A stretch of 53,324 bases of DNA from a virus (taxonomy: Duplodnaviria; Caudoviricetes). Location of the stretch: IMG/VR virus record IMGVR_UViG_3300017758_000012, positions 1 through 53,324 of that record; one strand, given 5' to 3'. The stretch's first letter is position 1. Every line of letters starts with the position of its first letter. Positions 1 through 53,324 of the stretch are shown here, in pieces. Both the position numbers and the translations under genes were made by a program. The notes below the pieces were generated by a model, which worked only from the letters and a program-made list of their open reading frames with translations, searched no databases and was not told where the DNA came from.

Positions 1-123
1 AAAAACTGTTTTATAATCTATTGATTTTTTTAGTTTTAGATATTTGTCTAGAATTGGATTTTTAAAATCTTCTTCAAATAACTTACCTTCAGCTAAATAT
101 TTTTTTAAATCGAAATTATCCAT
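1..123 (-). CDS. Partial ORF (runs off window) with shared MDNFDLKKYLAEG leader; putative internal head protein
   Basis: Own translation: MDNFDLKKYLAEGKLFEEDFKNPILDKYLKLKKSIDYKTVF, open to the window edge; not in the ORF track. Confidence 0.8.
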   Translation of the reverse strand, partial: MDNFDLKKYLAEGKLFEEDFKNPILDKYLKLKKSIDYKTVF

Positions 124-135
124 ATTATTTTATTT

Positions 136-477
136 TTAAAAGTAAAATTCTCTATTTCTATCTAACCAAAATTCAAATTTCTTATTACTTGAGATATGTT
201 CTAAACCATCAGCTTCATAGAAATCTGTAATTAATTCACCTACATCATACTTTGATAACTCTGCACCATAATACTTATTAATTTTTTCTATGTTAGGACT
301 TAAAAAATCCATAGCAAATTCTTCTAAAAAATCTTCATCATTACCATAATCATCATAAAATCTATCATATGAATCTTTAAATTCATCTTGATCAACAGTA
401 AGATAATCAATAAATTTTATTTCTTCTTTTAATAGTTTACCTTCAGCTAAATATTTTTTTAAATTAAAATTATCCAT
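136..477 (-). CDS. Acidic hypothetical protein with shared leader; putative internal head protein
   Basis: MDNFNLKKYLAEGKLLKEE start followed by an unrelated acidic body. Confidence 0.75.
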   Translation of the reverse strand: MDNFNLKKYLAEGKLLKEEIKFIDYLTVDQDEFKDSYDRFYDDYGNDEDFLEEFAMDFLSPNIEKINKYYGAELSKYDVGELITDFYEADGLEHISSNKKFEFWLDRNREFYF

Positions 478-488
478 TTATTTTTATT

Positions 489-1232
489 TTATCTAAATTC
501 ATATTTTACCCGTCCTGATGTAAAAGCATCCCCATATCTTAAGGTCCCTATATATTTGACCTTATCATCATCATCTAGATTTAAACTCTGAAGCTTCCGT
601 TGTTGTTCAGGTGTTAATTCACTATCATAATCAACTGCTGCAAGCTTTTGATCATCAGTTATATCCCTCCATTTCTTACCAAACACTTTCATTGCTATTC
701 TATTATATTCATCAGGATCAGTATAATTAGGGATACGAGGTACAAAATCTAAATCAGTAAAATCTTCAACATGACTAACATTCCCACCTACTATTTTTCC
801 TTTTTCAATTACTATTTGAGTATCTGATCTAAAACCTCTAGATGAATCATCAGCTCTTAATTTTATTTCCCCAAACATTTCAGCCACTGATTCATTACTA
901 TCTTTTAATTCACCATAATACTCTTCATCAACTTTATCTACAAATTCTTCTTTAGTGTTAGCAGCTATAAAATCGAGTTCTTTATTATCGGCAAAAACAA
1001 ATAAATAAGGTGAATTAGGTAATTTTGTTAAATTTTGTTCATTTTTTATCCAATTTAAAGCTTTTGATTTGTTACCATCATAATCATCATCAGCTATTTC
1101 ACCAACGTAAGTATTAAATTCCTTTTGGGTCCAAACACTAAGATCTTTTTTATCAGAAGAAGCATAAACATATCCCGTGTTTTCAAATAATCTACCTTCA
1201 GCTAAATATTTTTTTAAATCGAAATTATCCAT
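489..1232 (-). CDS. Hypothetical protein with shared leader; putative internal head protein
   Basis: MDNFDLKKYLAEGRLFE start; body unrelated to neighbours. Confidence 0.75.
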   Translation of the reverse strand: MDNFDLKKYLAEGRLFENTGYVYASSDKKDLSVWTQKEFNTYVGEIADDDYDGNKSKALNWIKNEQNLTKLPNSPYLFVFADNKELDFIAANTKEEFVDKVDEEYYGELKDSNESVAEMFGEIKLRADDSSRGFRSDTQIVIEKGKIVGGNVSHVEDFTDLDFVPRIPNYTDPDEYNRIAMKVFGKKWRDITDDQKLAAVDYDSELTPEQQRKLQSLNLDDDDKVKYIGTLRYGDAFTSGRVKYEFR

Positions 1233-1244
1233 TTTAGTTTATTT

Positions 1245-1706
1245 TTATACTTCTACGTCTGTTGTATCATCAATATCTACATCAACATTATCTTCAACGT
1301 CAACATCTACTTCTTCATTTTCTCCTGCTTCAGCTCCATCACCTGGTGCTCCATATCTTAAAATTCTAGCTATATGTTGAACACAATTTTCTTCTTCTGG
1401 TAAGTTAAGTAAATAATATTTTTTACCTTCTACTTGTGCAACCCAACTTCTTTGCATCCAAATAAGATAAAAGTTTTCATCATTTCTTAAATTAATTCTA
1501 AATGTAGTAGGGCGAGGTGCAACCCAATCAATTGATGCTAAAAATGAATCAAACTCATGAGTTAATAAATCTACAATAACTGCTTTTAATTCAGGAAATT
1601 TAGTTAATTCATCATACTCAACAGCAGCTGCTTCAGCTTCTTTTGTATTTGAATACACTTGTTTTACAAGTAATCTTATTCTTTCTTTAAAATCAGCTTT
1701 ATTCAT
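1245..1706 (-). CDS. Hypothetical phage protein with acidic C-terminal tail
   Basis: 153-aa ORF in operon spacing. Confidence 0.75.
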   Translation of the reverse strand: MNKADFKERIRLLVKQVYSNTKEAEAAAVEYDELTKFPELKAVIVDLLTHEFDSFLASIDWVAPRPTTFRINLRNDENFYLIWMQRSWVAQVEGKKYYLLNLPEEENCVQHIARILRYGAPGDGAEAGENEEVDVDVEDNVDVDIDDTTDVEV

Positions 1707-1710
1707 ATCT

Positions 1711-2001
1711 TTATGCTATAAGATCATTCATAGTTGATTGTATAGTACTTGGAGCGTCATTTAAGTTACCTACAAATCCTGGTTTTCTAATTGATACTAA
1801 TGTTATATCTCCATCACTATCTACTGTATATGATCCTCCATAATAAGCTTGATCATTTACATCTATATCAAAAGAACCTTCTTCTAATCCTCTTGATACC
1901 TTTATATCATCTTCTGGTTGTTCTAGTTTGATTGCTGCTACGACTTTTCTTGCAGCTTTTTCAGTGTCTTCTATTGTTGCGGGACCACTTGCTTCTTTAA
2001 G
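1711..2001 (-). CDS. -1 frame continuation of the 1971..3086 ORF (97 codons including stop)
   Basis: Open frame LKEASGPATIEDTEKAARKVV...STMNDLIA* starts right after the A10 run (2003-2012) and ends 4 nt before the next gene; no early ATG of its own. Confidence 0.7.
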   Translation of the reverse strand, partial: LKEASGPATIEDTEKAARKVVAAIKLEQPEDDIKVSRGLEEGSFDIDVNDQAYYGGSYTVDSDGDITLVSIRKPGFVGNLNDAPSTIQSTMNDLIA

Positions 2002-3086
2002 CTTTTTTTTTTACCTACTCCAAATTCTTTCTTAAAATAGCCTTTAGGTAAACCTTCATCTAATTTTCTATTTGGGTCTAATGCTTTTAATGCTTTTAAT
2101 CTATCATTATCATCAAGAATTCCTGCATCAATTAATTTAGTAACATGCCATAAATTTATATCAGCAGTTCCCATTTTTGATAAATCAGATAATTTTTTAG
2201 TACTAATACTTTTGTTAACTTTTGATGCAACATTTTTTAATGCACCTTCTATACCTTTAAGACTATCAGAAGGTGATGTTGCTTCTTCTAAACTTTCACC
2301 AAATGCTGCTCTAATTGAACCACATACTCTAGCGGCTCCCTTTTTACCGTATTTACTTTCATTGTCATCAAGACATTTATCAAATGGATATGATTTCTCA
2401 TTTATAGATCTCATTTGCTTAATAGTTTCTTTAATGTCTTTTAATTTAGCTAATTTTTTTAAAAAAGAAGTTTTAGTTTTAGGTGCCATTTTTTTAATCA
2501 TATCTATGACCCTTTTATCTTTATCTTCTTTTTCTTCTTCTTTTAAGGCATTACCAATTCCTACTTTTCTTCTCTTAATATTATCATCTGATGAGGTATC
2601 TATTTTATTACCCTTTCTATCATATCCACCTACTTCATTAATATCATAATCTTTCATTATAGCACCTAAATATAATCTAGCATCATCAGTAGACATTGCT
2701 CTAATTATTGCATCAACAACAGCTTCAGCACCCATCATTGCTACCATTCTGTCAGCCATTGCAAAAACTTCATCATCTAAAGTTTCTTTCATCATTGATT
2801 TTTCAATTGCTTTACCTCTAGTTTTTTCATAGTCGGATAATTTACCATCTTTGTTTAAATCTGCTTTTTTTGGGTTGGTCAGTGCATCTTTTATTAATTC
2901 ACTAAGTCTATTATCTTTCATAGATTCGGATTGTTTTTTTGCCATATTAGTTGCTCGTCCATACATTACAGCTTCAGCATCTTTACCATATTTGTCAACA
3001 AGAGAACGTTTGTTCTTCTTCATTTTCATTATGATTTCTTCCCTTTTATCGAGTTCTGCTTTAGTAAGCTTTTTTTCGTTGAGCAT
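1971..3086 (-). CDS. Modular Lys/Glu-rich protein with EF-hand-like DLNKDGKLSDYE motif; putative head-packaged polyprotein
   Basis: Short modules separated by MKE/INE/LKE/IKE/LEE/LDE motifs. Confidence 0.65.
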   Translation of the reverse strand: MLNEKKLTKAELDKREEIIMKMKKNKRSLVDKYGKDAEAVMYGRATNMAKKQSESMKDNRLSELIKDALTNPKKADLNKDGKLSDYEKTRGKAIEKSMMKETLDDEVFAMADRMVAMMGAEAVVDAIIRAMSTDDARLYLGAIMKDYDINEVGGYDRKGNKIDTSSDDNIKRRKVGIGNALKEEEKEDKDKRVIDMIKKMAPKTKTSFLKKLAKLKDIKETIKQMRSINEKSYPFDKCLDDNESKYGKKGAARVCGSIRAAFGESLEEATSPSDSLKGIEGALKNVASKVNKSISTKKLSDLSKMGTADINLWHVTKLIDAGILDDNDRLKALKALDPNRKLDEGLPKGYFKKEFGVGKKKSLKKQVVPQQ

Positions 3087-3091
3087 TTTAT

Positions 3092-3259
3092 TTATTTTTT
3101 ATCTTCAGCTACAGATGCTTTTCTATATTCTGAAATAAGTTTTTTTATGTTACCTAGTGCTTTTCTTGCACGGCCGTGAGCTGCTTTAGAAGTTCCAGCA
3201 TGTTCTGCTTTGAATGATTCATAAAGCACTTCAATTTTATCAAAAATTTCTTGTGTCAT
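3092..3259 (-). CDS. Small basic histone H1-like (Hc1-type) DNA-binding protein, 55 aa
   Basis: Own translation MTQEIFDKIEVLYESFKAEHAGTSKAAHGRARKALGNIKKLISEYRKASVAEDKK; the KAAxxRARKA...E[YF]RKxS pattern recalls Bacteroidota histone-H1-like proteins. Confidence 0.7.
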   Translation of the reverse strand: MTQEIFDKIEVLYESFKAEHAGTSKAAHGRARKALGNIKKLISEYRKASVAEDKK

Positions 3260-3278
3260 TACTTTTATTTTATTATTA

Positions 3279-3983
3279 TTAATTTGCTTTTACTACGTGT
3301 GCTCTAGTATAATATGTGATAGTATTTCCTATTTGATCTAATAGTTTTTCATCACCCATTTTTTCTGCTCTTTCTTGAGCTTTAGTTAAAAGACCTAATA
3401 TAGCTGATACATCAGATGATTCTCCAGGTACTGTAGATTTAACTTCAATATCTGATTCTGAAGATTCGTCATCAATATCAATATCTTTTTCAACATCAAT
3501 ATTAATATCTTCATTATCTTCGACATCTACTTCTTCAGCTTCATCTATATCATCCATTTCTTCTTCAACAGTAGATTTACCTACTTTATGAGGTTGTGGG
3601 TTAACAGGACCCCCATCAGCATCCATATTATATGAAGGTGAATTTTGTCTTCTAAATGAAACAGCATCTGCTTCATCTAAATCATCTTTCATTTCAGCTA
3701 AAATTCTTTCTTTAATTTGAGCTTTAAATTCTTTAACTGTAATTTTTGAAGATTTTTTTTCTCCTTCTTTAACGACATCTTTTTTAAAGTCTTTTTTTAG
3801 CTTAGCTAATTTCTTTTCATTATCTTCAATGTCTTTTTTAAGATCTTTTATATGGTCTCTATCATCACGGATAGCACCTTCCATACGTTTTTGTTCTTCC
3901 TCATTGCCTTTTTTACTGTCTTGTTTTTCAGTTAAAAGTGGGTTGTTTTTTAAGTAATTTCTGTAGTTAAATTCGTTTGCCAT
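3279..3983 (-). CDS. Coiled-coil/acidic protein, putative scaffold or internal head protein
   Basis: N-terminus FNYRNYL...LLTE resembles the leader; coiled coil and acidic linker. Confidence 0.6.
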   Translation of the reverse strand: MANEFNYRNYLKNNPLLTEKQDSKKGNEEEQKRMEGAIRDDRDHIKDLKKDIEDNEKKLAKLKKDFKKDVVKEGEKKSSKITVKEFKAQIKERILAEMKDDLDEADAVSFRRQNSPSYNMDADGGPVNPQPHKVGKSTVEEEMDDIDEAEEVDVEDNEDINIDVEKDIDIDDESSESDIEVKSTVPGESSDVSAILGLLTKAQERAEKMGDEKLLDQIGNTITYYTRAHVVKAN

Positions 3984-4030
3984 TTTAGTGTTTATTTTGT
4001 TATAAATATATAAAAATTTATTATTATTAA

Positions 4031-5062
4031 TTATTTTTTAAGTGAGTTAAATATTTTTCCTTTTAATTCCATTAGATCTGGACCTGCTGGTTTATTTCTT
4101 GATTTTCCATCTGGTGTATAACCACAAGATCCTTCCTTTATATCATCCATCATTCTTTGTTTTAAAGCAGCCATAATAGCAAATATAGCATCTTGCTCTG
4201 AGTAGTCATATCTTTTAGCCATTGCTTTAATAAAACCATTTACCTTTCTAGATACTTCTGGATTGAGTGCTTCATTTAATGATTCATTCATATCATACTG
4301 GTTAATTTGTTTTTTAACTCTGTATAATTTATCTTCTAATTTATTTAGCATACTACCATATCTATTAGCTATTTCTCCTCCTTCTGGCTCTGCTTCTTGC
4401 TCCATGTCTCTGTATAATTGAGCAATTCTGTCTTCTAAATCTTTTTGTTCATCTCTTAAATACATAACATCTTCAAAATCTAATCCACCTCTAGATGGTT
4501 CTGGTTGTTTATCTTTTGCTATTTTTGCTGCTCTTGCTTTTACTAAAGCAGGATCATTAACATCTATTTCTTTTAAATTACCGGGTAAACCAAAATCTCC
4601 AAATTCATCACCTTTTATGTCTATAAAATCATCTGATACTACAAATAATTTTACTTTACCATTCTCTAAATCTGTAACTTCAATATCTTCTACATCATAT
4701 TTATTTTGAAGCATAGTGGCTATGTTGTTCATTATTAGTAGAGCTCTTTCTGAACTTAATCTTCTAATTTGACCTGTCATTGTTTCTTGACCAAGTGCCA
4801 TAGTAGCACCTCCAGAACCAATATCATAATCTATAAATACATTTAAGAAATTAGGATTATTTTTATCTTTTTTAGCTCTAGGTGAAGATACTCTTCTATA
4901 ATCTTCAATGCTTTTTTCATTTAAATAAGGTTGTTCACCATCTCCATCATATGCTGTAAAAGTAGAACTGCGCATAGCATCAGTTTCTTTTTGAGAATTA
5001 CTTTTAAATTCTCTAATGTATTGCTCTCTAAAATATTTAGTTAATGAAAAATCTTTTGCCAT
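4031..5062 (-). CDS. Modular hypothetical protein, putative internal head protein
   Basis: [18 protein letters not shown] leader-like start; modules bounded by LNE/LKE/MNE/IKE. Confidence 0.6.
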
Positions 5063-5117
5063 AATAATATATTACTTTTGTTATAAATATATAAAAAATA
5101 TATAAAATATGCGAGAA

Positions 5118-5693
5118 TTATTTTTTTAAGTTTTCTAAGTACTTTATAGTTTTTTCTAATTCTTTTATAACTCTTTTTTCATCATAACCCCCAACCCATT
5201 TTTCAACATCTCCTTGTTCTGTTATATAAGATTTATTAGATGTAGTTAATTGATCTTCAACAAAGTCCTTAAAATCTTTAATAAAAATGTCTAAATCTGA
5301 ATTATGTATATTTTTTTCGTACACTTCCCAAGCTCCTGCTCTTTTTAAATCTGTAGCAAATTTTAAAAAACAATCATAACATTTTTTATGAAATTTATAA
5401 TAACCAGAATCAAATTTATGTTTCATTTGTTTTTTACAATTAGGACAAAATAAAGGAATTTTTATTGATTTTTTTATTTCATCATATTTAGTAATATTTT
5501 GTTTGATACCTTCTTTAATGGTCCATTTTCGACCATTTTCTTCCCAAATATCACCTTCTTTATAAAATGTATCTTTTTTAGTATAACCTATTCCTTCAGT
5601 AGTTCTGTTCCCACTTTTTCCTTGTATTAAATTTCGGGCACGTTGAACATCCTTTTTTGAAAATTCTTTTCTTAAAACATTGTCTTGACTCAT
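5118..5693 (-). CDS. Hypothetical Zn-ribbon protein
   Basis: CPNC...CYDC motif. Confidence 0.65.
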   Translation of the reverse strand: MSQDNVLRKEFSKKDVQRARNLIQGKSGNRTTEGIGYTKKDTFYKEGDIWEENGRKWTIKEGIKQNITKYDEIKKSIKIPLFCPNCKKQMKHKFDSGYYKFHKKCYDCFLKFATDLKRAGAWEVYEKNIHNSDLDIFIKDFKDFVEDQLTTSNKSYITEQGDVEKWVGGYDEKRVIKELEKTIKYLENLKK

Positions 5694-8200
5694 AAGCCTA
5701 ATTCTTTTAATTTATTTATTGTTGAAGCTGTGTCAGTATGTAATACACCAATTCCACCAGCTTTTATCCATTGATCTATATTTGACTCTCTATCATCAAT
5801 TAATATACTATTAGGATCTGCATAGTTTTGTTTATTAGCAGCTCTAGCTAATATTAGTTTAGTTGAAGGTAAATTTCTTTGTCTCCAAATTCTTTTTCCC
5901 ATTTTCGAATGATCAGCTCTTGAGGGAGATGATAATAAAGTTGGATTATAAGACTTAATATAATCCCATAATTGTTTACCATCAGACATCCAATCCATTC
6001 CTACCCAAAATCTTACTCCTGTACCATCAACTAATTCCCAAAATTTATCTTTACCAAACTTTTGTTCATATTCCGTTGGAGGTATTCCATTTGAAAATCT
6101 TTTAAACCTTTTATTAAAATCAACTAATACTCCATCCATATCTGAGTATATTGTGTATTCTTTGTTTATATTTTCTTTAATATTTTTCTTTTTGTTTTTT
6201 AAACGTTGAGTTTTTCTTTTAGATGCTTCTTTACGTTGTTTAATATAATCAAATGCAGATTTAAGTTTCTTTTTTTTCTTAGGATCCTTAGTTCTACCTA
6301 ATGCTGCTCTAACTCTTTGATGTATTAAATTAATAATTTGAGATTGTCTAGCGTGTGATTTATTTTTAAAAGAAGATTTATTTAAAGTATCAACTACATC
6401 TTGTCTTGTTGAAAATTTTATTCCTACAGTATCCTTTGGATTTTCATCTGTGTATAATCTACGACTTGATCCTTTAGGTTTTTTACCTGTTCCTTTTTTA
6501 GGATCAGCTTCATTTAATGGTTTACCTATTTCATAAGGTATACCTTTTTCTTTTAAAGCATTTTCATATTCTTCATTTGATTCAGGTAATACTACTTTAA
6601 TTATATATTTAGATAAATTTGTAACATTTGTATCAATTACCTCTTCCATTTCATCATATTGACTTATCTCTTCATAATCGGGATTATCTGAAGTATCTTT
6701 ATATGGTCTAATTTTATATTTAGTACGTAATTTATCTTTATCAAGAATAAAATAAGGTTGATCTCCTAACCATTCTGTGGCGTATGAATCTAAACTACGA
6801 GTTAAACTTATAGGACCCTTTAACATATCATCATCTAAAACGTCTAATAAGTATTGGGTAAAATGGTATAAAACACCAAATTGTGGACCTTCATTAACAT
6901 TAGTTGTTGTTTTTAATGTTTTAGCTAATTGTAATGCTTTATAATATTTTTGATTTTTATCTCCTAACTGAGCACCTTTTTTATCAGGATCTTTATCCAT
7001 TTTCTTTAAACGAGCAATTTCTTTATTAATTAGGGATAATGGAATTTTTTTATCTTTAGGAATACCTAATCTTTTTCTAACAGTACCTTGTTTCAAACTA
7101 CCTGCTTTTTTTCCTTTAGCAGCCATTTTTTCATAAGTATCTCCTTCTTTTAATTCTTCCTCTAATCCTCGAGCTAATTCAAGAGCATAAGCATTTAAAC
7201 CAAATGGATCTTTATTTTTCTTTTCATTTATACTATCAGTCCAATTTCTAAATGTCATTGTACCTACTAAATTAGCTTCTTGTTCAATTTTATCTAAATT
7301 AACATCTTCAGTAGTATCAGTTGTTTGAACATCACCTAATCTATCTTCTAAAAATTGAGTATGATGAACCATTTCATGGGAAAATGATCTAACTATATCT
7401 TTGGGATGTCTACCTTCTGTATACAAAACTATAGTTTGAGTATTAGGATCATAATAAGCTGTTTTTCCAAAAAAATCTTTTGCATTTTCAGAATCACCAT
7501 CTACAAATTCTACTTTAGGTAAAGGTTCTATATTTCTACCTTTTTCTATCATATAATCCGTTAAATCTTGAATCATTTGTTTATAATCTATATCTTTAGA
7601 ATATGTAGCATTTTCATTTAATACAGGTGAAACTATGTCAAATACCATACTTTTATCTTCTTTTGATAAAATATCTGGTAGAAATGGGGTAAAATATAAT
7701 TTTCCCTTTTTAGCTGCTTCTCTAGCATTTCTACCTCTCATACCTTCATCTTGTGTGGTAACAACCTTTAAATCTAAATTATTATATTTTTCAGGATTTT
7801 TCTTTAATGCTTTTGCTCTATCTATTATATCTTTTTCATCATCATCAGCTCCTTCTCTTTTACCTATTATCCAATAAATAATATCTTGAGGATTATTTTT
7901 AGCAAAGCTATAAATATCACCAATAGGCATTTTTGAAGGTTGTATTTTAACTTTTGGTGGTAAATAATTTTGGTAGATTTCCCAAATTAATATAGCTTCT
8001 GCTTGAGATATACCATTCCTTTCACCACTACCTACTAATATTATTAATTCATCAATTTCAGGATATTGTTTTAAAGCTTCATCTACTACTTCAAAATGTC
8101 CTCCTATAGGAGGTTTAAAACCCCCACCATATAAAGCAACTATTTTATTTTTATTTTCAGGCAATAATCCTTCTAATAATGATTTTGTTAATTTATTCAT
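5690..8200 (-). CDS. Multidomain protein: HIGH-class nucleotidyltransferase-like, HExxH metallopeptidase-like, possible ADP-ribosyltransferase-like and HAD 5'-nucleotidase-like domains
   Basis: ALYGGGFKPPIGGHF; RSFSHEMVHH; LYHFT...ISLTRS...DEMEE; IYSDMDGVLVDF...ILIDDRESNI. Confidence 0.7.
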   Translation of the reverse strand: MNKLTKSLLEGLLPENKNKIVALYGGGFKPPIGGHFEVVDEALKQYPEIDELIILVGSGERNGISQAEAILIWEIYQNYLPPKVKIQPSKMPIGDIYSFAKNNPQDIIYWIIGKREGADDDEKDIIDRAKALKKNPEKYNNLDLKVVTTQDEGMRGRNAREAAKKGKLYFTPFLPDILSKEDKSMVFDIVSPVLNENATYSKDIDYKQMIQDLTDYMIEKGRNIEPLPKVEFVDGDSENAKDFFGKTAYYDPNTQTIVLYTEGRHPKDIVRSFSHEMVHHTQFLEDRLGDVQTTDTTEDVNLDKIEQEANLVGTMTFRNWTDSINEKKNKDPFGLNAYALELARGLEEELKEGDTYEKMAAKGKKAGSLKQGTVRKRLGIPKDKKIPLSLINKEIARLKKMDKDPDKKGAQLGDKNQKYYKALQLAKTLKTTTNVNEGPQFGVLYHFTQYLLDVLDDDMLKGPISLTRSLDSYATEWLGDQPYFILDKDKLRTKYKIRPYKDTSDNPDYEEISQYDEMEEVIDTNVTNLSKYIIKVVLPESNEEYENALKEKGIPYEIGKPLNEADPKKGTGKKPKGSSRRLYTDENPKDTVGIKFSTRQDVVDTLNKSSFKNKSHARQSQIINLIHQRVRAALGRTKDPKKKKKLKSAFDYIKQRKEASKRKTQRLKNKKKNIKENINKEYTIYSDMDGVLVDFNKRFKRFSNGIPPTEYEQKFGKDKFWELVDGTGVRFWVGMDWMSDGKQLWDYIKSYNPTLLSSPSRADHSKMGKRIWRQRNLPSTKLILARAANKQNYADPNSILIDDRESNIDQWIKAGGIGVLHTDTASTINKLKELGL

Positions 8201-8994
8201 GAACGTAAAAATTGTTCTATTCTTGTTTGTGCTTCTTCTTTAGACATAGTATATTCAATTACATCATATATAAAATCATCATCTAACATAGCTTGAATTT
8301 CTTCTTTATCTTTAGCTTTTCTTTCATCAGATTGTTTTTGTTGAGCAGGTGTTTTTGGTTTAGTATTTTTAGGAGAAAATGGTTTAAGATATTTATCTAT
8401 AATTTTATCTATATCTTGCATTCTATTATCTAATGTATTAGCTACAGCAACAAAATTATTACCGAATAAATTAGCATATTTAGGTAGATTATCTGTTACA
8501 CTTTTCCAAGTACGCATTACAATAGCAGGTGCTAGACTTCTATCTTTACCCCCTGATTTTGTATATCTATCTTGATTCTGACTTAATGAACGTTGTAAAT
8601 CAGTATAAACATAAAGCATAAACACATCATATCCTGCTTCTTTTAATTCATTTTTTAGTTTAACAGTATTATTAAATGAAGCCGCTGTACCATCTAATAT
8701 AAATGATTCTTTACCTTCAATAGTATCTTGTATTTCACCCTTAAATTCTTTATTAGCTTGAGCCATTGCTTTAGCTTGCTTACTTCTTTCTTCAGGTGTT
8801 GCATTTTTAAGATCTAAAGTAACATTAGCTTGTTTAAGTTTATTAATAAATGTATTATCTATATTTAATACTTTTAAACCACCTAAGTCTAAACCTTTTA
8901 ATATATATCCTTTACCTGCTCCAGGTGCACCTGCTAATATAATTGCTTTGGGCATTCCAATTGATTCTTTTAAAATTTGAACTAAGCTTATCAT
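8197..8994 (-). CDS. P-loop kinase, zeta-toxin/AAA_33-like
   Basis: Walker A ILAGAPGAGKG; FILDGT; lid region SLSQNQDR. Confidence 0.75.
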   Translation of the reverse strand: MISLVQILKESIGMPKAIILAGAPGAGKGYILKGLDLGGLKVLNIDNTFINKLKQANVTLDLKNATPEERSKQAKAMAQANKEFKGEIQDTIEGKESFILDGTAASFNNTVKLKNELKEAGYDVFMLYVYTDLQRSLSQNQDRYTKSGGKDRSLAPAIVMRTWKSVTDNLPKYANLFGNNFVAVANTLDNRMQDIDKIIDKYLKPFSPKNTKPKTPAQQKQSDERKAKDKEEIQAMLDDDFIYDVIEYTMSKEEAQTRIEQFLRS

Positions 8995-9012
8995 TTATTT
9001 TTATTATAAATA

Positions 9013-9798
9013 TTATAAATTTCTCTTAGCTGTAGTTTTAAATTCTGTAAATGTAGGAGAGTGTTTAGGAAATTCTAAATCAAATAATTTTTTAACGGTA
9101 TTAAAAATATCTAAATTTTCTTCTTGTGTTCTTTTTGATTCATGCATTTCCCATCCTTTACCTTTTATTTTTTTACCTGTTTTATCTTCTCCCCTAGATT
9201 TTGATTTTAACCATAATACTCCTACTCTATCTACATTTTTACCATAACATTCTTCATAACATTGAGCGTAGATAGCCCCTTGTAAATCATAAGTTATTTG
9301 TAGATTATTTGAGGTTTTAAAATCTATAATCCACATTTCAGTTTTACCATCAATTTCAATTTCACATACTAAATCACAAGTACCTGCTACTTTTATTTTA
9401 TCTGAAAATAAATGTACTTCTGCTTCAACTAATGTTGGATTATACTTTTCCCAAAAATCAACAAATTTTAAAAACATTTGCCAAACATCGGGATTACACA
9501 TAGGTATTCCATCATTTAAAAAATTTAATTCTTTACCATTAAGATAATCTTCAATCATTTCATGTACTTGAGTACCTTCTTCTGCTGCTTTTTTAACAAT
9601 CCAATCAGCACTAAAACCTACTTTTTTTAACCAATCTTGAAAATGTTTACCTTTTGGATAACAACTTAAAACATAAGTTATAGATGGATAGTATTTACCA
9701 TTTCTTCTATAATATCTAGCATCAGGCAAAGTTATTTGTTTAGAATCTTCACTTATTTCTAAAATTCTATTGTAAGATTTTTTTATATTTTTTTTCAT
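9013..9798 (-). CDS. PD-(D/E)XK phage exonuclease
   Basis: YPSIT, GTQVHEMIE, AGTCDL...IIDFKTS, LQGAIYA. Confidence 0.85.
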   Translation of the reverse strand: MKKNIKKSYNRILEISEDSKQITLPDARYYRRNGKYYPSITYVLSCYPKGKHFQDWLKKVGFSADWIVKKAAEEGTQVHEMIEDYLNGKELNFLNDGIPMCNPDVWQMFLKFVDFWEKYNPTLVEAEVHLFSDKIKVAGTCDLVCEIEIDGKTEMWIIDFKTSNNLQITYDLQGAIYAQCYEECYGKNVDRVGVLWLKSKSRGEDKTGKKIKGKGWEMHESKRTQEENLDIFNTVKKLFDLEFPKHSPTFTEFKTTAKRNL

Positions 9799-10727
9799 AT
9801 TAATTGTAATTTTCTTTCCATTAATTGGTAAGAAGTTAAAGGAAAAGTATTTTGAATCAAATTAGTAAAATGACTAAATCCTATTTCACTGGGGTCTTTC
9901 CCCTTAAGATCAATTAAATAAACTTCTTTTCCTTCATTCATAAATTCTTCTGCAAATTTAATTGTTTGTTTCATAGCATCTGTATCTAATGCTATATATA
10001 TTTTTTCAATAGTAGATGTTACTATTTTTTTCATTAATTCAGATTGTATATTTTTACCCAATAAAGGTATAGCATTACGTTTTATAGCTATAGCATCAAA
10101 CATACCCTCACATATAACTAAAGGTAAAGACCAGTTAATTAAATGTTCATTTGGTATTATATTTCTTGATGCTTCTGGGTTTTTATATTTAGTATATGGG
10201 TCTTTTTCAAATGATCTACCAGTATAATAATTTAGTTGACCATTTTTATCATAAGATGGTATAATTATCATTTTAGCATATCTACCATACTCACAATACC
10301 CTATATTATATTTTTCAATATCCTCAATAGTTATACCTCTATTTTTTAAATAAACCCATGCTTGTTTTCCTATTATATTTTTATTGTTATTTATTATAGG
10401 AATAAATTCTTTTGGTAATTTTAAATCATATTTAATTATTTCGACATCTTTAACTTGATAACCTGTTTTTACTAATGATTTTAACTCAGAGAAATGTTCT
10501 GGTAGTGCCTTTACTTTTTTAAATAAAGTATTTAAATATTTTCCTTTTTCATTACAAACCCAACAATGCCAAGGGTGGTGTCCTTTTTTATTATCAGTAA
10601 AATTAATTTCTAATTTTGGTTTAGAATGGTTACATAAAGGACAATTAAAAGCTCTATTACCTCGAGCAGTCATTTTTCCACTACCTAATACTTTACTTAC
10701 TAAATTTACTAGTAGTTCATTTATCAT
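9795..10727 (-). CDS. DNA primase (Zn finger + TOPRIM)
   Basis: CPLC...HCWVC zinc finger; ICEGMFDA and IALDTDA TOPRIM motifs. Confidence 0.9.
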   Translation of the reverse strand: MINELLVNLVSKVLGSGKMTARGNRAFNCPLCNHSKPKLEINFTDNKKGHHPWHCWVCNEKGKYLNTLFKKVKALPEHFSELKSLVKTGYQVKDVEIIKYDLKLPKEFIPIINNNKNIIGKQAWVYLKNRGITIEDIEKYNIGYCEYGRYAKMIIIPSYDKNGQLNYYTGRSFEKDPYTKYKNPEASRNIIPNEHLINWSLPLVICEGMFDAIAIKRNAIPLLGKNIQSELMKKIVTSTIEKIYIALDTDAMKQTIKFAEEFMNEGKEVYLIDLKGKDPSEIGFSHFTNLIQNTFPLTSYQLMERKLQLI

Positions 10728-10745
10728 GTAGGAAATATACGAATA

Positions 10746-11246
10746 TTACTTTATATCTCCAAAGTCACGTGAAAAAAATTTACCTAATATATTATCATTA
10801 ATATGAGCACTATGTTTATTTTCTAATACTTCATTTTTAAATAAATGTTTAGTTTCATAATATGTTAATAGTTTTTTAGAAGGAACAAATTCTAATATAC
10901 GTTTTTCCCAATTTTCACCTGCATTATCCTGCTGTGATAATGCGACTATTTCTTTTTGAGATCCAAAATAATCTTTCCAATCTGATTCTGTTATAGTTTT
11001 TTGCTTTAAAGGGGTGCGTCCTTTAAGACCTTGTTTAGATCTTTCTTCTTTTAAAGCTTGTAAAGCCTTTTTACCTAATTTTTTATTTCTCTCAAAATAT
11101 AAAACCTTTTTACCTATATATCTTGTATCTGTAGGTTTATGTTTAACTTCATATATAAATCCATAAGTTCCTTTAGGCATATCTTTTATTGATGTTATAA
11201 CCCTTCCCTGGTATATCCAGGTAGCGGTTGTTGGCATATTTGTCAT
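10746..11246 (-). CDS. GIY-YIG-like nuclease-fold protein
   Basis: GFIYEV...RYIGKK, WKDYFGS, conserved E and terminal NxNI. Confidence 0.7.
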   Translation of the reverse strand: MTNMPTTATWIYQGRVITSIKDMPKGTYGFIYEVKHKPTDTRYIGKKVLYFERNKKLGKKALQALKEERSKQGLKGRTPLKQKTITESDWKDYFGSQKEIVALSQQDNAGENWEKRILEFVPSKKLLTYYETKHLFKNEVLENKHSAHINDNILGKFFSRDFGDIK

Positions 11247-11264
11247 TTAAAGTTATTAATAAGG

Positions 11265-12452
11265 TTAAATTGAGTCAAATGCTACTTGAATCTCTAAGTC
11301 AGAATTCATTGGTACTTTAGTTGGAACTGATAGTTTTCCAATAGCTAATAAATTTTGTTCATTATCATATAACCCTACTGTTGTTATATAAGGACTAAAA
11401 TATGATCCTGTTGCAAAGTCTTTATAAACATTATTAGTTCCTAAAGGAGCATTTACTTGGCTACCTGATAATAATGATGGGTTTAATGAATAACCAAATT
11501 CATTTTCTCTTACAGTACATTTATATTGATGTTCATATAAGGTAACTGATGAAGACCACCCAACAGTAAGATAATCTAATTGATTAACTCCTACACTCGC
11601 AAATCCATTTTGACCTGTTAAAACATCAGCTCCTAATTGTGCAGTATTGTATTGATATGTGCCTTGAATTGCTTCTGATGAACTTAATGGTGATAAAATA
11701 GCCATTCCATGTTCATAAATTATATTACCACACTGTTGATCATATACTTTAGTACCAGTTACAGAATTTACATATTTGAATCTAAGATTACCATTTCCAT
11801 CATCCCAAACGGTAGACGTATCAGTAGCACCTGCATTATTCCAAACTAAACTAAAGCTTTGAGGTTCAATATTATTACCCCATAATTTTGAGGGAATTGA
11901 GATTGCTGTTATAAAATTATTATTAAGAGTACTATTTATATTAATATCTTCTCCTAATAATGCTGCTCTAGTTTGAGTAATAGTACTTGATAAATAATTA
12001 TCGTATTGAGGACTTTTTACAGCTCCAATAGGCATATTATTTGATCCTTCAATACCTAAATTAAGATTGTTATTTTCAGCAAATGTATTATTTTGAGGAC
12101 CAGATAAACCATATAATAAACTTGAAGTAGCAACTAAACTACCTGACATACTTTGGAAGTAGTTAGAATAATAGAGTTGCATTGCACTTGAATAAACAGA
12201 ATTTGTATTTAATTTATTTACCAACCCCGTAAAATTTTGTGATCCTGAATCAGAAGATGCTTGACTTGAAACCCATGTTGTTTGTTGAGAAGTTTCAAAT
12301 ATTAATTTATTAGCTGGAGGTTGGGTGCCAAAATAAACTTCAACCCCAACATTAGATGCCGTCATAGCATTTCCTGTAAAGCTAAATCCTTTATTAGCTG
12401 AAAAGGGAGTTATTACAATGTCTTTTGTTGTAAATTGTTTGTACGCTGACAT
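11265..12452 (-). CDS. Virion baseplate/tail structural protein
   Basis: C-terminal YITTVGLYD...LLAIGKLS motif shared with the next gene; S/T/G-rich. Confidence 0.65.
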   Translation of the reverse strand: MSAYKQFTTKDIVITPFSANKGFSFTGNAMTASNVGVEVYFGTQPPANKLIFETSQQTTWVSSQASSDSGSQNFTGLVNKLNTNSVYSSAMQLYYSNYFQSMSGSLVATSSLLYGLSGPQNNTFAENNNLNLGIEGSNNMPIGAVKSPQYDNYLSSTITQTRAALLGEDININSTLNNNFITAISIPSKLWGNNIEPQSFSLVWNNAGATDTSTVWDDGNGNLRFKYVNSVTGTKVYDQQCGNIIYEHGMAILSPLSSSEAIQGTYQYNTAQLGADVLTGQNGFASVGVNQLDYLTVGWSSSVTLYEHQYKCTVRENEFGYSLNPSLLSGSQVNAPLGTNNVYKDFATGSYFSPYITTVGLYDNEQNLLAIGKLSVPTKVPMNSDLEIQVAFDSI

Positions 12453-12457
12453 ACATT

Positions 12458-13531
12458 TTAGTAATCTAATTTAACTCTAACAAGTAGTTCTTTTGTAAAA
12501 TCTTTAGCTAATGGTCTGCTTAATTTTGCTACAGCACATAATTCATTTGAATCATTATATAAACCTACTGTTGTAATGAATGTTTGTGGATTATTTTGCA
12601 TTTGAGGCCATAACAATTGTCCTGTTGAACCTGAAACAAATGATGGATTTGAAGAGTAATTAAAATCTGCATTTTGAGCTCTTACAAAATAAAAATCAGA
12701 TGCTAATGTTTCTTGAGAATTTAATCTAAAAGTATTTCCAGCAAATACACTTTGAGATATAGCCCCATACAGTTTAGACATATTTTCATCATTTTGATTT
12801 GAATTTCTTAATGTACCTAAACTAATACCTCCATCAGTTCCAAAAGGTTGATCGCCATCTAATGCTGCTGCATTTAATAATATTAATCCTACATCTGGTA
12901 AAAATAAACCATATGATCCTGAATCTGGTGTATAACCATTAGCATTTAAACCTGTATAAACTGTTCCTTCTGATCCCGAAACTACTTGGTAAACTCTTCC
13001 AGCATTTCCAAAAACATTACCAGTACTTATATTACTATTATCTGTTAGACTTAATGTTACACCTGCACCTGCTCCAGTACCTCCTGATGATCCTGATAAA
13101 GATAAAGCCATTGTACCTAAAGCTAATGATTCTTTATATCTTGCTCTTTCAAATGATAAAGCATAAAAGTATGATGATGAATAATTTCCAAATATAAAAG
13201 GTTCTGTATCATCTCCTAAAGCTATATTTTGATACTGACCAAATATAGTAGATGAAGGTGATTTACCTAAAACTAAAGTATTATAAAGTAAACTACCACT
13301 ACCTACTTCATCACCATAAGCTATATCAAATTGAACTGCTGCTGTAGTTTCTGTAGATGATGTTTGATAGACATGAATATAATATTGTCCTGAATTAGAT
13401 GAGTTTTGGACTGATGAGGTATAAACCTCAGTTAATCGAGGTTCATTTCCACTCCATAAAGTTCCTGTTGTAGAATCTATACTATTAATTATGTCACCTG
13501 CACCAAATGTTGTAAAAGCTCCGTTAGCCAT
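12458..13531 (-). CDS. Virion baseplate/tail structural protein (paralog of 11265..12452)
   Basis: FITTVGLYND...LCAVAKLSRP motif. Confidence 0.65.
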   Translation of the reverse strand: MANGAFTTFGAGDIINSIDSTTGTLWSGNEPRLTEVYTSSVQNSSNSGQYYIHVYQTSSTETTAAVQFDIAYGDEVGSGSLLYNTLVLGKSPSSTIFGQYQNIALGDDTEPFIFGNYSSSYFYALSFERARYKESLALGTMALSLSGSSGGTGAGAGVTLSLTDNSNISTGNVFGNAGRVYQVVSGSEGTVYTGLNANGYTPDSGSYGLFLPDVGLILLNAAALDGDQPFGTDGGISLGTLRNSNQNDENMSKLYGAISQSVFAGNTFRLNSQETLASDFYFVRAQNADFNYSSNPSFVSGSTGQLLWPQMQNNPQTFITTVGLYNDSNELCAVAKLSRPLAKDFTKELLVRVKLDY

Positions 13532-13551
13532 GTTTTTTTTGTTTTAAATTT

Positions 13552-14202
13552 TTATTGCATTCCTGCTGATTTTCTTAACTCAAATGGAACCTGTAATCTT
13601 GCTCCTGTATTTCTACCTACAACTGTTAAAGTTGCATATAATGTATCTAAAGAACCAAATATATTAATTGAGGTAGCAGTAAGTGTAAAGTTAGTTCCTG
13701 TTACTGTTTTAGAAACATTAGTACCTAAAGTTGTTTGTTGGTTTAATGCTTCATTTGAATTAGCTCCTCCACCTGTAATATTAGCATAAGTAATATTTGA
13801 CATAGTTACAGTATAACCATCTGCTTCTGACTCTACACCTGAAAATGTTTGGGTTTGTGGTGTAAATGATGGTGCTAAAGTTTCTCCTGTTACTAATTGA
13901 ATAACTGATGGTGCTATAATAGTAGGCATAACTGCAGTTGAACGAGGTAAAGTAACTAATTTATACTTCATTGTTTGTAATTCATTAGGAAATGCCTCTA
14001 ATACAGGCATATTTTCAATTGCCTCCCCATAATAAGCTGATCCTGATGGGTGGTTTGGATTATATAAAGAATAATCTACTTCATCATCTGCTAATGAAAA
14101 TTGTGTTATATTAAAAGCATTACCACCTTGAGCTAATAATTCTCTTCCTTTTTTTGTTAAAATAGCATCTACTGTTACTACTTGATTATTTAAATATCCC
14201 AT
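13552..14202 (-). CDS. Virion structural protein (tail-collar/baseplate-like)
   Basis: AILTKKGRELLA...ITQF N-terminus and position in the structural module. Confidence 0.6.
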   Translation of the reverse strand: MGYLNNQVVTVDAILTKKGRELLAQGGNAFNITQFSLADDEVDYSLYNPNHPSGSAYYGEAIENMPVLEAFPNELQTMKYKLVTLPRSTAVMPTIIAPSVIQLVTGETLAPSFTPQTQTFSGVESEADGYTVTMSNITYANITGGGANSNEALNQQTTLGTNVSKTVTGTNFTLTATSINIFGSLDTLYATLTVVGRNTGARLQVPFELRKSAGMQ

Positions 14203-14259
14203 TTTTTATTAGTATTTTATTATAAATATATGTATTTTTTGTTTCTAATCCAAATTATA

Positions 14260-17200
14260 TTAAGCATTCGAACCTCCTAAATTGTCAGGACTGTCTTGTG
14301 TAAATACATTTTCAGATTTTAATTTATTAATTATTTTTTGAACATTTCTTTGTTGCACTTCAGTTAGATCATTTGGTATTAAATAACCATCACCAGATAA
14401 CGTTAAAGCACCTGCTGATCCTGATGGTTGGTTTGCATTTAATATAACTCTATCATCTGCTTCTACTCTTTTCCTTAAAGTCATAGCATATATTTTTCCT
14501 TCTGGTATTTTATTTTCCAAATCATTTGGGTTAGGAGTTACTACTAGTCTATCAAATAAAAATCCAGGATCTAGAGGGGCGAATGCTGTTTTAGAGGTTT
14601 GGTCCTGGTTTGAAATTAACATAGGTGATAGTGAACATGAATTATATAGTACAGATCCAGTGAAATTAGATGATAGTTCATTAGTCTCTATACTAGAACT
14701 TAAATTTAATATGTAATTAGTAGACATGTTCCAACAAACATCAGCGGGGTTTACATTAGTTACATTAGTTCTATTAAACAATGATGCTGTTATTCCAATT
14801 ATTCCAGTTCCATCTACAACAGAATGAGTATTAAGTGCTGTAAGGGAACCACTAGTATACATATAATCTTCATTTTCATCATAAGATTGAAAGTTAAAGG
14901 TTACATTATTATTAAAAGCTGATCTATATCTTTTCCATAATTCTGTAAAGCTAAAATAACCATCTGATGGAAGAGGTCCTTGTGATGTAACTCTTGTAGG
15001 TGTTATACCAGTATTATATGATTCAACTATAGTAGATTGTATCTCAAACTTAACAGTAGCACTAGCTTTAAAATTTGAATTTGTAGTCCATATATTAGGA
15101 GGCATCATATTATATCCTAAAACTGTAAAATCCTGATCTTGTTTTCCTAAAATACTAGGATTAGCGGGATCTACAAAATATGAATATGAGACCCTTATTT
15201 CATCTCCTACTTCAATATCCAAAATTTGATTATTTGTTACTCTATATTCAGGTAATAATGACCCCGATATATTCCATCTATAATAATTATTTGGGTTTTC
15301 TTTTTCATTTAAATTTAATAAAGGTAAGGAACCATTTCGAGGTGTGGAAAAAGGACCAAAAGACAATAATATATTTCCACTACTTGCTATTATAGGATTT
15401 ATATACATTCCCCTATTACCAGAAGCTCCCATTCTACTAATAGATACACTACTAGTTGTAGTTGATGAACCTAAAGGATATATATCTCCTAAACGTATTA
15501 ATTTATTCCAGGAATTAAACATCATTAATGAAGGTCCATTTATAGAAAAGGTGTTTATTAATGAGGTATTAGTGTTATCATTGAAAACAGAACTAGGTAA
15601 TTGTCCTGGGTTAGGACCTCTTAAATTTAATATACCTTGTGATTTTCCATTTTCATCTAATAAACTCGATGTATATAATAAAATTGGTTGTGGGGATTCA
15701 CTATAAAATTCTTGTGTAGAAGGAGAATAAATAATACTACCTGATGAGTAAACCTTATTAATATTAGAAGCATTAAGTACAGATGATTGAGATATTGTAT
15801 ATGCAGTATTATTAACTCCAAATCCCATATAAGAAGCACTTAAAAGAAGTGATTGAGACGCAGGAGTAATTTCTATATTTGGATTATTAACTGTTACAAG
15901 ATTACTTAAATTGCTAAAATCTTTAGCAACATCATAATCGTACCAAATTGGTAAATTATAATATTGAATAGGTGATATATTATCTAAATTTACTTGATTA
16001 GAATGGTATGCTATAAAATTAATTCCCCCAGCATTAATTTCTCTAGCTCCTACACCTAAATTTGTATAACTAAGTATAGTACCCCCTACATTATTAAAGG
16101 TTTTATTTGATTGGTTGTAAACAATTGTTGCTTCCCTTCCAGGCATAAAAGTAGAAGACATTGCTACTAAATTTTCATTACTACCATTTATTAAAGATGA
16201 AGTGATAATTGGAGATTGTTCATTTAATATTTCTTCAAAAGGAATTTGAATTAATTGATCAATATTAAAAGTAGTAGTACCAAAATATTCTTTACTTTCT
16301 AAAGAGGATTTAAAGTGAGCAATATTAATTGGATTTCTATCAATTACTGCATTTTTACCGTAGGAAGTGTCTCCCGTCCAACTACCAGTTTCACCATTAA
16401 TGTATTGAACTTTATTTTGAGTTAGTAAAAATGGAGGATTTGCTAATCCTGTAATTCCTGTATCTGTAGATCTTCCAATTGCTAAACTTTCAGAAGGTAT
16501 TCCTGTGTAAAAATTATAATCTGCACTTTCTAATAAACATCCTACATATCTTGGATTTATTATTGCTTTTGTAGTATAATTACTATCAGGTACCTCTGAG
16601 TATTCTAATAAATCTTCATCAGTAGCCGTTCCTTCCCATCCTAGTTGTGAAGCTGAAATAGTTAAGGCATAGTCATTTGGAATTCCTTCTTTTAGTTCAA
16701 AACCAGGTGATACAGGGTCAAAATCCTGATCAAATAAAAATGAGTTTTTTCTACTACCACTTACATTATTAAGAAGTGGATTATATGGGGAAGCTTGAAA
16801 TAATTGACTTGCTGTTGGTAATATTGTAAAAGCATCTCTTTTAAAGAAATGTTTAGGTCCTAAAATCTCAGGTGGAGCAGTTATAAGTATATTTGATAAT
16901 GTTCCATAAGTTCCAATAGCAGCAAAAAACATTGCTGTTGTTTGTCCCACAGCTTGAGTCCATGTTCCCGTAAAAGTTCCATTTGTGGTTGATCTAATAC
17001 TTGATCCTACACCATTAGCTGTTCCTCCAGGTGTAGATAAGGAGCTTAATCCTATGTCATAATTTGATCCTCCCTGACCATCATTACCTATACCGGATAT
17101 AGTATATTGAATGCTATATTGTACTCCAGGTATAAGATCTGTAATTGAATTTTGTAAATAAGTTGTTGTAGTTGAAGGTGTATCTACTCCTCCTTGAAAT

Positions 17201-20200
17201 ATAGTAGGAGCTAAGTATTGGGGAGAAGCTCCTGTTGATCTTGAAGCTAAAATTATTCCCGCACCACCACCAGCATTACTAGCAAAATTATTTTCATATG
17301 TAATATTTGTATTTCCAGCAGCTCCTACATTATCAGCTAAAAGTCGAACATATATATCTGAGCCATTAGTAAGTAATTGTGGAGTAATAGATCCATTATG
17401 ACCCCCTGCTGAGTTTACTGCAGTGAAAAAAGAGGAAGCCATAGTTGAATCGGAAGTTCCGGATATACATTGTACTTGTAATAAACCGTTTGTTACTGAA
17501 GCTGCTGTTACTTGAAAATTAACTTGATCTCCCCCAGAATTTGCCCCAGAAAAATTATCATTTACTGCAGGCCAAGCAGTAAGATTTTGATTACCAGGAT
17601 CTGGGTTTGTTACTGTTGCATTCCCCCAAACTCCACCAGCCCAATTAACAGAAGCTTCTATTGTTTTAGTTCCATTTGTTAATGTAATAGTTTCAGTACC
17701 TGTACCAGATGGGTTAGGACCTATTGCTGTTACAGTAGAATAAGCACTTAAAGCATTTGTTGCTGTTGAAAATTTATACTTACCATTAGCAGGTGATGGT
17801 AGTGATGTTTGCATAGAATCATTATATTGTACAGCTACATAGTATCTTGTAACCCCAAAACCATCATTTATTTTTATAGTTTTATTTGAAGTAGTACCAG
17901 AAAAACCATTATTAACAAATAATAATGAATCACTACTAGCTGCTCCAACTTTAGATCCCGAAGGATAAACTAAACTAGCTGTTGCTCTAATAGGTACTGC
18001 AGTTGCTGGACCATTACTTCCAGGTACTGTAGGAAATCTTGTTGTATTATAAGGACCAGGTAATGCTAAATTTAATGAGGGTGGTGTATATGCTAGATTA
18101 GCATCTGGGTTTTTATTATTTCCATCAGCGAATATTCTATAGGGATTATATTGAGAGGGAATAACTTCAAAATTACTGCCACTAAATTCACCATCATAAA
18201 ATTCTTCTTGAGTATTTACTGTAACTGTGTCCCCAGTAAAAGGATCTAAAACATTATATGATTGAGTAAATGCTGTATAAGATGAAGTTGGTGTATTATA
18301 TTTATTAACACTTCCTCCTGCACTTCCTGTTAAGGAATGCATTCCTATACTTGAAGTAATTAGAAGATTTTGTTGCGACATTATACTATTAAATCCGGTT
18401 TGAGTAGTAGCTCCAAAGCTATTAGAGCCGGTTTCAGGCGTCTTAGCTACAGGAGTTTGTGTATGCATACCAATCACTGCATCGGTTTTATTTCGTTCTA
18501 ATAGATGTTGTTTTACGATAATTCCTGTACTTAAACTAGTACGAGCAGGAACATAATTTTTAATTGCCTTAAATAGTGAGGTTTCATAAAATTTTATTAA
18601 TCTATTATAATCATATTCTTTTTCTATTATAGTAGGTAATCCTGTATATCTAGGATCATTAATAGTAATACCTTGATATTTTTTAAAGTAATCATTTGCT
18701 ATACGAGTTAATTCAGGATATCTATCTGAGCTTTCTGATATAAATCTTGGGTCTGCTATTGCATCAGAAACTACTCCATGCCCAAACGTTGCAATTATAT
18801 CATCATTTATTTCATTTTGAAATGAAAATCCAACTTCTAATGAATTTAAATCTTCTGTATAACTAGCACTTTGTTCAAATTCTTGTTGTATACTTCTAAA
18901 AGGTGATAAAACAGTACTATACTCATTTTTATCAATTACTTGAATTTTATTTTTTATTCTATTCCTAATACCAGCTGATGGCTGGTCCATGTAGTTTATT
19001 TGGGTATTAGGTTCTAAGTATGATGATGTTAATGATGTTGTATATGTACCATCACTTCCTGCGTAAACAATAGTATAACCACTTCCAGTATTATAAATAT
19101 TTGAAATAGGTGCAAGTGGGTAAAGAAATGATGAAGTATATAATGTTCCTTTTTTATTAACTAAAGAAGGATGTAATGATCCTAAAGCACTTCCCCCAAA
19201 TGATGGAAAGTTAATTATATCAGGTGTTCCCCCAAATTTAAAAATAGCTACAGCACCTCCATCCTCAACTGCAGCTAAAGAAACCCCTGCAGAACCCGTA
19301 ACATCAGTATATTCTAATTCATTTCCTAATGGTAGTCTAAAAGATAATAAATCATAAGAACTACCTTCTCCAGTATTTGAATCTTCATGACCCTGAATGG
19401 ATTCAGGATTCATTACATAATCATTAAATTGAGATGATGATAATGCTCTTCTATAATATCTAAATTCTTGAAATGATCCTGAAAATGAATCACCTAAACC
19501 TATACCAGCTGTACTACCAACTACAATTGATGTTGGTCCTATTAATTTATTATAGTCAGCAGTTGCAGACATATATCCTCCTAACATAACACCTCTTGCT
19601 GAAGGAAGAGCTCCATCATTAGCAAATCTATTCCAAGCTTCATTAACCCCATCATTTCCAATAGTTGTAAGTGTTGATACTCCTTGAAATCCTATTTGAT
19701 TACCATCATAACCATCATATATATTATTTGCTACTTTTAATTCAAACTGATTATTTGTAGCATTTTGATTTGATGCTGATATGTGAGTTTTTCTTTGCAA
19801 TTGTACAGACCACCAACCATCATTAAAAAATGGTAATGATATAGGAGTTGATTCTCTATACCCACCAGCTAATGATGAAGATATTCTAAAAGATAAACTT
19901 CCATATTGGCTAGTTGTTGGTAAAACAGATCCTGAATATGATCCTGATTGTGATCCTGAGTAATGTAATGTAATACCAAAATCGCTATATGTTCCACTAG
20001 TTGTAGAATTTTTTACTAATAAAGATTGAGAAAAATTTGATGTTGCTGTTATAGGTTCTGCTGCTTTAAATCTAAACTGAATGCAATCAGGAACAGCTAT
20101 ATCAGGAACAGCTGCTGTTTCATAATAATTACCTGTTAAAGGTGCCCATGGGATTCTTATTGATCCACTAGGTGATAATGCTCCTTTTTTATAGTCATAA

Positions 20201-22158
20201 GTAGTTAAAGCATTACTATAACGATTCATCCATAAATCATAATCATTTTTATCATCCTTATTTTTACCCCCAAATTCACTTATACGAAGCATTGTATTAG
20301 GAACTCCCCATATATTAATTAATTGTCTTAATCCAGTAACAGTTCCTTTTCTTTTTACTAAAGAAACCATATTATGAAAAATTCTTTTATAAATTTCTTG
20401 AGCCGTATTATCTAAAGGATAAGGAAAAGAAGGATCTGCTAATGCTATAACATACCCTAAAGTAGATTGTTCTTGATCATAATAATTTATAACTGAACCA
20501 GAAGCTATATCTATGTAACGATCAATATATTCTAAACCTGATCCTGTTGCAGGAAATACTCCTACCCCATTAACATTAAATCCTATAGAATTAAAGTCAT
20601 TACCATATGTTTCAAATCCTAAAGATTCTATTACATCATCAGCCATACCTAAAGGTAAAACTGATCCTGTTAAGCCTGAATTTGTATTTCTAACTTGTTC
20701 GACAGCTTCAGTATAAAGATACATTTCATCAAAAGTTTGACCTGTCATGTTTACAAACTTAACATATTGATCATTACTATTATTATCAGTAATATATGGA
20801 GGAATTAAATAATATAAATAATCTTGATTGTTTTCATCATATCTAGAAGCTGAGTATATTTGGTTTTTTCCTGTATTATAATATAAATTATTTTCATCTG
20901 TACTCCCAAACCAATTTGATACAGCTGAACTTGTTACTGAGTAGTTTTTATAAGGGTATGTTGATGAGTATTTAGGCCATGATTCAGATCCTGTTACATA
21001 ATATAAAAAATATTCATAACTATCAAATTTACTAATAATTTTATTAATATTATTACTAACAGAATTATAACTAGAAGAATAGTTTGGAGTAGTATTTGAT
21101 GCTCCCGTTATGGTTTCAAGATTTGATAATTCTGCTTCATAAGCTTCAATTGAAACCATTTTATCATAAAAATTATTTAATCTTTGTTCGGCAGAAGAAA
21201 ATTTTACAAATTCACTCCAATCTCCCCAATTTTTAGTTAAAAATACACCCTTTTGGTCTTGTAAAGAATTAAATTGATAATAAGATTGAGAACTATTTGT
21301 GTTAACTAAATCTGTTAGTGATTTAAAATTAGTAGAATTATTAACTTTATCTTTAATATCTATATTATAATTAGGACCCTTTAATGAAAGTAAATTATCT
21401 ATAAATTCTAAATTAGGATTAAATTCTACTTCAAAAACCTGAGTTTCTCCTACTTTTGTAATTATTTGAAGTTCTTCTTCTAACTGATATTCTGCAGGGA
21501 GGGGTTGGTATAATTTAATTAAAATAGAAGTTGGGTCTGAAGAGCCCTCAGTTGAAGGTTTTTCTAATTGACTATTTATTCCTATAAAATTTCTGTTCCC
21601 TATAAATGATATATAAAATTCATCAACATTTTGTCTAGCACTTAATTTATTTTGAAAATTATTATAATAAGTTTCTATTTGTTGAGATGTTAAAAAATTA
21701 TTTTGGATTCTTAATTCTGTTCTATCTCCAGAAATATCTTTTATAAAATAGGGATGCTGTTCATAACTTCCATCTTCTTCTATATCTAAAGCTTCAGATC
21801 CTAATTCATAATCTATAAAATTATAAACAGCATAAAACTTACCATTTGAATACCCTTGATTATAAATGTCTTCATTTGGGTGTAATTCAAATTGATTATA
21901 AATTGAAGTAGAAGATGTTGATGTAGAAGTACCTAATTCAGGCAGTAAAAATGATCCATTACCTTTATAGTCTAAATCTGTATATAATATAGTTTTAGTA
22001 TAATCATATATATAAAATTGAGTTTTACTCTCAAACTCAGTAAAAGATCCTGTTAATTCTATTGATGGAACAATAGCATCTAAACTTAATTCAAATCCTT
22101 CTTGAAAAAAGGTTTCGGCATTTAGCTGTGTTAAAGATGAAGAGATTGGTATTGCCAT
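14260..22158 (-). CDS. Very large baseplate wedge/tail protein (2632 aa) with LamG/ConA-like domain
   Basis: KRKGTVTGLRQLINIWG resembles the P2 gpI/T4 gp7-type motif; NDGWWSV...FSGSFQEFRYYRRALS is LamG-like. Confidence 0.7.
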   Translation of the reverse strand: MAIPISSSLTQLNAETFFQEGFELSLDAIVPSIELTGSFTEFESKTQFYIYDYTKTILYTDLDYKGNGSFLLPELGTSTSTSSTSIYNQFELHPNEDIYNQGYSNGKFYAVYNFIDYELGSEALDIEEDGSYEQHPYFIKDISGDRTELRIQNNFLTSQQIETYYNNFQNKLSARQNVDEFYISFIGNRNFIGINSQLEKPSTEGSSDPTSILIKLYQPLPAEYQLEEELQIITKVGETQVFEVEFNPNLEFIDNLLSLKGPNYNIDIKDKVNNSTNFKSLTDLVNTNSSQSYYQFNSLQDQKGVFLTKNWGDWSEFVKFSSAEQRLNNFYDKMVSIEAYEAELSNLETITGASNTTPNYSSSYNSVSNNINKIISKFDSYEYFLYYVTGSESWPKYSSTYPYKNYSVTSSAVSNWFGSTDENNLYYNTGKNQIYSASRYDENNQDYLYYLIPPYITDNNSNDQYVKFVNMTGQTFDEMYLYTEAVEQVRNTNSGLTGSVLPLGMADDVIESLGFETYGNDFNSIGFNVNGVGVFPATGSGLEYIDRYIDIASGSVINYYDQEQSTLGYVIALADPSFPYPLDNTAQEIYKRIFHNMVSLVKRKGTVTGLRQLINIWGVPNTMLRISEFGGKNKDDKNDYDLWMNRYSNALTTYDYKKGALSPSGSIRIPWAPLTGNYYETAAVPDIAVPDCIQFRFKAAEPITATSNFSQSLLVKNSTTSGTYSDFGITLHYSGSQSGSYSGSVLPTTSQYGSLSFRISSSLAGGYRESTPISLPFFNDGWWSVQLQRKTHISASNQNATNNQFELKVANNIYDGYDGNQIGFQGVSTLTTIGNDGVNEAWNRFANDGALPSARGVMLGGYMSATADYNKLIGPTSIVVGSTAGIGLGDSFSGSFQEFRYYRRALSSSQFNDYVMNPESIQGHEDSNTGEGSSYDLLSFRLPLGNELEYTDVTGSAGVSLAAVEDGGAVAIFKFGGTPDIINFPSFGGSALGSLHPSLVNKKGTLYTSSFLYPLAPISNIYNTGSGYTIVYAGSDGTYTTSLTSSYLEPNTQINYMDQPSAGIRNRIKNKIQVIDKNEYSTVLSPFRSIQQEFEQSASYTEDLNSLEVGFSFQNEINDDIIATFGHGVVSDAIADPRFISESSDRYPELTRIANDYFKKYQGITINDPRYTGLPTIIEKEYDYNRLIKFYETSLFKAIKNYVPARTSLSTGIIVKQHLLERNKTDAVIGMHTQTPVAKTPETGSNSFGATTQTGFNSIMSQQNLLITSSIGMHSLTGSAGGSVNKYNTPTSSYTAFTQSYNVLDPFTGDTVTVNTQEEFYDGEFSGSNFEVIPSQYNPYRIFADGNNKNPDANLAYTPPSLNLALPGPYNTTRFPTVPGSNGPATAVPIRATASLVYPSGSKVGAASSDSLLFVNNGFSGTTSNKTIKINDGFGVTRYYVAVQYNDSMQTSLPSPANGKYKFSTATNALSAYSTVTAIGPNPSGTGTETITLTNGTKTIEASVNWAGGVWGNATVTNPDPGNQNLTAWPAVNDNFSGANSGGDQVNFQVTAASVTNGLLQVQCISGTSDSTMASSFFTAVNSAGGHNGSITPQLLTNGSDIYVRLLADNVGAAGNTNITYENNFASNAGGGAGIILASRSTGASPQYLAPTIFQGGVDTPSTTTTYLQNSITDLIPGVQYSIQYTISGIGNDGQGGSNYDIGLSSLSTPGGTANGVGSSIRSTTNGTFTGTWTQAVGQTTAMFFAAIGTYGTLSNILITAPPEILGPKHFFKRDAFTILPTASQLFQASPYNPLLNNVSGSRKNSFLFDQDFDPVSPGFELKEGIPNDYALTISASQLGWEGTATDEDLLEYSEVPDSNYTTKAIINPRYVGCLLESADYNFYTGIPSESLAIGRSTDTGITGLANPPFLLTQNKVQYINGETGSWTGDTSYGKNAVIDRNPINIAHFKSSLESKEYFGTTTFNIDQLIQIPFEEILNEQSPIITSSLINGSNENLVAMSSTFMPGREATIVYNQSNKTFNNVGGTILSYTNLGVGAREINAGGINFIAYHSNQVNLDNISPIQYYNLPIWYDYDVAKDFSNLSNLVTVNNPNIEITPASQSLLLSASYMGFGVNNTAYTISQSSVLNASNINKVYSSGSIIYSPSTQEFYSESPQPILLYTSSLLDENGKSQGILNLRGPNPGQLPSSVFNDNTNTSLINTFSINGPSLMMFNSWNKLIRLGDIYPLGSSTTTSSVSISRMGASGNRGMYINPIIASSGNILLSFGPFSTPRNGSLPLLNLNEKENPNNYYRWNISGSLLPEYRVTNNQILDIEVGDEIRVSYSYFVDPANPSILGKQDQDFTVLGYNMMPPNIWTTNSNFKASATVKFEIQSTIVESYNTGITPTRVTSQGPLPSDGYFSFTELWKRYRSAFNNNVTFNFQSYDENEDYMYTSGSLTALNTHSVVDGTGIIGITASLFNRTNVTNVNPADVCWNMSTNYILNLSSSIETNELSSNFTGSVLYNSCSLSPMLISNQDQTSKTAFAPLDPGFLFDRLVVTPNPNDLENKIPEGKIYAMTLRKRVEADDRVILNANQPSGSAGALTLSGDGYLIPNDLTEVQQRNVQKIINKLKSENVFTQDSPDNLGGSNA

Positions 22159-22169
22159 TTATATTTATT

Positions 22170-22598
22170 TTATCTTATTCTTGAATCATTAGATACTTCT
22201 GGTGTATTATTTAAATTATCTCTACCTGTCCCTGAAAATGTTTGGTCATCAGGATTAATAGCATTATCTAGATTAGTTGCATCTTTAATTAATTGTAAAT
22301 TTTCAGCTCTTAATTCATCAATTTCATCTAATAAAGCTTGTATTTCATCACTAATGGTTGCAAAATCAGCATATTCAGCACTAGTTTTTGCAAGATACTG
22401 ATGAGATTCTATTTCTCCAAGCTTAGGTATAATGTAAAAGAATTTTTCATAAAGATACCAAAAGTCATCTAAATTAGCTAGATCTCTATCAAAAAAAGAA
22501 GGATTTGGAGTATCTATTAACTGAGAAAAACTAGTATCTATAGTTTCATTAAATTTATCTCTATCAAATCTTTGGGCCTTTAATGTTATTTTTTTCAT
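22170..22598 (-). CDS. Hypothetical structural-module protein
   Basis: 142-aa ORF, C-terminal coiled coil, translationally coupled. Confidence 0.65.
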   Translation of the reverse strand: MKKITLKAQRFDRDKFNETIDTSFSQLIDTPNPSFFDRDLANLDDFWYLYEKFFYIIPKLGEIESHQYLAKTSAEYADFATISDEIQALLDEIDELRAENLQLIKDATNLDNAINPDDQTFSGTGRDNLNNTPEVSNDSRIR

Positions 22599-24046
22599 TA
22601 TCCATTTATTACTTTAAACATTATATCTTCATCAAATACCTTAGTAGTACCATTAATTTTAGTTTTTAATAAAACAGTATAATATCTTTCTGGTTCTAAC
22701 CCTCCCATATAGATGTCAAAATAACTTGAAGTTGTATCTGCACTTACTTTAGTGTATTCACTATCAAAATTTATTACATATTCATTAGTTTCTGAATCTT
22801 TTATAGCATATTGAGCTTGTTTTGGTAAATAATAATTAGTTAAATAACCAGAAGCTGTTTGAAATATTTTTTTAGGGTATTGAGGTACTGCTGCTATTCT
22901 AAACCTTTGTACACTTTGTGGATAATAAACTCCATCATTATTATATGAAGATATAAATGCTTCTGGTTGGTATAATGTTTGCATTTGGGATGATGTACCA
23001 TAGAAAAAGTCATCAAATTTTATTTCTAATGTAGGTGGATAAATTGTATTAGTATCTACAGAATAAAATTTAAAAGTTGAGGCTTCTGATTGTGAAGGAA
23101 TTAATTCAACTGATGAGGTTTGTTTTATTATAAACCCCTCATTAGGTATATCTCCACCTAATCCCTCAGATTGACTAAACCAAACATCTACAGCAAAGGT
23201 TACATCTACATCTAAATCTATAGAATCAGCATACGTAAAAGTTTGAGAAGAGGTTATCGCTTTAGCAGTAGAAGATCCAGTATACCATGTTCCTCCTCCA
23301 GTAGTTGTACCTTGATTTTGAGAATAAGATCCTGTAGTTCTAATTGTATTAAATGTTCCATCATTCCAATTAATACCTGTTTTTCTTTCCCCCCAATTAC
23401 ATCCATCTTGTGTAACAGGTGAATCTCCAAATTTTCCTGTTCCCATATCCCAACTTTGAGAAACGGGATAAACCTTTAAGTATGATGTTGAATTTAAGTT
23501 TGTGACTACAGCAGCATAGTTTTTTAAATCAGCTCCCCATTTTCTTTTTTTAAAATCAACACTACTTAAAGTTATTGAACCTGTAGTTTGGGAAACTCTA
23601 CCATTAGTGGAAAAAGATTGGGATAAATTTGTTGTTAATAATATATCACCTGCTTTATAATTTTTACCTCTATTAGTAAGTATAATACTTGATATAGTAT
23701 TTCCAGATATTGTTATATCTCCAAATGCCCCAACTCCTGTTCCTGTAGAACTAGTAAAGGGTACATTTAAATAAGTTCTATCAACTAAATCTGTAGGGTT
23801 TATAGTAATAGGAGATGCTAATGCATTGCCTACTATTAAATAACTTATACGTGATCCTGATATATAACTAGTAAATGCACTGTTTATTTCGTCTTGTGAA
23901 AATTTTATTAAATATCTACTAGTTTGTGCTGAATCATCTAATAAATAAGTTGATGCTTCTAATATCTCATCTAACCCTGTATTCATATTAGTATTTTGGG
24001 TATATAAGGTAGCGTCTTTTTCAGGAAATAATTTATAAATTGCCAT
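22598..24046 (-). CDS. Putative virion structural protein
   Basis: S/T/G-rich, beta-rich sequence within the baseplate operon. Confidence 0.6.
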   Translation of the reverse strand: MAIYKLFPEKDATLYTQNTNMNTGLDEILEASTYLLDDSAQTSRYLIKFSQDEINSAFTSYISGSRISYLIVGNALASPITINPTDLVDRTYLNVPFTSSTGTGVGAFGDITISGNTISSIILTNRGKNYKAGDILLTTNLSQSFSTNGRVSQTTGSITLSSVDFKKRKWGADLKNYAAVVTNLNSTSYLKVYPVSQSWDMGTGKFGDSPVTQDGCNWGERKTGINWNDGTFNTIRTTGSYSQNQGTTTGGGTWYTGSSTAKAITSSQTFTYADSIDLDVDVTFAVDVWFSQSEGLGGDIPNEGFIIKQTSSVELIPSQSEASTFKFYSVDTNTIYPPTLEIKFDDFFYGTSSQMQTLYQPEAFISSYNNDGVYYPQSVQRFRIAAVPQYPKKIFQTASGYLTNYYLPKQAQYAIKDSETNEYVINFDSEYTKVSADTTSSYFDIYMGGLEPERYYTVLLKTKINGTTKVFDEDIMFKVING

Positions 24047-24050
24047 TTAA

Positions 24051-24962
24051 TTATATATTAAAGTTTTTCAAATCATTAAGTTTAGGTTTTACATTTTCAG
24101 GAACAATACTTTCATCTATACTATCGGGTATGCCTCCTTCTGCTGGGAGTTGATCTATAGGTGTGCCAACAACTTTTTCAATATCTAAATTTGGATCTGC
24201 TAGTATTTCTAAGTAAGTCCTATCAGGTGTATATTGTTGTAATGTCATTGTTTCCAATGTTCCTCCATCTTCAGAATTTATAGTAGTATCTATAAATTTT
24301 GCTCTTGTAGGATATCTTAAAACTTTATAATCTCCTCCATCTATAAATGAAGATTTTGTTCCATTTGCCTTTGAAGTTCTATTAGGTCCACCTCCTGTTC
24401 CTTGTTTTATTCCTGATTCTGGGTTTTCAACATCTAATGCTGTTACTTTTAATGTATCTGTTAAAGGAGATTCACCGTCTGTAGCCCTTACTATTCCTTC
24501 TTTATTAGTATAAAATGGATTTGAAGGGGTATAAGTTTGTATAAAACCTGATCCATTAGGACCATTATCATTAATAGGACCCCCACTTCCTCCTTGTTTT
24601 ACTCCAGCTGATGTGCTTTCAACATCTAAACCTGATATTTTAGTAGACTGAACTAAATCATTAGTTGAAATATTAGATCTTACTATACCCTCATTATCAG
24701 TAAAATAAGCATTAGTTGAAGTATATCTTTGAACAAAACCAGAATTAGGATCATTAGTTGAACCTCCATCAATTGGTGTTCCATCTAAGGGTTGATTATT
24801 ATTTCCTTTTTCATATTCTGCTTCTAAAGGGGATTGTTTTGGGGGAATTGGTCCTGGATTATTACCTAAATAAGTTCCTGGTGCTGCTACTCCTGTAATA
24901 CCTTGATCTCCTCTAGTTGTTACTTTAAGTGTATCTCTATATCTTTCTAATAAGCTTTTCAT
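24051..24962 (-). CDS. Hypothetical protein with internal tandem repeat
   Basis: SGFVQRYTSTNAYFTDNEGIVR...LDVESTSAGVKQGGSGGP repeated as SGFIQTYTPSNPFYTNKEGIVR...LDVENPESGIKQGTGGGP. Confidence 0.7.
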   Translation of the reverse strand: MKSLLERYRDTLKVTTRGDQGITGVAAPGTYLGNNPGPIPPKQSPLEAEYEKGNNNQPLDGTPIDGGSTNDPNSGFVQRYTSTNAYFTDNEGIVRSNISTNDLVQSTKISGLDVESTSAGVKQGGSGGPINDNGPNGSGFIQTYTPSNPFYTNKEGIVRATDGESPLTDTLKVTALDVENPESGIKQGTGGGPNRTSKANGTKSSFIDGGDYKVLRYPTRAKFIDTTINSEDGGTLETMTLQQYTPDRTYLEILADPNLDIEKVVGTPIDQLPAEGGIPDSIDESIVPENVKPKLNDLKNFNI

Positions 24963-24972
24963 ATTTTTTTAT

Positions 24973-26835
24973 TTATAATGGTACTACTCTTCCTACAATA
25001 TCAGATGTAGGATATTTTAATTCAAAAATCATAGGATCTACTGAAGGATATATAATACCATTATTAGTTGCTGCTGATATATCATATGAATAATCACTAT
25101 ATCCTTTACTTGCTCCTGCTATATTTTTAATAAATACATTAGTTACAGTTTGTACCCCTTCTACTTTATCGATTAATATGCTTAAACTTTTTAATAAAAT
25201 AGGTTGATTTATATTCCAATTATCTATACTAAAATACTCTGTTAAAGAATTTATACAGTTTAAAATTACTTCATTATTATTAAAATTAGGTAATACTATT
25301 ATATCAAATTCACAAGTTATATTAATAATATAAGCATCTTTAATTTTTATAGAATCATTTATCATTCTATATTCAGATAAATAAGTTTTTAAATTTTGTT
25401 TTAAAGTTGAAGAAGCTGTTCTTAATGTTTTATTTGAATTATAAGATAAAACATACATATCTAAAATTGTAGGTAATTCACCTATTCCATATTCTGCTAC
25501 TTTAGTAGGTTGAATAAAAGCTTTTGCTATAGTACCTATATTAGCGGGCATACTTAATGCTCTAATTAAATAATCTTGTTGTGTAACAGTTCTTAGTTGA
25601 TTTTGAAAATTACCTAAAGCATTTTGTCTAATTTCTTCAACTGTATCTGCACCTTGTCCCCCATCTGCTGCTAATATATTATTTGTTGCTAAAGAATTAA
25701 ATATAATATTAGCTAATGGAGTGTTTGTAAGATCTGGGTTTTTAAATACTACTCCTTCATTATTAAAATTAGTTAATGTGCCAGATTCAACATTGGCAGA
25801 TAATCCGCCCCCTGTTAAATATCTTATAGTTAAAGTTGTATTAGCAGGTGCAATACCATAAGTATCAGTAAACATAAAATTTAAAGGAGAATAAGCTGCT
25901 GTTAATTTGTCTTTTGAAAAAGCTAATCCTGTACCCACATTATCAGGGTTTGGAACTAAATCTTCATCATTGTCAGTTACAGTTCCTGCTCCAAAGCCTA
26001 ATTGAAGGGTAGTAGAATTTAAAAATCTTGTTGTAAATCTTCTTTGAACTTGTTTTAAATTTAATAAATTAGGAGCATCATCTTGAATTGCATTTGGATC
26101 TGTATATGAAGCATTTATTTTTGTAGTAAATACAGTATCCTGTGCTAAATTTAATACTTCATGCCATTGGTTTCCATCACTATCAAAACAATCTAAGACA
26201 TTGATAATACTAGAAGCATTTATATTTACTGTTGGGTATTTAGAAGGAGCGTTAAATACACTTTGTATTGAATTAATAGTCCCCGATATTGCTTTTCTCG
26301 TTTTCTTTAGTAAAAATCTTTGGGGTGTATTAGCTGATAAAGAGTAAATAGAAATATCCGTTGGATCTTGAGAGGAAGAAACAGAAAAATCACAAACATC
26401 TTCTGTTATAAAATTAATACTAGCATTTTCATTAGAAGTTAATTGAAAACCACTTGGGATTTTTAAAGCATAATCAAAATCAGGTACAGATGCTCCATTA
26501 ACATCAATTTTATTAGGTAATAATTGATAAATAGCAACATCTACAGTTGCCGCAGTTGTAACTTTAGGTTTAGAACCTAACATATAAGCTAAATCAAATA
26601 AATTTTGTTCTTGTCTAGCATATTGTATAAAAGTTTCTTGTATTTGATTATCTAAATAAAAGGATAAAACATCTCCTACATAAGCAGCCATTTCAATAAA
26701 TAACATTCCTGTTGAATCTGTAGAAAAATCATTATAAGTGTTAGGAAAATATGTTTGCGAATAATTTATAAGAGAATTTCTAAAACTATTAAAATTTCTT
26801 TCAGTATATACTATATTTCTATTTAAATTTGCCAT
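24973..26835 (-). CDS. Baseplate wedge subunit (T4 gp6 / baseplate J-like)
   Basis: AYVGDVLSFYLD, YLTGGG..ANV, GGQGADTVEEIRQNA, QLRTVTQQDY. Confidence 0.9.
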   Translation of the reverse strand: MANLNRNIVYTERNFNSFRNSLINYSQTYFPNTYNDFSTDSTGMLFIEMAAYVGDVLSFYLDNQIQETFIQYARQEQNLFDLAYMLGSKPKVTTAATVDVAIYQLLPNKIDVNGASVPDFDYALKIPSGFQLTSNENASINFITEDVCDFSVSSSQDPTDISIYSLSANTPQRFLLKKTRKAISGTINSIQSVFNAPSKYPTVNINASSIINVLDCFDSDGNQWHEVLNLAQDTVFTTKINASYTDPNAIQDDAPNLLNLKQVQRRFTTRFLNSTTLQLGFGAGTVTDNDEDLVPNPDNVGTGLAFSKDKLTAAYSPLNFMFTDTYGIAPANTTLTIRYLTGGGLSANVESGTLTNFNNEGVVFKNPDLTNTPLANIIFNSLATNNILAADGGQGADTVEEIRQNALGNFQNQLRTVTQQDYLIRALSMPANIGTIAKAFIQPTKVAEYGIGELPTILDMYVLSYNSNKTLRTASSTLKQNLKTYLSEYRMINDSIKIKDAYIINITCEFDIIVLPNFNNNEVILNCINSLTEYFSIDNWNINQPILLKSLSILIDKVEGVQTVTNVFIKNIAGASKGYSDYSYDISAATNNGIIYPSVDPMIFELKYPTSDIVGRVVPL

Positions 26836-27242
26836 TATTGTATTGCTATATTTATTTCATCCTCTACTCCTATATTACTAATTATATAATTTATAAATAG
26901 ATTTATTGTATTTGTATCTGGTTGATTATCAAAATTTATATTTTTTATAGTTATCTCTGGAAATTGTAATGTTACGTTATCTTTAATTCTTGTTGTTATA
27001 GCACTATTAGTTCCATCATTAATTCCTTCCCCTATAAAATCCCTTAAATTTGCACCAAAAAGAGGTTGCATAACTCTTTCACCTTTGTTGGTTAATAACC
27101 AATTAACTAAATTAGTTCTTATTACTTCTTTAGTTGTGTAAGTTGGATTAAACACAGCTCTTCCTGATAGGGGTAAACTAAAGCCTAAGGCAGCACTACC
27201 ACTACTAACTGTTGGAAAAACATTACTTACAATTTGAGCCAT
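26835..27242 (-). CDS. Baseplate wedge subunit, gp25/GPW-like
   Basis: NWLLTNKGERVMQPLFGANL motif. Confidence 0.9.
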   Translation of the reverse strand: MAQIVSNVFPTVSSGSAALGFSLPLSGRAVFNPTYTTKEVIRTNLVNWLLTNKGERVMQPLFGANLRDFIGEGINDGTNSAITTRIKDNVTLQFPEITIKNINFDNQPDTNTINLFINYIISNIGVEDEINIAIQ

Positions 27243-27595
27243 TATTTACTATTCATTAAATTCATTATTTGGTCCATACCCACATTACCTGCAGGAAGAG
27301 AACCATTAGCCATATCCATTCCTGGATTTGGTCTAAAAGTTTGTGCATCATTACTTGTAAAAGAATTTGCAGTTTCTCCTAAAATATTTTTATAAGCATC
27401 TCTTTTATCTTGAGCTGACATTACTGGAGTAGTTGGAGGAGTTTTTGGTGATGATTGAGTAAAAGATTCTACTATAGGAGTCTGTGATACTACCTTTGGG
27501 GATTTTACTGCCTCTAAGAGTATATCTTTTAATTCTTCTTGTATTACTTCTCTAACAGTTTCTTTAAGTACTTTTTTTAATTCTGTTAACTTCAT
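27242..27595 (-). CDS. Hypothetical protein
   Basis: 117 aa; LKKVLKETVREVIQEE start; follows a late-type motif. Confidence 0.7.
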   Translation of the reverse strand: MKLTELKKVLKETVREVIQEELKDILLEAVKSPKVVSQTPIVESFTQSSPKTPPTTPVMSAQDKRDAYKNILGETANSFTSNDAQTFRPNPGMDMANGSLPAGNVGMDQIMNLMNSK

Positions 27596-27640
27596 TGTTA
27601 GTTTTATTATAAATATTAATAATTTATGTTTTTATATCAA

Positions 27641-29548
27641 TTATAATCCAGTAGGTATAGGTAAACTATTTCTACCAAATTCAAAATACCACTTATCAGC
27701 TATTGTTAAACCTCTATTTGCATCTTTTAAATCAAAATAAGTACTTGAATTTGGATTACCCCCACTAGGATACCAAAATGGTAATTCAGAAGCTATTTGG
27801 GCGTTTCCATTATACCATACTATCCCTAGCGTATTTAAAAGTTTTAGAAAAACTTTAGTTTTTGCATATGCTTTTCTTTGTTCAAATGTTAAACCATCTT
27901 CAGCAGTATTAAAATCAGGTGGGAGTAAATTATCAGGTCTTAAATTTACAGTTTCAACAATATTAATTTCAGCATCATAAATAGCTTCCAATTCAGCAGA
28001 TGATATTAATTCTGTAGATGTTCCATTTATATAAATTCCATTAATAATAGGTTGATTATAACCTATTCCCTTAGAATTAAAATATTCTTTTAAAGGATCA
28101 TTAAAACTATAAGGTCTATCTGATAAAAATAAATAATTTGCTACTTCAAAAATAGCTTGCATAAGAGGTTTTCTTTTAGCCATTTCTGGTCTTAAACTTA
28201 TAAATTCACTTCCTATAGTATTATCATTAAATAAATTTTCAGCTGTTGCTGCTAATCTTTCTGAATATGGGTATAATTTATTATTTGAATTGTTAGCAAA
28301 ATCTCCGTCATTTTGCCATCTTTTTTCACTTGAATTATAACTTTTTCCTATATTATCTGCGGCATTTAATAAAGATCGAGCTTGTGCTCTTATTTGTGAT
28401 ATAGCCCCATTTAATAGTTCTTCACTTACAGTTTTAGCATAATCTGCTAAAAATAATTTTTTAATAGTAGAATCTAATACTCTATCACCCTGTTGCCATT
28501 CATATCCTTCATTAGCTACAGCTTGTTCTAAAACAGTTCTTGAATTATCAAATGCTTCCTGAACTAATGTAGGATAATAACCTTTATTAGGTCCTTGATC
28601 TTGTGATAATTCCCAAGCTAATTCATATAATTCTTCAGCTTCTTCTCTACTAGCACCATAAATAGACATTAATATAACAATTTGTCCTTCTTTAAATATA
28701 GCTTTTAAAGGATCTTCTGCTGGTTCTGGGGGTGGGAATATTAAATCTTTAGTATCAATTAACCATTTCATCTCATTAACTAAAACTAAATTTGATGAAG
28801 AAAAAGATTCATCTCCTAATAATGTTTCTACAAGTGCATTTTCATTATAAAATTCTCCATCTATAACAGATTCTTTATTTTGTGCTATTATTTGTTTTTT
28901 ATCAAATGAAAAATCTGTAGATAAAAAATTTAATCTTAAATAATAATCTCCATATAATAATCCTGGGGGAGTTGTTAGTATTTCTTCTAATGCTTCGTTA
29001 GTTAATACTCCTACAAAATTTTCAGTTGTTGCCTCTAAATCTTCAGCTGTAATATTAGGGTCTTTTTCTATACAATCATTTAAAACAACATCAAATTCAT
29101 TTAATTTAGTAATTACTTCTCCAACATCTTTTTTAATTATATCTAAAGCTTCAGGAATTGAATCTAAGGATGCTTTTTCTTTATCTATTAAAGTCCCTAA
29201 ATTATCTAAAGCATCAGAAAAATTATTAAATACATTTAAAGGTAAACCTACACCAGGAGGAACAGATGAGGGTGCTGGGATTTGCTTTATTATAGTTTTT
29301 CCAGTATTTAAAGCTTCAGCTGCTATTTCAGAACCTTTTGCTACTTTATTTAAAGTAGCTATTTTTTGTTCTATTTGTTCTAAAGCACCATTAATTTCAT
29401 TTTTTTGAATTATTAATTTTTTTAATTCATCAGTTGTTGGGCAACCTTCTTTAAATTTATCAATTAATACATCTAGGGATTTGTTAAACTGAAATGTTGC
29501 TCTAGTTATACTAGTTACAATTTTTGATATAAAATCTGCTAAAGCCAT
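27641..29548 (-). CDS. Hypothetical helical protein (structural module)
   Basis: 635-aa ORF coupled to neighbours. Confidence 0.7.
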   Translation of the reverse strand: MALADFISKIVTSITRATFQFNKSLDVLIDKFKEGCPTTDELKKLIIQKNEINGALEQIEQKIATLNKVAKGSEIAAEALNTGKTIIKQIPAPSSVPPGVGLPLNVFNNFSDALDNLGTLIDKEKASLDSIPEALDIIKKDVGEVITKLNEFDVVLNDCIEKDPNITAEDLEATTENFVGVLTNEALEEILTTPPGLLYGDYYLRLNFLSTDFSFDKKQIIAQNKESVIDGEFYNENALVETLLGDESFSSSNLVLVNEMKWLIDTKDLIFPPPEPAEDPLKAIFKEGQIVILMSIYGASREEAEELYELAWELSQDQGPNKGYYPTLVQEAFDNSRTVLEQAVANEGYEWQQGDRVLDSTIKKLFLADYAKTVSEELLNGAISQIRAQARSLLNAADNIGKSYNSSEKRWQNDGDFANNSNNKLYPYSERLAATAENLFNDNTIGSEFISLRPEMAKRKPLMQAIFEVANYLFLSDRPYSFNDPLKEYFNSKGIGYNQPIINGIYINGTSTELISSAELEAIYDAEINIVETVNLRPDNLLPPDFNTAEDGLTFEQRKAYAKTKVFLKLLNTLGIVWYNGNAQIASELPFWYPSGGNPNSSTYFDLKDANRGLTIADKWYFEFGRNSLPIPTGL

Positions 29549-30792
29549 TATAAAGTTCTTGTTGTTTTTGATTTATAACTTTCAATTGAGGTTAACATAG
29601 TTTGAGCTTGTAATCCTACTTTAGTTGCTGATTGTGCAACTGCTATATTAGGTTGATATGGAACTGGTGTACCAACTGTTCCTAAAGCTGACGTTAATGA
29701 AACAACGTTATTTAATAATTTTTGAAAATCATCTAAAAATTTATCTCCCAATATTAAAGGTTCAGTAGTACTTTCTTCTTTATCTCCTAACATTATTTTA
29801 GTTCCAACTTTAACAACAAAGTTAGATGGAGTATCAAAATTAAAACCTTTTTGAGCTCCAAAAGATATTGTTCTTGCAGAACTAAGTAAAATATGATCAT
29901 TTTTAGAATTAAATAATAAACGACCTGAATTAACAATAACTTGAGAACCATTATATGAGCTAGGGGAGCTAGGAATTTCACCAAAAGCGGGTGTGTAGGA
30001 ACTATAATCAGTACTTGCTGCACCTATAGGTATTTGTTGATTTGATGTTAAATATAATGAAGATTTATCTGTATTTATATTTTCTACTTGTGGGATCCAA
30101 GAATCATCCTGTGTTTGGGTTTGTCCATTTTTTAGAATAATAATAGGTTCTCCATTTACTCCACTATCTGACCAAGGATTAAAAGGTGTTGAATTATTTA
30201 CTGTACTCCCAAATCTTATAGTATTACCCCATCTCCCTTCTATTAAAACATCTCCTTCAAAAGGTTGTAAATTTCTTATTCCTGTTCTTTCTTTAAAAGT
30301 AAAACCAAAATTAATATCTTCTATATTAGTATCAGATGATACTTCTACTCCAGCTTCAGTTTTAGCATAATTTTGACCTTGGGTGGGTTTAGTAGCAAGG
30401 GAATTTGGAGAAGCATTATGATGTATGCTATTCCATATATTAATACTTTGAAAATAATAATATGCTTTGCCAGTAGATGGATTTGTTTGGGTAGTAGCAT
30501 TAGGTAGTGAAATTATATAAACTATTTCATTTACTAAGGGTAAAAATGTTATATTAGAATATAGGGGACTAGCAAAGCTTAAAGTAGATAAAGACTTTCC
30601 TGATGGGTTAGATAGTTCTTCAAATAAAATACCACCTATACTACTATATTCTCCATATTCTTTCCAATTAATAGGATAATCTTTTCCATTTAAAGAAACA
30701 AATTTAACTCTTACAGGTATTATTTCTGGTCCTTTTGAAGATTGTAAATTTAAAGGTTTTAAAGAATTTAACCCCGTAGGTGTTCTAGCCAT
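29548..30792 (-). CDS. Baseplate hub/spike protein (gp5/gpV-like)
   Basis: OB-fold-like LPLVNEIVY, EGDVLIEGRWGNTIRFG, short beta-repeat C-terminal half; adjacent to gp25/gp6-like genes. Confidence 0.6.
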   Translation of the reverse strand: MARTPTGLNSLKPLNLQSSKGPEIIPVRVKFVSLNGKDYPINWKEYGEYSSIGGILFEELSNPSGKSLSTLSFASPLYSNITFLPLVNEIVYIISLPNATTQTNPSTGKAYYYFQSINIWNSIHHNASPNSLATKPTQGQNYAKTEAGVEVSSDTNIEDINFGFTFKERTGIRNLQPFEGDVLIEGRWGNTIRFGSTVNNSTPFNPWSDSGVNGEPIIILKNGQTQTQDDSWIPQVENINTDKSSLYLTSNQQIPIGAASTDYSSYTPAFGEIPSSPSSYNGSQVIVNSGRLLFNSKNDHILLSSARTISFGAQKGFNFDTPSNFVVKVGTKIMLGDKEESTTEPLILGDKFLDDFQKLLNNVVSLTSALGTVGTPVPYQPNIAVAQSATKVGLQAQTMLTSIESYKSKTTRTL

Positions 30793-31138
30793 TTTTATTT
30801 TCTTTATTAATTCTTTCTAATTTATCCATTTCTGCTAATAATTCAGCTTTTTCTTCTTCTGATATACCAAATTCACCTTCATCATTAGTGTTATTAACTG
30901 CTCTTTGAATTATAGTAGCCATTTTTATTAATTGTTCATCATTTTTTACACCAATTTCTAAATATTCTTTTATTAAAGGTACTATTAAGGTAGCATCACC
31001 TATTTCTTGTATTAAAGGTTTTAACTCACTTATTAAAGATGTAATTTGTTGTTTTTTAGTGGTTTGATTTTCATATATCTCATGTAGAATATCTGAGAAT
31101 TTTTTATTACCAAATACTATTGAATCTAGTTGTCCCAT
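30785..31138 (-). CDS. Hypothetical helical protein
   Basis: 117-aa ORF. Confidence 0.7.
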   Translation of the reverse strand: MGQLDSIVFGNKKFSDILHEIYENQTTKKQQITSLISELKPLIQEIGDATLIVPLIKEYLEIGVKNDEQLIKMATIIQRAVNNTNDEGEFGISEEEKAELLAEMDKLERINKENKNG

Positions 31139-31172
31139 AATTTTTGATTATAAATATAAAAAATTTTAGCTT

Positions 31173-31982
31173 TTAAGATGAAAAATAACCACTTTCTGAA
31201 AATATAATATATTTTTCTTTGAATACTTTGTATAGTTTATTAGCTATTTTAGTTATTTTAGGAGTTTTTACATCGATCATTTCTCTTATATAGATATAAA
31301 GTGCTTTTTTATTAAAAACATCTATAGCATCTCTTTTTCTAAATAATTCTAAAATACAATCAGCTATTTGAGCATCATATTCCTTAGGAAAATAGTCAAA
31401 AATATTTGTAGTCATATGTTTTACATATAAATCAACAAAAATAGATAATCTATCCCCTTCTTTATATCCTTTATTAAATAACTCATCTCCAAAATTATTA
31501 TCTAACTCTACAAATTTTTGTGATGATTGTTCTAATTTAGTATTTAATATAAAAAAGGAATTTTCTCCAATATCCAAATTTTGATGTTTAGATATATCTC
31601 CTATATCAATAGATTCTATTTTTTTCTTATAATTTTTTTGGTTATATACTATTAACCATCTTTTTACAATAGTACCAAAATATGAATAAGCTTTTGCTCC
31701 TTTACTAGGATCAAACAAATGAATTTTATCTAAAAGAAATACCATAATCTCATGTTGTAAATCTTCTAAATTTTCAACCCCATCTGTATAATAAAACTTA
31801 AAAGTGTGTATTATATTTTCAGTTAACTTATAAAAGGGATAATGTATTTCTCTGGAGTATATATTACTTTTAAATAATGAATCTTTACTTGTATTATAAG
31901 CAACAATAGCATCTTCTGTTTCTTGAGTAAAATAATTTCTTTTCTGTCTTTTTTTCTTAGCTTCTCTTATTATATTATCCAT
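31173..31982 (-). CDS. Phage sigma factor, T4 gp55-like
   Basis: Region-2-like EDLQHE...FDPSKGAKAYSYFGTIVKRWL. Confidence 0.7.
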   Translation of the reverse strand: MDNIIREAKKKRQKRNYFTQETEDAIVAYNTSKDSLFKSNIYSREIHYPFYKLTENIIHTFKFYYTDGVENLEDLQHEIMVFLLDKIHLFDPSKGAKAYSYFGTIVKRWLIVYNQKNYKKKIESIDIGDISKHQNLDIGENSFFILNTKLEQSSQKFVELDNNFGDELFNKGYKEGDRLSIFVDLYVKHMTTNIFDYFPKEYDAQIADCILELFRKRDAIDVFNKKALYIYIREMIDVKTPKITKIANKLYKVFKEKYIIFSESGYFSS

Positions 31983-31992
31983 GTGTCATAGG

Positions 31993-32271
31993 TTATAAAT
32001 CTTTAATTTTAAATCCATTTAATAAATCCTGTATTGTCATAACTGTTTTAAAGAAAAAACCTATTTCATCATCACTCTTAAATCTCCCCTGAGCGTCTAA
32101 TTTTTTTAATCTTACATCTGATACTTCTATTGCTTTAGAAATCTTATTTAAATATTTCATGTATTCAACTAAAATGTCTTCTTGTTGTTCATTCTTTTGC
32201 ATTAAATTAAAAACTGCAAATCCTAATACTATTACTAATGCTGAAAGAATTGATATTATTATTGTTTCCAT
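31993..32271 (-). CDS. Small membrane-anchored protein
   Basis: N-terminal hydrophobic helix followed by coiled coil. Confidence 0.7.
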   Translation of the reverse strand: METIIISILSALVIVLGFAVFNLMQKNEQQEDILVEYMKYLNKISKAIEVSDVRLKKLDAQGRFKSDDEIGFFFKTVMTIQDLLNGFKIKDL

Positions 32272-32272
32272 A

Positions 32273-33040
32273 TTATAAATTATCTAACATATTTTTTAAT
32301 CCTGGGCTTGATAGATTACCTAAGGCTTTAGATTTAGTTGTTTTATTAGAATTTATTGAGAAATTATTAGTTTTTACAGGTGTGGGATTTTCAAATTTAG
32401 GTAACCACTCTATCTCAAATTCAATTCTAGCTGCCATCATATCTGCTTGATGTAATATAAAAGGTAAAGATGTTCTTGGTTTTTGTTCTGGCATATAACC
32501 TTTTAAATATTTATCATTAGCTGAGTCGTATAATCCATCATGAGTTTGGATAGCTACCATCTCATTAAAAGTATACTTAATATCATGTTGTTGGAGAAGA
32601 AATAATGATCTATCAGGAACTGCAGAAAATGCTAATTTTTTATTAAACATATAATCCTCTCCTAATTTATCTTTTCTCCATTTATCAGTTTGAGGAATAT
32701 ATGCTTCATGGTCTGCATCACCCATTTTACCTAAATCATGATTAATAGCAGAAAATACTAATTCTTCAATTGTAAAAGTATTAATATCTGCTCCTTCTTC
32801 TTTCCATAATTCATATTGTTTAAGAGCACATCTAACTACTCTATTAACATGGTCTATATATCCTCCTGGAAAAGCATTATGATATTCTTTTTTATGTGCT
32901 GCTGGCATTAATATTAAACGTTCTTGGAATTTAGTATAAAACGCTAATAATTGTGTTTGTCTATCACCCTTAATATATTTTTTTATATTAGAATGAAATT
33001 CTTCCCAATTAGACTGTATTTTTTCTGCTGTTAATTTCAT
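32273..33040 (-). CDS. HD-domain phosphohydrolase
   Basis: HNAFPGGYIDH, NHDLGK, THDG, LHQAD. Confidence 0.9.
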   Translation of the reverse strand: MKLTAEKIQSNWEEFHSNIKKYIKGDRQTQLLAFYTKFQERLILMPAAHKKEYHNAFPGGYIDHVNRVVRCALKQYELWKEEGADINTFTIEELVFSAINHDLGKMGDADHEAYIPQTDKWRKDKLGEDYMFNKKLAFSAVPDRSLFLLQQHDIKYTFNEMVAIQTHDGLYDSANDKYLKGYMPEQKPRTSLPFILHQADMMAARIEFEIEWLPKFENPTPVKTNNFSINSNKTTKSKALGNLSSPGLKNMLDNL

Positions 33041-33056
33041 AACCTTTTATTTTTAA

Positions 33057-33239
33057 TTATAGTGTTTCCTCTTCACGTTCAATAAATCTCATTAAATTTG
33101 ATGAAGTGTCTTGTAATCTTTTAATTACATCCCTAAAATCTTTTATATCGGCATTAGGTCTACTTAAAATGAATAATAATGTTTTAAAATCTCCATCTAG
33201 TTTTTCCACCAACCTTATGCATGTGTTTTTATTTCTCAT
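33057..33239 (-). CDS. Hypothetical protein
   Basis: 60-aa ORF in operon orientation. Confidence 0.6.
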   Translation of the reverse strand: MRNKNTCIRLVEKLDGDFKTLLFILSRPNADIKDFRDVIKRLQDTSSNLMRFIEREEETL

Positions 33240-33363
33240 AATTGTTTATTTATTATATTCTATATTTAATCTCTTTATTATTTATCCTTTATATTAACAT
33301 ATGTACCTTAATACCTAATATTAATTTATATCCAAGATATATAAAATATTTGAGGAATCCAAG

Positions 33364-33786
33364 TTATTCTGAAAGATAATTTAGAATTTTTTGAAGATGT
33401 GCACATTTTTCATATTCTTCGGTTTCTATAAAAAAATTAATTCCTAATTTTAATGAAGTATCTAAATATTCATCTGCATAAGTGTTTATTCCCTTTTTAT
33501 GATCTTTATTATTTAAATCAATTTTTTTTATATAAGACCATGCTTTATTATATGTAACAAACTCCCCAGCTTCTTTAACATCATTTAAATCTAAATCTTT
33601 ATTAGATTTTTGAAAAAATTTCATTATTTTTTTATTAAAATTTATATGATTTAATATTAATTTTTTATACATCCCAACCCAGTAGATAGGTGTATTTTTA
33701 AAATCAATATGTACTTTACCATTATCAATTCCCTCTAAATCATCATTAGGGCTAAATAAGTGAAAAATATTGTCTAGATTTATCAT
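33364..33786 (-). CDS. Hypothetical protein with C-terminal UVR-like motif
   Basis: FIETEEYEKCAHLQKI. Confidence 0.65.
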   Translation of the reverse strand: MINLDNIFHLFSPNDDLEGIDNGKVHIDFKNTPIYWVGMYKKLILNHINFNKKIMKFFQKSNKDLDLNDVKEAGEFVTYNKAWSYIKKIDLNNKDHKKGINTYADEYLDTSLKLGINFFIETEEYEKCAHLQKILNYLSE

Positions 33787-33834
33787 ATAGTATAAATATA
33801 ATACTAATATATAAAAAATCCAAATTACCCCTAA

Positions 33835-34072
33835 AGGGATCCACCACCACCGGGCTTATACGACTTGCCCTGTTAAATGCCGTTTAGCTAGGGTACCTCT
33901 TAGGCAGCCATTGCTAGTTCAACTTGTTCGCCAGTTATGCGTATGATCTTCATTATATCCTTACTTTATGTCAAATACCTGTACATCCCCGTATTTTATT
34001 GTTTATATTTAGTGGAGATGGTGGGAATCGAACCCACGTCCAAAAAAGCAGCTAATATAACTATAAACGATC
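33835..34072 (-). ncRNA. ssrA: Circularly permuted (two-piece) tmRNA; outer ends approximate
   Basis: Minus strand: GGAC-GTGGG-TTCGATT-CCCAC-CATCTCC-A (34041-34013), 22-nt AT-rich spacer, GGGGATG...GAC (from 33990), then ATAACT and the tag frame. GGGGATG/CATCTCC forms a 7-bp acceptor stem with G3.U70 and A73. Confidence 0.9.
33900..33932 (-). other. tmRNA proteolysis tag reading frame (A)GEQVELAMAA*
   Basis: GGC GAA CAA GTT GAA CTA GCA ATG GCT GCC TAA, preceded by the ATAACT resume context. Confidence 0.85.
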
Positions 34073-34083
34073 AAATATAAATA

Positions 34084-34284
34084 TTATACATTCCAATCCT
34101 CCTCAGCAATTTGCAATGCTAAAAGGGGAGACATACTTCCATCTGATTTAGACATAGTTACTAAAGCATAATACATAACTTCAGTTAATTTTTGTTGTTT
34201 ATTTACTCTATCTAATATTTGAGATATTTCTATTATCTCATCACTCCCTACTTTATCTAAAAACTCTTCTTGAAATTTATCCAT
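34084..34284 (-). CDS. Hypothetical protein
   Basis: 66-aa ORF. Confidence 0.65.
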   Translation of the reverse strand: MDKFQEEFLDKVGSDEIIEISQILDRVNKQQKLTEVMYYALVTMSKSDGSMSPLLALQIAEEDWNV

Positions 34285-34293
34285 TTTATTTAT

Positions 34294-34962
34294 TTATTTA
34301 TTAAAATCTGCATCAAAGAAAAACATTTGCCATAATCTACCTGTTTCTATACTATGACCAAAGTACCCCATTGAACTGTGAATAGATTGCCCATCAAAAA
34401 TTACCATCCTATTATAAACATTTCCAAATGTATCAACATCCTCATATAAGGTTCCATCTACAAAAGTTTCCTGTTGGGGAAAATAATCAAATATGTTGTC
34501 ACTTTGAGATGTGTGATATATTTTAGATTTTTTATTTGCAACAACTTTAGTACCTGTTTCAAATGGTGCATTTGGTGTAAGAAATATCATAGCAGCCCAT
34601 TGTTGAGAATCTGCATGGTAAACTAAAGGTGGAACATTTCCACTACAAAATCCACTTTGGAATACCCCACAAATAGAATAAACATCAGCCCAATTAGTAA
34701 TATTACAACCCATTGTTTCTTCAATTTTTTCTTTAACTCCATCAAATATAAATTGTTTTCTAGTTCTCCAACCAACTCCTCCATGACCCTTATCCCAATA
34801 CATTTGTTCTAATGCATATTGTCTAACAGCATCGGGATCTTTATAAAAATCATCAATTACCCATGCTCTTTTTTTCATTTTTTTATTTACCTTAAATTTA
34901 TTAGTTGTAATTATCCCCCAATCGGAATTATTATCTGAGTCTTTAAATTTAATTTTTGTCAT
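34294..34962 (-). CDS. 2OG-Fe(II) oxygenase-like protein (DUF6445-like)
   Basis: VIDDFYKDPD, HxD (YHADS), NRMVIFDG..IHS, distal R. Confidence 0.8.
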   Translation of the reverse strand: MTKIKFKDSDNNSDWGIITTNKFKVNKKMKKRAWVIDDFYKDPDAVRQYALEQMYWDKGHGGVGWRTRKQFIFDGVKEKIEETMGCNITNWADVYSICGVFQSGFCSGNVPPLVYHADSQQWAAMIFLTPNAPFETGTKVVANKKSKIYHTSQSDNIFDYFPQQETFVDGTLYEDVDTFGNVYNRMVIFDGQSIHSSMGYFGHSIETGRLWQMFFFDADFNK

Positions 34963-34992
34963 TTTTGTTTTTTATTAAATTAATATATTTTT

Positions 34993-35790
34993 TTAAAATC
35001 CTAAATATTTATTTCTTATATAATCTAAATCCCATGAAGTATAAGAATTAAAATATTCTTTATTATTAAAGGGATATTTACAAGGAGATAATTCCCCCCA
35101 ATTTTTTCCCCATTTTTTAGTTAAATACTCATAATTTTTTTTATCAACCCTATCTAATTTTTCTTTTATTTGAGGTTCTTCCTTAGATGTCTGTTGACCA
35201 TTTTTTTCATAATTAATACAATCAGCTATTTCTTTTCCGTGTAAATAAGTATTATCTAATCCTCTACAAACTTTTGGGTCTAAATTTAAAATTCTCATTA
35301 TATAATCTGTATCTTCTCCATAAGCAGGATATAAATTTTCATCAAATAACCCTACAATTCTCACCCCCATTTCAGTTATAGCAAATAAATCATATGTACC
35401 TACATTATTTACACCAGCTCTAGGATGAATCATACTTATCTCCTTATCTTGAGCCATATCTGAAAATTCTTTTAACAAACCCGGTGAAAAAGCAACATCA
35501 TGGTTAGAAATTATCCAATAGGGCTCCATTAAAAATGATTTTATAATTAAATTCCAAGCTGCTGGGACTCCTAAATTGGTAGGTAAATGTGTAATGTGTA
35601 TATTTTTAATAAATTTGTTAGCTATATTTTTTAACTTATCTAATTCTTCATTAATTTCTCCCCTTCCGTTATTATTAATTATAAATAAATTATCTACAGG
35701 ATAATCAATTGATAACATTAACCTTTTTACCCAATGAACTCCATTTACTATTGGAACTCCAATAACAGGTATACTTTTCTTATCTTCCAT
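34993..35790 (-). CDS. Glycosyltransferase family 2-like
   Basis: IINNN, NLGVPAAWN, SNHDV, GLFDENLYPAYGEDTDY. Confidence 0.85.
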   Translation of the reverse strand: MEDKKSIPVIGVPIVNGVHWVKRLMLSIDYPVDNLFIINNNGRGEINEELDKLKNIANKFIKNIHITHLPTNLGVPAAWNLIIKSFLMEPYWIISNHDVAFSPGLLKEFSDMAQDKEISMIHPRAGVNNVGTYDLFAITEMGVRIVGLFDENLYPAYGEDTDYIMRILNLDPKVCRGLDNTYLHGKEIADCINYEKNGQQTSKEEPQIKEKLDRVDKKNYEYLTKKWGKNWGELSPCKYPFNNKEYFNSYTSWDLDYIRNKYLGF

Positions 35791-35795
35791 TTCTT

Positions 35796-36413
35796 TTATT
35801 TTTTAACTAAATGTGAAATCCCCACATTTTCAATGGTTTCTTTTATTAATGTTTTATACCTTTCATTTAAATTATTATTGGGATTATTTGCTAATTCTAA
35901 AAATAACTCCTTACTTTCTTGTGTTTTTCCTATATACCACCCTGCAATAGCCTTATAATATAAAAATGCAAAATACCCATCATACCTATTATAATACTCA
36001 AAATCTTTATTACTTAATATATTAGAAATTCCTATACAAGCATATGAATACATGGTTAAATATTTTTCTTCTGAAGAAGGAATTCTATCCCCACAAAATT
36101 CTAACCATAAACACATAGCATTATAAGCTTCAGGTCTATGTGGAGAATGTGATATTGCTTGAAGTATTTGTCCTCTTTCAAATACAGGTCTACCCCCTAC
36201 TTTAGCCATACAATCCCAAGAACATAATAAACTTTCGTAAACTAAATCATCATTTTTAGACAATTCAGCACTTCTTAAATAATAAGATATAGCTGAAGCA
36301 TATTGTTCTATATCAAAATAACTATTTGCTAATTCAAAATTACATCTATCTTTTCTAGGATTAAGGATATATTTATTTAATTTATTTTCTAATTTATAAT
36401 TTCTCATATTCAA
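35796..36413 (-). CDS. TPR-like helical repeat protein
   Basis: FELANSY...AISYYLRSAE, PHRPEAY. Confidence 0.7.
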   Translation of the reverse strand: MNMRNYKLENKLNKYILNPRKDRCNFELANSYFDIEQYASAISYYLRSAELSKNDDLVYESLLCSWDCMAKVGGRPVFERGQILQAISHSPHRPEAYNAMCLWLEFCGDRIPSSEEKYLTMYSYACIGISNILSNKDFEYYNRYDGYFAFLYYKAIAGWYIGKTQESKELFLELANNPNNNLNERYKTLIKETIENVGISHLVKK

Positions 36414-37425
36414 TTTTTTCTAATATTATTTTAGGCATTTTAAGTACATACGCAGCATTATCTTGAAAGCCAAAGGTAATTAATAAATCATCCCCAACTT
36501 CAGCTAACCCGCAATTAAATTCTATCATAGCATCCATAAATTTAAATTGTTTAGATATTTTAACTATATTCCAATCTTTATCATAAAAAACAAATCTATG
36601 ATAATAATGAGCATCTTTTTCATTTCCAACAGGATGCCATGGAAAAAAACATTCATGAGTAATACATAATCTATATTCCCCAAATGGTATTACTTGTGAC
36701 CCTCCTCTTAAATCACAACCTGATAATTTTTTAGCAATTTTTTCACTAGGATCTTTTTTTACAATTACTTCACAATTTTTATTTTTACAATCAACTTTAA
36801 CTAATTCTATGGGATCAGCATGTCTAATAAAATGATAGGGCATATCTAAAACAGGCATCCAATTTTTTTCAAGATATCCATCCTTTTCAGGAACTTCTAT
36901 TCTATCTCTTGTAACTTCAACAAATCCTTCATTACCTAATATAACTTCACACATTTCCATTCTTCCCGTTCCAATTTCATCAATATCTCTTCTTACACCA
37001 CAAGTGTATAATTTATTATTCCATCTAAATATTCTTACATCTTCTTGTCCTATAAAATCCCAAAGTGGAGGTTTATCATATTTAGTAGTATCAATTTTAC
37101 TTGATCTACTTATATTTAAATCATCGTCTAAATGACATAAATAATTAGTTGTTTCTAAAAATGCAAATTCTTCAGGATTCATGTATTGCATACACCCCCA
37201 CATTCCCCAATATTTTTGGTTAAATTCAACATGGTGCATAACATATCCTACATGCCTTATATTAACTAATAATCCTTCATTTTCATCATTATAAATAGTA
37301 GCATTACATAGTCCCGTTCCTCCTGTAAATTTACTTGGAATTATTAAAGGTTTTATACTACCCCCATGTTCTAAGGACAGTTTAACTAAATTATTTTCTT
37401 CTGGATATAAATTTTCCCAACTCAT
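36394..37425 (-). CDS. Beta-propeller glycoside hydrolase-like protein (GH43/GH130-like fold)
   Basis: GQEDVRIF, EKNWMP, LRGGSQ, IEFNCGL, FGFQD. Confidence 0.7.
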   Translation of the reverse strand: MSWENLYPEENNLVKLSLEHGGSIKPLIIPSKFTGGTGLCNATIYNDENEGLLVNIRHVGYVMHHVEFNQKYWGMWGCMQYMNPEEFAFLETTNYLCHLDDDLNISRSSKIDTTKYDKPPLWDFIGQEDVRIFRWNNKLYTCGVRRDIDEIGTGRMEMCEVILGNEGFVEVTRDRIEVPEKDGYLEKNWMPVLDMPYHFIRHADPIELVKVDCKNKNCEVIVKKDPSEKIAKKLSGCDLRGGSQVIPFGEYRLCITHECFFPWHPVGNEKDAHYYHRFVFYDKDWNIVKISKQFKFMDAMIEFNCGLAEVGDDLLITFGFQDNAAYVLKMPKIILEKIEYEKL

Positions 37426-37487
37426 ATATTTGTTTTTTTATTTATTTTGCATTACTATGTGACATTCATATTATATATATTATACAA

Positions 37488-37522
37488 CGCATAAAAACCG
37501 CAAAAAAACGCGGTTATATGCG
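37488..37522 (-). terminator. Probable intrinsic terminator hairpin downstream of the DUF932 gene
   Basis: Imperfect inverted repeat cgcataaaaaccgc / gcggttatatgcg. Confidence 0.55.
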
Positions 37523-37536
37523 CATGTATTAATTTA

Positions 37537-38355
37537 TTAACAAGCAAATTCTAAAGCTTTTGCAAACATGTTTCTATTTAAATCAATATCTTGTTTGAAA
37601 TTCTTAATTATACGAGCTTGTCTTTGTTTTCCTGATTTAGTATTGTAATAAAAATTACCATTAATAATATTTTCTTGTACTCTATTAAATACTTCCCATA
37701 ATCCATTACCTCTATCTTCATTACGTTGAGATTCTAACACATCTTTAACTGCAACATCATTAAATGTATTATCTGTTCCTTTAACTCTAATATCAAGTAA
37801 TGATTTTGCTAATTCTAATACTTGCTCTCCTTCTAATTCAATAGATTTCATTTTATTCATAGATTCAACTGTTAATGGTAATTTTTCCACCATTTCTTTA
37901 ATCATTGATTGTAGATCCTCAAATGTGTAACCCATATGACGCATTTTTACATCTTCAAATTCTGTATCTGCAATAACTAAACCATTTTCACAAATCATTC
38001 TAAATAATCCTGCTGTAAATGTAAAAGCATTTTTACCATCATGAGAGTTTGTTAATAATATTTGTGGGAAAACAGTATCTCCATCTTCTCCATTAATAAC
38101 AATATCATTATTTCTAAATACTAGTAAGTGTTTTTGGAATCCTTTTGTTGATTTAGTTCTAGCTTTAACTTCTTTTGCATCAACAACTCCCCAACCTAAT
38201 TCTTCCATATCATTAATAACTTCTTCTGTTGGAATATGAGTATATTTATCTGATACCTCATTTGAAGGATTCATTGTAAATACTGAAGGAGCTACTTTAC
38301 TAATTTCTTCCTTACTCATAAATTTTGCTGATTGTAAATTTTCTATATTGATCAT
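37537..38355 (-). CDS. DUF932/DUF945 family protein
   Basis: SDKYTHIPT, LTNSHDG, GLFRMICENG, LWEVFNRVQEN. Confidence 0.9.
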   Translation of the reverse strand: MINIENLQSAKFMSKEEISKVAPSVFTMNPSNEVSDKYTHIPTEEVINDMEELGWGVVDAKEVKARTKSTKGFQKHLLVFRNNDIVINGEDGDTVFPQILLTNSHDGKNAFTFTAGLFRMICENGLVIADTEFEDVKMRHMGYTFEDLQSMIKEMVEKLPLTVESMNKMKSIELEGEQVLELAKSLLDIRVKGTDNTFNDVAVKDVLESQRNEDRGNGLWEVFNRVQENIINGNFYYNTKSGKQRQARIIKNFKQDIDLNRNMFAKALEFAC

Positions 38356-38407
38356 AACTTTTATTTTTTTTAATTAGTTTTTATTCGTTTTGCATCTATT
38401 TATACCG

Positions 38408-38438
38408 TAAATATACGAAAGCTCTCTCGGGTATCCAA
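38408..38438 (-). promoter_or_regulatory. Putative early promoter, Bacteroidota sigma70-type
   Basis: Minus strand TTGG-N13-CTTTCGTATATTTA, resembling TTTG/TAnnTTTG; identical spacing in three copies. Confidence 0.75.
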
Positions 38439-38450
38439 GCTTCCTGCGCA

Positions 38451-38702
38451 TTACTTTATTATTATCATTGATTTAGGAACTACAAATGTTTGACCATCAA
38501 AATTAACCTTACATTTTTTATTATTAACTTTAATAATTTCACCAATCATTCCCATAACTTTTTTATGATCAACACCAACTTTCATTCCTACTCTAAATCC
38601 TGGTTGTTTTAATTGAATCATTTGTTCAACTAAACCTTTAAATTCATTTAATTCTTGTAATGATAATTTGTGTAAACCTTCTGTTGTTTTTGTAAAATTC
38701 AT
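38451..38702 (-). CDS. Hypothetical protein with SH3/KOW-like C-terminus (start re-assigned to 38702)
   Basis: AAATAAAGGTT-ATG context at 38702 matches other genes; FRVGMKV...GEIIKVNNKKCKV. Confidence 0.65.
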   Translation of the reverse strand: MNFTKTTEGLHKLSLQELNEFKGLVEQMIQLKQPGFRVGMKVGVDHKKVMGMIGEIIKVNNKKCKVNFDGQTFVVPKSMIIIK

Positions 38703-38750
38703 AACCTTTATTTTTATTAGTATGTGTGCGTTTTGCACTCATTTATGACA

Positions 38751-38781
38751 TAAATATACGAAAGGTCTCTTGGGGAGCCAA
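38751..38781 (-). promoter_or_regulatory. Putative early promoter (copy 2)
   Basis: TTGG-N13-CTTTCGTATATTTA. Confidence 0.75.
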
Positions 38782-38799
38782 ATATTTTCGCGGGAGTCT

Positions 38800-39360
38800 T
38801 TAATTATTTTCTCTTATTTTCACCGTAATATCATGGGGTGCAAATTCATTACCACCAAAATAGGGGTATAAGTAATATCTTTTAATTAACCCCCAATTCC
38901 CCTCAGGTCTCCTTCTAACCATCGTAGTATCACCCTCTACAGTAATAATATAATAAAAAGTTTTAATATCTATTGTAGCATTATAAGGTATGTTTGGTTC
39001 TATAGTTCTTATAGTAGCTGAACTATGGCTACCATCCTCATGTCTTAACCAACATAATTCTATTTCACCATTAATATATCTCCAACCTAATCTTATTGAA
39101 TATTTTTGATGTGTAACACCAAAATCGCTAAAGCCATAAATCTTATTTACATCATGTTGGTTCTCTGGTATTTCAGTAGTGTAAATTGCAGACTCATCTA
39201 ACATAAAGTCAAAGTTTATTCTTGAGTTTGTAGGGTGGTTAAAATATCTACCAGAACTATGTGTACCTTCAAGTATTACATAAGTTCTAAAACCAAAATC
39301 ATCAGTATCTTTTTTACATGAAAATAATATTAAACATAGTGTTAATACTAATCTAATCAT
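38800..39360 (-). CDS. Putative lipoprotein with beta-sandwich domain
   Basis: Signal peptide II lipobox LFSC followed by KKDTDD. Confidence 0.7.
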   Translation of the reverse strand: MIRLVLTLCLILFSCKKDTDDFGFRTYVILEGTHSSGRYFNHPTNSRINFDFMLDESAIYTTEIPENQHDVNKIYGFSDFGVTHQKYSIRLGWRYINGEIELCWLRHEDGSHSSATIRTIEPNIPYNATIDIKTFYYIITVEGDTTMVRRRPEGNWGLIKRYYLYPYFGGNEFAPHDITVKIRENN

Positions 39361-39365
39361 TTATT

Positions 39366-39794
39366 TTAGGCATCATTTGATTCAATAACTAAAGAAATAC
39401 CCCCAGTTCCACTAACATTCAAAGTATTAGGTGGAATAACATTTAGAGGGGCTAATTGGAATGATGAAGTTACTGAGGAAATAACTACACTATTTATATA
39501 ATTTGAAGATACATACCCATTTAAATTAATTCCAGAACTAGTTATTAAAGAACCCGATAAAGATCCAGTAAATCCAAAACTTCCACTACCAAAACTACCA
39601 CTAAAACTACCACTAAAATTTCCATTACTATTTGGTTGTACCCCTATATTAAAATATGCAGAACCATTAGAAGCATTTGGGTGATATATAGTAAATAAAT
39701 AAGGACTTTGAGGTGAATTATTTTGTAATTGTGAACCTATTAAACTTCCGGGTCCATTTAGTTGTGTGGAAGAAAAGTTAAGAGTAAGTGGCAT
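39366..39794 (-). CDS. Gly/Ser-rich putative virion protein
   Basis: FSGSFSGSFGSGSFGFTGSLSGS; preceded by a late-type motif. Confidence 0.6.
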   Translation of the reverse strand: MPLTLNFSSTQLNGPGSLIGSQLQNNSPQSPYLFTIYHPNASNGSAYFNIGVQPNSNGNFSGSFSGSFGSGSFGFTGSLSGSLITSSGINLNGYVSSNYINSVVISSVTSSFQLAPLNVIPPNTLNVSGTGGISLVIESNDA

Positions 39795-39968
39795 AATGTA
39801 ATTTTATTATAAATATTATCAAATTCATAAAGCCGTCTAAGATTTCTTCTTCCTAACATACCCACATACCTAGATACGTATATACTCCCCACCATTGAAA
39901 AATTTATTAAAAAAAATAATTTGGGGGTATGGAATTTTCCAAACCCTTACCCATATGGGAAGTAGTAA

Positions 39969-40049
39969 TTAAAAGTGTAGCGCTAGAGAAAAAACCACCA
40001 CCATGAGTATAATATAAATGGCTGGTGCGATGTCAATTTTCTCTTTCAT
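39969..40049 (-). CDS. Possible 26-aa membrane peptide
   Basis: Own translation MKEKIDIAPAIYIILMVVVFSLALHF; A-rich upstream region. Confidence 0.35.
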   Translation of the reverse strand: MKEKIDIAPAIYIILMVVVFSLALHF

Positions 40050-40059
40050 ATTATTATTC

Positions 40060-40984
40060 ATGGTCATATATAGATTAAGCTGGAATATTAAATGGTAAAG
40101 TAATTGTACTAGGGTGTTACTTGTATATGACTTAATGATGACGAAATTGGTTTACAAAAGTTTTCCAAGGAGGTGATATGATTATTGTTATTCCAGCGTG
40201 GGAGAAGAATGTTACGGTGAAGATTAATACCAACCACCGGTACCTTATATCAATATATACTCATCCGGTGACACTCTTATAAAATCATCACTAAATTGAA
40301 TGTAGGGTTGGTCAATGATATAAGTATATACAATCGATGGGTTATCTACGTGTACGATCTCTTAAGTGGTCCACATCCTTTCTATCGCGTATCCACGCCA
40401 TATGGACATCCGCGCACGGTGGGTATTATTATATAGTACGGCGGCGGTACGCCCGCCAATGGTAGGTATGTAGTAGATATAGCGATAATAGTTGTATCGA
40501 ATCCAGTTACGCGTACGGTGAAGATATTATATAATAAGGTACCCCCAACCTTGGTATAAGGTGCTACCGCATTAACTAATAAGTATAAAATATGTAATAA
40601 GGGGGTACGGTCAACTTACCCACCGTAGTATTATTCCCCACGGCTGGTATTATTACCACAACCGTTCACCCATAAATGTACGACCCCTCCCCCACATATC
40701 CACGCCCTCCCACACATACCTTGCGGTTCACAACCATTCACAATTAATTATTTATGAAAATTCGTGAACAGGGTTGGTTCACAAGTATATATTTGGTAAC
40801 TATAGTAGAGTTTGGATGCGCATCAAATGGGGGTTAACACCACCTCGCTTCTATGTCATATAACCCCATTATTCATTGTCACATGCAATTGATATTTATC
40901 ATCTACTTGTCATAATTGGTAGGTGCTTGTCCTACTTATGGATTTAGAAATGGAGCCCACGCAACACTCCACGTAGTTACCCGT
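40060..40984. other. Non-coding, more GC-rich island with nested inverted and direct repeats (candidate ncRNA, origin or terminus)
   Basis: No ORF of 60 aa or more; multiple hairpins and repeats (see findings). Confidence 0.55.
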
Positions 40985-41134
40985 TTATTCCAGTCTATTA
41001 CCCAATGAATTTCCATCTCTATCTACGTCATCGCTTAAATAAACTCCATAGATAATACACCCACACCCAATAATTGTCCAGTTCAAAATCAATGCACTTA
41101 TCCCAAGTAACATCCACATTAACCATTTATTCAT
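40985..41134 (-). CDS. Small membrane protein, 49 aa
   Basis: Own translation MNKWLMWMLLGISALILNWTIIGCGCIIYGVYLSDDVDRDGNSLGNRLE. Confidence 0.5.
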   Translation of the reverse strand: MNKWLMWMLLGISALILNWTIIGCGCIIYGVYLSDDVDRDGNSLGNRLE

Positions 41135-41144
41135 ATCATTATCA

Positions 41145-41369
41145 TTATTTAATTTTATCAATTATCCACTCGGGGAAGGTCCACTTCTTAGCGATGCGAT
41201 GTACCTTTATTCCCCAATGCTCAAGTGAAAGTATTTTAGTTAAACACGGCTCACATATGATATTTTTACCTGATCCCTCTTTCTTCACCGTAATCTCTAT
41301 CCACGCTGAATTTACTTCATCACACACATTACATCTCCTCTTCCACTTGACTTCCCTTATTCGTTTCAT
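41145..41369 (-). CDS. Small Zn-finger-like protein
   Basis: CNVC...CEPC. Confidence 0.6.
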   Translation of the reverse strand: MKRIREVKWKRRCNVCDEVNSAWIEITVKKEGSGKNIICEPCLTKILSLEHWGIKVHRIAKKWTFPEWIIDKIK

Positions 41370-41536
41370 ACTTCTTGATCATTCCACCAATCATCTTCAC
41401 TATCAAATTCATCTTTATAGAATTCTTCCAATCGATCTTGCTTACGCTCATCTGCTATACCCTCCATATAATTAACGAAAAATCCTGCACCAATAACTAG
41501 CGCAATCACACCAATACCTGCTAAAACTTCTATCAT
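41366..41536 (-). CDS. Small membrane protein with acidic tail, 56 aa
   Basis: Own translation MIEVLAGIGVIALVIGAGFFVNYMEG...DDWWNDQEV; ATGA overlap with the next gene. Confidence 0.6.
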   Translation of the reverse strand: MIEVLAGIGVIALVIGAGFFVNYMEGIADERKQDRLEEFYKDEFDSEDDWWNDQEV

Positions 41537-41609
41537 AACCTATTTATTTTAATTAATAACTGTATATACGTAGTAAATCAATGCAATATGTAGAGAAGAG
41601 CTTGAAGCT

Positions 41610-42479
41610 TTATTTTTCTCTTATTATTGCTTTTAATTTTCTTTCCTCTGCTTTTAATCTTACTTGCTCTTTTTTTACTTTTTTTAATCTCATTTGAGCT
41701 ATAAACTTTTTAGGTATAAATAATACATCCCAATTTTTATCTATATTTCCCTTACCTAATATTTTGTAAGTATAACCTAAGTCTAACAATGATTTATATT
41801 TATTTTCTAAATTTAATTTTGATATTGGCTCCTTTTTACTATAATCATCCATACATTCCATAACAATTATAGGTTTGAATTTTTTTATTGTGTTTAATCC
41901 TCCTTTTATTACTTTTTCTTCATATCCTTCTACATCTATTTTTAAATAATCTAGTCTATCTAAAGTTAAAACATCAAGATTAATTAAATCTATTTTAGTT
42001 TCAATACTATTAGTTGATCCATTTTCAGCAGAACTTAAAACTTCATTAGTAACCATACCTCCTTCTAATATAGTTGCTCCAGAATTATTATTCCCAATCC
42101 AACCTATTTTTGTTGACTCAATCTTATCTCCTACACCTACTTGTTTTGATATAACATTTTTACATTCATTTAATGATATGTTCTTATTTAATAAATCAAA
42201 AGATTCTTTTGTAGGTTCAAAAGCATAAACAGTTTTAGCTAATTTACTAAATACCATAGTAAGTGTACCAATATGAGCCCCTATCTCTACTACTACAGAA
42301 TCAGAATTAATATATTTTGAAGCTAAATAGTGTTGATACTCTTCCCATCTATATCCCTTTCTTATACAATCTGATATTATACAATTTTTATAAAGTTGGA
42401 ATTTAATAGTGTGTTCTTTAAAATAATTTCTTACATCCCAAACTTTTTCATCTACTATAAATGTATTATTTTTTCCCAT
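41610..42479 (-). CDS. FkbM family methyltransferase
   Basis: VEIGAHIG, YAFEP, LKIDVEGYE. Confidence 0.9.
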   Translation of the reverse strand: MGKNNTFIVDEKVWDVRNYFKEHTIKFQLYKNCIISDCIRKGYRWEEYQHYLASKYINSDSVVVEIGAHIGTLTMVFSKLAKTVYAFEPTKESFDLLNKNISLNECKNVISKQVGVGDKIESTKIGWIGNNNSGATILEGGMVTNEVLSSAENGSTNSIETKIDLINLDVLTLDRLDYLKIDVEGYEEKVIKGGLNTIKKFKPIIVMECMDDYSKKEPISKLNLENKYKSLLDLGYTYKILGKGNIDKNWDVLFIPKKFIAQMRLKKVKKEQVRLKAEERKLKAIIREK

Positions 42480-42619
42480 TACTTTAATCTTAATTGTTTA
42501 TTAAATACATATCTTTCAATTGGACTTAACCCTTCATACCAATTTGGGAAATCACCACCTTTAATATTCATATATTCGTCCCAAATTCTTTTATACACCA
42601 TAACTTTCATTTGGTCCAT
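42479..42619 (-). CDS. Small hypothetical protein, up to 46 aa
   Basis: Own translation MDQMKVMVYKRIWDEYMNIKGGDFPNWYEGLSPIERYVFNKQLRLK; TAATG coupling to the FkbM gene. Confidence 0.5.
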   Translation of the reverse strand: MDQMKVMVYKRIWDEYMNIKGGDFPNWYEGLSPIERYVFNKQLRLK

Positions 42620-42785
42620 TCATATCATATGATATTTTATTCTTTACTTTTATAATAGCTTTATCCATTCTATCTGCTACTTCCATATGTGGATGTTTTT
42701 TAGCTAATTTTTGGGATTCTTTCATAACTTTATCATATATTCCTAACTCACGTGCTTCATATAATATGTCTTCTACATTTGCCAT
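42591..42785 (-). CDS. Hypothetical protein
   Basis: 64-aa ORF. Confidence 0.6.
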   Translation of the reverse strand: MANVEDILYEARELGIYDKVMKESQKLAKKHPHMEVADRMDKAIIKVKNKISYDMNGPNESYGV

Positions 42786-42788
42786 AAT

Positions 42789-43712
42789 TTATAAATTTAA
42801 TTGTATTTTCTTTCTATATTCTAAATAATCCCACTCACTGAACATTGTATTGGGATTATAATCTTTTTGTCCTTTATACCATTCTTTGTTGGGTTTTGTC
42901 CTTAAATAATCTTCTAATTGTCCATGGATTGCATTATCAATATAATCAGGTTCTGCTCTAAACCAATCTGCACAAAATTCTCTATAACCATCATCTGTTT
43001 GTCTACCACTAAAAAATGGTCCTACACCATAACATTCCTCAAACCATAAAGCTTTATAATTATTTAAGTAAAACAATATATTAAGTATTGATTGGTCATG
43101 GCGATGTTCTATAAAACCATCTAATTGTTTATTATTACCTAAATCATCATTAGTAAATAAATAATTGTTTTTAGTTATTAACTCTAACCACAATTTAATA
43201 ATATCTATACTTTCTTTACATTTACGAATAGCTATCATTCCACTTTCACTATGTGATGAATTTAAAAACTTTTTATTGTTTTCTAAATTAAATTCTTTAA
43301 GGAGTGATAATTTTACAAACTTTTGTTGTGTATAACCACCACCACCATCTCCTTCTGCATTACCTTCACCATTTATTAAAATAGGTTGTTTATGTAATTT
43401 GTGTAAATATTCATTTAATTTATCTTTTCTATGTGGTAATATTCTTGATCCTGCATCTGTATAAAACAAATAATCCCCATTATCCATATACATTAGTTGG
43501 TTTAATAAAATATAAGGTTTCCATATCCAATAACCAAACCCTCTTGGATTATTATTAATAAAATCTTTATGTTTATCTATAAAATCTTTTATTTTAGAAG
43601 GTGTAGATGCTATTACATCATCAAACCATCCTGTTTCTTTAGCTTCGCTGCAAATTCTATCTAGTTGATTTTTAAATATCCCGTTACCAAAACTAATAAA
43701 ATATTTTTTCAT
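42789..43712 (-). CDS. Putative glycosyltransferase (GT-A-like)
   Basis: GFGYWIWKPY, FYTDAG, EHRHDQSIL. Confidence 0.7.
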   Translation of the reverse strand: MKKYFISFGNGIFKNQLDRICSEAKETGWFDDVIASTPSKIKDFIDKHKDFINNNPRGFGYWIWKPYILLNQLMYMDNGDYLFYTDAGSRILPHRKDKLNEYLHKLHKQPILINGEGNAEGDGGGGYTQQKFVKLSLLKEFNLENNKKFLNSSHSESGMIAIRKCKESIDIIKLWLELITKNNYLFTNDDLGNNKQLDGFIEHRHDQSILNILFYLNNYKALWFEECYGVGPFFSGRQTDDGYREFCADWFRAEPDYIDNAIHGQLEDYLRTKPNKEWYKGQKDYNPNTMFSEWDYLEYRKKIQLNL

Positions 43713-43933
43713 TATAATAACCCTTTATCTTTACATTCATTTAAAAAATCATTTGGATACATTTGTATTCTACCTGTATAACTTGGATTATTTATTTTTT
43801 TATTTTGTATAGTAACCTTACATTTAGCTGCTTCATATGCTATTCTTTGTCCTAATTCACCACCAGCAGCATGACCTAAATAATCATATAATGATAAATA
43901 ATCTCCTGTGTATGATTTAATTTTACTTTTCAT
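43712..43933 (-). CDS. Hypothetical protein
   Basis: 73-aa ORF coupled to neighbours. Confidence 0.65.
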   Translation of the reverse strand: MKSKIKSYTGDYLSLYDYLGHAAGGELGQRIAYEAAKCKVTIQNKKINNPSYTGRIQMYPNDFLNECKDKGLL

Positions 43934-44156
43934 AACTTACATATATTAATTCCTTACCATATTTATGTTTTTTACTACGATCTTTACCTTTAGCAATAGT
44001 ATAGTTTTCTCTTAAACGTACTAATTCTAATTCCACTTGGTTACGTGAAGGAATATTTCTAACTGATATAGTGTTTCTAATACCTTTTGTAGTTTTTGTT
44101 TTTTCATCTACAATTTTTGGTGCTTTTTCAATATGTGCTGTTAATCTAAAACCCAT
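43923..44156 (-). CDS. Hypothetical protein
   Basis: 77-aa basic ORF. Confidence 0.6.
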   Translation of the reverse strand: MGFRLTAHIEKAPKIVDEKTKTTKGIRNTISVRNIPSRNQVELELVRLRENYTIAKGKDRSKKHKYGKELIYVSYEK

Positions 44157-44158
44157 GT

Positions 44159-44671
44159 TTATTTTTTATTTATATATAATTTATTATTTCTAATATACAT
44201 TTTACCTACTGGAATTTCAGTTAATTCTCTACCTAGTAAATCATATATTTTATTATTATTAATTTTATTTAATATTAATTCATTTATTAATGTTGTACCT
44301 CCCATATTAAATAATACATAAGTACTATCAGTATAATCAAATATTAATGAATCACAGTGACTACATACTACCATTTGATTAGGAGTATAAACATAAGCAT
44401 CATAACAAAATTTAACTGTGTCAGTCATATTTATTTGAGGAAAAGAATATGGATTATTACCTTGTGGTGTATAACATGCTACTGAATTACACGCTGAAAA
44501 TAGCCATTCAATTGAATCTACCATATTTATAATTCCACTTGCTTCTCCATATACTGTTAAAGGTAAACCTTGTATTACAGTATACGACAATGAGTCACAT
44601 AAATTTGATTGTGCTTGTGTTTGTGTTTGTAGTCCAAGCGAAACTAATAATACTAATAATATTTTTTTCAT
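44159..44671 (-). CDS. Secreted protein with T9SS C-terminal sorting domain-like tail
   Basis: MKKILLVLLVSLG signal peptide; KIYDLLGRE...GKMYIRNNKLYINKK. Confidence 0.7.
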   Translation of the reverse strand: MKKILLVLLVSLGLQTQTQAQSNLCDSLSYTVIQGLPLTVYGEASGIINMVDSIEWLFSACNSVACYTPQGNNPYSFPQINMTDTVKFCYDAYVYTPNQMVVCSHCDSLIFDYTDSTYVLFNMGGTTLINELILNKINNNKIYDLLGRELTEIPVGKMYIRNNKLYINKK

Positions 44672-44703
44672 TTTATGTATTTGTTTACTTTAATATACGA
44701 AAT

Positions 44704-45117
44704 TTATTTATCTTTACCAACCTTACTTATTTTTTCTTTCACATCATCATGCCACATTTCCATCTCATCAATATTATAATCAACAGTATTATCATCATCA
44801 ACTACTATTTTTAACATACCATAAGAATCTCCCCCTTTAGAAGTAAGTTGTCTATATTTTTGATATATAATTTCATCTTTTTCATGACATTTATTACATA
44901 CAACTCCTCTACCAACTGTATTAGTTGCTTGATCATATAATGATACTTCTTCTAATAATTTTTGATCAATTTTTCCATCAACATTGTCATACCAAAATTG
45001 GCCATATTCTTTATCCCACTCTTTAATTAATTTTTCATAACCCTCATTTAAAGGAGACATTGCTGTATAATGTTCTTCATTTTTTGTGTTTTTGCCACAC
45101 CAATCACATTTATTCAT
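44704..45117 (-). CDS. Hypothetical Zn-binding protein
   Basis: CDWC...CNKC. Confidence 0.65.
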   Translation of the reverse strand: MNKCDWCGKNTKNEEHYTAMSPLNEGYEKLIKEWDKEYGQFWYDNVDGKIDQKLLEEVSLYDQATNTVGRGVVCNKCHEKDEIIYQKYRQLTSKGGDSYGMLKIVVDDDNTVDYNIDEMEMWHDDVKEKISKVGKDK

Positions 45118-45127
45118 AATATTTAAT

Positions 45128-45388
45128 TTAATCTAATAATATTTTATATGCCTCAAGATTATGTTTTCTAAACCAATCTAAGCCATGCTTAAATCGTTTA
45201 ATACCATCCTCAGGTATATTACCAGGCATCATTTCAAACACTAACTGACTACCAACTATAAAATCATACATCGATAGCTCCTCAGCTGTTAATTCAAATT
45301 CCTCACCTGAAAACGGATTTCTAACTACATCACCCTTATCATACACTGTTCCATCAAACCAATCTGGTAGTTTATTTATAGATCCCAT
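45128..45388 (-). CDS. Hypothetical phage protein
   Basis: 86-aa ORF. Confidence 0.7.
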   Translation of the reverse strand: MGSINKLPDWFDGTVYDKGDVVRNPFSGEEFELTAEELSMYDFIVGSQLVFEMMPGNIPEDGIKRFKHGLDWFRKHNLEAYKILLD

Positions 45389-45446
45389 ACGCTGTGTTTT
45401 CTTTTACGTCTATGATATTCATACCATATACTTTTAATTAGTTTTA

Positions 45447-46163
45447 TCATTTGTTAAATAAATATTTCATTACGGGTAAAGATTCTTCAAATGTGTTTCT
45501 AGTAATTGAAGAATTTATTTCATTTATATATTTTAAATTAACCCACCAATCTTCAAAAGGTGAACCATATTCTTTTGATATATTCCCAGCTATTAAAACA
45601 TACCCCTTAGACTCTAAAAACTTTCTGGATTTTATTCTCCATTCAGGTTCTGCATAAGCATCATGTTCATAAGTTATAACTTTAAAATCAACTGTATCAA
45701 ATGGTAATCTCTCTAAACATTCATAAGTACCTCCTGGTGGGTCTATATCAACTTGTAGATAATCTATTATAGTATTATTTAAAATATTTTTCCAATCACA
45801 AGTTATAGCATTAGTTAATAATAAAGGTTGATCTCTATCTTTATGCCACTTTTCGTCCCAATATTTTTTAAACCCACTTTTTGAAAAGCTCTGATTATCA
45901 CAAGTTATAACTACACTATCATCCCAATCATCATATCCATAATCTATAGATAAACCATTCCACCCAAATTCCTTTTCTAGTAAATATGTATTATTTCCAC
46001 TTACAGGACCAGCAGCTCCAATTTCTAAATATGTTCCCTCTTTTTTTCCATCTAAACATTGTAATACAAAAATATCTTGAAATACTTCTGAATAGTTTGT
46101 TTTAATTTTATTACTACCTTTAAAGGGAACTAATAAATCTTTTAAATCGTGTCTTAATAACAT
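45447..46163 (-). CDS. FkbM-like (Methyltransf_21) methyltransferase
   Basis: YLEIGAA...NNTYLLE, IDYLQVDID, ITYEHD, EDWW. Confidence 0.8.
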   Translation of the reverse strand: MLLRHDLKDLLVPFKGSNKIKTNYSEVFQDIFVLQCLDGKKEGTYLEIGAAGPVSGNNTYLLEKEFGWNGLSIDYGYDDWDDSVVITCDNQSFSKSGFKKYWDEKWHKDRDQPLLLTNAITCDWKNILNNTIIDYLQVDIDPPGGTYECLERLPFDTVDFKVITYEHDAYAEPEWRIKSRKFLESKGYVLIAGNISKEYGSPFEDWWVNLKYINEINSSITRNTFEESLPVMKYLFNK

Positions 46164-46171
46164 AATATATT

Positions 46172-47035
46172 TTAATTATTTAATAAATATTTTTTAATAT
46201 GAGATAAATTACCAACATTATCAATTATTTTAAAGAGTTCTGTGTAGTCAAACTCTATTAAAGAAAATCTTTCTCTCCCTAAAAGATCTGATGATGATAA
46301 TTTAGGGTTGAAATTAATTATTTGTTCTTTTGTATCATTACTTCTTAGTTTTTTTATAACTTCTGGGAATTCTAAATGCCAAGAATGTGAATTTAATTTA
46401 TGTAATCTTTCTTTAGAATTACCCATCCATGATAAATGCCATCCTAATTTTATATCTTCAAACCAAAATATTTTATAAGGGAAAGAATCAATATGACCCC
46501 CAATTCCACATTCGGGTCTTACTTTTGATGGGTTATGTAATTTCCAAAATGATCCTTTTGCTATAAAGGGTACTCTACAGAAATCAGGATTAATACCATC
46601 TATAGATAAAACATAATTAACTTGATATTGCAAATTATAAGTATTATTAAGTAATAAAGTATCAGGATTAGCATTTACAAAATCAATATGTTTTTGAAGA
46701 TATTGAGGATGATATAATTCATCAATATCTGCTATAATAAGTATATCATCTTCATTGCAATGTTCTGTTAAAAAACTTCTACATTTATTTTCAATAGCAT
46801 TAGGATTATTTTCATTATCTATAGACTTTAAATCAACTTCAACTAATTTAATTTTAGGATCATCTTCAAACCCAAGATCTTTTAAATATTCTTTACATAC
46901 CATAGGTTTTGGATCTCCTCTAAAGGTACGATTACCCTCAACTATAGTAAATCTATCAACATAATTATATAAAACTTTTAATCTTAATTCTAAAAGTTCT
47001 AATTCACCATTAAATAGAAAACTGTCTATAACCAT
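46172..47035 (-). CDS. Glycosyltransferase family 17-like
   Basis: DSFLFNGELELLELRL, IVEGNRTFRG.PKP, ADIDE, GWHLSWMG. Confidence 0.85.
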   Translation of the reverse strand: MVIDSFLFNGELELLELRLKVLYNYVDRFTIVEGNRTFRGDPKPMVCKEYLKDLGFEDDPKIKLVEVDLKSIDNENNPNAIENKCRSFLTEHCNEDDILIIADIDELYHPQYLQKHIDFVNANPDTLLLNNTYNLQYQVNYVLSIDGINPDFCRVPFIAKGSFWKLHNPSKVRPECGIGGHIDSFPYKIFWFEDIKLGWHLSWMGNSKERLHKLNSHSWHLEFPEVIKKLRSNDTKEQIINFNPKLSSSDLLGRERFSLIEFDYTELFKIIDNVGNLSHIKKYLLNN

Positions 47036-47049
47036 TTTATTTATAACTA

Positions 47050-47427
47050 TTACTCTCCTCTATTTACATAACTATACCACCAAACAGCAACTATTGATAA
47101 CACAACAATAGATCCAAATACAAATAATAAAAACCAAGGACTATTATAATCGATTAAAAATGTTGGTGCCACCATAGCTACTAACCATGCTAAAAATATC
47201 CAACCAGTATTAGTTTCTAACTTTTTTTCAACTTTAACAGTTAATTCTTTATTAATTAATCTATTTAAAGCTGTCTGCATGTCTCTCCCATATACAGGTT
47301 GTTTATGAATAGTACCATCTTTTTCACCTATTGTAACTAAGTATTTATAATAACCTTTGTAAGTTTTACTTTCACCTAATAATTTACAAAATAAAGCTCT
47401 ACGTTTATCGTACTTTTTACTAGCCAT
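47050..47427 (-). CDS. Hypothetical membrane protein
   Basis: Two C-terminal hydrophobic segments. Confidence 0.7.
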   Translation of the reverse strand: MASKKYDKRRALFCKLLGESKTYKGYYKYLVTIGEKDGTIHKQPVYGRDMQTALNRLINKELTVKVEKKLETNTGWIFLAWLVAMVAPTFLIDYNSPWFLLFVFGSIVVLSIVAVWWYSYVNRGE

Positions 47428-47641
47428 TTTGAGTATCTTTAATTATATTATCCATTCCTTCAATTGTAACCCCTTCAGGAAATACTGATTTAAATACTTC
47501 TCTACCTGCTTGTCTATATCTTTTTAGAATAAAATTTACTTTTTTTCTTCTAATAACATATTCTTCATATGTTTCATTTTCACCCCTAGCAGGATTCATA
47601 TTTAAATTCGAAAATAAGGGTTTTGTGTTTGTATTAGTCAT
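47420..47641 (-). CDS. Hypothetical protein
   Basis: 73-aa ORF. Confidence 0.65.
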   Translation of the reverse strand: MTNTNTKPLFSNLNMNPARGENETYEEYVIRRKKVNFILKRYRQAGREVFKSVFPEGVTIEGMDNIIKDTQNG

Positions 47642-47647
47642 AAGTTT

Positions 47648-47908
47648 TTAATTTATTAATTCTCTATTATGTATATCACCTGGTTTTCTTTTCCAAATTT
47701 CACCTGTACTTGGGTTTCTTTCAAAAATCCATCCTTCATTAACTAAATAATTAGCTACTGTATCCATAGTTATATCATTATCTTTAACTTCTAAATTATT
47801 TTCTTTAATGTTTAATTTAATTATATCATCCATCTTAACATAAACATAACCTTCGATAATTTGTTTAGAACAATTATCCCAAATGCAATTTGTTATCTTT
47901 TTATCCAT
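47648..47908 (-). CDS. Hypothetical protein
   Basis: 86-aa ORF. Confidence 0.65.
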   Translation of the reverse strand: MDKKITNCIWDNCSKQIIEGYVYVKMDDIIKLNIKENNLEVKDNDITMDTVANYLVNEGWIFERNPSTGEIWKRKPGDIHNRELIN

Positions 47909-47909
47909 T

Positions 47910-48197
47910 TTATAATTTATTTTTTAGCTTTACTAATTCACTACATTTTTCATATTCTTCTCCTTCAGTATAATATTCAATCATCCCCTCTAAAATTTCT
48001 CTCTTTTTTTCATTTGACAATGATTTTTCAGATGGGTCAACTAATAGGGGTATATCAATATCTTGTTCAAATAATTCTTCTATTGTAATTTTTCCCATTA
48101 ATATACTAAAAGTATTTTCATTAGCCAACCTAACTAATTCTTCGTTTGTGATTTCATTTTTTTCATAGTTGTTAAAAAAGTTATTAAAATTTTCCAT
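47910..48197 (-). CDS. Hypothetical protein with C-terminal UVR-like motif
   Basis: YTEGEEYEKCSELVKL, similar to 33364..33786. Confidence 0.65.
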   Translation of the reverse strand: MENFNNFFNNYEKNEITNEELVRLANENTFSILMGKITIEELFEQDIDIPLLVDPSEKSLSNEKKREILEGMIEYYTEGEEYEKCSELVKLKNKL

Positions 48198-48203
48198 AAT
48201 TTG

Positions 48204-48881
48204 TTATTTTTTAGTTATAAATATTCTATCTTCTCTATCTATTTTTTTTATATAGGGATTAAGAACCCTCCTTTTATGTTTAGTTTTATCAAAGTAAGCT
48301 CCAAATATTCTTTCATACATTTCTGTTTCTATTTTATTGGTTGGGGGATTAATTAAAAATTTAAATAATTTACTTAAATCAGATCTTGTTATTAACAAAG
48401 TATTATGTTGGCATAAAATAAAATCTTCATTTACCATATCATCAAAATTTATATTTTGTTTAAACATTTTATGATTTAATAAATCTTGAGATGAAAAACC
48501 TCTTCCCATAAGTTTAAATCCTCCAGAATGGAATATAGTATAAGGAGAATTATCTTCTATCAAATCAATATCAAATGGTTTTTCAAAAATAATTGTATCT
48601 TGTAAGCAAAAGTAAAAATCATAATATGGAAAATTATCATGAGCATATTTATAAGCTCCCCATTCATAATTTTTGTTTTTGTTAAATATTATTTCTACAT
48701 CAGGAAATTTACTTTTTATTATATCATAAGTTGTTAATATATTACTATCATTATCTACACATACTATTGCAATACGAAAATGATTAATATTTATAACTTT
48801 ACTATATACACTTTGAATACTATCTAATAAAGATGAAGGAGGATTATAACAAGAATATACTACTAATACAGATCTATCCAT
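48204..48881 (-). CDS. Glycosyltransferase family 2-like
   Basis: VCVDNDS, NYEWGAY, CLQD, ERIFG. Confidence 0.7.
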   Translation of the reverse strand: MDRSVLVVYSCYNPPSSLLDSIQSVYSKVININHFRIAIVCVDNDSNILTTYDIIKSKFPDVEIIFNKNKNYEWGAYKYAHDNFPYYDFYFCLQDTIIFEKPFDIDLIEDNSPYTIFHSGGFKLMGRGFSSQDLLNHKMFKQNINFDDMVNEDFILCQHNTLLITRSDLSKLFKFLINPPTNKIETEMYERIFGAYFDKTKHKRRVLNPYIKKIDREDRIFITKK

Positions 48882-49854
48882 TATCTAATATATTTAATTT
48901 ATTTAAATCCCTAAAACATGATTCCCAATTGTTAAATCTAATATTTTTATCATCAATATAAGCAACTGCTCTTGGTTTTTCAGCTGTAACCTTAGAAATA
49001 TATTTTGAAAAGTTATGTTTATCTAACCATTCCCAAACTAATTCCGTTCCTGTTTTACCATTTACTAATCCTCTATCTGATTTTGCTTTAGCTGTATAAC
49101 ATATTAATGTATATTTATCCGATAGTTTTTTAAGTGCTTCCTTAGTTCCTTCAATAGGTTCATCATATATAGTACCATCAAAAAATCCTTTACTATTTTT
49201 ATGAATAACACCATCAAAATCAATACCTAAATTTATTTGTTCATCTGGGTAAGAATGTTTACGAATACCTTTTTGCCAATTTAATCCCTTTAAATCTTCA
49301 GGATTATTTTGACCTATTGGAGGACATTCATTACCAGAGCCATGGGTTAATTGATATTGTAATAATAAACTTAAACATTCAGCTGTATGGTAATAATCTA
49401 CTCCTAATATCACTTGGGTTAATCCTTTTATTTTATTTGAAATGGGTTTAGCTGTTAGTAAGCAGGTTTCCATACCATTATCAGAAGCCCATTGTAATGC
49501 TTTTATTACATCTTTAGATGTACCTGAAGAAGAAATACCATATACTAATGATCTTTTCATTTGATCTTTAGTTCTAGTAGAGGTTCTCTGTTGTAACCAT
49601 GCTACCATCCATTGTGTAAAATCTGTATCATTTATTAAAGAGGTTGCTACAACACAACTACCGGGACATATAGCATTTTTAGTACCATTTGATAATCTTG
49701 TCATATCAACTGCTGTGTGATCAGCAATACCCATATTACCTCCATGTCCTAATACATAAATATCATTACATTTATTATATTTATTTTGCAATTCTTCCCA
49801 TTCAGAAGTATTTACTATTTTAGTAAACCTATGTCCTATATTTTCAATATTCAT
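48874..49854 (-). CDS. SIS-domain sugar-phosphate isomerase (GmhA-like) fused to a HAD phosphatase
   Basis: GHGGNMGIADH, GISSSGTS..VIKA; IDFDGVIH...YIDDK. Confidence 0.8.
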   Translation of the reverse strand: MNIENIGHRFTKIVNTSEWEELQNKYNKCNDIYVLGHGGNMGIADHTAVDMTRLSNGTKNAICPGSCVVATSLINDTDFTQWMVAWLQQRTSTRTKDQMKRSLVYGISSSGTSKDVIKALQWASDNGMETCLLTAKPISNKIKGLTQVILGVDYYHTAECLSLLLQYQLTHGSGNECPPIGQNNPEDLKGLNWQKGIRKHSYPDEQINLGIDFDGVIHKNSKGFFDGTIYDEPIEGTKEALKKLSDKYTLICYTAKAKSDRGLVNGKTGTELVWEWLDKHNFSKYISKVTAEKPRAVAYIDDKNIRFNNWESCFRDLNKLNILDNG

Positions 49855-49864
49855 CTTTAATTTT

Positions 49865-50527
49865 TTAACTTATTATACAATGTTCAGCTATTAATTTAGC
49901 CATAGTAAAATCAAATTCAGTATCAATATCAGTACCTTCTATTTCATCTACCACATAAATCTGGGGGGATTCTCCTATTCTAGATTTTGTTTTATTAAAT
50001 CCTTCTTTACTAATACCATATAAACTTGTTGTTTCTTTTATTATTGGTTTAGCATCTTGACTTCGTGGGAGTAATTTTGGATTATAATTTACAGGTTTTC
50101 CATTAAACCAATACCAAGTATAATCTTCAATAACTGTAAATACAGAATCCCCTAAAGAATTTGTTTTCATAATATTTACACAATCCTTTAAAGTATTAGA
50201 TGTTAAAAATGGAGATGTAACAAAAACCTGAAAATAAACATCATAATTAGGTTTAATATCAACCCAATGTTCTAGTAGATCATTACCATTAGCACTATCT
50301 TTTAATAATTTTGGGTCTCTATCTATTATATTAATATTTTTTTCTATGCAATAATTTTTTACATCTTCTGAATCTGTATCTACAAATACATCATCAAAAA
50401 TTTTTGAATTGATTACTGTATCTAAAGCATATCTGTATAAAGGTATGCCCCTAAGTAAACGAAGGTTTTTATTAGGTACTCTACTACTATTATTTTTTAT
50501 AGGTATAAAACAAGCTATTTTAGTCAT
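49865..50527 (-). CDS. Acylneuraminate/nonulosonate cytidylyltransferase (NeuA-like)
   Basis: IPIK..SSRVPNKNLR, VDTDS, TSPF, PRSQD, DIDTEFDF. Confidence 0.88.
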   Translation of the reverse strand: MTKIACFIPIKNNSSRVPNKNLRLLRGIPLYRYALDTVINSKIFDDVFVDTDSEDVKNYCIEKNINIIDRDPKLLKDSANGNDLLEHWVDIKPNYDVYFQVFVTSPFLTSNTLKDCVNIMKTNSLGDSVFTVIEDYTWYWFNGKPVNYNPKLLPRSQDAKPIIKETTSLYGISKEGFNKTKSRIGESPQIYVVDEIEGTDIDTEFDFTMAKLIAEHCIIS

Positions 50528-50777
50528 CTTTATCTTTTATTATTTCTGCTTCTTGTATAGTTTGACAAAAAAAGAATTTATCATCACTTTGTAAAACATG
50601 ATCATAATCCATATAATCTCTATATCCTGCTACCCAATCCATTCTTATTTGATTATTTTCTACAAACCTATGTTTAGACATTTCCCGCTTAACAATATAA
50701 CCTTTATCACCAACATATTTTATATAATCTATTCCTATCATTTCCAAAAAACTTGAATTGATATTAATACTAAACAT
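50520..50777 (-). CDS. Hypothetical protein (true start may be the second Met)
   Basis: 85-aa ORF overlapping both neighbours. Confidence 0.6.
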   Translation of the reverse strand: MFSININSSFLEMIGIDYIKYVGDKGYIVKREMSKHRFVENNQIRMDWVAGYRDYMDYDHVLQSDDKFFFCQTIQEAEIIKDKDD

Positions 50778-51085
50778 AACCCTAAACTAACCATTGTTTT
50801 TAAGGATATACCTTCATTAAAATAATGACTTACTCCAATAGCATATATTATCATACCTACACCAAACCCAATAAACCTAGCAGGCCATAGTAAATCACCA
50901 AATCCACTAACAGTATATTTAGTTCCCCAAATATAAGCAAATGATAATATTCCACCAAATAAAGCAACTGCCCATTCATATTTTTGAAATGATTTCCAAA
51001 TAAATTGACCATTTAATTGGTAAAAAGTTAATATGTGGGCTATTAAAAACCAAAAACAACCTAAAAATAAATCGTAATATTTCAT
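50738..51085 (-). CDS. Small multi-pass membrane protein
   Basis: About four hydrophobic segments. Confidence 0.7.
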   Translation of the reverse strand: MKYYDLFLGCFWFLIAHILTFYQLNGQFIWKSFQKYEWAVALFGGILSFAYIWGTKYTVSGFGDLLWPARFIGFGVGMIIYAIGVSHYFNEGISLKTMVSLGLCLVLISIQVFWK

Positions 51086-51086
51086 A

Positions 51087-51233
51087 TTAAAATTTTCTCC
51101 ATGTTAATCTTACAAAACCTAAATAAAGATTTAATTCAGCCCAATCTTCTTCAGCTACATCATTCTTACTATAATAAGATAATCCCATTAAAAAACTATC
51201 TCCTTGTGTTACTACTTGAAAGTCATCGTACAT
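51087..51233 (-). CDS. Small hypothetical protein, 48 aa
   Basis: Own translation MYDDFQVVTQGDSFLMGLSYY...LTWRKF; fills the gap between neighbours. Confidence 0.6.
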   Translation of the reverse strand: MYDDFQVVTQGDSFLMGLSYYSKNDVAEEDWAELNLYLGFVRLTWRKF

Positions 51234-51234
51234 A

Positions 51235-51675
51235 TTATTCTATTTCTATTAAATTAATATTATTAAATTCTGGTTCTTCAGTTTCTCTTAATTCTTCATC
51301 TGTTGGTTCATAATCATCTAATTCATCAAACTCATCATCCCATTTAGCTTCTTCTAACTCTACTTTTCTATCAATTTCATCCTGAGTTGCTTTATCAATT
51401 TTCCAAGCTATTGGAGCTAATAAACCTGCATTTTCAACTACAGACCATAATCTTTCTTTCCATAAATTCATTTTAACACCATCAATTACACAATAATAAC
51501 CTTTATGTGTTGTAATTTCACCTAATCTATCTAAAAACGATCTAGTTAAAATATCTAATTTACCTCCAATTTCGAAATTTTTACCATAATCTTCACAACC
51601 ATTAGTGTTTGCTTCGAACATTTCTTTTATTTCAACCCACTCATTTGTAAGTACTAATCTTTTTGCTTTAACCAT
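51235..51675 (-). CDS. Hypothetical protein with acidic tail
   Basis: 146-aa ORF. Confidence 0.7.
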   Translation of the reverse strand: MVKAKRLVLTNEWVEIKEMFEANTNGCEDYGKNFEIGGKLDILTRSFLDRLGEITTHKGYYCVIDGVKMNLWKERLWSVVENAGLLAPIAWKIDKATQDEIDRKVELEEAKWDDEFDELDDYEPTDEELRETEEPEFNNINLIEIE

Positions 51676-51697
51676 AACCTTTATTTTTTTTTATTTA

Positions 51698-52120
51698 TTA
51701 ATTACTTTGCCACATCATTTTTACTTCTGACCAATTTCCTCCAGATAATTTGTCAGCGATTGTCTTTCCTTCCCATCTATTATCTCTTTGAGAAATATCT
51801 CTTAAATTCTCAATTCTATCATTAGTACAATCATTATTAATATGATCAACTACTCCATTGGCATCATTACCATTTAACATTTTCCAAATTAATCTACTTC
51901 TATAATATAAATTATAATTAATTTTTACTTGACTTCTACCACCTAATCCAGTGTTACCTGCTTCAACTCCTTCAAAATCTGTCCCTCTAGATACTCTATC
52001 TCTGTAATTTTTATGATATAATTTACCGTCTTCATAAGTAAACCTTTCATTTAATTGTTCTTGAGTATATGGGATTTTATTTGCATATACATTTCTATAA
52101 CTTGATTTAAATTTTTCCAT
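51698..52120 (-). CDS. HNH endonuclease (HNH_3-like, free-standing)
   Basis: RLIWKM...VDHINNDCTNDRIENLR. Confidence 0.85.
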   Translation of the reverse strand: MEKFKSSYRNVYANKIPYTQEQLNERFTYEDGKLYHKNYRDRVSRGTDFEGVEAGNTGLGGRSQVKINYNLYYRSRLIWKMLNGNDANGVVDHINNDCTNDRIENLRDISQRDNRWEGKTIADKLSGGNWSEVKMMWQSN

Positions 52121-52135
52121 TTTTTTTTTATTTTA

Positions 52136-52324
52136 TTATTTATTAATTCTGATAAATTCACCTTCATATGATACCATTCTCCCTAACATAGGATGAACAA
52201 TACTACTTCCATCGTTAACATTTTCTCTTTGTTTCTTTTTTAATGAATTTAATTTTATTAAATCAATAAATAATGTTTCATTAATTACTTTACTATTTTT
52301 TGTATTTACTCTAATTTTTGACAT
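52136..52324 (-). CDS. Hypothetical protein
   Basis: 62-aa ORF with AAATAAAGGTT-ATG start context. Confidence 0.65.
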   Translation of the reverse strand: MSKIRVNTKNSKVINETLFIDLIKLNSLKKKQRENVNDGSSIVHPMLGRMVSYEGEFIRINK

Positions 52325-52343
52325 AACCTTTATTTTTTAATTA

Positions 52344-52502
52344 TTATTCGCTTTCATATTGCATTGCTAAATCTAAATCTGCACTACATTCTATTACTAT
52401 AGAATCATCTGCTTCTTTATCTACTCTTTCAGATATTTGTCTATCTATTTCTTTTAATCTAGCAATTTCATCTTGTAATTCTTTTAATCTTTTTTCACTC
52501 AT
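52344..52502 (-). CDS. Small coiled-coil protein, 52 aa
   Basis: Own translation MSEKRLKELQDEIARLKEID...MQYESE; directly downstream of promoter copy 3. Confidence 0.65.
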   Translation of the reverse strand: MSEKRLKELQDEIARLKEIDRQISERVDKEADDSIVIECSADLDLAMQYESE

Positions 52503-52554
52503 AACTTTTATTTAATTTTAATTTATACTTGGCTTTACGCCCTTATTTACTCCG

Positions 52555-52585
52555 TAAATATACGAAAGGGATCTCAGGTATCCAA
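52555..52585 (-). promoter_or_regulatory. Putative early promoter (copy 3)
   Basis: TTGG-N13-CTTTCGTATATTTA. Confidence 0.75.
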
Positions 52586-52602
52586 CCCCTTTCGCAATTA
52601 CC

Positions 52603-53313
52603 TTATGATTGTTTGTTAAAATGATTTAATAAATCCATACCTTTTAATGCATCAACAGTAGCATCAAATTTTTTAAACATATATTCTTCATCTTGTCTAA
52701 ATCCTAATTTAAACTCAACCCAACTACCACTTTCAAATGAAACTAAAACTGTTGAGAATGAACGATTACCAGCATATCCAGATCCTGTTTGCACCGTAGC
52801 GTTTGGGTATAATTTTGAATACTTATCAAGAGTATATTCTAACATATTATTTTTCTTAACATAATTATCATATCTCCATTGTTGATCTTCGTTATGTTCA
52901 TTTAATTTAACTAATAATGTAGATGGTTTATAAGCTCTATATTGTGGAGTTATTCTAGAACACTCTAATTTATCACCTGCTTTACTAACAGATGAGTTAT
53001 CAGCTGTTAACTTACCAGCATAAAATCTTTTATGTTTTAAATAAACACCACCACTTATAGTATTAAATGTTACTTCAGTTTTAAAATGATTATCACCATA
53101 CCCAAATAATCTTTCAGATGTTTCTTTATCAACTGCATAAGTACATGAAAAATTTTCACCTTGTTTAAATCCAGCTTCTTTAAGCATTTCTACCGTTTTC
53201 TTCATGCTTTCTATTCTATCTGTTACATAGTGTTGTTGTCTTTCTACAAATCTATTAACTTCATTTTGTTGTTCATCATTTAATACTTGGAATAATTCTA
53301 ATTGCTCTAACAT
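52603..53313 (-). CDS. Hypothetical protein
   Basis: 236-aa ORF with AAATAAAGGTT-ATG start context. Confidence 0.75.
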   Translation of the reverse strand: MLEQLELFQVLNDEQQNEVNRFVERQQHYVTDRIESMKKTVEMLKEAGFKQGENFSCTYAVDKETSERLFGYGDNHFKTEVTFNTISGGVYLKHKRFYAGKLTADNSSVSKAGDKLECSRITPQYRAYKPSTLLVKLNEHNEDQQWRYDNYVKKNNMLEYTLDKYSKLYPNATVQTGSGYAGNRSFSTVLVSFESGSWVEFKLGFRQDEEYMFKKFDATVDALKGMDLLNHFNKQS

Positions 53314-53324
53314 AACCTTTATTT

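Follow-up and report, generated by a model that had tools for sequence, protein, structure and literature searches.

A compact two-piece tmRNA gene in a virus that most likely infects marine Bacteroidota

Introduction

Bacterial two-piece tmRNAs, represented in Rfam by the models RF01849 (alpha_tmRNA), RF01850 (beta_tmRNA) and RF01851 (cyano_tmRNA), are made of two base-paired RNAs encoded in permuted order, and contain fewer pseudoknots than the one-piece form (RF00023). Among phages, two-piece tmRNAs have been described in the OM43 phage Melnitz and in pelagimyophages, and ARAGORN assigned the two-piece form to 53 of 133 unique phage tmRNAs, with crAss-like phages and Cellulophaga phage phi4:1 in the list (PMC9004378). 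The view taken in a first-pass annotation of the DNA studied here, that known phage tmRNAs are one-piece, is therefore mistaken. The general model for permuted genes, RF04321 (tmRNA_permuted), was built from alpha, beta and cyanobacterial seeds, and 79 phage tmRNAs have been counted (PMC11915505); the family described below may already be in the tmRNA database of that paper. For phi4:1, which Table S1 of PMC9004378 lists as 'Permuted', no RF04321 match was obtained. In the available parts of the literature cited here, including PMC8776804, we found no described permuted tmRNA lineage of Bacteroidota phages, and the available parts of PMC11590407 make no mention of permutation in the tmRNAs of Maribacter phage Panino or the crAss-like phages.

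In a 2005 survey pseudoknot 1 was near-universal, and the shortest complete tmRNA was 250 nt long (PMC1168896). Tagging in E. coli needs pseudoknot 1 unless a stable hairpin substitutes for it (PMC3968760).

Here, we analyse a permuted tmRNA gene on a 53,324-base IMG/VR virus record (the window), for which the completeness estimate is 33%. The gene is real and conserved, and its class, that of two-piece tmRNAs borne by phages, is already known. The novelty lies in the variant, which is compact, has no pseudoknot 1, is Bacteroidota-like, lies outside the three described lineages and is widespread in marine viromes.

Results and discussion

Gene organisation

The window has a GC content of ~28%, with its ORFs almost all on the minus strand. 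ARAGORN calls one permuted tmRNA gene (tmRNA*), at 33809–34104(−), and Rfam 15 gives an RF04321 match at 33900–34072 (67.5 bits, cut-off 47, E 6e-11), so that both searches proposed in the first-pass annotation recover the gene, and the tag given by ARAGORN, GEQVELAMAA, is identical to the one read there. The gene extends from 34072 to about 33813 on the minus strand and runs from an acceptor piece through a spacer to a coding piece (Table 1). Inspection of the minus strand bears out the other elements named earlier: the permuted order with its A/U-rich spacer, the alanine identity elements G3.U70 and A73, an incompletely encoded CCA and three pairing segments of helix 2. The terminal hairpin and U run extend the gene slightly beyond the 3' coordinate given earlier. 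The hairpin and U run probably serve as terminator and 3'-end protector. The mature RNAs sum to about 226 nt (60 nt plus CCA, and 163 nt), with the spacer presumably lost on maturation.

Table 1. Elements of the permuted tmRNA gene, in window coordinates
Feature	Position	Strand	Sequence, pairing or remark	Basis
Promoter-like motif	34076–34084	−	ATATTTATA; 3 nt gap to the first base of the gene	
Acceptor piece	34013–34072	−	60 nt prior to CCA addition	sequence, Rfam alignment, covariation
P2c	34072–34069 with 33948–33945	−	GAUC with GAUC	
P2b	34061–34054 with 33959–33952	−	GUUAUAUU with GAUAUAAU	
P2a	34050–34045 with 33967–33962	−	UGCUUU with AAAGUA	
T arm	34037–34021	−	GUGGG (34037–34033) with CCCAC (34025–34021)	
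Acceptor stem, 3' strand	34020–34014	−	CAUCUCC; stem includes G3.U70	
Acceptor stem, 5' strand	33990–33984	−	GGGGAUG	
Discriminator	34013	−	A73	
Intervening spacer	33991–34012	−	22 nt, A/U-rich, starts CUA not CCA	sequence
Coding piece	33828–33990	−	163 nt; order: acceptor 5' strand, P2a, P2b, P2c, linker, tag, helix 5, pseudoknot, terminal hairpin	RNA-run contig junction, covariation
Linker, helix 2 to resume codon	33933–33944	−	AUACGCAUAACU; single-stranded, 12 nt	sequence
Tag frame	33900–33932	−	GGC GAA CAA GUU GAA CUA GCA AUG GCU GCC UAA; (A)GEQVELAMAA, stop	
Resume codon	33932–33930	−	GGC	
Stop codon	33902–33900	−	UAA	
Helix 5	33894–33906	−	UGCC with GGUA, 4 bp; loop contains the stop codon	
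H-type pseudoknot	33852–33883	−	3' of the tag	
Pseudoknot stem 1	33883–33879 with 33864–33860	−	ACGGC with GUCGU	
Pseudoknot stem 2	33870–33867 with 33855–33852	−	GGGC with GCCC	
Terminal hairpin	33840–33827	−	AUCCC-UUUA-GGGGU	
U run	33818–33813	−	follows the terminal hairpin	

Conservation and covariation

The baseplate wedge protein of this virus (24973–26835) has at least 592 relatives in IMG/VR. Among the relatives listed, 77 loci were retained, of which 32 extend upstream to the syntenic place (hand count); at this place, among the matches listed, 11 loci have a permuted tmRNA by ARAGORN, 10 have tRNA genes in its stead and the other 11 have neither. When IMG/VR was scanned with a pattern of the permuted gene order, at least 119 loci matched, and 104 of 119 among the matches listed received an ARAGORN tmRNA call, 90 of them distinct. 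The compact subfamily (ARAGORN length 286–302) has the tags GEQVELAMAA, GEQVEMAMAA, GAQVEMAMAA, GKQVEYAMAA, GEQVEYAMAA, EHVEMAMAA and a few others, which follow the pattern GEQVE[L/M/Y]AMAA with near variants. All 20 family loci searched pass RF04321, and none of the 20 passes the alpha, beta or cyano lineage model.

We aligned 33 compact-subfamily rows from IMG/VR, 28 of them distinct, with MAFFT (alignment A1). In the 28 distinct sequences 87.2% of cells at the proposed pairs are paired, against 42–45% when the partners are slid by 1–3 columns, and 24 of the 50 pairs show changes on both sides. The covariation score of 0.314 compares with 0.06–0.12 for the slid partners, and none of 500 shuffles scored as high, a strong outcome for the check on related phages that had been suggested earlier. 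Among the distinct sequences, pairing reaches 100% in the T arm, one position of which shows four pair types, and 98.5% in the acceptor stem, where 27/28 retain G3.U70; for the helix-2 segments, which pair as the first-pass annotation had claimed, it is 82–96%. Helix 5 is paired in 94.6% of cells, one of its pairs changing from C-G to U-A in 10 of the 28, and stem 1 of the pseudoknot is 94.1% paired, with compensatory changes. Stem 2, which has several different sequences among relatives, was put out of register by MAFFT (65% paired), so a register-free script was used; this found both pseudoknot stems in 25/28 distinct sequences compared with 52/2700 shuffles. The tRNA-like domain, helix 2, helix 5 and one pseudoknot are, as judged from these alignments, maintained by compensatory changes across related phages.

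The terminal hairpin is less well supported, because only 51.5% of its cells pair in the MAFFT alignment; the terminal region of relatives holds differing hairpins, some of which are GC-rich, have UUCG as their loop and precede a U run. The spacer varies in length and sequence among relatives between conserved flanks, and CCA is encoded at its start in 6 of the 33 aligned rows.

Pseudoknot 1 and folding

The first-pass annotation had argued that there is no room for pseudoknot 1, and the linker agrees with this: helix 2 and the resume codon GGC are separated by 12 nt (33944–33933), the distance given earlier as about 12, and by 12–16 nt in relatives, and inspection of alignment A1 by eye revealed no covarying partner for the linker. 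With its 12–16 nt, the phage linker is as long as the stretch that usually parts pseudoknot 1 from the resume codon in E. coli. Since the linker has this usual length, and since a stable hairpin suffices in E. coli (PMC3968760), the long two-strand helix 2, which would occupy the usual position of pseudoknot 1, probably takes over its role, by analogy. At about 226 nt, the mature phage tmRNA is smaller than the shortest complete tmRNA of the 2005 survey (250 nt, PMC1168896).

The minimum-energy fold of the precursor regains the proposed helices. Its folding energy is not better than that of shuffled sequences (z = +0.77, 154/200 shuffles equal or better), and a co-fold of the two mature pieces gave another structure and did not reproduce the proposed one.

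Transcription and processing

The motif ATATTTATA upstream of the gene occurs 15 times in the window, where 9.4 ± 3.0 copies are expected, and 12 of the 15 copies are on the gene strand. Nine of these 12 end 4–19 nt ahead of an ATG ORF start and one ends ahead of the tmRNA gene. In alignment A1 most family members have conserved the motif at this upstream position, and a gene for a sigma-like protein, at 31173–31982, is found 2 kb from the tmRNA gene. The placement of the motif ahead of ORFs and of the tmRNA gene, together with the nearby sigma-like gene, leads us to infer phage-driven transcription, in which ATATTTATA would act as promoter and transcription would start at about the first base of helix 2.

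This DNA stretch occurs in sequencing runs of 14 studies, most of them marine. Four studies supply six runs labelled as RNA, which contain 28–47% of its words, the coverage being that of assembled contigs, which show no ends directly. A 193-nt contig in one of these (run X19, record 17) matches with zero mismatches and reads 33870–33990 and then 33828–33899, which amounts to a closed 163-nt cycle. Read along the RNA strand, the contig passes at its junction from 33828, where the final G of the terminal hairpin stands, straight into 33990, the G1 of GGGGAUG, at which RNase P is predicted to cut. A head-to-tail junction with its 5' partner placed exactly at the predicted 5' end is hard to derive from DNA, and this one suggests a discrete 163-nt coding piece, with a 5'-phosphate and a 3'-OH, that was circularised in the cell or in library preparation. 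The junction could have arisen in library preparation, and real ends would still be marked. We grade processing as suggested by this junction because the contig, which covers the coding piece only, is a single one of depth 8.6 in one run. Contigs of X15 and X17 include flanking genes, and the X20 contig consists of the upstream region and the acceptor piece; in the cover from these three runs, RNA and DNA, and precursor and product, are not separable, and stretches of X19 and X20 with no cover carry no weight as evidence. On balance, the gene is probably expressed and processed.

Host

By baseplate wedge protein the closest cultured phages are Flavobacterium phage immuto (44.7% identity) and Microcystis phage Mel-JY01 (43.8%). 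The 484-kb uncultured phage LR756508 is also close by this protein. None of the three (immuto, Mel-JY01, LR756508) has an RF04321 match above the cut-off. A blastn search of the gene against 50,697 GenBank phage records gave no match at E 1e-5, and at E 10 matched T arms only. The permuted form was seen here in viral contigs; in the scan of bacterial genomes, the 3' pattern is common to many phyla, and its matches served as reference sequences.

A Shine-Dalgarno core (4-mer) precedes 1 of the 54 ORFs in the window, under the window background of 13%, and such cores precede 3/47 ORFs in immuto and 25/50 in the SAR11 phage HTVC008M. Bacteroidota and their phages are mostly without Shine-Dalgarno sites. 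From these sequence features we consider it likely that the host is a member of the Bacteroidota, and a marine member is most likely. Against this, Mel-JY01 is almost as close as immuto, and immuto has no permuted tmRNA.

Origin of the gene

The gene fails all three models of the bacterial two-piece lineages, scoring 25.3 bits on RF01849 (cut-off 50, model positions 82–177 only), 42.5 bits on RF01850 (cut-off 84, positions 81–162 only) and 44.8 bits on RF01851 (cut-off 70), and little beyond the tRNA-like part is matched. The one-piece model RF00023 also fails (38.3 bits against 47), matching the acceptor piece only, and the gene order is permuted. The HTVC008M gene, taken as a control, matches the alpha model along its whole length (positions 1–355) and passes it with 83.8 bits.

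The phages of the Melnitz/HTVC008M group, marine T4-like myophages, resemble the window in that they carry a permuted tmRNA whose tag frame is intact, and no SmpB of their own is reported in the available text (PMC9004378); the HTVC008M gene is likewise found by ARAGORN and RF04321 (90.6 bits). It differs in being alpha-type with the A-initial tag ANFNEYALAA, whereas the window gene has a G-initial tag, is shorter and is without pseudoknot 1. The window phage itself is immuto-like, unlike the Kyanoviridae type of that group, and no glutamine riboswitch was found in the window at the Rfam threshold. The bacterial two-piece tmRNAs share with the window gene the gene order, a lower number of pseudoknots than in the one-piece form and, as suggested for the window gene, maturation into two paired RNAs; the window gene departs from them in lacking pseudoknot 1, and its tRNA-like domain has UUUGAC where the RF04321 consensus has UUCGAC.

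This last feature, with others, recalls the one-piece tmRNAs of Bacteroidota. A one-piece tmRNA is present in 77 of the 81 genomes that sample the phylum evenly. TTTGAC (TTCGAC in the others) occurs in 15 of 76 ARAGORN tmRNAs of this sample, 12 of the 15 with G-initial tags, and G-initial tags number 20 in all among the 76 calls. Among 72 tmRNAs of other phyla, picked for a 3' end in common and assigned by record title, so that a few are possibly Bacteroidota in the wide sense, TTTGAC occurs in 1 and G-initial tags in 6. Likewise, among the 90 distinct viral permuted genes in the matches listed, 19 of the 23 with TTTGAC have G- or E-initial tags and 53 of the remaining 67 have A-initial ones. 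Entries from Bacteroidales, Bacteroidaceae and Alistipes read GGGG[A/G]TGAC.GG.TTTGACAGC, near the family consensus, and the 5' domain of the Bacteroidota one-piece form (GGGG[A/G]UGAC.GG.UUUGACAG) has the UUUGACAG signature in common with the phage gene. The first-pass annotation had described the start of the tag as Bacteroidota-like; indeed, GGC is the resume codon of each of the 22 distinct G-initial Bacteroidota tags, 11 of which start GGCGAA, like the phage tag, while the tag end of the Bacteroidota form, ...YA[L/M]AA, is also similar. The Bacteroidota one-piece genes differ in being about 350–405 nt long and in matching the standard model over its full length, against a permuted phage gene of about 226 nt when mature and with one pseudoknot.

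Sequence comparisons of the separate parts give a mixed picture. Of the 27 nearest neighbours of the tRNA-like domain, 11 are Bacteroidota, 15 other phage permuted forms and 1 from another phylum, and mean identity of the domain is 0.667 against 0.60–0.63; this domain is too short for a decisive tree. With nhmmer, a profile of the coding piece scores a mean of 4.8 and a maximum of 14.5 bits in Bacteroidota tmRNAs and a mean of 0.7 bits in other phyla, with no match in the alpha phage, beta or crAss forms, and a profile of the acceptor piece treats all groups alike (means 25.6–26.5 bits).

Two further phages bear on the extent of the family. The cultured Maribacter phage Panino (PP540027) has a GenBank-annotated tmRNA that ARAGORN calls permuted, with the tag GKVMNVSFAPTVRQFA and 62.2 bits on RF04321, and the crAss-like phage cr115_1 (NC_055898) has a permuted gene with the tag GNTSYIMNYSRIAA and 37.5 bits, under the cut-off. 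Both resemble the window gene in being ARAGORN-permuted with G-initial tags, and differ in belonging to podophages of 77 and 100 kb, and in having longer spacers and different tags. Three further elements are common to the cr115_1 gene and the window's family: AUAACU-GGC, ACAAGUU and the pseudoknot motif ACGGC...AUGUCGU. Common descent with the crAss form is suggested by these motifs, and we word it no more strongly because the family profile (nhmmer) fails to reach that form; the window's family is possibly related to the permuted genes of both crAss-like and Panino-like phages. The first-pass annotation had allowed that the form might already be catalogued, and this is partly so: RF04321 and ARAGORN detect the gene, and the Panino gene carries the label 'tmRNA' in GenBank.

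Descent from a Bacteroidota tmRNA, and hence an independent permutation, we put at close to an even chance, and if anything short of it, since without a phage SmpB the RNA must suit the SmpB of the host and some of the Bacteroidota likeness could be convergent. A fuller account, which we offer tentatively and to which we give somewhat less than even weight, is a fourth, independent origin of the two-piece form, inside phages. Here a captured one-piece tmRNA of Bacteroidota type would have been permuted and have lost pseudoknot 1, replaced by a lengthened helix 2, so that one pseudoknot was left; it would then have spread among unrelated Bacteroidota phages (immuto-like marine myophages, Panino-like podophages and gut crAss-like phages), in tRNA-gene slots and driven by phage promoters. 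The outcome would be a naturally minimal tmRNA, ~226 nt long, able to use the SmpB of the host as it is.

Alternatively, the gene was captured from an alpha, beta or cyano two-piece lineage, maybe via marine phages, and then shrank and converged on Bacteroidota features to fit the SmpB, AlaRS and proteases of its host. In its favour, two-piece tmRNAs are frequent among marine phages and have passed from one host class to another (PMC9004378), and a GGUUUGAC variant is found in the alpha-type pelagiphage HTVC008M too. The majority of nearest neighbours of the tRNA-like domain noted above come from the permuted forms of other phages, and a phage that has no SmpB should be under selection for host-like contacts. 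The sub-threshold scores on all three lineage models, confined to the tRNA-like part when HTVC008M matches over its full length, the silence of the coding-piece profile in the alpha phage and beta form, and the match of the GGC-GAA resume site and of UUUGACAG to Bacteroidota all tell against it, and we regard such a capture as rather unlikely. As for the earlier proposal of an independent permutation in a Bacteroidota phage lineage, the link to Bacteroidota stands, on the tag start, the signature, the lack of Shine-Dalgarno sites and the relation to immuto; the independence of the permutation is plausible, not proven.

Proposed function

We hold with good confidence that the gene encodes a functional two-piece tmRNA of compact type, for which a Bacteroidota host and Bacteroidota-type descent are most likely. 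The phage would transcribe a precursor of ~260 nt from its own ATATTTATA promoter-like element, which host RNase P would cleave 5' of G1; the spacer would be trimmed and the acceptor piece finished by the host CCA-adding enzyme, a step proposed because CUA is encoded here. The two RNAs would remain paired via the acceptor stem and helix 2, and be charged with alanine by host AlaRS, which would recognise G3.U70 and A73. Host SmpB and EF-Tu would then deliver the RNA to ribosomes stalled on broken mRNAs in infection, translation would resume at GGC, and (A)GEQVELAMAA would be appended up to the stop codon, so releasing the ribosome and passing the tagged product to host proteases. The alanylation, SmpB binding and tagging of this scheme, all with host factors, are predicted from the sequence elements of the RNA. 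The missing pseudoknot 1, in view of its part in E. coli tagging (PMC3968760), and the folding results given above weigh against this reading. As the first-pass annotation had observed, no SmpB is apparent in the window (no PF01668 match), nor was it found in the 87%- and 77%-complete genomes of the family, in two family fragments or in Panino.

A tmRNA could instead serve the phage by selective tagging of host proteins, for amino-acid recycling or host takeover, rather than by general rescue, an idea raised for Melnitz (PMC9004378). The phage tag does differ from the sampled host tags in its middle residues, but no tmRNA is known to choose targets other than by empty A sites and the sequence lends the idea no support, and we think it improbable. 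Slightly more improbable still is that the RNA acts as a decoy, its tRNA-like domain titrating host SmpB or EF-Tu to block host trans-translation, as proposed for mycobacteriophage DS6A, whose tRNA-like-domain-only kind of molecule inhibits tmRNA (PMC4131195, PMC11915505). The missing pseudoknot 1 would suit such a role. Against it, the family preserves the tag frame and its resume codon, helix 5 together with the stop codon in its loop, and a hydrophobic ending, ...AMAA, through changes that are synonymous or compensatory; a decoy requires none of these.

An assembly artefact, att-site remnant or decaying pseudogene, which might be thought of because tmRNA genes are frequent integration sites with fragments in prophages (PMC9004378), is hardly credible and is refuted by syntenic relatives with the gene at the same location, by covariation in 28 distinct conserved copies with compensatory changes and by DNA from many studies, both halves of the gene being complete; the artefact or att remnant, and the lack of covariation, that the first-pass annotation had envisaged as grounds for rejecting the gene are thus not what was found.

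Conclusions

If descent from a Bacteroidota tmRNA is true, circular permutation of tmRNA has occurred at least four times, once in viruses, which would strengthen the view that the two-piece form is advantageous and easy to arrive at. The family amounts to a natural test of how small a tmRNA can be, with one pseudoknot in total, no pseudoknot 1 and a mature length below that of the surveyed forms, and is informative for an old question, that of the purpose of the pseudoknots. The combination of the UUUGACAG tRNA-like domain with a GGC-GAA tag provides a marker that may help to assign uncultured marine phages to Bacteroidota hosts. Abundant phages of the ocean, it would appear, invest in ribosome rescue while depending on the SmpB of their hosts.

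Promoter-like elements and translation starts

The promoter-like motif ATATTTATA occurs in 12 copies on the minus strand of the window (examples in the table), and at nine ORF starts its end lies 4-19 nt upstream, so that the leaders would be very short. Shine-Dalgarno cores are nearly absent, preceding only 1 of 54 ORFs. Together, these distances and the scarcity of Shine-Dalgarno cores suggest that translation of the window's genes is leaderless or proceeds from a short leader. The phage also encodes a sigma-like factor, its gene situated ~2 kb downstream of the tmRNA, which could be the reader of the element.

Selected features of the window and of related loci
Feature	Location	Strand	Remark
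Zeta-toxin-like P-loop kinase domain	8197-8994	minus	58.7 bits
Giant ORF, 2,632 aa	14260-22158	minus	among baseplate and tail genes
Sigma-like ORF, 269 aa	31173-31982	minus	Sigma70_r2, 24.6 bits, barely above the cut-off of 24
FkbM-type methyltransferase	41610-42479	minus	
ATATTTATA, example copies	4001-4009, 5082-5090, 9005-9013, 14221-14229, 27608-27616, 31149-31157, 33791-33799, 39808-39816, 48216-48224	minus	
tRNA-Gln (L016, L019, L020)	interval upstream of baseplate block		
tRNA clusters (L037, L054, L060, L064, L066, L072, L075)	interval upstream of baseplate block		

Other regions of the window

The giant ORF, for which no PHROG match was found at E 1e-5, probably encodes a very large tail fibre or another structural protein. 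The FkbM-type methyltransferase has, in addition, a marginal match to the TRM5/TYW2 tRNA methyltransferase model, at 29.2 bits vs 28. Gene-strand ORFs longer than 58 aa are absent from ~1.2 kb at ~39896-41144, a region falling in the bin with the highest GC of the whole window (40001-42000, GC 0.343); neither Rfam nor ARAGORN gave a match there, and its repeats are weak only, together with one 25-nt inverted repeat of 72% complementarity.

The tmRNA and its position in related phages

Among the matches listed, relatives whose baseplate wedge protein is 55-84% identical carry tRNA genes (Gln, or Leu/Arg/Ser/Met/Gly) in place of the tmRNA, in the interval upstream of the baseplate block, which gives this interval the appearance of a site where small RNA genes are exchanged. 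At another locus, L141, the tmRNA is immediately preceded by tRNA-Gln. At the tmRNA locus of Maribacter phage Panino (PP540027, 27557-27889), three further annotations overlap the tmRNA feature of the GenBank record: a tRNA-Asp, a tRNA-Thr and an opposite-strand ‘hypothetical protein’ CDS (27669-27818), the CDS being probably a false call within the RNA gene.

A separate group of viral permuted tmRNAs (L088, L089, L100, L113, L170 and L201) has G-initial tags (GAYNAPLALAA, GTFNSPLALAA) and, unlike the compact family of the window's gene, the usual UUCGAC. Its members are the top matches outside the family to the profile of the compact family's coding piece (14-17 bits, profile positions 1-98), and judging by these sequence scores the group may form a bridge between the compact family and larger forms.
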